Part shown: positions 1 through 32,000 of the stretch, piece after piece
How the letters are laid out: each line of letters begins with the position of its first letter
Position numbering within the stretch: the stretch's first letter is position 1
Assembly: GCA_964496765.1 (NCBI GenBank)
Contig: CAZCAP010000001.1
Span: 83,814-115,813, forward strand
Origin: an uncultured archaeon
GTDB lineage: Archaea > Iainarchaeota > Iainarchaeia > Iainarchaeales > CSSED10-239
Length of the DNA: 32,000 nucleotides
Direction of reading: 5' to 3'
The notes under the pieces: model-generated
Databases searched by the model: none
Seen by the model: only the letters and a program-made list of their open reading frames with translations
What the model was told of the DNA's origin: nothing
Program-made: the position numbers and the translations under genes

Positions 1-549
1 ATAGATATCTGTCCCACCAATGACCACAGTATCTGTTTGATGTCCTTTTCTATAGGTTTTTGTTGCTGCTTCACCACAATTATTGCAAACAGCATCAAGA
101 TGAATCACATAATCAGAAATTGCCATTAAAAAACCAATATGATTTTTCCCATCTTTAAATGGAAATGGATCTCCAAGATAGGTTTGATTTAATCCGCTAG
201 TAAATACATTAATTCCTTGACTTGTTAATCTTTTAATAACATCAAGAATATCTGATTCAAAGAATTGAACCTCATCAATAAAAATATTTTTTAATGATTG
301 TTCTTTATTATTTGCATTAGAAAAATATGTAGAGCATATTTGATAGATCTCTTCTGATGTTTTCACAATATTTGCAGGGATTGCTCTCCCATCATGATTA
401 ACAACCTTCTCTTCTGAATATCTATGATCAATAAATGGTTTAAAGAGAAAAGATTTTCTTCTTCCAATCTCTTCTCTTGAAAATAGTCTTAGAAGTTCAG
501 TTGTTTTCCCTGAAAACATTGGTCCTGTAATTGTAGTGAGCTTACCCAT
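1..549 (-). CDS. tdk: Thymidine kinase (TK1 type), C-terminus cut by window edge
   Basis: Absent from the ORF track because it runs off the window. Reverse translation from ATG at 549-547 gives MGKLTTITGPMFSGKTTELLRLF (P-loop), then ...NIFIDEVQFFESDILD... and the zinc-ribbon part ...AVCNNCGEAATKTYRKG...VIGGTDIY. The frame is open to position 1. Confidence 0.9.
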   Translation of the reverse strand, partial: MGKLTTITGPMFSGKTTELLRLFSREEIGRRKSFLFKPFIDHRYSEEKVVNHDGRAIPANIVKTSEEIYQICSTYFSNANNKEQSLKNIFIDEVQFFESDILDVIKRLTSQGINVFTSGLNQTYLGDPFPFKDGKNHIGFLMAISDYVIHLDAVCNNCGEAATKTYRKGHQTDTVVIGGTDIY

Positions 550-562
550 AATTTATCATACA

Positions 563-1297
563 TTATTTAATTTTTTCAAAACTTGCTTTATCTAAAATAA
601 ATTTATACCCTGGCATTGGAACAAAACGCGTTTTAACTCCAAAATAATTATTTAAAATTTCAAGATAAACTTTTGTAGGAGGCATTTTATTTTTAATTCT
701 TAATTGCATTAAATCAAATTTTTTCTTTGTATATAATTTTTCACGTAATAATCTTTCAAATAAAATGCGTTTTTTAACCATATTATAAAATGCATAGTCA
801 TTCTTAAGTATATTAATTGCTTCTGGATTATTTTTACAATAGGACTCAATAATGTCCTTATCTGTAATTGTATGTTTATATTTTTTATATTCTTCATTAA
901 TTATTTTATTTGTTTTTTTTGTAAAAGTAAAAAAGGTTCTCCCTATGTTTTTACTTGTTTTTTTATCAATAATTAAAATTCCTTCTATATCTATATTTTT
1001 AAAAAACAGTTTATCTACATGCCCAGCAATATCTCCAACAGATGGAAGAGCAGGTTTATCATTGAACCTACGGCTAATATGAGAATGATAGGCCCTATCT
1101 TGAAGTTTGCCTAAGTTTAAACTTACGGTCCTTTTATTTCTAATCTTACTTATTTCTTCTAATTCAGAAAATGGAGCATTTTTCTTTGTAAAAATAGCTT
1201 CTTTTTTAGTTATGTTAGGAGTAGATTCAACAATTTCTTTTGAAGTTCTATATCCAATTGGCTTAACATATTTACTTAGTTTTTTTATTGGAGGCAT
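563..1297 (-). CDS. Orphan protein, member 1 of a 3-copy family with an H-S-H...LPSVGDI (JAMM/RadC-like) signature
   Basis: 244-aa ORF 13 nt upstream of tdk on the same strand. It shares three sequence blocks with ORFs 20603-21247 and 26368-27057 (see findings). I recognise no named family with confidence. Confidence 0.6.
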   Translation of the reverse strand: MPPIKKLSKYVKPIGYRTSKEIVESTPNITKKEAIFTKKNAPFSELEEISKIRNKRTVSLNLGKLQDRAYHSHISRRFNDKPALPSVGDIAGHVDKLFFKNIDIEGILIIDKKTSKNIGRTFFTFTKKTNKIINEEYKKYKHTITDKDIIESYCKNNPEAINILKNDYAFYNMVKKRILFERLLREKLYTKKKFDLMQLRIKNKMPPTKVYLEILNNYFGVKTRFVPMPGYKFILDKASFEKIK

Positions 1298-1360
1298 AAT
1301 ATCAAATAAAATTAAGAACCAGATATTTTAAAAATAGATTTCTTTTAAATTGTAAATAAA

Positions 1361-1645
1361 AGAGGCTAGTGGTCTGCTATAAGCCGCTTTCTGTACTAAA
1401 TTGGCAATCTGTCTTATGCGGAGGTAAATTTCTCCTTGCACCACACTCTTTCTGATAAATTTTTCAGCAATTCTTGTTTCTCCTCAGTGATTACACATCA
1501 CAGGATAACAGAAACAAGCTGTCCTTTTTCTGTTCAGAAAGCATCCTTTGCAGGATGTTTGTCTTTTTATTAAGGGTGAGCGGACTTTCCTTGTCTGTTA
1601 AACCCAAAGGCTTAACAAGCATGCCAAAACACAAACCACTAACAT
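1361..1645 (-). ncRNA. rnpB: RNase P RNA (archaeal type)
   Basis: Reverse strand. The P1 helix GUUAGUGGUUUG (1632-1643) pairs at all 12 positions, including G-U pairs, with CAGACCACUAGC (1365-1376). CR-I is ACAAGGAAAGUCCGCUC and CR-V is ACAGAAAGCGGCUUAUAG; together they can form P4 with the usual bulged U. There is a P3-like hairpin UUGUUAAGCCUUUGGGUUUAACAG, a TATA box about 26 nt upstream and an oligo-U run after the 3' end. It forms a GC-rich island in AT-rich DNA. Confidence 0.85.
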
Positions 1646-1665
1646 ATATATTAAGAGAAAAAGTA

Positions 1666-1673
1666 TATTTAAA
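1666..1673 (-). promoter_or_regulatory. TATA box (TTTAAATA) for RNase P RNA
   Basis: The reverse strand reads TTTAAATA, centred about 26 nt upstream of the first P1 nucleotide at 1643. Confidence 0.55.
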
Positions 1674-1720
1674 GATATTGATTGGAGGACAGTAAGTACT
1701 GTCCAACAAATATAACAATA

Positions 1721-2413
1721 TCACTTATTCCTAATTACTTCATTCACAGCTGAATAAAATCCACCCATAATTACATAAACAATAAATAACAAAATAATTG
1801 CACCAATATAGTACATTATATTTGCATTTATTCCCAATAATTGTAGGATTCCTAATAATATAGCAACGCCTAATAAATACATTACAAAGTAACCTATTAA
1901 AAAAAGCATTGAAACTAAAAAGTTTTTTGTCCAAATAGTCTTTAGATTAGATCTGAATGCAAAGAAGTTTTCGAATTTCTTATTTTGGAAATATTTAACA
2001 AATCCAACTAGTTTAATCAACTCTACAATTCCAGCAATAACCATGAATATTGCCATAATTATTGAAACAACTAGTATTAAGGCTGGATTTATTGTTGGAC
2101 TTAGTGTAATTAAATAATAGGGAATAAAACCAATTAAAACAATTATTCCTTCAATTATAAAAAATATAATTGATACAAGAATAAACATTCCAGAAAACTT
2201 AAGTATGTTTCCCCAGGTTTTATTATTATATTTATTTAATTTTCCTGTATTAAGTAAACTTGCAAGGAAACCAGTACCTAGAATCAAGATAAGTGCTGCA
2301 GAGATTATTAAAGTAACCTCACTAATTAATGCAAAAAGCATAAGAGCAAAAATAATCCATAAAAATTTGATATTAATATATGGGAAACCAAGTGTTTTTC
2401 TTAAATCAAACAT
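1721..2413 (-). CDS. Polytopic membrane protein, unknown function
   Basis: 230-aa ORF made almost entirely of long hydrophobic segments (about 6 predicted by eye). No recognisable motif. Confidence 0.65.
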   Translation of the reverse strand: MFDLRKTLGFPYINIKFLWIIFALMLFALISEVTLIISAALILILGTGFLASLLNTGKLNKYNNKTWGNILKFSGMFILVSIIFFIIEGIIVLIGFIPYYLITLSPTINPALILVVSIIMAIFMVIAGIVELIKLVGFVKYFQNKKFENFFAFRSNLKTIWTKNFLVSMLFLIGYFVMYLLGVAILLGILQLLGINANIMYYIGAIILLFIVYVIMGGFYSAVNEVIRNK

Positions 2414-2496
2414 ATCTTTTCATTTCTCCTAAATATTTTTTAAATTAGTAAATTCTTTTATTGATTGAAAGTAAAATACGTTGCTTGAAATTTAAG

Positions 2497-2569
2497 TGGA
2501 CTCTGCGAGACTCGAACTCGCGGCCTCGTCCTTGCAAGGGACGCGATCTACCAACTGATCTAAGAGCCC
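2497..2569 (-). tRNA. tRNA-Ala (anticodon UGC)
   Basis: The reverse strand reads GGGCTCTTAGATCAGTTGGTAGATCGCGTCCCTTGCAAGGACGAGGCCGCGAGTTCGAGTCTCGCAGAGTCCA. The acceptor stem has the G3:U70 alanine identity pair, the anticodon loop is CTTGCAA and the T-arm is GCGAGTTCGAGTCTCGC. No CCA is encoded. Confidence 0.95.
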
Positions 2570-2672
2570 AATATATAATTTATTGTTGATTTTCTTACTA
2601 TATACTAATATAATTATGCTTAAATATATTTATAAATACATCTTATACTAAATAATTTTTTAAAAATCAAAT

Positions 2673-3488
2673 TTAAGGAAATACTAGTTTCCAGCTTAAA
2701 CAATTAAATAAAGGTAAAATAAAGATTAATAATAAAAGAATTAATAAAGACAGGATTAAGTAAAAAATGATTTGTTTAACCTTTATTTTCTTTTGCTTAT
2801 TTGTTCTTTTAAATGCTTTTCCTAATCTAAAAAAGAGTATTGGAATCAAAAAAGATTGAATAACATAAAAAGTACACCAAATTGATGGAGAGGCTGTGCA
2901 AACATTCACAGAGAAAAGAAAATAACCAACAAAAACATAAATTGCACTAAGAATGAAAGAAATATCTGCAATAGTTAATAAATAAATTAATATTGTATGC
3001 TTTGATTTATCATCTTTAATCTCAGAATTTATTTTGAAAGCACAAATATGCCAATAAATAAAAAAGAACAACCAAACTATTGCCCACAAACCAGCAGAAC
3101 TATGTTGCAAATAAAAGCTTGTTGATCCAAAAGTTAGTGGAGAAAAAATTATTTGCAAGGAAACAAGAAAAATAGGAATAATAGCTATCCAACTATATAT
3201 TTTTGTATTTGATAAGATTTCAAGTGATCTAAGAAAGAAATATACAGCACAAATTGAAATTATTAAACCAATTTTGTAGATTATTGTATTATTTGTTAAT
3301 AAAGATAAAAATTCAAAAAATTGATGCAATCCAATACATAAAAATATAGCCATTGAAGAATATAAAAATGGTAGTAACCATTTTTTTTCTGAATTTTCAT
3401 ATTTATTTTTATAATAGAAAAAATAAATTACAGCAGATATTAGAATAATTAAAGATGTGGCTAACTGCACTCCAAGACTATAACACAT
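2673..3488 (-). CDS. Polytopic membrane protein, unknown function, lying between 16S rRNA and tRNA-Ala
   Basis: 271-aa ORF with about 8 hydrophobic segments and a basic loop (KRTNKQKKIKVK). An AT-rich region containing TTTATAAAT lies upstream at about 3508-3520. Confidence 0.65.
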   Translation of the reverse strand: MCYSLGVQLATSLIILISAVIYFFYYKNKYENSEKKWLLPFLYSSMAIFLCIGLHQFFEFLSLLTNNTIIYKIGLIISICAVYFFLRSLEILSNTKIYSWIAIIPIFLVSLQIIFSPLTFGSTSFYLQHSSAGLWAIVWLFFFIYWHICAFKINSEIKDDKSKHTILIYLLTIADISFILSAIYVFVGYFLFSVNVCTASPSIWCTFYVIQSFLIPILFFRLGKAFKRTNKQKKIKVKQIIFYLILSLLILLLLIFILPLFNCLSWKLVFP

Positions 3489-3708
3489 AAGTTAATTAAT
3501 GTAATATAAATTTATAAATAGATATTGTTTAATTGAAAATAATCTACTCTGATAATAGGATAGAAAATAATAATTATCAGAACTTAGAATTAAATTGAAA
3601 ATCGAAGTTAAGATCTTGTATGTGGAGAAAACTTTCTTTACATTTTTTCTTTGAAATAGACATTTGAGTCATCTCAAAATCAATTTATATTTTGTATATA
3701 AATTATTT

Positions 3709-5206
3709 AGGAGGTGATCCGTCCGCAGGTTCCCCTACGGACACCTTGTTACAACTTAGTCTGTCTCGCGGGATATAGAATTACTTCGACCTCTAAAGAT
3801 TGAAGTTCATCCACACTCCACTCAACTGGCTTGATGGGCGGTGTGTGCAAGGCGCAGGGACATATTCACCGCGCGATAGTGACACGCGATTACTGGGGAT
3901 TCCAGCTTCATGAGGGTGAGTTGCAACCCTCAATCCGGACTTGGATTACGTTTCTGTGATTGCCACCCCCTTTCGGGTTAGAGACACATTGTCGTAACCA
4001 TTGTATGCCGCGTGTTGCCCAGGACATTAGCGCTATACAGACCTACCTTCGCCCATTCCTTCCTCATTGTTACCAATGCAGTCTTATTAGAGTGCCTCTC
4101 CATCATAAAGAAAGAAAGTAGCAACTAATAATATGGGTCTCGCCCGTTACCTGAGTTAACAGGAAGCTTCGCAGTACGAGCTGACGATGGCCATACAGCA
4201 GCTTTCAGCGTATCAGGTAAACCCTTCAGATTGACCGTCATCTGGCTGTCAGCCCTGGTGAGATATCTGGCGTTTCATCCAATTAAACCGCAGCATCCAC
4301 CCCTTGTAGTGCACCCCCGCCAATTCCATTAAGTTTCAGTCTTGCGACCATACTTCCCAGGTGGTGGATTTAATGATTTCTCTTCGGCCCTGAGTTAACT
4401 CGTAGTTAACCCAACACCTAATCCACATCGTTTACAGCTGGGACTAACCGGGTATCTAATCCGGGTTGCGCCCCCAGCTTTCGTGTCTCATTGTCAGATT
4501 AGTTCTCGTTTGGCGCCTTCGCCACAGGTGGTCCTCCTAGTATCTTAAGATTCTACTCCTACTCTAGGAATACCCCAAACGTCTCCCTATCTCTAGTTCT
4601 GTCAGTATCTTTTGCAATTCAACTGATTAAGTCAGCTGCTTTCACAAAAGACTTAACAAACCAACTACACACGCTTTAAACCAAATAATGCTGGATACCA
4701 CTCGGGGATTACGTATTACCGCGGCGGCTGGCACGCATATTGCCCCCCCCTTATTCGTATTGTTATCGACACAATACAAAAGCTTACGAATGTAAGCACT
4801 TGGAATTCCTTTATCACGGTTTCCCGCATTGTAAAATTTTCGTAACTGCTGCACCCCGTAGGGCTAGGAACATTATCTCAGTTTCCTTCTCCGGGCTCCC
4901 TCTCTCAAGGCCCGTACAGATCTTCGGCTTGGTAGGCAATTACCCTGCCAACTACCTAATCTGACGCAGTCCCATCTTTTCGCACTTAAATCTACATGAC
5001 AACTTAAGCCTTTGAAAAATCAATCATTCCAGATTTGATTTTCTATAGAGCATTATCCTTAGTTTCCCAAGTTTTACTCTTCAAAAAGGTAGGTTGACTA
5101 CGCGTTACTGAGCCGTTCGCCAAAGTTCATCATGGTTAGAACTTTTAGACTTGCATGTCTTAGTCGAATTCCAATAGCAGTACCCACCAGCAGGATCAGC
5201 TGGAAT
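3709..5206 (-). rRNA. rrs: 16S (SSU) rRNA, archaeal
   Basis: Reverse strand. The 5' end reads ATTCCAGCTGATCCTGCTGGTGGGTACTGCTATTGGAATTCGACTAAG. Internal conserved blocks are GTGCCAGCCGCCGCGGTAATAC and GAAACTTAATGGAATTGGCGGGGGTGCAC. The 3' end reads AAGTTGTAACAAGGTGTCCGTAGGGGAACCTGCGGACGGATCACCTCCT. Length is about 1.5 kb, so there is no room for a large intron. Confidence 0.97.
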
Positions 5207-5432
5207 TGGTATTAATTATTATGCACACAAAGATATTTTGTAAATTTGCACAAATTGCTTTTGTTTAGCTATTTGTTTCGTCTTCTCCCAACATCAGACT
5301 CAAAAAAATTTGAGACCTCATCATTATACAAGATCCACAGTTTTACCTAAAATAGATTTAGATAAAAAAGAAACTTGATATTACCTCATTTGAAAAATTC
5401 AAACGCGGTAATATAATAATGGAGTAGAAATG

Positions 5433-5440
5433 TTTATAAA
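5433..5440 (-). promoter_or_regulatory. Candidate TATA box (TTTATAAA) for the 16S rRNA transcript
   Basis: It lies in the 286-bp spacer upstream of the 16S 5' end, after the stop of the preceding gene. It would imply a leader of about 200 nt. Other AT-rich candidates exist in the spacer, for example at 5411-5420. Confidence 0.35.
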
Positions 5441-5492
5441 GGTATATGTCGTTTTCCTCAGAAAAAGAAAGATTTCGGGTAGACCTATAACC

Positions 5493-5972
5493 TTATTTAG
5501 TTAATTTTTCAAGAAATCTTATTTTTTTAAGATATTTCTTATTTCCTCTTAATAAGTATATATACCTATACATTTTAAGAAGCATTCCTAATTTAACAAC
5601 AATTACCTTATTTTTTTTGTATATTATTGTTTCTCTAAGCCTATAATCTTCAAGAACAGATAAAGCAAGCTTATCATAGGATCCTTTCTTGAAAGCCATT
5701 ATATCTATTTCTGTTCCAAACAATTGAAAATCAAATCTTCCACCAGTGTCTGATTTATAATCCTTTGAATTAAATGTAACTTCTTTTATCTTAGAAAGAA
5801 CATTATCTATCTTCCTTAAATCTTTATAAAAAATAAATATATCAATGTCATTTGCTATTTTTCTAAGCCCTCTTATCTTTAGAGACAAAGATCCAAACAC
5901 AAAATAAGTTATTTTTTCTTTGTTAAATAAATCAATTATAAAAAATAGAGCTTTATTAAAATTTTTCTTCAT
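5493..5972 (-). CDS. Nucleotidyltransferase-fold protein (minimal NTase/MNT-like)
   Basis: 159 aa. The N-terminal FVFGSLSLKIRGLRKIANDIDIFI fits the G-S...D-x-D pol-beta superfamily NTase signature. Confidence 0.55.
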   Translation of the reverse strand: MKKNFNKALFFIIDLFNKEKITYFVFGSLSLKIRGLRKIANDIDIFIFYKDLRKIDNVLSKIKEVTFNSKDYKSDTGGRFDFQLFGTEIDIMAFKKGSYDKLALSVLEDYRLRETIIYKKNKVIVVKLGMLLKMYRYIYLLRGNKKYLKKIRFLEKLTK

Positions 5973-5980
5973 TGATTATC

Positions 5981-6448
5981 CTAATTTTTTTTATTTTTAG
6001 ATAGTATTTCTTTTGCAATTTTTTGTCTTTTCTTAATATCCATTTTAGGCCCAACTAATGTAGTTATATATCCAGGATATTTTTCAAAATAAATATTACC
6101 TGACAACTCTCCAAACTTGGAATCATCAATTTTGGGCATAGGGTATAATTTAGTATGAATGTGATTTACTCCTTGCCCTTCAAAAACCATTGCAACCCTC
6201 TTAACCCCTAATCCTTTTTCAAGAATCTTTGCAACCTTCTTTGAAATTAATAGTAACTTTGTATATACGCTAGGAGATAAATCAAAAACATAAGAACCAT
6301 AATGTTCTTTTGTTAATACAAGAGTTGCACCTTTTATATTTGGGTGGGCATCTAAAATAGCAATAAAAATTTTATCTTCATATATGATTGCAGCTTCAAG
6401 TTCCTTCTTTGCAATCTTACAAAACACACAATCAGATTTTTGCTTCAT
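5981..6448 (-). CDS. HIT-family protein with a variant triad (H-I-H-T-K)
   Basis: 155 aa. The N-terminal CVFCKI and the block GQGVNHIHTKLYP align with the canonical paralog's QSVFHLHFHIIP (9753-10154). The third His is replaced by Lys. Confidence 0.75.
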   Translation of the reverse strand: MKQKSDCVFCKIAKKELEAAIIYEDKIFIAILDAHPNIKGATLVLTKEHYGSYVFDLSPSVYTKLLLISKKVAKILEKGLGVKRVAMVFEGQGVNHIHTKLYPMPKIDDSKFGELSGNIYFEKYPGYITTLVGPKMDIKKRQKIAKEILSKNKKN

Positions 6449-6538
6449 AATTGTCCAATAAATATAACACTAACCTTAATAATAAATAGTTTTTTAAAAA
6501 AAAGGAAAAATAAAAAAAGAAAAGTGCTTCATTTAAAT

Positions 6539-6670
6539 TTATGAAGCAGCTTTCTTTCTTAAGTATCTTCTCTCTCTCTTCTTCTCTCTCATCTTCTTCT
6601 TCTTCCATTTCCATCTTTCTCTGGATCTGGTTTTCTTAAACCTACTAGAATCTTTTTTTCTCGTACCCAT
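6539..6670 (-). CDS. rpl41e: Ribosomal protein eL41-like small basic protein (43 aa)
   Basis: Not in the ORF track (under 60 aa). Reverse translation from ATG at 6670 gives MGTRKKDSSRFKKTRSRERWKWKKKKMREKKRERRYLRKKAAS, with the stop at 6539-6541. The RWKWKKKKMR.KKRERR core matches my recollection of eL41 (KWRKKRMRRLKRKRRKMR). The track's acidic ORF 6432-6614 is the wrong frame of the same DNA. Confidence 0.6.
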   Translation of the reverse strand: MGTRKKDSSRFKKTRSRERWKWKKKKMREKKRERRYLRKKAAS

Positions 6671-6800
6671 TTTTTTCACTTCACATTTTATTAATCATTA
6701 TTTATTTTTGGGAATAGAATACTTTTCTTTGTTTCAGAATAACTTATTGTTTCTTCTTCCCTTTTCATGGTTTATTTTTTTATTTTAAACCATTGTACAT

Positions 6801-6835
6801 CAACCATCGCCTGTTAATCTGGCGTGCAATTGAGG
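6801..6835 (+). repeat. GC-rich ~35-nt element, copy A, abutting the tRNA-Glu 3' end
   Basis: CAACCATCGCCTGTTAATCTGGCGTGCAATTGAGG contains the hairpin CGCC-N9-GGCG. It resembles the reverse complement of 27591-27622. Confidence 0.5.
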
Positions 6836-6838
6836 CTA

Positions 6839-6912
6839 TGCCCCGAATGGGATTCGGACCCATGTTGTCGGCTTGAAAGGCCAAAGTGATTACCGGGCTA
6901 CACTATCGGGGC
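6839..6912 (-). tRNA. tRNA-Glu (anticodon UUC)
   Basis: The reverse strand reads GCCCCGATAGTGTAGCCCGGTAATCACTTTGGCCTTTCAAGCCGACAACATGGGTCCGAATCCCATTCGGGGCA. The acceptor stem is GCCCCGA/TCGGGGC, the anticodon loop is CTTTCAA and the T-stem is ATGGG/CCCAT. Confidence 0.9.
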
Positions 6913-7086
6913 ATATATTAACAGCTCTAGATGTAAAATAATAATAAATTACAAAAACAGCCTAATATAATTAAAGAAGCGATTTATTTATATATTATTT
7001 GTTTTCTATAATATTAAAGGTAATCTAATTATATTTTAAGAAAGTATTAATTTTAACCTAAAACCATGGAGTATGAGTGAAAATTT

Positions 7087-7239
7087 ATGGAAACATTAGC
7101 AAAAGAAAGAAGATTAAAAAATATGTGGGTTTGCATGGCCTGTAATGGAGTATCACGTGCAAAGCTAAAACCTACTTTTTGTAAAAGATGTGGCTCCATT
7201 AGAATGAGAGCAAAGAAGAAAGGAAAGAGAACAAAGTAA
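7087..7239 (+). CDS. rpl40e: Ribosomal protein eL40 (50 aa zinc ribbon)
   Basis: Not in the ORF track. The translation is METLAKERRLKNMWVCMACNGVSRAKLKPTFCKRCGSIRMRAKKKGKRTK. The C-x2-C...C-x2-C-G...R pattern is typical of archaeal L40e. Confidence 0.85.
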   Translation: METLAKERRLKNMWVCMACNGVSRAKLKPTFCKRCGSIRMRAKKKGKRTK

Positions 7240-7267
7240 ATTTAACTTTGTTTTTTTATTTTTTATT

Positions 7268-8308
7268 TCAAAACCATTTATTTATTGTTCTTTGTTTATC
7301 TTTTTCTTCTCTTGCTTTAATATATTCATCAAGTTGATTCTTTATTCTATCACTTGAGAATCCAGCCTTATTAATTAATATATTTTCAATCTCTTCTCTT
7401 GAAAAACTACCTTTCTTTATTTCAGGAGAAGGAGTTATATTTGGATTTCTAAATATTTTTTCTATTTCTTTATAATTAAATGGAATGTCTTTTCCTTTTT
7501 CTTTCAGATATTCATCTATCTCTTCAAAGGAACTATATTTTTGTACTAACTTATAAGCAGTTTGTGGACCTATACCCTGTACCTTTTCATTAAAATCAGT
7601 CCCTATTAGGATTGATAACCACAATAATTTATCATAGGTTAGATTAAGTTTAGTGTATATACAATCAGCATGAATAATCTCTGGGCTAACATCAACATAT
7701 ACATTTTTATGTGGTATTTTTTTCTTTCCAGAAACAGCAACGTTCTTTAGAAGATGGGGTGAACCAAAGAGAATACAATCATAATCTTGTGAAATAGTAT
7801 AATCAAGCAAATTATTATTTGTTAGATAAGATATTTGAGCTTCTGCTTCTCCAGGAGCATCAATATAGGACAACCCCATTGCAAGAATCAGCTCCTTTGC
7901 TTCATTAATTATCTTAGAATCAATGGTTGCTGCTTGACGAGCAAACTTATTCATGTCCTGTAAATTGCCTTCATCATATGCTTTTTGATAATTTTCTTTT
8001 GCGACTTCTCTTTTTCCTCGTCTATAATCTTTTGTTTGTTTTTTAAGCTCATGACTAACTCCATCAAAAACAAAAGTTATGTGTGGAGTATACTTTGAAA
8101 TGTTCATAAACCTATAGAATAAACCAGAATAATGACTTGTTATCTCTCCTCTTTCATTCTTAAGAGGCTCACCATCAATCCCTCTAATGGTTGTAACAAA
8201 TTGAAATAAAACATTATAGGCATCAAAACCTAGTCTCTTATTTTTAAGATTATTTAAATCAAACTTAGTTTTACAGGAATCAATAAGTCCAGAAAATGCA
8301 ATACCCAT
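7268..8308 (-). CDS. fen: Flap endonuclease 1 (FEN-1)
   Basis: The start is taken at the internal MGIAFSGLI, since the track ORF begins 16 codons upstream. Motifs are DAPGEAEAQISYL and SQDYDCILFG, an H3TH region (GIGPQTAYKL) and a C-terminal PCNA-interaction box QRTINKWF. Confidence 0.92.
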   Translation of the reverse strand: MGIAFSGLIDSCKTKFDLNNLKNKRLGFDAYNVLFQFVTTIRGIDGEPLKNERGEITSHYSGLFYRFMNISKYTPHITFVFDGVSHELKKQTKDYRRGKREVAKENYQKAYDEGNLQDMNKFARQAATIDSKIINEAKELILAMGLSYIDAPGEAEAQISYLTNNNLLDYTISQDYDCILFGSPHLLKNVAVSGKKKIPHKNVYVDVSPEIIHADCIYTKLNLTYDKLLWLSILIGTDFNEKVQGIGPQTAYKLVQKYSSFEEIDEYLKEKGKDIPFNYKEIEKIFRNPNITPSPEIKKGSFSREEIENILINKAGFSSDRIKNQLDEYIKAREEKDKQRTINKWF

Positions 8309-8386
8309 AAATTCTTCTCCTAACATAATTGGATACAGAAAAGCATTTAAAAACATGCTTATTATATATTATATATAAACAAATCT

Positions 8387-8458
8387 GCATCTATAGTACA
8401 GTGGTTAGTATGAGAGCCCTCCAAGCTTTAGACTCGAGTTCGAATCTCGATAGATGCA
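8387..8458 (+). tRNA. tRNA-Gly (anticodon UCC)
   Basis: GCATCTATAGTACAGTGGTTAGTATGAGAGCCCTCCAAGCTTTAGACTCGAGTTCGAATCTCGATAGATGCA. The acceptor stem is GCATCTA/TAGATGC, the anticodon loop is CCTCCAA and the T-arm is TCGAGTTCGAATCTCGA. Confidence 0.93.
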
Positions 8459-8515
8459 CTCTCAAATTTATATATTATAAGAAATTTATTTTTTTCTTAA
8501 AAAAGGTTTAAAGGT

Positions 8516-9742
8516 ATGAGGCTCAGATTTGCTAAATTTGGAAAAATAAGAGAAAACATTAAATCAACTAGTTCTAGAAAAATAAATAACACATCAACTA
8601 AAGAAAGAATTGCTAATAACACAAGCTTCAGTAGAAAATTAACTTCAACTAGCAATCTATCTATTAAGAAAAAAATACTTGCTGCACAAAAATTAGCAAA
8701 AACATTACCTTCATTAAAACAAAAGGAGCCAGCTAAACCATCTATTAAAAAAAAAATCAAACAAATTAGTAGGCCCCCACTAGTAAATGAACATATATCA
8801 AAAACTAAAATTAATCCAATTAATAATTTACACGATCTAATTTCTCAAAAGAAACAATTGATTCATAATCACATTGAATGGATATGGACTGAATATAATA
8901 AAAAAAGGTTAGCCAAAGATAAAAGAATAAGCACAACGATAATTTATGAAACACTAAAAGCAAAAGAACTATTGAAAGAAACAGAACCTCTTGAGATAAA
9001 AGTAACTAGTCATTATGATGTAGAAATAGAAGAACTAAAGAAAGAATTAAAAGAATATGAGGAAAACCCTGAACGGATTGTATTTAAAATTAAAAAAGAA
9101 GAAGCAAAAATAAGGGACCTTGATGAGAAAATTAAAAAAATAAACCTTCAATCTATTATTGATGAACGTAACATCTTACATAATGAGCTTACGGTACTCT
9201 CAAAGTTAAACCAAGAACACCATCATCTAAGAGATGAATTTACTAAACAAAAATATGTTCGTGATGGAAAATTGAACGTAATTGCATTACTAAAGGAAAA
9301 GTTAGATTCAATCTGTAAAGAACATAAAGTAACAGGAAGGTTAAAGATAGCATTAAACTCTTTGGTTGATAATTATACAGTTAAATATTTTAAACAAGAT
9401 ATAATTAATCACATGAAATATAGAAATCAAAGAATAGATGAACTAGACCTAAAATATTCACAAAAGGAACATGAACTTAAACCATTACTTTTTGAGAAAG
9501 AAAATATTGAAAAAAATATCAATTATCAAAAGAAACATTTACCCGTTCATCAAAGAATTGTAAAAAAATATGAGATAAGAAGAGAAATAGATGATCTTGA
9601 AGGATTAAGAAGAAGAGAAATAAACCAAATAAAGGTTGAAAAAACAAATGAACAAATCTATTCTCAAAAATTAGATCAAGCAAGAAAATTAGCCAAAATT
9701 GAAAATAGATTATATAAACTTATTAATTATATTAAAAAATAG
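8516..9742 (+). CDS. Lys/Glu-rich coiled-coil orphan protein
   Basis: 408-aa ORF. It has a basic, S/T/N-rich N-terminal ~90 aa followed by long heptad-like K/E/L/I-rich stretches. I saw no catalytic motif. Confidence 0.6.
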   Translation: MRLRFAKFGKIRENIKSTSSRKINNTSTKERIANNTSFSRKLTSTSNLSIKKKILAAQKLAKTLPSLKQKEPAKPSIKKKIKQISRPPLVNEHISKTKINPINNLHDLISQKKQLIHNHIEWIWTEYNKKRLAKDKRISTTIIYETLKAKELLKETEPLEIKVTSHYDVEIEELKKELKEYEENPERIVFKIKKEEAKIRDLDEKIKKINLQSIIDERNILHNELTVLSKLNQEHHHLRDEFTKQKYVRDGKLNVIALLKEKLDSICKEHKVTGRLKIALNSLVDNYTVKYFKQDIINHMKYRNQRIDELDLKYSQKEHELKPLLFEKENIEKNINYQKKHLPVHQRIVKKYEIRREIDDLEGLRRREINQIKVEKTNEQIYSQKLDQARKLAKIENRLYKLINYIKK

Positions 9743-9752
9743 AGGAATTAAT

Positions 9753-10154
9753 ATGAAAGATTGTATATTTTGTAAAATTAAGAAAGAAAAGGTTCCTTGT
9801 CACAAAGTTTATGAGGACAAGGATTTTATTGCTTTCCTGGACATCAATCCAATTGCAAAAGGGCATACTCTAGTTATTCCAAAGAAGCATTTCACAAACG
9901 TTCTTGATGCTGATGATAAATTACTTAAAAAATTACTTCCAGTGATTAAAAAGATAATGTTGAACCACAAAGAAAAACTTAATTGTGATGGATTCAATAT
10001 CCTAAATGCAAATGAAAAAGCAGGCCAACAATCAGTATTCCATCTCCACTTCCATATCATTCCAAGATTTAATGATGATGGGTATAACACATGGCCAATA
10101 ACAGGATATGAAAACGAAGATCTTACAGAATTATCTGAAAAATTAAAATTGTGA
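9753..10154 (+). CDS. HIT-family nucleotide hydrolase/transferase (canonical histidine triad)
   Basis: The start is taken at MKDCIFCKI (ATG 9753), which is preceded by AGAGGA. The track ORF starts 18 codons earlier, inside the previous gene. Canonical HLHFHIIPR triad. Confidence 0.9.
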   Translation: MKDCIFCKIKKEKVPCHKVYEDKDFIAFLDINPIAKGHTLVIPKKHFTNVLDADDKLLKKLLPVIKKIMLNHKEKLNCDGFNILNANEKAGQQSVFHLHFHIIPRFNDDGYNTWPITGYENEDLTELSEKLKL

Positions 10155-10160
10155 GAAGCT

Positions 10161-10790
10161 ATGCCAATAAACAGAAGAAGTGTACTTTTAAATGAATTAA
10201 AAAGAATAAAACCAAAAACAAATAATGGAAAACACGTATATGATCTTGATAAAAGACATCTAGTTCTTGATTACAAACACTCACCTTCTAATCCCATAGG
10301 TAAACCAATATCTCTTAATAGTTTGTCCGCAATTAAAGAAGGATACAAAAGATTAATTCAAATACAAAAACAAAAAAATAAGCAACTTATCTTAGACATG
10401 GAAACTGCAAACAAGCTGCTTAGAGAGGAAGGAATACCAACAACTAGAGAGAAACCAAGAGAGTACAATCAAGCTATTAGAGAAAAATTAGTGAAATCAA
10501 TATCAGAACATGCAGAACATGAACAAAAAGAATTAAATATAAAAATTAAACAAATTCTTGATAAAACAAAAAGCTCAAGACAATTATTGGAACAATATAA
10601 CAGGCTCCAGGATATTTTAATCTCCAAAATAAACTCTCAATTTAGAACTAGGGGTAAATTAATAGACCCAAGAGGAGAGATATTTAAAAGAAATGCACTT
10701 AGAGAGATTACAACAATTTTAGAAAACACAAACCCAAACAATATACCTACTGCTCTTAATCGTATACAATTAATTATTATTAATTGGTAA
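10161..10790 (+). CDS. Orphan basic/helical protein
   Basis: 209-aa ORF starting MPINRRSV. It is tightly packed between HIT and the Memo-AMMECR1 gene and weakly resembles ORF 16066-16854 around NPIGKPISLNSLS versus NRKGKSLSIENLT. Confidence 0.6.
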   Translation: MPINRRSVLLNELKRIKPKTNNGKHVYDLDKRHLVLDYKHSPSNPIGKPISLNSLSAIKEGYKRLIQIQKQKNKQLILDMETANKLLREEGIPTTREKPREYNQAIREKLVKSISEHAEHEQKELNIKIKQILDKTKSSRQLLEQYNRLQDILISKINSQFRTRGKLIDPRGEIFKRNALREITTILENTNPNNIPTALNRIQLIIINW

Positions 10791-10793
10791 TAA

Positions 10794-12194
10794 ATGAATA
10801 AAAAGAATACAATAATAATTACATGTGTTTTTTTAATATTAACAGTCTATGGATTTACTATGAATGAACAAAAAAATAAATTTGGAAAAGATGTATTCCA
10901 AGCTCAAGTTGCTGGACATTTCTATCCAGGAACAAGCAAGAACATAATAAAAGACCTAGATTCTTTCTTTAATAAAGCAGAAATGAATTATTCTGGAGAA
11001 GAAGTCTTTGCTCTTATTACTCCACATGCTGGCTACGATTATTCTGGACAAACAGCAATGGATGCATATAAAAAACTTTATTTTTCTCTTATTTTATCTA
11101 ATAAAAATAATTATAATGTAATTGTTATTGGTCCTGCCCACAGGCTCTATTTTAAAGGAATTTCAACTCTTTCTTCCTCTGAGTATCAAACACCTCTTGG
11201 TAAAGTAAAGCTTGATAACACAGAATTAAAAAAATACACTAATGATTCTGCATTCAAAGATGAGCATTCAATAGAAGTGCAAATTCCTTTTCTACAATAC
11301 ATATTTAATAAAGCAAATAAAAATCTTACAATCACTCCAATTCTATTGGGGGATATAAATAAATCAGAAACCATTAAGATAGTAAGTGAACTAATAGATG
11401 AAAACACAATAATCATTGTCTCATCTGATCTTTCTCATTTTAATAAAGATAAAATTGCAAGAGAGATTGATAAAATTTGTATAAATAATATTTTATCTGG
11501 AGAAGAAGATATTGATGCCTGCGGAGAAGCAGGAATAAATATATTAAACGAACTTGTAGCGAAAGACAAGAACATTAAAAAAGAATTTATTAATTATTCA
11601 AACTCTGGAGACGTCACTGGAGATAAAAATTCTGTTGTTGGGTATGCTTCCTTTTCCTATTATTATGCATCCAGTGAAAATATATTAATTAAGCTTGCAA
11701 GAAAAGCAATATATGATAAACTATCTAATCAAAAAACAAACAAAGAAGAAATAAAAGAAATTATTCCAAAGGAATACCTAGAAACAAAAGGTGTGTTTGT
11801 AACTCTTACAATAAATAATAGACTACGAGGTTGTATTGGGAATATTATAGGAACCAGTCCTATCTATGAAGGGGTAATTGATAATGCAAAAAATTCAGCA
11901 TTCTCTGATCCAAGATTTAATCAACTAACAAATAAAGAGCTTGAGAAAACTGATATTGAGGTTTCTATTCTTTCTGTCCCATCTCCTTGTTCCCTCAGAG
12001 ATATTAAAAAGAATGATGGGGTAATTCTAGAAAAAGGATCTAATTCAGCAATTTATTTACCACAGGTTTGGGATCAGCTACCAAGCAAGGATGAATTTCT
12101 TGGAACGCTTTGTGAAAAAGCAGGTTTAGAATGGGATTGCTACAATGATTCAAAAACAATTTTCAAGAAGTTTAATGTGGAGATAATTAAATGA
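10794..12194 (+). CDS. AmmeMemoRadiSam system fusion protein: Memo-like (component B) N-terminal half plus AMMECR1 (component A) C-terminal half
   Basis: The Memo part has QVAGHFYPG, ITPHAGYDYSG and HSIEVQIPFLQ. The AMMECR1 part has GVFVTLTINNRLRGCIGNI and DPRFNQL. The N-terminal 22 aa are hydrophobic (IIITCVFLILTVYGF), and an alternative start exists at M23 (10860). Confidence 0.88.
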   Translation: MNKKNTIIITCVFLILTVYGFTMNEQKNKFGKDVFQAQVAGHFYPGTSKNIIKDLDSFFNKAEMNYSGEEVFALITPHAGYDYSGQTAMDAYKKLYFSLILSNKNNYNVIVIGPAHRLYFKGISTLSSSEYQTPLGKVKLDNTELKKYTNDSAFKDEHSIEVQIPFLQYIFNKANKNLTITPILLGDINKSETIKIVSELIDENTIIIVSSDLSHFNKDKIAREIDKICINNILSGEEDIDACGEAGINILNELVAKDKNIKKEFINYSNSGDVTGDKNSVVGYASFSYYYASSENILIKLARKAIYDKLSNQKTNKEEIKEIIPKEYLETKGVFVTLTINNRLRGCIGNIIGTSPIYEGVIDNAKNSAFSDPRFNQLTNKELEKTDIEVSILSVPSPCSLRDIKKNDGVILEKGSNSAIYLPQVWDQLPSKDEFLGTLCEKAGLEWDCYNDSKTIFKKFNVEIIK

Positions 12195-13060
12195 AAGAAG
12201 CTCTCTTTTATAAAAAACTCAAAGATAAAAAAGTTCAATGTATTGCCTGTAATAGGTTTTGTGTTATTCCCATTGAAGAGACTGGTTTTTGTAGGGTTAG
12301 GAAAAATATAAATGGTATTCTTTATTCTCTGGTTTATGGTAAACCTGTTGCAATAAATGTGGATCCAATAGAGAAAAAACCTATTTATGATTTTCTTCCA
12401 GGAACAAAGACTTTAAGCTTTGGCACCCTTGGATGTAACTTTGATTGTTCATTCTGTCAAAATTATAATATCTCTAATGCTAAAGAAGAAAAAGAAATAA
12501 ACAAGATTTGCAACACATCTCCAAAAAAAATTGTTTCTCTTGCGCTCGAAAATAATTGTCCAAGCATATCATACACCTATACTGAACCAACTATCTTTAT
12601 AGAATATGCTCTTGAAACAATGAAACTTGCAAACGAAAATGGGCTAAAGAATATTTGGGTAACAAATGGGTACATGTCAAGTGATGTTGCAAAAGAAATA
12701 ACTAAATATTTAGATGCAATAAACATAGATATTAAAGGGGATAGTGAATTCTATAAAAAGCTAATTAATGAAACCGATGTTAACCTAGTTCTTAAAAATA
12801 TAAAATTCTTTAAGGAGAATAATGTACACGTTGAGGTTACAAACCTTCTAATTGAAAGAGAGAACACAAGACCTGAACAAATTGAATGGATATGCAAAGA
12901 GATTGCAAAAATATCAAAGGATATTCCAATTCATTTTTCAAGAAGCTTTCCTCACTATAGAATGCGAAAAATAACTCCTACCAGGATAGATACTTTAAAA
13001 CTTGCAGAAAAAATTGCAAAAAAAGAAGGACTAAAGAAAGTATATCTTGGAAATATTTAA
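12191..13060 (+). CDS. AmmeMemoRadiSam system radical SAM enzyme
   Basis: The cluster motif is GCNFDCSFCQN (C-x3-C-x2-C), with an N-terminal Cys cluster CIACNRFC...C. Its start overlaps the upstream stop by 4 nt (ATGA). Confidence 0.88.
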   Translation: MKEALFYKKLKDKKVQCIACNRFCVIPIEETGFCRVRKNINGILYSLVYGKPVAINVDPIEKKPIYDFLPGTKTLSFGTLGCNFDCSFCQNYNISNAKEEKEINKICNTSPKKIVSLALENNCPSISYTYTEPTIFIEYALETMKLANENGLKNIWVTNGYMSSDVAKEITKYLDAINIDIKGDSEFYKKLINETDVNLVLKNIKFFKENNVHVEVTNLLIERENTRPEQIEWICKEIAKISKDIPIHFSRSFPHYRMRKITPTRIDTLKLAEKIAKKEGLKKVYLGNI

Positions 13061-13061
13061 T

Positions 13062-14450
13062 TTACAGAAAATAAGGCAAGATATTTAATATTAATAATAG
13101 AACAATTAATGCTCCAAAGAATTTTGCAACTCTCTTCATTCTTTTTCTTTGATTATGTTTCTTATTTAAATAATCAGAGAAGATTATCTGTGACATTCCA
13201 CCACCATCGAATGGGAATGAAGGAAGATAATTAACTGTAGCAATTATGAAATTCAATAAAGCAGACCACAACAGAACACCAAAGATTGCTTTATACACAT
13301 AATATTTAAATGGGATTTGGAGATCAGGATCAGGAAGAACTCCACTAGTAAATCCAAGTCTACCCATCTCATTTGCTCTTAAAACAACCATTTTTTGTTC
13401 TCCTGTGGTTGGATTCTTAATTATAAAATTATTATCTACGTTTAATTTAACCGCAGAATTCAAAGAATTTTGCGTAACAATTATTTTATTGTTAACTGCA
13501 TAAATAATATCATTCACATCTAAAACTCCATAGGCTGGAGAAGGGAATACACTTCCACAAATATCTGTATTTTGATCAACAGCATAAACATAAACTGAAT
13601 CCATCTTACTAGTCCCTATTGATTGAGAATAGTTTGTCATTACTGGAGTAAAAGCTAAAAACAATAAAAAGAAAACAATTGCTAGAATTACATTACTCAT
13701 TGGACCAGCAGAATACATTCTTGCAATATCTCTTTTATTCTTTTTTTCAATATCTTTTTCATCTGGCTCAACAAATGCACCAAGTGGAAGAAGAGCAGCA
13801 AACATAAAACCCATTGATTTTAGTTTTACTTTCATTTTTCTTAATAGCACACCATGAGAAACTTCATGAACTATTGCAGCAATTATTAAAATTATCCATC
13901 CATACCATGGAATAAATATATCTACCTTTGGCATTTGTACACCAGGAATAACTAATCCAACTCCTGGACAAGCACTTCCTCCCTGACCCACAGCCACCTT
14001 TGCAAGTATATCATAGGCAGAGAATAGGAGTGAACCAAGAGTAAACCCAGCAAGCCCCATGATTCCAGTTAATACAACAATTCCCATTGCAAACCATTCA
14101 GGAATAAGTACACTTGAAAATAACATTTTTTGGGTTAAAATATAGGTTAGATAAGATAAAACCAAACCAGATCCAATAAAAATTAATAAACGTTGATATA
14201 TACTTTTTACTTTATCACGAATAATATAGTCTAAACCAAAAGCACCAAAACCAATAACAATACCAATATCTGTTATTATATTCAAAAATTTAGTTGGTTT
14301 TGCTAGTTTGTCTAAATACTTGATTAATCTCTTTGTTCTTACCATTATAAGAAAACCAAGATATAAATCTAGTTTTAATAATTTTTTTGCAATTATTGCA
14401 AAAACGCCAATAATTAGGATCACTAATAAAATCCATAAAACTACAATCAT
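13062..14450 (-). CDS. Site-2 protease family (M50) intramembrane metalloprotease with a PDZ-like insert
   Basis: HEVSHGVL (HExxH) sits in a membrane segment, and the second motif is NYLPSFPFDGG (NxxPxxxxDG). The protein is polytopic. Confidence 0.85.
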   Translation of the reverse strand: MIVVLWILLVILIIGVFAIIAKKLLKLDLYLGFLIMVRTKRLIKYLDKLAKPTKFLNIITDIGIVIGFGAFGLDYIIRDKVKSIYQRLLIFIGSGLVLSYLTYILTQKMLFSSVLIPEWFAMGIVVLTGIMGLAGFTLGSLLFSAYDILAKVAVGQGGSACPGVGLVIPGVQMPKVDIFIPWYGWIILIIAAIVHEVSHGVLLRKMKVKLKSMGFMFAALLPLGAFVEPDEKDIEKKNKRDIARMYSAGPMSNVILAIVFFLLFLAFTPVMTNYSQSIGTSKMDSVYVYAVDQNTDICGSVFPSPAYGVLDVNDIIYAVNNKIIVTQNSLNSAVKLNVDNNFIIKNPTTGEQKMVVLRANEMGRLGFTSGVLPDPDLQIPFKYYVYKAIFGVLLWSALLNFIIATVNYLPSFPFDGGGMSQIIFSDYLNKKHNQRKRMKRVAKFFGALIVLLLILNILPYFL

Positions 14451-14539
14451 GTTCTTCTAGCTCGTTTTGTTTTGTGTTACTTTTAGCCTAAATCTTGTTT
14501 ATATTAATTAAGCTATTATTTATAAATGGGTTTGTTTAC

Positions 14540-16015
14540 TTAAATTATTCCAAATAATAATAAAATTCCAAGTATAAATAAGATAATACCTGCAATTAAA
14601 TGAAAGTATTTGATGTTTCTTTGCTTCCATTCTCCAACTTTCTGTACTTCGGTCACTCCAAAGTAAATAATAAAAGTAATTGCAAGCATTGGAAGAATAA
14701 AAATCACATTGTATAACAGTAGTATTGGTAAGGCAGATAATAAACTACCATAGGATAGGAGATTACCAAGAATCACATAGGGTCCAATGGTACATGGAAT
14801 CAAAAATACTGATACGAAAATACCAACAATGAACGCACCAGCTGGTGAAGTTACTTTTGATATTAGTCTTTGAACCCTTGATCTAAAAGACATGGGCATT
14901 TCGGTTCCAATTGTTCCTGGTCTATAATTAAAATAATCCTTTAATTGCATAATAGCAAGGAATAAGGCAAATAAAGCAATTACCTTATAGATGACTGTAC
15001 GAATAATATCCACGCCTGGTATTAATTTAAATATATTAACTAAAAACAAACCATAAATAAAATAAAGTACAAAGATAGCAAGAGAAAATGCGAGCCCAGA
15101 ATATAGTACCTTTCTTCTTTTACCTACATTGGTTGTCATTATTGTTAACAATAATAAGATTAGAACCGCAAATTCACAAGGATTAACAGCATCAACCAAT
15201 GCTAAAGAAACAACAGTCCACAGAGACACTTTTTTTTGAGAAGTATTAATTTGTGAAATTCCATTACAATTTGAATCTGAATTAACATCAACAATAATCT
15301 CCTGTGATTGGCAAACTTCTGAAATGGTTGTAGTCCCATTCCAATAAAAATTATAACCATTAAGCTCAACAGCATTATCAAAATCTATCTTTCCATAGGA
15401 TATTTCTATACTTGTATTAAGTAACATCTTATGATTATTATTACGAATAACTGAATCCACATCAGAACTAGTTAATAATTGATATAAGTCTTCGTTTGAA
15501 ATAGTTGATTGCCCAGTTTTAAATAGAGCTCTGTCTTTATACCAGATAGTTGGAAGCCCAGAAAGATTATTTATTTTAAGATTAGAGAATGAATTAACAT
15601 CTCCTTCAGAATAAATACTAACGGGAAGTGGATAAATATTATTCACGTTATTTGTTTTTAAGTATTCGTCAAACTGGGATGTAATTTCTTCAAAAAAGAA
15701 AACATTTTCTTTATCCAAGATAAGTTGAGGAACATTATAATTAGAATTATAGCCACCTGTTACATAGGGGATGATCTGTTGACCATTAACCTGCTTATCT
15801 CCCACTTCATATTCTATAACAAGTATATTTTCATTTCTAACGGTATCACCAAACAAGATAGGATCAACCTTTGCACAATGAGGGCATCCTAATTTAGTAA
15901 AGTAAACCGCACAAATAGGTTCTGTTGAAGGGGTATCTGCAAAAAGAAAACCACTAAACATACTTAAAAATAAAATAATTGAAATAAAAACAATAATTTT
16001 ATTTTTTGAAATCAT
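14540..16015 (-). CDS. Secreted thioredoxin-like (CPHC) domain fused to a CcdA/DsbD-type thiol-disulfide transporter membrane domain
   Basis: A signal-like N-terminus is followed by YFTKLGCPHCAKV. The C-terminal polytopic region has DAVNPCEF and LIPCTIGPY, the paired Cys motifs of CcdA/DsbD. A middle segment of about 200 aa is unassigned. Confidence 0.75.
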   Translation of the reverse strand: MISKNKIIVFISIILFLSMFSGFLFADTPSTEPICAVYFTKLGCPHCAKVDPILFGDTVRNENILVIEYEVGDKQVNGQQIIPYVTGGYNSNYNVPQLILDKENVFFFEEITSQFDEYLKTNNVNNIYPLPVSIYSEGDVNSFSNLKINNLSGLPTIWYKDRALFKTGQSTISNEDLYQLLTSSDVDSVIRNNNHKMLLNTSIEISYGKIDFDNAVELNGYNFYWNGTTTISEVCQSQEIIVDVNSDSNCNGISQINTSQKKVSLWTVVSLALVDAVNPCEFAVLILLLLTIMTTNVGKRRKVLYSGLAFSLAIFVLYFIYGLFLVNIFKLIPGVDIIRTVIYKVIALFALFLAIMQLKDYFNYRPGTIGTEMPMSFRSRVQRLISKVTSPAGAFIVGIFVSVFLIPCTIGPYVILGNLLSYGSLLSALPILLLYNVIFILPMLAITFIIYFGVTEVQKVGEWKQRNIKYFHLIAGIILFILGILLLFGII

Positions 16016-16065
16016 AATTTATCAGGTCAGGTTCATATTCTTAAAATTAGAATTAATCTCATATA

Positions 16066-16854
16066 TTATATATCTAAACCTTTAAATAGATTATTGTTTT
16101 CTTCGGCTTCTTGGAATGGAATACGTAATTGACTTCTAACTTTTTTTTCTGCTCTATAATCAACAGTTTTTTCTAACACTGGGTTTAGTCTTCTTAGCCA
16201 ATCAATTAATTCTCTTAGTTTCTTAAAATCAGGATTAGTTATTAATCTATTACATTTAACTGTATATTCATGTGTAAACTGATGGAATAGTTTTCTTAGG
16301 AATTCATCATAACCAAGAATATTAAAATCTGATATTTTATTAACAACACCTAATAATTCCTTTTCTAAATTTTCTTTGTATACCTTATAATTTGCATGTT
16401 TAAAAACATCCGCTTCTTTTAATATTTTAAATAATGCAGTTGTATGTAAATCCATTTTTTTCTTATTATTTCGAAGTTGGGAAGCATATTTTTCCAGGGT
16501 TCTAAAATTAGATATTATTTCCTTTTGATTACGTAACTTTGCATTCATTGATTTTTTGGTTTTCTGTTGTTCAGTTAAATTTTCAATGGACAGACTTTTA
16601 CCTTTCCTATTAACAGGATCAATAAATATTGGTCTATAATGACTATCATTTACTTTCAGATGATACTTAAGAGTTCTACCAGAATCTGAAACTTTTTTAT
16701 TATATTTATCTAAAAGAGTGATTAAATCAAACTTTGGTTTGTATCTTACTATCTTTTTATTTGATTTACTGATTTTAAGAATTCTATGAACATTTAATTC
16801 AAACTCTGGATATTTCATTTCCTTTGGTGTTCTTGGTCTTTTAACTGATGGCAT
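16066..16854 (-). CDS. Orphan basic/helical protein ending in an FtsZ-like C-terminal peptide
   Basis: 262-aa ORF starting MPSVKRPRTPKE, 17 nt downstream of the agmatinase gene. The C-terminus ...EENNNLFKGLDI resembles the FtsZ C-terminus ...[10 protein letters not shown]. Confidence 0.6.
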   Translation of the reverse strand: MPSVKRPRTPKEMKYPEFELNVHRILKISKSNKKIVRYKPKFDLITLLDKYNKKVSDSGRTLKYHLKVNDSHYRPIFIDPVNRKGKSLSIENLTEQQKTKKSMNAKLRNQKEIISNFRTLEKYASQLRNNKKKMDLHTTALFKILKEADVFKHANYKVYKENLEKELLGVVNKISDFNILGYDEFLRKLFHQFTHEYTVKCNRLITNPDFKKLRELIDWLRRLNPVLEKTVDYRAEKKVRSQLRIPFQEAEENNNLFKGLDI

Positions 16855-16871
16855 GTACTATTCCTCTGTCC

Positions 16872-17807
16872 TTATCTTAAATAATATTTATATCCAACAA
16901 GTTTATAGACTAATTTTGCTAGGGTATAGCTTTCAGGAAAATAATCATCTTCCTTCCCTGTTGGTGTAAACTCAACAATATCTGCACCAATTACATTCTT
17001 TTCTCTAAATATAACTCGAAGAAGAGAAAGAAGTTGGTTATAGTTTATTCCTCCAGGCTCAAGTGCTGCTGTGTTTCTAATAATTGATGGATCAAGAACA
17101 TCCACATCAATTGAGATAAAGATATTCTTTGGTAGTTTTTTTAATTGATTAAGAAATAATTTGTTTTTAGATAAATCATAAAACGTGCTTTGATTGTCCA
17201 AGAAGTCTTGCATTTTTATTAAAGAGATATTTTTATTATCTTTACTTTTTAGAAATTCATTTTCATAAAAGTCCATTGTTCTAACTCCAACAATCAAAGA
17301 TTTATGTTTTTCAGAAATTATTTTTGTAGTACATGCCTGCCACCAGGTATCCTTTCCCCATGAATCATAGCAATCAGGATGAGTATCAAAAACAATTATT
17401 CCAAATTCTTCATTCTTCTTTTCATAGATCTTTTCAAAAGCAGAGATTAGAGGAATAGTTGTTGAATGATCAGATCCTAGAATAATTGGAAACTTATCCT
17501 TAGTTAGTTTAAGATCAGAGAGATAATTAACTATCTTTGGAGATATCTTAATAAAATCCTTATCTTTAAGAGAGAAAATATTTTCTGTATATATCCCTTG
17601 GAGATAAGATTCTTTTCCAAGTTCAAGATCAAAATAATCAATATTAGTGGATGCTTTAAGGATTACTTCTGGTGCCCTGTAGGCTCCACTACCATGAGCA
17701 AGAGGGATATCATAGGAAATTGGTATGATTATAACCTTTGATTTCTTTTTGTCACTATGTTCCTTTGGAACATTCATAAAATTTAATTTTTTTACCATTG
17801 GGATCAT
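16872..17807 (-). CDS. speB: Agmatinase / ureohydrolase family
   Basis: The arginase-fold Mn-ligand blocks are GSDHSTT, VFDTHPDCYD, SIDVDVLDPS and GADIVEFTP. The 4-nt start/stop overlap with the upstream decarboxylase supports the agmatine substrate call only by context. Confidence 0.82.
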   Translation of the reverse strand: MIPMVKKLNFMNVPKEHSDKKKSKVIIIPISYDIPLAHGSGAYRAPEVILKASTNIDYFDLELGKESYLQGIYTENIFSLKDKDFIKISPKIVNYLSDLKLTKDKFPIILGSDHSTTIPLISAFEKIYEKKNEEFGIIVFDTHPDCYDSWGKDTWWQACTTKIISEKHKSLIVGVRTMDFYENEFLKSKDNKNISLIKMQDFLDNQSTFYDLSKNKLFLNQLKKLPKNIFISIDVDVLDPSIIRNTAALEPGGINYNQLLSLLRVIFREKNVIGADIVEFTPTGKEDDYFPESYTLAKLVYKLVGYKYYLR

Positions 17808-18868
17808 TCCTCAAACTCTATTTCTGGTCTTTCTAAATTAAAAAGATCTGTGTAATAGATGTAAGCTCCTGCATTTAAAAAAATTAATTTAGCTCCTATC
17901 TTCGGTTCTTTTCCTTCTTTGAAATACACCCTATACCTAAATATATCTTCTGATGCTGGGGTTAATCCCTTTATTGTGAAAGGAGTTCCTTTTTCAGCAT
18001 CCACATCATCAACCTCACCATCAACCAATAATTTAATGTGGGTTACAAGTGTATCCATTGATGAATTGAAAAGAGAAGCGTCTATAAAGATGGTATTATC
18101 CACAATATTCTTGATTGTACTAACAAGCTTACCAGCAGGAGCAGCAATTGCTCTTCCTGGCTCAATAATTAATTGAATATTATTTTTATTTACAAAAGTT
18201 TTTAGTTCTTTTATTTCTTTGTAAACATTATCAATTACAGAAACACTTATGTTCTTGTAGGGAACAGGAATTCCTCCACCAATATCTAAATATTTAATTA
18301 TACTTATTGTTTCTTTGGTTAATGAATCAGATAATTCATTAATTAATTCCCATTCAGATAGATTTTGAGTTTTTCTATGAACATGCACACCAAGTGCTTC
18401 AATTTTTTTATTACCTTTTAGTTTAGAAATTAATTCATTTACTTCTTTGGAATAGAATCCATAAACAAAATACCTTCCTGTTTGAATTGTGTATTCTTTT
18501 AATCTCATTCTTAAAAGAAGAGTGATTTTTGTTTCTTGGGAGGTATCACTGTCCAAGAAATATAACAAGTTATTTAAATCATTTTGATTATCAACAATAA
18601 ATTTATTTATTTTATTTTTAAATAAAATATCAAGTTCTTCTTTTTCTGGAGAATGGAGCATAAACCAAATCTTTGTTTTATCTTTAACATAGATTAATTC
18701 GTTTATATGATGAAGTAGGAAACTTGATGTTGTGTTGTCTTCCAGGATTGTTGTGAGATATGGATTAGATTTAACACTATAGGCAATAATATTTGATAAT
18801 TCACTTAATTTATTATACTCTGATATTACCTTTGACTTTGAAAATATAAATTTTGCTTTTGACAACAT
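17804..18868 (-). CDS. PLP-dependent Orn/Arg/DAP-decarboxylase-fold enzyme (putative arginine decarboxylase)
   Basis: The PLP-lysine block is AYSVKSNP, the phosphate-binding block is DIGGGIPVPY, and EPGRAIAAPAG and NAGAYIYY are present. The usual G-P-x-C-x-x-x-D block reads GLTPASED, so there is no Cys. Substrate is inferred from the neighbouring gene. Confidence 0.75.
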   Translation of the reverse strand: MLSKAKFIFSKSKVISEYNKLSELSNIIAYSVKSNPYLTTILEDNTTSSFLLHHINELIYVKDKTKIWFMLHSPEKEELDILFKNKINKFIVDNQNDLNNLLYFLDSDTSQETKITLLLRMRLKEYTIQTGRYFVYGFYSKEVNELISKLKGNKKIEALGVHVHRKTQNLSEWELINELSDSLTKETISIIKYLDIGGGIPVPYKNISVSVIDNVYKEIKELKTFVNKNNIQLIIEPGRAIAAPAGKLVSTIKNIVDNTIFIDASLFNSSMDTLVTHIKLLVDGEVDDVDAEKGTPFTIKGLTPASEDIFRYRVYFKEGKEPKIGAKLIFLNAGAYIYYTDLFNLERPEIEFEE

Positions 18869-18881
18869 AGTTTAAACCATT

Positions 18882-19538
18882 TTATTTTATTTCACAAACA
18901 TATTCAGGGAAACTATCAACTAAATCTGTTGTTGACATCTTTTTTGGCTCCAATAAACCAGTTTTTTTGTTTTTAACTAAATAATCTATAACTCCTTTTT
19001 TAAAATTAAGATGAGTGACCTTCTCAATCCCTAAAGATAAAAGATCTGTTCTATACAAAATAACCGCTCCCTTACTTGTTGGCTTAAATCCAAGATGCTC
19101 TGCAAATCCAGGAAAGCTTTCAAACATCCAAGTATTTATAACTATTTTTTTAATATTATTTTTTTTACAATGTTTTTTAAGATAATTAATTGAAGTTTTA
19201 ATTTGATGAAGATCGCTTATTGTTTTAGGACCCTTCCGCTCTATCTTTTCTATATATAATATTTTTCCATCTCGTTTTGATTCAACAAAATAATTTTTTG
19301 AAAAAATTCCAACATTATCTCTCCAAACAATAGTATGATAATTATTATTTTCAATGAAGCTATGACCTCTTTCATATATATCTCTAAATAGTTCTTTGTG
19401 TGATTTCCTAATTTTATCATTCTTGATTATATTTTCATTAATTACTACTTTTTTATTATACTTCTTATCTAAGTAATCAAATACTTCATTTACTCTTTCT
19501 TGTTTCCTAGTTGTTTTACGAAAAGGTATAAATCTCAT
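18882..19538 (-). CDS. Orphan protein inside the dhs-decarboxylase-agmatinase cluster, weakly GNAT-like
   Basis: 218-aa ORF. ...IEKIERKGPKTISDLHQIKTSINYLKK...IVINTWMFESFPGFAEHLGFKP loosely recalls the GNAT acetyl-CoA-binding region and the terminal ...lGF motif. The resemblance is weak. Confidence 0.45.
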   Translation of the reverse strand: MRFIPFRKTTRKQERVNEVFDYLDKKYNKKVVINENIIKNDKIRKSHKELFRDIYERGHSFIENNNYHTIVWRDNVGIFSKNYFVESKRDGKILYIEKIERKGPKTISDLHQIKTSINYLKKHCKKNNIKKIVINTWMFESFPGFAEHLGFKPTSKGAVILYRTDLLSLGIEKVTHLNFKKGVIDYLVKNKKTGLLEPKKMSTTDLVDSFPEYVCEIK

Positions 19539-19550
19539 ATAATCATCAAA

Positions 19551-20489
19551 TTACTTAATTATTCCTTCATTAACTAGATCATCCAATGCTTTTGTTATTG
19601 CTATTGGGAAAGTAATGGTCACGTCTCCAATCACAGTGACTGCGTCTGCATCATCCTTTATCTTACCCCAGGATTTTGCTTCATCTGTTGTTGCTCCTGA
19701 AAGTGAACCAGACTTAGGAGATGCAGTTGTCATATAGAGTGCATAGTCTGCTCCTCCGTTAATCAAAGTTGTTAAAATCACGTGATGCTTAGAAATTCCA
19801 CCACCAAGAGCAATTATTCCTTTCTTCTCATCATGACTTGTTGAAAAAATAATATCTTTAAAATCATTTATAATATCCACATTGAAATCAGGATGATCTT
19901 GTTTAAACATATAAAGATGGAACCCAAATGAACCATCAGTTATTGCAGGACAGAAAATTGGAACATTATTCTTTGCTGCTTGATAGAGAATAGAGTTTTC
20001 ATCATTTAATTTTAATCCAATCTCTTTAATCAATTCAGAGATTTGCCAAACTTTCTTAATACCATACAAATCCAATAAAAGTTTTTGCATCTTTCCTTCA
20101 AAATTAGAATAGCTCTCACTTGTTATATAAATATCCCCAACCCTATTATGTCCCTTCTCATATAATTCTTCATCATTTGAAGAAAAGGTACCTAAAATAA
20201 ACTTTTCTCCATCTGCTTTCATAATATCTTCTTCAATTGAACCAACAGTAGTTACAATAACATCACACATTTTTAATTTAATTAGTTGTGCAAAAAAACC
20301 TCTAAGTCCAGAAGTCACCATATTAGAAGTAAATGAAAAATATATTTTTGCTCCATTCTTTTTCATTTTTTTAATTAACTCACTAGCTCTATATAGTTCA
20401 TAGGATTGAAAACCAACCCCAGAATAGGAATTAACTAATTCTGATACTGTTAGTCCTTTCTTCCAAAATAAATCCTTTGTGTATTGCAT
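19551..20489 (-). CDS. dys: Deoxyhypusine synthase
   Basis: The start is taken at MQYTKDLFWKKG, 24 codons downstream of the track's ORF start. Motifs are GGGISKHH and TTDEAKSWGKI, which carries the catalytic Lys context EAxSWGK. Confidence 0.9.
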   Translation of the reverse strand: MQYTKDLFWKKGLTVSELVNSYSGVGFQSYELYRASELIKKMKKNGAKIYFSFTSNMVTSGLRGFFAQLIKLKMCDVIVTTVGSIEEDIMKADGEKFILGTFSSNDEELYEKGHNRVGDIYITSESYSNFEGKMQKLLLDLYGIKKVWQISELIKEIGLKLNDENSILYQAAKNNVPIFCPAITDGSFGFHLYMFKQDHPDFNVDIINDFKDIIFSTSHDEKKGIIALGGGISKHHVILTTLINGGADYALYMTTASPKSGSLSGATTDEAKSWGKIKDDADAVTVIGDVTITFPIAITKALDDLVNEGIIK

Positions 20490-20602
20490 AATTTTATCAC
20501 ATAATAAGTATATTATATATATTTTATGAGAAAAAGCAAATATAAATATATTTATTAACAAAAAGCAGACTTTTTAAACCTAATTTACATATAAATAGAT
20601 AT

Positions 20603-21247
20603 ATGCCTTTAAGAAAGCCAATATCTGTTCCAGAACCAAGAATATTTAAATATTCAGCTATTGGTAGAAACAAATTTTCAAAAAAATTAAAACTGGATCC
20701 AGAAATTAATCAAAAGGAAACAGCTCTACTTATATTACCAGGAAAAAATGGTATTCATGAAATTGCAAGAGAAAGAAGAAAAAAAGCAGTTGTTGTTGAT
20801 GATCAAAAACTTGAAAACAATTTAAATAATTTTTTTTTAAAGATGCATTCAAAGGGAATACTTAACTTTAGAAACAGAGCGCGTATTCTACACACCCACA
20901 TCATGGATTACAAAAAAGTAATCAAGGGTGTTGAGAAATTTGTTGCTCTCCCAAGCATTTCTGATATAAAGGATCTAATGAATAGCTATCAAAGACTAAG
21001 ACATGGCTATGAAATAATAGGTGTGTTTGATTCAAAAAGAAATGAATGTGGATACACAGTAATAAAAATAAACAGAGAAAAGATAAGTAAAGATAATCTT
21101 AAGTTTATTGCTGATCTTAAAGAAAACTCACAGGGGGATAAAGAAATTCTTTATTCTAGATTATCAAGAATGGGACTTGAGATATACTTTACTCCAGTGC
21201 CAGGATACAAGCTTGATAGAAATTTTAATTATGTTAAAGAAAAATAA
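20603..21247 (+). CDS. Orphan protein, member 2 of the 3-copy H-T-H...LPSISDI family
   Basis: 214-aa ORF divergent from dhs. It shares the HTH...LPSISDI block, following hydrophobic strands and the C-terminal YFTPVPGYKL block with ORFs 563-1297 and 26368-27057. Confidence 0.6.
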   Translation: MPLRKPISVPEPRIFKYSAIGRNKFSKKLKLDPEINQKETALLILPGKNGIHEIARERRKKAVVVDDQKLENNLNNFFLKMHSKGILNFRNRARILHTHIMDYKKVIKGVEKFVALPSISDIKDLMNSYQRLRHGYEIIGVFDSKRNECGYTVIKINREKISKDNLKFIADLKENSQGDKEILYSRLSRMGLEIYFTPVPGYKLDRNFNYVKEK

Positions 21248-21261
21248 AAAGAGGAAATTAA

Positions 21262-21444
21262 ATGACAAAAAGAATATATAGATCTAAAAAAGATATGATA
21301 CTAGGAGGAGTTTGTGGTGGATTTGCAAACTACTTTAATCTTGATCCGGTTTTAGTTAGGATTATATGGTTCGTCCTATGTTTCGTGGGAGGAATAGGAA
21401 TCATAGCATACATTTTATTTTGGATATTCACACCACTTAAATAA
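21262..21444 (+). CDS. PspC-domain small membrane protein
   Basis: 60 aa. LGGVCGGFANYFNLDPVLVRIIWFVL is the typical PspC-domain signature, and it is followed by a transmembrane helix. Confidence 0.8.
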   Translation: MTKRIYRSKKDMILGGVCGGFANYFNLDPVLVRIIWFVLCFVGGIGIIAYILFWIFTPLK

Positions 21445-21463
21445 ATAAAAACAGGAGGGAAAT

Positions 21464-21889
21464 ATGATTAAACATTGTGTTGGTGCAGTAATCTATAACT
21501 CAGAAGGAAAGATTTTTCTAATGACCTCTGAAAAATGGGTTGGGTATATTGTTCCTGGTGGAAAAATAGAAGAGGGAGAGGATGAAATTAGTGCGCTTAG
21601 AAGAGAAATTAAAGAAGAACTTGGAATAGAAATAATAGATATTAAAAAAGTTGGAGAAAAAGTTAAATCTCCAAGTAAAGATTTTAAGAAAGATAGTACA
21701 ATAACAATTCATTTCATTGATTTCTTCGCAAAAGCAGAAAGCACGAGAATAATTCCAAATCAAGAAGTTAGTTCCTGGGATTGGTATTCAATTGATGATG
21801 CACTTAAGTTAGCTCTACTGGATACCACTAGAGAATTTATTGAAAAATTTAAGAAATATGTAACCAGTGGTTTAATTAGATTTGATTAA
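21464..21889 (+). CDS. NUDIX hydrolase
   Basis: The Nudix box is GGKIEEGEDEISALRREIKEELGI (G-x5-E-x7-R-E-U-x-E-E-x-G-U). GGAGGG lies 8 nt upstream of the ATG. Confidence 0.88.
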   Translation: MIKHCVGAVIYNSEGKIFLMTSEKWVGYIVPGGKIEEGEDEISALRREIKEELGIEIIDIKKVGEKVKSPSKDFKKDSTITIHFIDFFAKAESTRIIPNQEVSSWDWYSIDDALKLALLDTTREFIEKFKKYVTSGLIRFD

Positions 21890-22502
21890 CCTGAGGCATA
21901 CCAAACTTAAAATTTGCTTGTGGAAAGTAATCAACCCTGGGAATCTTTGATTTTTGAAATCTTAGAATATCATCTTTTTCTGTTATTCCACTATTATGAA
22001 GCATTCCATTCATTTTTGCAAAGATTATATTTGTTGCAACACAATCCCCCATTGCCCTATGTGCCTGTGGGTTACTTACCTCAAAATAATCACACAAAGA
22101 AGCAAGCTTTCTTGATGCTAGATCAGGAAGTAGTCTTCTAGAAAGCCTAATTGTACACAAGCGATTATTCAAAAGAGATCTTTCTAAATGTTTTTCTGAA
22201 TTATGATTTATAAATCCAAAATCAAATCCAACATTATGTCCAACCATAACATCTTCTCCTAAAAAATTAAGAAATCCAGGAAGAACTTGTTTAATTGGTT
22301 TCTCATACCTAACCATTTCATTATCAATTCCTGTTAAATTAGTAATAAACTCAGGAATTAAACATTCTGGATTAACAAGAGATTGAAACTTATCAACAAC
22401 CCTATTGTCTCTTACTCTAAGAGCTGCAATTTCAGTTATCTTACAAAAATGTTTTGATAGTCCAGTTGTTTCAACATCAAGAACAACATAATCTGTAAGC
22501 AT
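21876..22502 (-). CDS. DEDDh 3'-5' exonuclease (DnaQ/epsilon-like)
   Basis: Exo I is VLDVETTGL, Exo II is GHNVGFDFGF and Exo III is HRAMGDC. Its 3' end overlaps the convergent NUDIX gene by 14 nt. Confidence 0.85.
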   Translation of the reverse strand: MLTDYVVLDVETTGLSKHFCKITEIAALRVRDNRVVDKFQSLVNPECLIPEFITNLTGIDNEMVRYEKPIKQVLPGFLNFLGEDVMVGHNVGFDFGFINHNSEKHLERSLLNNRLCTIRLSRRLLPDLASRKLASLCDYFEVSNPQAHRAMGDCVATNIIFAKMNGMLHNSGITEKDDILRFQKSKIPRVDYFPQANFKFGMPQVNQI

Positions 22503-22540
22503 ATTTTATCTTTCCTTATTTAATTTATAGAAAATAGGTT

Positions 22541-22556
22541 TATCTTCTAGAAGATA
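22541..22556. promoter_or_regulatory. Perfect 16-bp palindrome TATCTTCTAGAAGATA in the exonuclease promoter region (candidate operator)
   Basis: Read directly from the sequence. It lies between a TATA-like TTTATAAA (about 22570-22578) and the exonuclease ATG (22502), near the predicted transcription start. Confidence 0.4.
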
Positions 22557-22589
22557 GTAAAACAAAATATTTATAAAAAGATTTAAATT

Positions 22590-22642
22590 AAAAGAAAAAA
22601 AAAGAAAAAGGAAGGAAATTAGATGAGATTTATATCTCATCT
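22590..22642 (-). terminator. ftsZ 3' hairpin plus oligo-U tract
   Basis: The inverted repeat AGATGAGAT/ATCTCATCT (22621-22629 and 22634-22642) spans the ftsZ stop codon. On the transcript it is followed by a long T-rich run, seen as the plus-strand A-run at 22590-22610. Confidence 0.5.
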
Positions 22643-23739
22643 AAACCGAAATCATTATCGTATGATCTTCTAGATCCACCCTTTGATGGCATTTGAGGAG
22701 AGTTCTTTCCAGTGAACATTCTACTACCTTTAATGAATGGTGACTTTACTCCTGTAAAGATTGCAATTACTTCAATCTTGTTCTCAAATGTAGGATCTAT
22801 TCTTGCACCCCAGATAACAGCTGCGTTTGGATCAATCTCATCTGTTAACATTTCACCAACAGCGTTTGCTTCTCCAAGTGTTAATTCAGTTCCACCTGTA
22901 ATGTGTAATAAACAACCAGATGCTCCTGTAATATCAACATCTAAAAGTGCATTCTTTAATGTGTCTTCAACAACTTCTTCAATCTTATTAACTGATTGTG
23001 ATTCTCCAACAGCAATAACAGATAATCCCTTACCGCCCATTACTGTTCTTATGTCTGCATAATCTAAGTTAATTAATGAAGGCTGTGTTATTGTTTCTGT
23101 AATTCCTCTTACTGTTCTAGCAATTACTTCATCAGCAACCCTGAAAGCATCTTGCATTGGTAAGTTTGGAACTAATTCAACTAATCTATTGTTATCAATT
23201 ATAATTACTGTATCACAAACATCCTTTAGTAACATAATTCCTTCTTCAGCTTTTACTAATCTTGCTCTTTCAAGTGCGAATGGATATGTAACAATAGCAA
23301 CAACAATAGCTCCTTGTCCTTTAGCTATTTGAGCGATTACTGGAGATGCTCCTGTTCCTGTTCCTCCACCCATACCTGTTGTGATGAAAAGCATATCAAC
23401 ACCATCAAGTATTTCTTCAAGTGCGCCCTTTGAAACTTCAGCAGCCTTAGCTCCGATTTCTGGATAAGCTCCTGCACCAAGTCCGTTTGTAACTGATTTT
23501 CCAATTAATAATTTTGTAATATCATCTGAAATTATTCCTAAGTGTTGTCTATCTGTATTAACAGCAACTAATTCTGCACCAGCAACTCCCATAGCTGAAA
23601 TTCTGTTTACAGAGTTGTTTCCTGCACCACCAACACCAATTACCATAATCTTTGGAGCTGCAAATTCTTCATTCTTATTAAAAGTAGCAGATCCTCCTGA
23701 TCCCTGACTATCTACTGCACTCGTTACAATTGATTTCAT
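22630..23739 (-). CDS. ftsZ: Cell division GTPase FtsZ
   Basis: GVGGAGNN, the tubulin signature [13 protein letters not shown] and NTD...D blocks are present. The C-terminal tail ends DNDFGLDEI. Confidence 0.95.
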
Positions 23740-23868
23740 TTAATACACCTCATATCTTTTTTTTCTTATTTACTTAAATAAACAACTAGAAAAGGCAGAA
23801 AAACACTCCTTTTCAAATATAACTGCTATAATACAGTTATTTCTTAGATATTATATATATATGAAAGG

Positions 23869-23877
23869 TTTTATAAA
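23869..23877 (+). promoter_or_regulatory. TATA box (TTTTATAAA) for SRP RNA
   Basis: It is centred about 29 nt upstream of the first paired nucleotide of the SRP RNA terminal helix (23902). Confidence 0.55.
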
Positions 23878-23897
23878 CCTATTGGTGCTTTACCTTT

Positions 23898-24170
23898 ATT
23901 TGAGCAGGTTGGGGGGTTTGTGGTCCCTTGTAACCGGAAATCCACATCACGCCGGAACTATACCTATTAGAAGGGGAACAAGCAATATGCTACCCTTTAT
24001 AAAATTGCTGACAATTCGTCCACGAAGATCGAATTTATTAGCTAACCCTGCCAGGTCCGGAAGGAAGCAGCAGTATTCTAATGGTTTGGTGCTTTATGGG
24101 TAACGGATTCGAGATCTTGTAAAGTCAAGTAGTAGATTAAACTGGTCTTCGACTAATGGGTGCTCATAAT
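23898..24170 (+). ncRNA. Signal recognition particle RNA (archaeal 7S type)
   Basis: The helix-8 core is CCAGGTCCGGAAGGAAGCAGC with a GGAA tetraloop (24051-24071). The terminal helix pairs GAGCA (23902-23906) with TGCTC (24161-24165). Helix-5 pairings are CCTATTAG (23963-23970) with CTAATGGG (24153-24160), and AAGATCGAAT with ATTCGAGATCTT. Two Alu-domain hairpins have complementary loops GTGG and CCAC. The ends are approximate to within about 5 nt. Track ORF 23861-24103 is spurious. Confidence 0.85.
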
Positions 24171-24445
24171 CTTTATTATTTCTGTTTCTTAAAAAAATCT
24201 TTGATTTATAGTTCTTTTTGTACTTAATTTTACTTAACACGATAAATAAGTGTAATATTAGCTTTAATTCTTAATCAAAGTGTATTTTTCCCTATTACAA
24301 AACAAGCTGAAAATCAAAGAAAAGTGAAATGTTTATATATATTTTTGTACATACTTATAATATATATAGCAAGATTACTTTTTCTAATCTTAATAAATTA
24401 AAATTAGTAATTAGTTGTTATTTAAAAAAGAGGAGTTGAAGCAAT

Positions 24446-26362
24446 ATGCAAAAAATAAAACTAACTTTCCCAGATGGTGCTATTAAAGAAGTAGAATCTG
24501 GAATCTCCTCTTCTGATGTAATAAAAAATTACATAGGGGAGAGGTTACTTCAAGCAGCAATAGCTGTTAAAGTAAATACAGTAACACAAGATCTAATTAC
24601 TCCTCTAACAACTGATTGCACTTTCCAAGTACTAACCTTCAAAGATGAAGAAGGAATAGAAATATTCAGACATTCTTCTAGTCATATTCTAGCTCTGGCT
24701 ATTAAAAAACAATTTCCAGAAGCTAAACTAGCTATAGGTCCAGCAATTGAAGATGGTTTCTACTATGACATAGATATTGATAAACCATTTAGTGAAGAGG
24801 ATCTAAGAAAAATTGAAGAAGAAATGAATAGAATAATTAAAGCTGATCTACCTTTTAAAAGAATAGAATCACCTTCAAATGAAGCAAAAAAGTATTTAAC
24901 AGGAGAACCCTATAAGCTTGAAATGATTGATGAGCTTAAGGCTTCTGGAGAAAAAATATCTATTTATTATCTTGGTAATGAATGGTGTGATTTATGTCTA
25001 GGACCACACGTTCCATCATCAGGAAAAATAAAAGCAATTAAATTACTTAGAACCTCAGGTGCCTATTGGAAGGGAGATAGTAAAAACAAACAACTTCAAA
25101 GGGTTTACGGTATTTCTTTTCCAGAAAAGAAAACTCTCGATGAATACCTAAAAATGCTTGAAGAATCACAGAGAAGAGATCATCGTAGAATAGGAAGAGA
25201 GATGGATTTATTCTCATTTCATGATGATGCACCTGGAATGCCTTTCTTCCATGATAAGGGAACATTCATTTGGAATACTCTTGTTGAGTATGTAACAGAA
25301 GTCATGAAAAAAAGAAATTATGAAATAAATAAAACACCAATAATCTTAAACAAATCTCTATGGTTACAATCAGGACATTGGGATCATTATAAGGATAATA
25401 TGTATTTTACAAAAATTGATGATCAGGATTTTGCAATTAAACCAATGAACTGTCCAGGAAATATATTAATCTATAAAACACATCAATATTCATATAGAGA
25501 TCTACCAATTAGAGCTGGTGAGTTTGGGTTAGTTCATAGGCATGAACTATCTGGTGCTCTTTCAGGTCTTTTCAGAGTTAGATGCTTTACTCAGGATGAT
25601 GCTCATGTTTTTTGTACGCAGGAACAAATTAAGGATGAAGCTAAAGATTTAATTTCATTTGTTGATGAGGTTTACAAAACATTTGGATTTGATTACACAA
25701 TGGAATTATCCACAAGACCAGAAAAAGCAATGGGTGATCCAAACCTATGGGAATCAGCAGAGAATACATTAAAAGAAGTTCTTGATGAAACAAAAAAAGA
25801 ATATAAGATTAATCACGGTGATGGTGCATTCTATGGTCCAAAGATAGATTTCCATTTAAAGAATGGATTTGGTAAGCCATGGCAATGTGGAACAATACAA
25901 CTTGATTTCCAAATGCCAGAGAAGTTTGATTTAACCTATGAAGGAGATGATAATCAAAAACATAGACCTGTTATGCTTCATAGAACAATCATAGGCTCCG
26001 TTGAAAGATTCATGGGTATTTTAATTGAAAAGTTTGAAGGGAAGTTTCCGCTATGGATTTCTCCAACTCAAATAACAATTCTTACAATTGCTGATAGGCA
26101 CAATGAATACGCAAAGGAACTAGAAAAAGAATTCAGATCTGCAGGCTTCAGTGTTTTAATGAGCATGGATGCAGAGACAATGAACAAGAAGATAAGAAAT
26201 GCAGAGGTTGCAAAAATAAACTATATTCTTGTTGTTGGAGACAAAGAACAGGAAAACAAAACAGTTAACGTAAGAACAAGAGATAATCAGATTCTTGGAG
26301 AAAAGAAAGTCTCTGATTTCATAAAAGAACTTCAGGAAGAAATTAAATCTAAAAAGATTTAA
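24446..26362 (+). CDS. thrS: Threonyl-tRNA synthetase (full length, with TGS and editing domains)
   Basis: 638 aa. Blocks are FRHSSSHILA, the class II motifs HRHELSGALSGLFRVRCFTQDDAH and GAFYGPKID, and a C-terminal anticodon-binding domain. GAGGAG lies upstream of the ATG. Confidence 0.95.
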   Translation: MQKIKLTFPDGAIKEVESGISSSDVIKNYIGERLLQAAIAVKVNTVTQDLITPLTTDCTFQVLTFKDEEGIEIFRHSSSHILALAIKKQFPEAKLAIGPAIEDGFYYDIDIDKPFSEEDLRKIEEEMNRIIKADLPFKRIESPSNEAKKYLTGEPYKLEMIDELKASGEKISIYYLGNEWCDLCLGPHVPSSGKIKAIKLLRTSGAYWKGDSKNKQLQRVYGISFPEKKTLDEYLKMLEESQRRDHRRIGREMDLFSFHDDAPGMPFFHDKGTFIWNTLVEYVTEVMKKRNYEINKTPIILNKSLWLQSGHWDHYKDNMYFTKIDDQDFAIKPMNCPGNILIYKTHQYSYRDLPIRAGEFGLVHRHELSGALSGLFRVRCFTQDDAHVFCTQEQIKDEAKDLISFVDEVYKTFGFDYTMELSTRPEKAMGDPNLWESAENTLKEVLDETKKEYKINHGDGAFYGPKIDFHLKNGFGKPWQCGTIQLDFQMPEKFDLTYEGDDNQKHRPVMLHRTIIGSVERFMGILIEKFEGKFPLWISPTQITILTIADRHNEYAKELEKEFRSAGFSVLMSMDAETMNKKIRNAEVAKINYILVVGDKEQENKTVNVRTRDNQILGEKKVSDFIKELQEEIKSKKI

Positions 26363-26367
26363 TTTTT

Positions 26368-27057
26368 TTATTTCCTTTTTTCTTTAAAACACATTGAACT
26401 TTTTTTAAATACAAATCCATCGTTTGCTAGAAATTTAATTGTAACACCAAATTCATTATAAATATCAAATAAAATCTTAGTAGATAGGCCAATCAACTGC
26501 TCTCTGTATTCATCTTTTGGCTTGTTGCCATCAAAATACTTATCTAATTTTCTTTTTTCAATTATTGCATCATATTCATTGATTGCTCTTTCTCGAATAT
26601 ATTTTTTTAATGTAAGATAATCTATTACCCCGGGTCTTTCTTTTCTAGTAAACATCTTCGCATAAATTTTCTGGAATAAACTATTATTATTTTTAAGAAC
26701 ATCTATTTTATTATTCATTATTTTATTATCTACTTTAAATACAATTGCACCCTGTACCTGTTTATCAGAAACAACTACAATCACATCACTATATTTTTTC
26801 TTAAGACCATAGGGTTTGAATATATCTAATATGCTTGGAAGTATTGCATCTTTATAATAGTGAGTATGTATATCATATCCTTTTCTATTAAGTACTAACT
26901 TTCTCTCAAGTACACTTCTAAAAGAATTAAAAAGTGTTTTTTTCAGTTCAACATTCCCTTTAACTGGTTTAAAAAAAGCAGCTTCTTTCCTATCAAATTT
27001 ATACAGTTGCTCCACCTGTTTCAGGATAGGTTTTCTTGACTTATTTACTAACTTCAT
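26368..27057 (-). CDS. Orphan protein, member 3 of the 3-copy family (H-T-H-x8-S-x2-D, nearest to JAMM spacing)
   Basis: 229-aa ORF convergent with thrS. DIHTHYYKDAILPSILDIFKP is followed by VIVVVSDKQVQGAIVFKV. The C-terminal block is FGVTIKFLANDGFVF. Confidence 0.6.
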   Translation of the reverse strand: MKLVNKSRKPILKQVEQLYKFDRKEAAFFKPVKGNVELKKTLFNSFRSVLERKLVLNRKGYDIHTHYYKDAILPSILDIFKPYGLKKKYSDVIVVVSDKQVQGAIVFKVDNKIMNNKIDVLKNNNSLFQKIYAKMFTRKERPGVIDYLTLKKYIRERAINEYDAIIEKRKLDKYFDGNKPKDEYREQLIGLSTKILFDIYNEFGVTIKFLANDGFVFKKSSMCFKEKRK

Positions 27058-27503
27058 AAATTAATCCAAATTTATTATTTAATTAAATATCTAATGTCGG
27101 GAACTTGATTCAAATTTGCAAAGCATTAAGCACAAGATCCTAAATCATGGCTATTAAATAACTCAGGAATCTGTATATTATAAATATATTAGAAAAGATA
27201 TGTTTTTAAAAAGAAGTTAAAAAATAGTGATTCTATAAACCTAAAGTGGTGTGTAAAAAAAATTGAGTTTTTGAAAATCATTAACTAAATAACTTTCCTC
27301 AAAAAAACAATAAGTTCTAGCTTAAGCATACTAGTTTAAGAAAGATGCGAACCTTTCCAACCCTTTCTACACACCAATAAAATTAAGATACAGAATAATT
27401 ATAAATCTATCGTTTAGAGATTATGCCGACTAATAGATAGTATTAAAAACAAGAAAAAAGAAATTTAATCAATAGTTACTTCAAGCTTAATTTTAACAAA
27501 AAA

Positions 27504-27585
27504 TGCAGGGTACAGGATTCGAACCTGCGAAGCACTAAGCAATGGATTTTGAGTCCATCCCCTTTGACCGCTCGGGAAACCCTGC
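27504..27585 (-). tRNA. tRNA-Leu (anticodon CAA)
   Basis: The reverse strand reads GCAGGGTTTCCCGAGCGGTCAAAGGGGATGGACTCAAAATCCATTGCTTAGTGCTTCGCAGGTTCGAATCCTGTACCCTGCA. The anticodon loop is CTCAAAA, there is a long variable arm, and the acceptor stem is GCAGGGT/ACCCTGC with A73. Confidence 0.92.
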
Positions 27586-27590
27586 CTTAA

Positions 27591-27622
27591 CCTCTTGCGC
27601 CAGGTTAACGAGCGCATGGTTG
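27591..27622 (-). repeat. GC-rich ~35-nt element, copy B, abutting the tRNA-Leu 5' end
   Basis: The reverse strand reads CAACCATGCGCTCGTTAACCTGGCGCAAGAGG, containing the hairpin GCGC-N11-GCGC nested in AACC...GGTT. It is similar to copy A at 6801-6835. Confidence 0.5.
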
Positions 27623-27733
27623 ACATATTAATAAATAATTTATTCAGTTATTCTTAAATAATATATACATAGATACTTATTTTAATCTTTATTATTAAAA
27701 TAAAAAATAGAAAGAAGATAATAAAGTAATTAT

Positions 27734-28978
27734 TTACTTCTTCTCTGAAGTAGTAACGTTATTTGTAACCATATTTACTTTCTTCTGAAACACATAGAAA
27801 TAAACAGTAGTGGTTATATTTGTAGCAATTATAACTAGGAATGCAATAGGCAATATCATAACTGTTACAGGATTAACTATATTCATTGCAATTGGAATGG
27901 TTGCTAAAACTGCAGCAGCAAGGCCTCTTGCATGTAAAGAAAAAATAACTTCTTTGTCATTTCTAATTTCTGCATTCTCTTTAGCTAATATCTTAATAAC
28001 TAGAGATCTTGCAATTAAAGATAAAACAATAACTGCTATTGAAATCAAAAGAACCATTTGATTAATACCAGAAAAGTCAACTATTAGGCCTAAATATATA
28101 AAGAAAAAGGCTTTAATAAATAAAGATATTTCTGTTTGAAATTTGGTAATGGTCTCACTTAATACAAACTCTTTTGTTCTAAGTATCCTTGTTAATTCAG
28201 CACTGTTTCCTAGTATAATTCCAAACACAAGTGCTCCAATTGCCCCATTACCCTTTGCGAACTCAATTAAAACATAAAGTATAATTAAAAAAGATAAAGT
28301 TAAAAGATACCCATATTCCTTTGCATAATTAAAGTCTCTTAGTACCTTCATCCAAATTATCCCACCAACACCAACAATTACAATTGCAATTGCATAGGCA
28401 CCCAAGAGGTTTTGAGCAATGGATGGAATGCTTGTTGTTTTTGCTAATATTATATCAATTACAACCATTGCAATAACAACACACAATGAATCTGTAATTG
28501 CAGATTCAAGAGTTAATAATGTTTTTGTTCCTGGACTTGCTTTTGTATCCTTAATTAGAGGTATGATTACAGCAGATGATGTTCCTCCAACAATGGCTCC
28601 AATTAAGATACCATAGAGAATTGGAATTGCAAATACAAGATTTAAAAATAAAGTTATAAAAGTAACAGTGAAAATGAAAACAAGAACAGTGAAAATAGTG
28701 GTTTTACTTAGCTCCTTTAGAACCTTATAGAAATTAAGAGATAATCCACCTTCAAATAATAATATCATTAATGCAAGTGCACCCACAAAAGGAGCAAATG
28801 CTTTTAGGGTTGATAAATAGGTGTTAGAGATTAAATGCAAACCAGGCCCTATTAGAAAACCAATAACTATTAAAAATACTAAATCAGATATCTTTGTTTT
28901 TCTTAGGAATAGGTTTCCAAAGAAACCAACAAGAAAAACACCAGCAATGGATAATAATAAAATACCTGTATTAATCAT
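27734..28978 (-). CDS. Cation:proton antiporter (Na+/H+ exchanger family)
   Basis: 414 aa with about 11-12 hydrophobic segments. The layout and blocks such as FEGGLSL, ESAITDS and GIILG are typical of CPA-type exchangers. Confidence 0.8.
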   Translation of the reverse strand: MINTGILLLSIAGVFLVGFFGNLFLRKTKISDLVFLIVIGFLIGPGLHLISNTYLSTLKAFAPFVGALALMILLFEGGLSLNFYKVLKELSKTTIFTVLVFIFTVTFITLFLNLVFAIPILYGILIGAIVGGTSSAVIIPLIKDTKASPGTKTLLTLESAITDSLCVVIAMVVIDIILAKTTSIPSIAQNLLGAYAIAIVIVGVGGIIWMKVLRDFNYAKEYGYLLTLSFLIILYVLIEFAKGNGAIGALVFGIILGNSAELTRILRTKEFVLSETITKFQTEISLFIKAFFFIYLGLIVDFSGINQMVLLISIAVIVLSLIARSLVIKILAKENAEIRNDKEVIFSLHARGLAAAVLATIPIAMNIVNPVTVMILPIAFLVIIATNITTTVYFYVFQKKVNMVTNNVTTSEKK

Positions 28979-29043
28979 ATTTATATGGTATAATAAAAAT
29001 ATTTATAAACACTATTAATTCAAGGAAAGATGAAGGAATTAAT

Positions 29044-30396
29044 TCATTCCTTTATTTTTCTACACTCTAGATAAAACCTTTTCTCATTTGCTTCTCCCAT
29101 TGAAAAGCTCTTTCTTGGTAAAGCACCATCAAGAACAACAGTTCTAAAGAATTGTTTTTTGGAGATTAGTGGAAGATAAAAACCACAATTTTTTTCTTTA
29201 CTTGCTAATGTTGCAAGAACCTCAGAACCATGAACATAATCTATTTTTTCTGCAAAACCATTTTGCATGAACTTGTCCAAAAATTCCTGCAAAGTTCCAA
29301 CAGGAAGATTATTTTTTGGAGGCCTTATTTTAATTAAACCACAACCTTTCTCAGAAACAAAGCCAATAACATGCTTTGTTTTTTGTTTCTCTTTCCTAAC
29401 TAACTCAATCATCTCTTCTTTAGTTAGCTTCTTCTTCATTTTAAAAGAACCTCCAAAGAAAGCTTTCATTTCTTTAATTATATCCTTATTTAAATTAAAG
29501 ATAACCCTATGTATTGCTTCAAACTCCAAAGATTCATCATGTATGTTAACAAGCTCAACAAGTGCATACCTTCTAGGGTCATTAATAATGTCTTCTTTAT
29601 TAACTGTTGTTCTCTTAATTTCTTCCCAAATAGATTTTGCAGTTGCTAAAGAATGATTTCCATCCCCCATTGCATACAACAAAAGAGGAAGATCTTCCTT
29701 AAGCTTATATTTTTTCTTAAATACTTTCTGGGTTGCTAGCTTTTCAAGTCCCTTAACTATCTTCTTTTCAAATTTCTTCTTAACAAGATACCCTTCCAGG
29801 TGTCCACCATTCTCCATAAGCTCAAAATCATAGAGCTTATCCATATCTTCTTTCTTTTCGGTTAAGATATCCACTACTTTACCTCTAGGATCATCAATTA
29901 ATACCATAACATGTGGGGATTCAATAAGAGCATCCTTTCTAATAGTGATTCTTGGAGGTAGTCTCTCTAAAATAGTGCCTTCTGTTGCTCTTATAAGCGT
30001 CTTTGAATCCCTATTATAGTCATATTTATCTAAATCTAGACAAACAACTAATCCTTTTCTTGTTTTCCCTTCTTTTATTCTTCTTTCAACATAAACAAAC
30101 CCATTATGTTCTTGAAACAAACCAGAAGATAGATATTCATTCATTGTGTTAACTATACTTGTTATTCTTTCTTCCTTATTTGGTTCTTCTAGATAGATTT
30201 CTGGATAAACCATCTTTAGGGTTGAAGGTGCATCACCAACTATTTTTTTAATATTATTCCAATAATCTGGTTCTGAGGTATATTGATCAACTGCAACCAT
30301 AGACCATTTATTAAGATCTATTCCTTTTTTAGGAAGTAGGATATCAGGAACACAAATTCCAATTTCTTCATATTTTCTAATGGGTTTTGATTTCAT
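29044..30396 (-). CDS. DUF1015-like protein (uncertain assignment)
   Basis: 450-aa soluble protein. The blocks AVDQYTSEPDYW and AMGDGNHSLATAK recall the PPYD and ADGHHR-type blocks of DUF1015 as I remember them. Not verified. Confidence 0.4.
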   Translation of the reverse strand: MKSKPIRKYEEIGICVPDILLPKKGIDLNKWSMVAVDQYTSEPDYWNNIKKIVGDAPSTLKMVYPEIYLEEPNKEERITSIVNTMNEYLSSGLFQEHNGFVYVERRIKEGKTRKGLVVCLDLDKYDYNRDSKTLIRATEGTILERLPPRITIRKDALIESPHVMVLIDDPRGKVVDILTEKKEDMDKLYDFELMENGGHLEGYLVKKKFEKKIVKGLEKLATQKVFKKKYKLKEDLPLLLYAMGDGNHSLATAKSIWEEIKRTTVNKEDIINDPRRYALVELVNIHDESLEFEAIHRVIFNLNKDIIKEMKAFFGGSFKMKKKLTKEEMIELVRKEKQKTKHVIGFVSEKGCGLIKIRPPKNNLPVGTLQEFLDKFMQNGFAEKIDYVHGSEVLATLASKEKNCGFYLPLISKKQFFRTVVLDGALPRKSFSMGEANEKRFYLECRKIKE

Positions 30397-30516
30397 TTGT
30401 TTTCAACTCCTTGTTTCTTATTCATAGTTAGTTATATATAAGTTAGAATAATAGGGAAAATAAGTAAAATAATAGTAGAAGAATAAGTTTAAATAAGCTT
30501 CTTTCATATACTTATG

Positions 30517-30909
30517 TTAATCATTATCAATAACAGCGTCTGCTTCTATTTCAACTTCCCAATCAGGATTAATAAAAGCTTTAACTTCAACGAATGTGCA
30601 AACTGGTTGAATTTTTAAGAAATATTCACCATGTGCTTTTGCTACCACTTTCCATTTCGTGATGTCTTTTAGATATATTCTTGTTCTAATAACATCTTCT
30701 AGTCTTCCGTTTGCTTTTTCAAGAGCATCCTTAATTATTTCAAGACAGCGAATTGATTGATTGTAAGCATCACCAGGATAACAAGTAGAACCATCTTCTG
30801 AAATTGGAGCTGTTCCACTAATTGCTATTATGTTTCCAATTCTTGTAGCTCTTGAGAAACCAATCTCTTTTTCCAAAGGTTGATTATAAATTATATTTTT
30901 TCTAATCAT
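30517..30909 (-). CDS. RidA/YjgF-family protein
   Basis: The start is taken at MIRKNIIY, because the track ORF's 22 extra N-terminal codons run into a tRNA fragment. Blocks are GFSRATRIGNIIAISGT and VEIEADAV. Confidence 0.82.
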   Translation of the reverse strand: MIRKNIIYNQPLEKEIGFSRATRIGNIIAISGTAPISEDGSTCYPGDAYNQSIRCLEIIKDALEKANGRLEDVIRTRIYLKDITKWKVVAKAHGEYFLKIQPVCTFVEVKAFINPDWEVEIEADAVIDND

Positions 30910-30974
30910 ACAATCATCAAATTGTAAATTTTTTTTTCCTGAGGATTTTTTTCTCAAGAAAGAAAGACTAGACA

Positions 30975-30992
30975 CAGAGGACGGGATTCGAA
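30975..30992 (-). repeat. Orphan copy of the tRNA-Ser 3' end (T-loop through acceptor 3' strand), att-like direct repeat
   Basis: CAGAGGACGGGATTCGAA is identical over 18 nt to 31948-31965 inside tRNA-Ser(GCU) and has the same orientation. The adjoining sequence cannot form a T-stem, so this is a fragment and not a gene. Confidence 0.8.
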
Positions 30993-31097
30993 ACTACAGA
31001 TTATAACCTCACGAACCATAACGAATATATATTCAATACCTTTAAAAACATTTCCTAACATAATATGAATATAGATTCAAAATAAAGGAGGAATTTT

Positions 31098-31229
31098 ATG
31101 CCAAATAAAGATGGAACAGGACCAGAAGGAAAAGGATCACAAACAGGTAGAGCACAAGGTAATTGTAATCCAAATAAAAATCAAACAATTACTAAAGGTT
31201 TGGGACTTAGAAAAAGAGCTACCCAATAA
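31098..31229 (+). CDS. DUF5320-family small protein (43 aa)
   Basis: Not in the ORF track. The translation is MPNKDGTGPEGKGSQTGRAQGNCNPNKNQTITKGLGLRKRATQ. The DGTGP.G.G..TGR..G.C pattern is present, and AAGGAGG lies 7 nt upstream of the ATG. Confidence 0.7.
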   Translation: MPNKDGTGPEGKGSQTGRAQGNCNPNKNQTITKGLGLRKRATQ

Positions 31230-31288
31230 AGTAGCCCTTTTTATTTCTTTTCTTTTTTATATATTTAATCAAATAAAGGAATAAAAAT

Positions 31289-31636
31289 ATGAAACTATTA
31301 ATTTCATTGAACAATAATAATGGCAGGATGTCAGAATTAAGTAATCATTTTGGGGGTTGTGCCTATTATGCAATATACAATACCACAAACGAAAAGCTTG
31401 AAATAATTAAAAACACCATAGATCACTCCAATAACAAGGACCCTTTTACTAATCAAATATTGAAATTAGATATTGATTGCGTATTTAGTTTAGGTATGGG
31501 AAAGAAAGCAATTGATTTATTTAAACAAAACAATATATTATTAAAAACAGGAAAATACACCACACTCGCAGAAGTTATAAATAACATAGATAACCTGGAA
31601 CCAATTACAATGGCTTGTAACCATTTAAATGATTAA
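31289..31636 (+). CDS. NifX/NifB-C-terminal-like (dinitrogenase FeMo-cofactor-binding fold) small protein
   Basis: 115 aa. The HFGGCAYYAIY start and overall size fit the family that usually accompanies DUF134 and DUF5320 genes. Confidence 0.7.
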   Translation: MKLLISLNNNNGRMSELSNHFGGCAYYAIYNTTNEKLEIIKNTIDHSNNKDPFTNQILKLDIDCVFSLGMGKKAIDLFKQNNILLKTGKYTTLAEVINNIDNLEPITMACNHLND

Positions 31637-31638
31637 AT

Positions 31639-31938
31639 ATGCCTAGACCAAGAAGATGTAGACGAATAAGTAACAAACCAGACATTACTTATTTTAAACC
31701 AGCTGGAATTCCAATTAGGGAATTAAAAGAAAATAAAATAAGTTTAGTTGAATTAGAGGCAATAAGATTAAAAGATGTTCTTGAATTAGACCAAAAAGAT
31801 TGTGCAGAAAAAATGAATATATCCCAGCCTACTTTTCATAGATTAATAATAGAAGCAAGAAAAAAGATTGCAGACGCACTGGTTAATGGAAAAGCAATAA
31901 AATTAGAAGATAAAAAAGACTATATTTTTTCAAAATAA
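31639..31938 (+). CDS. DUF134 (UPF0251) family putative DNA-binding protein
   Basis: The N-terminus is MPRPRRCRRISNKPDITYFKPAGIP, and the C-terminal sigma-70-region-4-like HTH is LDQKDCAEKMNISQPTFHRLI. Confidence 0.8.
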   Translation: MPRPRRCRRISNKPDITYFKPAGIPIRELKENKISLVELEAIRLKDVLELDQKDCAEKMNISQPTFHRLIIEARKKIADALVNGKAIKLEDKKDYIFSK

Positions 31939-31945
31939 TTAAAAA

Positions 31946-32000
31946 CGCAGAGGACGGGATTCGAACCCGTGTAGTCTTTCGACTCTAGCTTAGCAGGCTA
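31946..32000 (-). tRNA. tRNA-Ser (anticodon GCU), 5' part cut by window edge
   Basis: The reverse strand reads ...TAGCCTGCTAAGCTAGAGTCGAAAGACTACACGGGTTCGAATCCCGTCCTCTGCG. The anticodon loop is CTGCTAA, the long variable arm is AGTC-GAAA-GACT, the T-arm is ACGGGTTCGAATCCCGT and the discriminator is G73. Confidence 0.85.

Follow-up and report, generated by a model that had tools for sequence, protein, structure and literature searches.

Formation of deoxyhypusine on aIF5A in archaea without spermidine synthesis has been a question since at least 2016; the deoxyhypusine synthase (DHS) of Haloferax volcanii was not made to work in vitro, where it was inactive with agmatine (Prunetti et al. 2016, PMC5178350). 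For this host it was proposed that DHS transfers agmatine and that the agmatinase-like enzyme acts on the modified protein. The bacterial DHS homolog CdmS/SpeY of Thermus uses agmatine as its sole substrate and neither putrescine nor spermidine. Its pocket differs from that of human DHS at exactly two positions, Phe204 and Leu286, and the guanidino group is contacted by a Glu (E323) and a Ser (of TSN) (PMC10981699). In DPANN archaea, the SpeD-derived enzymes that were assayed proved to be arginine decarboxylases (PMC10407285). Li et al. 2026 explicitly asked whether archaea encode agmatine-dependent DHS proteins (PMC13625781).

The cluster described here lies within a window of 32,000 nt, the whole stretch of DNA analyzed, in the tiny genome of a DPANN-type archaeon (assembly 86% complete). 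The original prediction of five co-directional genes spaced by 12, 13, -4 and 17 nt was confirmed by the ORF listing, and the identities given to them (DHS, PLP decarboxylase, agmatinase-type enzyme and two orphans) were borne out by the Pfam/NCBIfam matches. The features are as follows:

16066-20489, minus strand: whole cluster, in the order DHS, orf218, fold-III PLP decarboxylase, agmatinase-like ureohydrolase, orf262
19551..20489, minus strand: deoxyhypusine synthase (DHS), 312 aa, counted from the ATG at 20489
18882..19538, minus strand: orf218, 218 aa, between DHS and the decarboxylase
17804..18868, minus strand: compact fold-III PLP decarboxylase, candidate arginine decarboxylase, 354 aa
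16872..17807, minus strand: agmatinase-like ureohydrolase, 311 aa
16066..16854, minus strand: orf262, 262 aa
20490..20560, minus strand: putative promoter region, an A/T-rich TATA-like stretch read from the sequence

The DHS ORF was listed as 19551-20561 with a TTG start; judging from the sequence, translation probably starts at the ATG at 20489 and not at this TTG. The A/T-rich TATA-like stretch is located 15-35 nt 5' of the ATG, and 20490..20560 is a likely promoter region, with a divergent gene on the plus strand starting at 20603. The decarboxylase stop and the ureohydrolase start overlap as ATGA, reading GAATGATCC. Downstream, a 50-nt gap is followed by same-strand genes for a DsbD/glutaredoxin-like membrane protein and an M50 protease; since the co-directional run continues past the gap, the five genes do not mark a hard operon limit. 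Of the sampled words, 9% were present in one lake metatranscriptome.

We consider it moderately probable that the locus encodes a spermidine-independent module in which arginine is converted to agmatine, agmatine yields guanidinobutyl-aIF5A, and the latter is resolved into deoxyhypusine and urea. Of the earlier idea of an agmatine-linked hypusination module, the lack of SpeE, the presence of aIF5A and the conserved linkage stood, and the roles ascribed to the orphans did not.

The DHS matched PF01916 with 340 bits. Its best NCBIfam model was the archaeal DHS NF002294 (328 bits, cut-off 350), whereas the SpeY equivalog NF002699, with a cut-off of 500 bits, gave 138; judged on the whole sequence, the protein is an archaeal DHS rather than a SpeY. 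It is the sole DHS homolog in the genome, and a single homolog was also found in nearly all other decarboxylase-holding genomes. Being the only copy, this DHS must serve aIF5A, which the genome encodes with the hypusine lysine, as an earlier check had asked, in an invariant SKPGKHG loop. The family motifs SWGK (catalytic Lys, human K329) and, for the NAD site, IEED (E137) and TDGS (D238) are present here and in all linked DHSs.

Alignment to human DHS revealed substitutions of D243 by Phe, D316 by Leu and D313 by Ser, with Lys329, His288, Glu323 and Trp327 retained in the pocket (human numbering). The acidic pair D243 and D316 of the canonical spermidine-dependent DHS is thus absent, and the GD and DGSD motifs are kept in other DHSs from the same phylum (motif table). 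The motifs GFH, SGSLSG, DEAKSWGK and FTSN correspond to Phe204, Leu286, Glu293 and Ser67 of CdmS, and the substrate pocket looks, by these residues, agmatine-type. The same F243/L316 pocket was common to all decarboxylase-linked DHSs, and a single split separates these in the tree with a support of 100/99. Leu at 316 is present also in the Pyrococcus-type DHS, a close relative of which uses spermidine (PMC5178350), so position 243 alone discriminates.

The decarboxylase belongs, by its motifs, to the fold-III (alanine-racemase-fold) enzymes, having the PLP lysine (AYSVK33SNP) and the GGG, EPGR and GAY motifs; K33, G197-G199, E236-R239 and A333-G334-x-Y336 are invariant in the family alignment. 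The usual active-site Cys block G-P-x-C-(D/E)-x-x-D is replaced by G-x-T-P304-(A/C/D)-S-x-D, in which Pro304 stands where Vibrio L/ODC and DAPDC have the Cys, and the next residue varies across the family between Ala, Cys and Asp. At E<=1e-30, approximately 85 cluster representatives were found among 1.84 billion. From its sequence features, this is a small, compact, Cys-less fold-III family without a name. In DAP decarboxylases, an Arg-Pro pair binds the distal carboxylate. At this site, the present family carries Met or Leu and then an invariant Asp, which argues for a cationic distal group of the substrate.

Homology did not reveal the substrate: the PDB and NCBIfam matches were all weak and divided among decarboxylases of DAP, Orn/Lys, Arg and carboxynorspermidine. 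PF02784 (Orn_Arg_deC_N) gave 43 bits, the lysA model 67 bits (cut-off 298) and carboxynorspermidine decarboxylase a partial match of 42 bits; in the profile search against PDB, the protein was about equally far from DAPDC, L/ODC and viral ADC. Two further LysA-like decarboxylases are encoded in the genome. Taken together, the partnership and fusion with the ureohydrolase, the near-exclusivity with PdaD and the occupation of the position of SpeD-type ADC make the protein a candidate arginine decarboxylase.

The DHS/decarboxylase/ureohydrolase linkage, whose conservation had been proposed as a check, was kept across relatives. Of the 24 fetched loci, 16 have DHS and the decarboxylase side by side; these represent at least seven families of the order, and the stop codon of one gene frequently overlaps the start of the other. 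This linkage exceeds chance. The decarboxylase adjoins the ureohydrolase in 11 loci. In one lineage, represented by three independent assemblies, the two form a single fused ORF of 599 aa, which directly follows DHS and is located between the aEF-2 and aEF-1alpha genes. The conserved core is composed of DHS, decarboxylase and ureohydrolase. In related genomes, a SpeD-derived ADC-like gene takes the place of the decarboxylase beside a D243-less DHS.

The ureohydrolase matched the Arginase family PF00491 with 129 bits; its score with the agmatinase model TIGR01230 (134.7 bits) was below the cut-off of 174.3, placing it outside the canonical SpeB equivalog. The binuclear Mn ligands and the catalytic Glu are complete (H114, D141, H143, D145, D234, D236 and E279) and invariant in 13 sequences. 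It is the only Arginase-family gene of the genome. Five genomes with the decarboxylase, from families f8, f13, f20 and f28, have their sole Arginase-family gene directly downstream of aIF5A.

The claim that no spermidine synthase is present held beyond the window: SpeE was found neither in this 86%-complete genome nor in 19 sampled family genomes, one of them single-contig. AdoMetDC, pyruvoyl ADC (PdaD) and CASDH/HSS were likewise not found in this incomplete genome. True SpeE occurred in about 13 genomes of a 201-genome sample, and none of those held the decarboxylase. PdaD accompanied the decarboxylase in one of 27 decarboxylase holders of the phylum sample, and within the family the only PdaD-bearing genome is without the decarboxylase. 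The overlap of one genome against about five expected by chance, among genomes that are non-independent and mostly have neither gene, hints weakly at mutual exclusivity across the phylum sample. The TiaS_FLD domain, sought with a single model to see whether tRNA-Ile also calls for agmatine, was not found in this genome or in five further members of the order, including three single-contig genomes, and ARAGORN found no tRNA-Ile gene in this assembly.

The two orphans had been put forward as missing pathway components. Their narrow distribution argues otherwise, as does the direct abutment of DHS and decarboxylase, with nothing between, in six families other than that of orf218. Both were rejected as pathway parts, being lineage-specific, with their slots in relatives filled by unrelated genes (a DEAD helicase, a kinase-like protein and a RelA/SpoT protein); they are clade-specific additions outside the core steps. 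Neither had a significant family match in Pfam or NCBIfam. Orf218 is confined to two genera of one family (g1 and g2; 8 loci), with two relatives among 5.8 billion proteins. Its model (pLDDT 71) gave top PDB matches that were all GNATs, at weak scores (E ~1e-3, TM 0.35/0.48), and the ESM Atlas structure matches were also GNATs (TM 0.41-0.48). A clear Q/R-x-x-G-x-G/A acetyl-CoA motif was not seen in orf218, and the model hints only weakly at a GNAT-like (acetyltransferase) fold. Orf218 is unrelated to the conserved 293-aa orphan beside aIF5A (hhalign probability 0.2%). Orf262, a very basic protein, is restricted to a genus-level clade, with four relatives at 62% identity or more, and is missing from the cluster in other genera; the ESM Atlas structure search, with a model pLDDT of 0.40, gave no usable match. 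It probably stands outside the pathway.

In the proposed agmatine route, the compact PLP decarboxylase would convert arginine to agmatine. DHS, whose pocket lacks the acidic pair that binds spermidine, would then oxidize the primary-amine end of agmatine using NAD, form an imine at Lys329 and place the 4-guanidinobutyl group onto Lys39 of aIF5A. Finally, the agmatinase-like Mn enzyme would split off urea from the guanidino group by hydrolysis, and deoxyhypusine would remain. As a parallel or side reaction, DHS may join two agmatines into bis-guanidino-homospermidine. We infer the chemistry of all three steps, the guanidinobutyl transfer from the pocket match to CdmS/SpeY and the action of the ureohydrolase on aIF5A from the linkage of their genes. 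The specific claim that the sole DHS guanidinobutylates aIF5A and that an agmatinase-family enzyme turns the protein substrate N6-(4-guanidinobutyl)lysine into deoxyhypusine is held more tentatively, at a little short of an even chance.

The main rival to the agmatine-hypusination reading is homospermidine synthesis of the SpeY type. The ADC would provide agmatine, DHS would make N1,N9-bis(guanidino)homospermidine from two molecules of it, and this would be turned into free homospermidine by the ureohydrolase; aIF5A would be modified by the same enzyme from homospermidine or the bis-guanidino compound, or via scavenged donors. The three-part gene set and the F243/L316 pocket match the characterized bacterial pathway, the DPANN speDA-speY-speB clusters were published as homospermidine clusters (PMC10407285), and the free bis-guanidino compound is the substrate of SpeY-associated ureohydrolases (PMC13625781). 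We nevertheless regard this rival as unlikely: the DHS is the only homolog in an archaeon possessing aIF5A and its score is that of an archaeal DHS (328 bits), not of a SpeY (138 bits, cut-off 500), the ureohydrolase adjoins aIF5A in five related genomes, and the fused module is located among translation-factor genes. Moreover, with a guanidino-type pocket, the transfer to aIF5A would still be of a guanidinobutyl group, and a ureohydrolase acting at the protein level would still be needed.

Several observations speak against the agmatine route. Fusion of the decarboxylase with the ureohydrolase more simply suggests the consecutive conversion of arginine to agmatine and putrescine, the protein is about equidistant from DAP, Orn/Lys and Arg enzymes with the usual Cys missing, and the genome has two other LysA-like enzymes. 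Leu at 316 does not discriminate, the Haloferax DHS was inactive with agmatine in vitro, and ADC-speY-speB clusters have been read in print as homospermidine pathways. On a putrescine route, listed among the models of Prunetti et al. (PMC5178350), DHS would use putrescine or host-derived spermidine, and the clustering would reflect a shared polyamine theme only. The fusion and the ATGA coupling fit such consecutive steps, and the loss of D243 would remove the site that takes the aminopropyl end of spermidine, equally dispensable for a putrescine donor. Still, no putrescine donors are known in the DHS family (T. kodakarensis DHS and CdmS did not use it), a canonical agmatinase would drain the agmatine expected for the F243 pocket (Li et al. 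2026, PMC13625781), and spermidine fits poorly in a pocket without D243 and D316, which makes this route quite improbable. Spermidine taken up from a host could conceivably serve as the alternative donor. A substrate of the decarboxylase other than arginine (ornithine, lysine, a carboxy-polyamine, a protein-bound or other one), hence a different pathway, appears the least credible. It would accord with the very weak similarity to every characterized subfamily, including the partial carboxynorspermidine decarboxylase match (42 bits), and with the exchange of the catalytic Cys for Pro next to Ala, Cys or Asp. Yet the constant partner, fused in one lineage, is a guanidino-cleaving ureohydrolase, CASDH was not found in the genome, the decarboxylase holds the SpeD-type ADC position beside D243-less DHSs, and the Met/Leu with invariant Asp at the Arg-Pro site argues for a cationic distal group.

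The proposed agmatine-hypusination module offers a minimal set for testing agmatine-based aIF5A modification, consisting of three genes, or two when fused. If true, an essential modification of a translation factor would have a second route, agmatinase-family enzymes would gain a protein substrate (making this the first ureohydrolase directed at a protein), and the PLP arginine decarboxylases would include a new family that is compact and lacks the Cys. The proposal would also bear on the donor used by the ancestral DHS.

Compared with the known systems, the locus shares with the bacterial SpeY/CdmS clusters (PMC10981699; Li et al. 2026, PMC13625781) the same three clustered enzyme types, a DHS homolog with Phe for human D243 and Leu for D316 and, as in some bacteria, an ADC candidate of the neofunctionalized alanine-racemase-fold type. 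In contrast to them, the present DHS is archaeal by whole-sequence score and the sole homolog alongside aIF5A, relatives link the ureohydrolase gene to aIF5A, and the decarboxylase comes from another family, compact and Cys-less; a modified protein is the likely product, instead of or besides free homospermidine. The euryarchaeal aIF5A-agmatinase-DHS clusters and the Haloferax volcanii model (Prunetti et al. 2016, PMC5178350) are similar in linking DHS, an agmatinase-like gene and aIF5A, in lacking a working spermidine route and in the proposed order of agmatine transfer and agmatinase action. However, the pyruvoyl ADC of Haloferax is encoded elsewhere, whereas here a PLP decarboxylase is joined to the DHS gene, and the present pocket signature is comparable with that of an enzyme known to use agmatine. 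The DPANN speDA-speY-speB clusters of Woesearchaeota and Diapherotrites (Li et al. 2023, PMC10407285) likewise combine an ADC, a DHS homolog and an agmatinase, in the same layout with a D243-less DHS in genomes related to the present one. The ADC is there an assayed pyruvoyl SpeD derivative and here an unrelated PLP enzyme of putative arginine specificity, and those clusters were published as homospermidine synthesis, with aIF5A not considered.

The window derives from a 738 kb assembly (26 contigs, 86% complete, GC about 29%) and encodes an archaeal 16S rRNA and an SRP RNA; the genome is that of a DPANN-type archaeon. Besides the 16S rRNA, only tRNAs and the SRP RNA were matched in the window with Rfam, and the 16S rRNA gene (3709-5206, minus strand) apparently lacks an adjoining 23S rRNA gene there. 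As in the original prediction, the ORF listing contained five co-directional genes at 16066-20489, with intergenic gaps of 12, 13, -4 (ATGA) and 17 nt:

19551-20489, minus strand: deoxyhypusine synthase, DHS (PF01916, 340 bits)
18882-19538, minus strand: orf218, a 218-aa orphan
17804-18868, minus strand: decarboxylase, 354 aa, fold-III PLP type (PF02784, 43 bits)
16872-17807, minus strand: ureohydrolase of the Arginase family (PF00491, 129 bits; agmatinase equivalog, 135 bits, under the cut-off)
16066-16854, minus strand: orf262, a 262-aa orphan

The DHS most likely starts with the ATG at 20489, which has a TATA-like stretch upstream. Downstream of the five genes, the same-strand run goes on with unrelated membrane proteins. 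This archaeal genome also encodes a DEDD exonuclease that stands alone and is of the bacterial PolC/DnaQ-epsilon type (21876-22502, minus strand; RNase_T, 126 bits); in relatives it is conserved beside NUDIX and FtsZ genes.

The clustering, whose recurrence in other archaea bore on the original prediction, extends well beyond this genome. Among 201 sampled genomes of the phylum, DHS was nearly universal (179), and clear decarboxylase orthologues were found in 27, belonging to at least seven families of one order. The decarboxylase directly followed DHS in 16 of the 24 fetched loci, often with overlapping stop and start codons, and adjoined the ureohydrolase in 11. The eight decarboxylase holders without an adjoining ureohydrolase had exactly one Arginase-family gene each, placed immediately downstream of aIF5A in five of them. 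Thus, aIF5A, DHS, decarboxylase, and ureohydrolase are pairwise tied by adjacency across lineages. In three independent assemblies, the same 599-aa ORF fuses the decarboxylase to the ureohydrolase, its start overlapping the DHS stop by 4 nt:

L053:4066-6800 (NCBI GCA_018651605.1; also locus L054): DHS and the 599-aa fusion ORF

Their insertion site, downstream of the gene for ribosomal protein S7, separates aEF-2 from aEF-1alpha and hence falls inside a conserved translation-factor gene row. Two assemblies contain a 418-aa ORF (L055:5001-6257 and L056:1935-3191) in which part of an Arginase-family domain is linked to a decarboxylase devoid of its N-terminal part; DHS is missing from its neighborhood, and it may represent a fusion that has decayed or been rearranged.

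The two orphans, previously proposed as candidate missing components, are inserts and probably not among the conserved members of the pathway. Only two genera, both of this family, have relatives of orf218 (in one case as two tandem copies), and its predicted model (pLDDT 71) matched GNAT acetyltransferases only, and weakly; orf262 is confined to the genus, and searches with it gave no informative match. DHS and the decarboxylase are immediate neighbors in six other families, and the slot between decarboxylase and ureohydrolase is occupied in relatives by a DEAD-box helicase, a kinase-like protein, or a RelA/SpoT protein.

The suggested absence of spermidine synthase held at the genome level: neither this enzyme nor AdoMet decarboxylase, pyruvoyl arginine decarboxylase, or CASDH/HSS (saccharopine-dehydrogenase family) was found in the 86%-complete genome. 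Sampling of 19 genomes from its family gave no SpeE in any of them; one, a single contig, likewise yielded no AdoMetDC. The genome encodes one DHS homologue, one Arginase-family protein and, on a separate contig, the aIF5A sought as the modification target, with the loop SKPGK39HG kept. A 293-aa orphan conserved in the genus lies 43 nt downstream of aIF5A (L002:565-1446 on contig C3; L057:569-1453); it matched no family and is not related to orf218. A search for the TiaS_FLD domain (agmatidine synthase) gave no match in six genomes of the order (G000, which carries the window, G006, G062, G001, G014, and G031; three single contigs), and ARAGORN found no tRNA-Ile gene in G000 (29% GC, 86% complete).

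Alignment with human DHS (its numbering is used) showed that catalytic K329, H288, E323, and W327 and NAD-site E137 and D238 are kept, with Asp243 changed to Phe, Asp316 to Leu, and Asp313 to Ser. The pocket of Thermus CdmS, an agmatine-homocoupling homologue, differs from that of human DHS exactly by Phe204 (Asp243) and Leu286 (Asp316); its Glu293 and Ser67 were modelled on the guanidino group, and agmatine was used but putrescine and spermidine were not (Kobayashi et al., PMC10981699). All decarboxylase-linked DHSs carry G-(F/I)-(H/Q) at 243 and SGS-(L/M/A/V)-SG at 313-316, and formed one split (support 100/99) in a tree of 28 sequences without an outgroup, 16 unlinked rows being hand-picked. 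The unlinked DHSs of the phylum are of three types: GD + DGSD, resembling eukaryotic DHS, with SpeE present in several such genomes; GD + DGSL, resembling Pyrococcus DHS; and GLQ + DGSL, found in DHS-x-aIF5A-agmatinase clusters or beside a protein with an AdoMetDC-like domain. Since Leu316 is also seen in the Pyrococcus-type DHS, a relative of which uses spermidine (PMC5178350), only position 243 discriminates. Directly after a D243-less DHS in G001 (L040:2094-3068) and G002 (L045:3900-4871) lies a 324-aa protein whose C-terminal domain is AdoMetDC-like and whose N-terminal half, about 190 aa long, is without family match.

The decarboxylase family is small: searching 1.84 billion representatives with a profile gave about 85 clusters at E<=1e-30, the 599-aa fusion included. 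The PLP lysine, GGG, EPGR, and GAY motifs are all invariant; the usual Cys is replaced by Pro, followed by Ala, Cys, or Asp. The profile gave similarly low scores with DAP, Lys/Orn, and viral Arg decarboxylases of the PDB, so the substrate is not given by homology. We infer arginine because the enzyme is constantly partnered by, and in one form fused to, a ureohydrolase, because other ADC types are absent, because PdaD occurs in one family member and that member is without this decarboxylase, and because SpeD-type ADCs occupy a parallel position. Action on another substrate seems very improbable. In DAPDC, an Arg-Pro pair binds the distal carboxylate; this pair aligns with Met/Leu and then an invariant Asp, which makes DAP an unlikely substrate as judged from the alignment. 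Substrate assignment is complicated by two further LysA-like fold-III decarboxylases, about 30 kb before the five genes and outside the window:

G000:C1:69822-72310 (L031:3822-5018 and 5126-6310), minus strand: tandem LysA-like decarboxylases (398 and 394 aa)

Against the lysA model, which has a cut-off of 298, the two reached about 190 bits, and they may represent Orn/Lys/Arg decarboxylases of DAPDC-like type; the genome is unlikely to make lysine.

Given the observed linkage, pocket signature, single DHS, and lack of other donor pathways, the genes probably serve agmatine-based deoxyhypusination of aIF5A, Prunetti's model (d). DHS would transfer agmatine to aIF5A, and the agmatinase-like ureohydrolase, whose full set of metal ligands is invariant, as is the catalytic Glu, would act after DHS and complete deoxyhypusine on aIF5A. 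By sequence, agmatine, the bis-guanidino compound, and a protein-bound guanidinobutyl group are equally candidate substrates of the ureohydrolase. The inactivity of Haloferax DHS in vitro with all donors (PMC5178350) calls for caution. SpeY-type homospermidine synthesis is a possible but rather unlikely alternative; SpeY-associated ureohydrolase homologues do not cleave agmatine (Li et al. 2026, PMC13625781). The decarboxylase::ureohydrolase fusion would more naturally suggest consecutive steps, from arginine via agmatine to putrescine, with putrescine or scavenged spermidine as the donor, a route that we consider improbable.

Several elements of agmatine-based deoxyhypusination have precedents. 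The DHS-agmatinase-aIF5A clustering was published in 2016 (PMC5178350), and the SpeY agmatine chemistry in 2024 (PMC10981699) and 2026 (PMC13625781). The GLQ-type DHS with its AdoMetDC-like neighbor has the same layout as the DPANN ADC-speY-speB clusters (speDA-speY-speB) published in 2023, in which the SpeD-like enzymes have been proven to decarboxylate arginine (PMC10407285). New are the compact Cys-less PLP decarboxylase found in place of the ADC, the ORF that fuses it to the ureohydrolase, the division into DHS-decarboxylase and aIF5A-ureohydrolase pairs, and the agmatine-type pocket signature in an archaeal DHS that has no second copy.

Follow-up and report, generated by a model that had tools for sequence, protein, structure and literature searches.

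Three genes within a 32,000-nucleotide stretch of archaeal DNA (the window) probably code for proteins of the JAMM/MPN+ (JAB) metallohydrolase superfamily, in which they fall into a divergent archaeal family that so far has no annotation. The family is real, fairly large, archaeal and unannotated, rather than a three-gene orphan. A first-pass annotation had read in these proteins a metal site of the JAMM/MPN+ type, and this reading was supported by conservation of 92-99% at the candidate catalytic positions, by a list of Foldseek matches dominated by JAMM enzymes and by profile-profile alignment (hhalign E 5.5e-5). It is weakened by a glutamate that aligns only in a low-confidence extension, by non-canonical motif spacing and by the lack of a ubiquitin-like (Ubl) partner gene nearby. 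By analogy with JAMM enzymes we further predict that the family likely consists of active zinc-dependent JAMM/MPN+ amidohydrolases; homology to JAMM, taken alone, we rate higher than this.

Three genes and the family to which they belong

The three genes are copy 1 (positions 563..1297, minus strand, 244 aa), copy 2 (20603..21247, plus strand, 214 aa) and copy 3 (26368..27057, minus strand, 229 aa). All three are hypothetical genes; the product of copy 3, the most divergent of the window's three family members, was the protein modelled by AF2. The first-pass annotation had these open reading frames and their lengths right, as it did all of the peptide strings that it quoted and the His-to-Ser spacers of 8 (copy 3), 12 (copy 1) and 18 residues (copy 2). 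In copy 3, the putative metal-site motif H64-T-H66-x8-S75-x2-D78, HTHYYKDAILPSILD, is encoded at 26824..26868 (minus strand), and the candidate general base, Glu25, at 26983..26985 (minus strand). The corresponding motif of copy 1 is HSH-x12-S-x2-D (1031-1087, minus strand) with Glu33 as the candidate catalytic glutamate (1199-1201, minus strand), while that of copy 2 is HTH-x18-S-x2-D (20891-20965, plus strand) with Glu39 as the candidate (20717-20719, plus strand). The window is AT-rich and archaeal (GC 28-37%), and it also encodes an archaeal 16S rRNA, SRP RNA, FEN1, deoxyhypusine synthase, FtsZ, ThrRS and MCM-era housekeeping genes.

Motif counts tie the three copies together. In the six-frame translation of the window, LPS..DI occurs three times, always within copies 1-3, against 0.01 occurrences expected from a shuffled ORF set. 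Similarly, H.H-x(5-25)-PS..D was found three times against 0.006 expected from shuffles, and the C-terminal block G[VLI]x[ITV]xF..G[YF] three times against 0.05 expected. The order of the three motifs is identical in copies 1, 2 and 3.

Pairwise similarity among the three copies was not significant, either by BLASTP (E 0.005 to >1) or by phmmer against the window's ORF set (E 0.05-0.4), and therefore cannot carry a claim of paralogy; a MAFFT alignment of the three sequences alone misplaced the copy 2 motif. Their homology is instead established at the level of sequence profiles. The ortholog sets of copy 1 and copy 2 were homologous over their full length by hhalign (probability 99%, E 3.8e-18). 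Moreover, a hidden Markov model built from these two sets, with copy 3 left out, recovered copy 3 over residues 14-228 with 25 bits (E 6.7e-8), the second-best ORF in the window reaching only 4.9 bits. The earlier statement that the copies are "clearly paralogous" thus holds as regards homology by profiles, and was overstated as regards pairwise comparison.

A word-indexed search of 5.8 billion proteins returned nine relatives for copy 1, five for copy 2 and, for copy 3, no match besides copy 3 itself. The orthologs of copy 1 are 40-82% identical. Exhaustive HMMER searching, with a 15-sequence alignment as the query and 1.84 billion cluster representatives, metagenomes included, as the target, expanded the family to at least 281 clusters (50% identity level) at E<=1e-3, 68 of them at E<=1e-10. 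Among the members found in this way is an ortholog of copy 3, P0038, which is 52% identical to it. Most members are 180-280 aa long. All 281 clusters are without a name, and where a source label is given it reads "hypothetical protein [archaeon]". One locus, L006, is labelled Chloroflexota; its contig is archaeal, carrying MCM, aIF1A, aIF2-beta and a RIO kinase. A scan of genome contigs with the copy 1 alignment returned two loci only, and a separate scan that used copy 3 as the confirmation sequence returned none.

Searches of Pfam and NCBIfam gave no meaningful match for the three copies and 15 relatives at E<=10, and in particular none to the Pfam models JAB (PF01398), Prok-JAB (PF14464) or RadC (PF04002). 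PHROGs and PADLOC likewise yielded no meaningful match for the family, and a PDB sequence search with the family profiles yielded no JAMM match. Weak matches to Astacin, Peptidase_M54, DUF530 and Lactamase_B_6, each in one or two members and below the cut-off, were taken as chance. The description of these proteins as an orphan family is therefore apt as to naming, there being no Pfam or NCBIfam match, and wrong as to size; nor is it a three-copy family, since in relatives as many as four copies stand in tandem. Literature on JAMM, JAB or MPN together with DPANN contained no account that we could find. The family is new in that the searchable literature holds no description of it and no curated model covers it, and it is architecturally distinct within a well-known superfamily.

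Candidate metal site and predicted fold

We examined the candidate catalytic residues at two depths of alignment. Among 15 close relatives, Glu25, His64, His66, Pro74, Ser75 and Asp78 (copy 3 numbering) fall in invariant columns. The same holds within the ortholog sets, where E33, H71, H73, P85, S86 and D89 of copy 1 and E39, H97, H99, P117, S118 and D121 of copy 2 (n=5) are invariant. Across 150 diverse members, conservation was 96% for E25, 99% for H64, 98% for H66, 92% for S75 and 98% for D78, with P74 at 93%; G103 was invariant, and G214 and Y/F215 were conserved at 94% and 89%. Many distant members have HTHP, the canonical JAMM form. Invariance of the two histidines, the serine, the aspartate and an upstream glutamate among orthologs, which the first-pass annotation had named as telling, was accordingly found in the close relatives, with each residue at 92-99% in the wider set.

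The complete E/H/H/S/D set is present in 132/150 family sequences, all three window copies included. Such near-invariance would be unexpected without catalysis or metal binding, and it makes extremely unlikely the reading that these proteins are catalytically dead MPN- scaffolds which, like Rpn8 or CSN6, act as binding partners only. That reading would account for the few members in which the motif is lost (for example P0054, P0115 and P0117), and the paralogs found in tandem could heterodimerise, as Rpn11 does with Rpn8.

Since neither curated models nor PDB sequences matched the family, we built our own JAMM reference alignment from eight domains (AfJAMM, AMSH-LP, Rpn11, CSN5, YicR/RadC, Mec+, lambda gpK and BRCC36). 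The reference sequences were entered by hand, and the resulting profile was then validated by a PDB search, in which it retrieved AMSH-LP, Rpn11, BRCC36, CSN5, AfJAMM, JAMM1 and RadC, the lowest E being 5e-45. Alignment of the family profile to this reference by hhalign gave a score of 36.1 (probability 66%), placing H64/H66/S75/D78 on H67/H69/S77/D80 of AfJAMM and aligning the next two strands as well. A greedier alignment also paired Glu25 with Glu22 of AfJAMM at low confidence. As controls, 60 column-shuffled profiles scored 9.1±1.9, none of them above 17.5, and the reversed profile scored 13.4, so that the family-JAMM score exceeds the mean of the shuffled profiles by about 14 SD. The best single partner was the minimal archaeal AfJAMM (E 1.8e-4); E. 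coli YicR (RadC) aligned more weakly (E 6e-3). The shallow profiles of subfamilies A2 and A3 were too weak to reach JAMM alone. Profile-profile comparison thus placed the HxH, Ser and Asp residues in register, above both kinds of control. The JAB/RadC-like relationship predicted earlier is accordingly upheld through our own reference profile and not through any curated JAB or RadC model.

An AF2 model of copy 3 from the 150-sequence alignment reached a pLDDT of 88.8 and a pTM of 0.83; with the 15-sequence alignment the pLDDT was 57, too low for use. The model begins with a helix (11-18), two strands (26-31 and 37-41) and a short helix (52-57), with Glu25 directly before or at the start of the first strand. 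Strand 60-67 ends with His64 and His66, and is followed by helix 76-84, of which Ser75 is the N-cap and Asp78 lies in the first turn, and by strands 91-96 and 101-109. Four helices (111-124, 126-136, 142-168 and 182-202) then precede the terminal strands (205-211, 215-218 and 223-226). Up to the helical segment the elements thus run alpha, beta(E), beta, alpha, beta(HxH), alpha(SxxD), beta, beta; this order and the placement of the residues match those of JAMM domains, as in the AfJAMM and AMSH-LP structures. When the copy 3 model was compared with the PDB by Foldseek, the best 37 matches were almost only JAMM/MPN+ enzymes, including Rpn11/PSMD14, CSN5, Sst2/AMSH, STAMBPL1/STAMBP, SRU_2040, Cap3 and BRCC36. 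The scores were modest, with E from 5.9e-3 to 0.1, probability up to 0.85 and TM 0.25-0.39, and the alignments with eukaryotic MPN+ enzymes had about 11-17% identity. Against the viral models of BFVD, the best matches were uncharacterised phage proteins (E 1.9e-5, TM 0.56); after these came proteins bearing the names MPN, JAB, metalloprotease, 26S proteasome subunit and NlpC/P60 (gpK-like). Structure prediction combined with Foldseek, one of the checks proposed in the first-pass annotation, thus favoured a JAMM relationship, and we predict that copy 3 adopts an MPN-like alpha/beta fold, at the modest level of these structural scores.

A likeness to JAMM could also be convergent or spurious, the proteins being another metal-dependent hydrolase or a non-enzymatic protein with a chance HxH...SxxD. 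This would fit the absence of matches both to the curated JAB models and in sequence searches of the PDB, the Foldseek TM values below 0.4, the non-canonical spacer length and the weak metallo-beta-lactamase matches in two members (E 0.027). We nevertheless consider it highly unlikely, given the near-invariant pentad: five residues agree in kind, order and secondary-structure position, a single superfamily supplies nearly all of the best 37 PDB matches, and the profile score stands far above its shuffled null. As to the metallo-beta-lactamase hydrolases in particular, whose fold is alpha-beta-beta-alpha, the HxHxDH signature is absent (HTH is followed by Y/I/P), the two Lactamase_B_6 matches were the only ones, and no metallo-beta-lactamase structure appeared among the Foldseek matches.

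Two regions set the family apart from JAMM domains of standard spacing. The first is the HxH-to-Ser spacer, which is 7 residues in 8/8 reference JAMM sequences and ranges from 6 to 31 in the family (median 12), with 7 residues in only 4/136 sequences; none of the three window copies keeps the canonical H-x-H-x7-S-x2-D spacing. The second lies between G103 and G214, whose distance varies from 44 to 131 residues across the family. In the copy 3 model this region contains the helical segment of residues 111-202 (26452..26727, minus strand), which follows the sixth strand, at the Ins-2 position of AMSH-type JAMM enzymes. Behind it come the conserved C-terminal beta-strands of copy 3, GVTIKFLANDGFVFKKSSMCFKE (26380..26448, minus strand), delineated by motif count, conservation and the AF2 model. 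Apart from the active site, no other part of the chain is as conserved as these terminal strands, whose consensus is G-I-K-I-R-F-V-P-M-P-G-Y-K-F, GIKIRFVPMPGYKF. A few members (P0095, P0121 and P0128) have C-terminal transmembrane helices. What had been described as an extra C-terminal domain of about 100 aa is more aptly seen as a run of helices that differs in length between members, behind which strongly conserved strands end the chain. We infer from the model that the C-terminal region would comprise a helical insertion of varying length, placed where AMSH-type enzymes have Ins-2, together with conserved closing strands, and not an independently appended domain.

By analogy with AfJAMM, Rpn11 and AMSH-LP, we infer zinc binding, catalysis, a role for the insert and a class of substrate along the following lines. 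His64, His66 and Asp78 of copy 3 would hold one Zn2+, and Glu25 would activate the zinc-bound water. Ser75, capping the helix that bears Asp78, would stabilise the tetrahedral intermediate, leading to hydrolysis of an amide bond, either peptide or isopeptide. The variable HxH-Ser loop and the helical insert may set substrate specificity, and the paralogs, which are dispersed in the window and arranged in tandem in relatives, may have different targets.

Genomic neighbourhoods and candidate substrates

Copy 1 occurs singly in the window, with a thymidine kinase gene (1..549, minus strand, cut by the window edge; translation MGKLTTITGPMFSGKT...) 13 nt downstream. This kinase falls into one cluster with the PF00265 gene of L007 and the neighbours in seven loci, and thymidine kinase is a conserved downstream neighbour of copy-1-type arrays. 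In six to seven loci the order is conserved: a DUF4013-like membrane protein, a conserved non-coding region, the copy-1-type array, thymidine kinase and DUF2666. The arrays of relatives are head-to-tail tandems of four copies (L005/L020), three copies (L007/L019 and L024) or two copies (L013, L014, L015, L023 and L025). Since the thymidine kinase locus holds three copies in L007, a close relative, and one in the window, copy number changes between close relatives.

At the copy 2 locus, deoxyhypusine synthase is divergent and is followed by copy 2, PspC and NUDIX on the same strand, an arrangement that is syntenic in L008; an RNase T-like exonuclease lies beyond the NUDIX gene. Copy 3 is convergent to ThrRS, as is its ortholog P0038 in L010-L012. 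In L008, the copy 3 gene is absent between ThrRS and DUF1015. A 239-aa gene adjoining the copy 3 ortholog was checked and is not a family member.

Altogether, the neighbours in the window and about 12 related loci comprise thymidine kinase, DUF2666, the DUF4013-like protein, RNase P RNA, deoxyhypusine synthase, PspC, NUDIX, ThrRS and FtsZ. Beta-grasp/ubiquitin-like, E1-like or partner-complex genes, with which ubiquitin-like deconjugases of the JAMM1, Rpn11, Cap3 and Mec+ types would be associated, were found neither in the window nor in these neighbourhoods, and no SAMP or E1 gene lay near any copy in the neighbourhoods examined. Viral or mobile origin was also considered and rejected, as tblastn against phage genomes and two IMG/VR scans gave no relatives. 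No link to a defence system was found by PADLOC, and the neighbourhoods are of housekeeping character.

These surroundings bear on what the predicted enzymes might act on. They may be isopeptidases whose target is a ubiquitin-like tag encoded elsewhere. A further reading is that the JAB-like fold serves a RadC-like or nucleic-acid/nucleotide function, its metal site hydrolysing or binding such a substrate. The 'PSxxD-I' form of the motif is of the prokaryotic JAB/RadC type, copy-1-type arrays have the RNase P RNA gene on one side and thymidine kinase on the other in the six to seven loci, the NUDIX hydrolase and then the RNase T-like exonuclease follow copy 2, and a ubiquitin-like partner gene was not found nearby. 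Yet the Pfam RadC model has no match, the hhalign comparison favours AfJAMM over RadC, the best structural matches are isopeptidases, and the gene order may merely reflect the common ancestry of closely related small genomes; in addition, the biochemical activity of RadC itself is unsettled. We regard this reading as decidedly unlikely, and a RadC-like or nucleotide role as a minority alternative, suggested solely by the neighbouring thymidine kinase, NUDIX, RNase T-like and RNase P RNA genes.

A broader proposal, rather unlikely in our estimation, is that the family arose when JAMM proteins radiated specifically within small-genome (DPANN-like) archaea, and that ubiquitin-like tags are not among its substrates. 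If so, the variable loop, the insert and the expanding and contracting arrays would reflect diversification towards several non-Ubl targets. Candidate targets would be nucleotides or nucleic acids connected with the conserved neighbourhood of RNase P RNA, thymidine kinase and NUDIX genes, or else proteins of a host or partner in an episymbiotic way of life.

Significance and relation to known systems

JAMM/MPN+ enzymes form the metalloprotease arm of ubiquitin-like signalling, being the enzyme type that removes ubiquitin-like tags, and their prokaryotic relatives serve for tracing the origin of such signalling. A family that combines the full set of candidate catalytic residues with a broken "fixed" HxH-x7-S spacing and a large variable insert would widen the sequence definition of the JAMM superfamily. 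It comprises at least 281 clusters that are invisible to Pfam and NCBIfam, and its assignment would provide annotation for several hypothetical genes in each of a number of very small genomes of archaea; in genomes of this size each retained gene is informative and expanded ones especially so. The conserved link to thymidine kinase, together with the lack of a nearby Ubl partner, poses a concrete experimental question about the substrate.

The closest comparison is with AfJAMM (AF2198, PDB 1OI0/1R5X; Prok-JAB), in which the same residues occur in the same order, E...HxH...PSxxD. Both have the Pro-Ser form of the motif, both are stand-alone proteins, and the distances from the N-terminus to the glutamate and from the glutamate to HxH are similar. 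The spacer is 7 residues in AfJAMM and 6-31 in the family (copy 3, 8; copy 1, 12; copy 2, 18). Unlike AfJAMM, the family has a helical segment of 44-131 residues before the last strands, and the copy 1 group has a conserved N-terminal tail, MPxIKKP...KPxGY.TPKEIIEST. Unlike minimal prokaryotic JAMM/JAB proteins in general, the family goes undetected by Pfam models.

With the eukaryotic enzymes the family would share the MPN core. AMSH-LP has an insertion after the sixth strand (Ins-2), as the family is predicted to have, and Rpn11 and CSN5, like the family, have helices C-terminal to the core. AMSH-LP, Sst2, Rpn11 and CSN5 differ in being eukaryotic, whereas the family is archaeal, is only 180-280 aa in length and shows no visible motif for a second zinc site. 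Unlike eukaryotic MPN+ enzymes, moreover, the family is not known to have a ubiquitin-like substrate or partner subunits.

RadC/YicR is a prokaryotic JAB protein with HxH-x7-PSxxD followed by a helix, and the family shares the PSxxD and the helix; it is also multi-copy in some genomes, as is RadC. The RadC-type domain, which reads HNHPSG...PSxxD and is recognised by PF04002, usually comes with an N-terminal helix-hairpin-helix module; this module is absent from the family, which has no match to PF04002. Cap3 (9ild_A) and phage JAB proteins of the lambda gpK type are structural matches to the copy 3 model. Unlike these, the family resides in neighbourhoods of housekeeping genes, with no PADLOC or PHROG match and no phage or IMG/VR relatives.

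Finally, the desampylases HvJAMM1 and PfJAMM1 (PDB 5LD9) are archaeal JAMM proteins whose catalytic residues are the same as the candidate residues of the family. They differ in that JAMM1 is found by standard JAB profiles (5LD9 was retrieved by our reference profile) and the family is not. For the family, an activity analogous to that of these JAMM1 desampylases would be the natural one to consider.

A putative RNase P RNA and the gene order around copy 1

The 423-nt gap upstream of copy 1 of the JAMM-like family (1298-1720 in the window) contains, on the minus strand at 1364-1640, what is likely a reduced RNase P RNA. Since its match to the Rfam model RF00010 reached 48.6 bits, below the gathering score of 100, the element was overlooked by the standard scan. 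Both the GGAAAGTCCG and the ACAGAAAGCGGCTTA boxes are present, and the DNA of the region is strongly conserved in the related loci L007 and L014, whereas the flanking proteins are just 49-61% identical.

This region forms part of an order that is kept in six to seven loci (window 1-2413, L007, L013, L014, L015, L016 and L023), namely a DUF4013-like membrane protein, the RNase P RNA region, an array of one to four copies of the predicted JAMM-like hydrolase, thymidine kinase and DUF2666. Only about 13 nt separate the array from the thymidine kinase gene, which suggests that the two are co-transcribed. In relatives, two to four divergent paralogs of the family are arranged head-to-tail in tandem (L005, 866-3898; L007, 5995-8124; L024, 3-2188; also L013, L014, L015, L023 and L025). 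Only one gene of the family is present at this locus in the window genome.

The copy 3 locus and other genes of the window

In the close relative L008 (11891-12235), DUF1015 directly follows ThrRS. Compared with window positions 26363-29043, this junction contains none of copy 3, tRNA-Leu (27504-27585 in the window) or the Na+/H+ exchanger (27734-28978). An ortholog of copy 3 is retained beside ThrRS in L010, which comes from a more distant genome.

Copy 2 adjoins a polyamine and hypusine gene cluster (16872-20561, minus strand) comprising an arginase-family enzyme, a PLP-dependent Orn/Arg decarboxylase, a 218-aa protein without assignment and deoxyhypusine synthase. Elsewhere in the window, 5981-6448 and 9699-10154 encode two paralogs of the HIT family, and at 10794-13060 a gene for a Memo-AMMECR1 fusion precedes one for a radical-SAM enzyme.

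Other RNA genes

A complete archaeal 16S rRNA gene occupies 3709-5206 on the minus strand. No 23S rRNA was found across the 32-kb window, and the rRNA genes are therefore unlinked. The next RNA gene downstream of the 16S rRNA is tRNA-Ala (2496-2569), with a 271-aa ORF between them. Archaeal SRP RNA was detected at 23897-24170 on the plus strand (120.5 bits); because it overlaps this RNA, an 80-aa ORF at 23861-24103 is probably not a real gene.

Family members beyond the window and predicted structural likeness to viral proteins

One family member is carried by L006 (DAOWAC010000034.1), a contig labelled as Chloroflexota bacterium. The same contig encodes MCM, aIF1A, aIF2-beta, a RIO kinase and a presenilin-like peptidase; it is archaeal and was probably mis-binned. 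Three members recovered by HMMER (P0095, P0121 and P0128) have two predicted C-terminal transmembrane helices placed after the conserved terminal strands, and would be membrane-anchored variants.

In fold searches, the full-length AF2 model of copy 3 resembled the structural protein ORF273 of Acidianus two-tailed virus (matches 4ats and Q3V4T6; TM 0.38-0.40, BFVD probability 0.98), as well as proteins of Acidianus rod-shaped virus 2. These modelled similarities point to a possible link, so far unrecognised, between the MPN-plus-helices architecture predicted for copy 3 and proteins of archaeal viruses.
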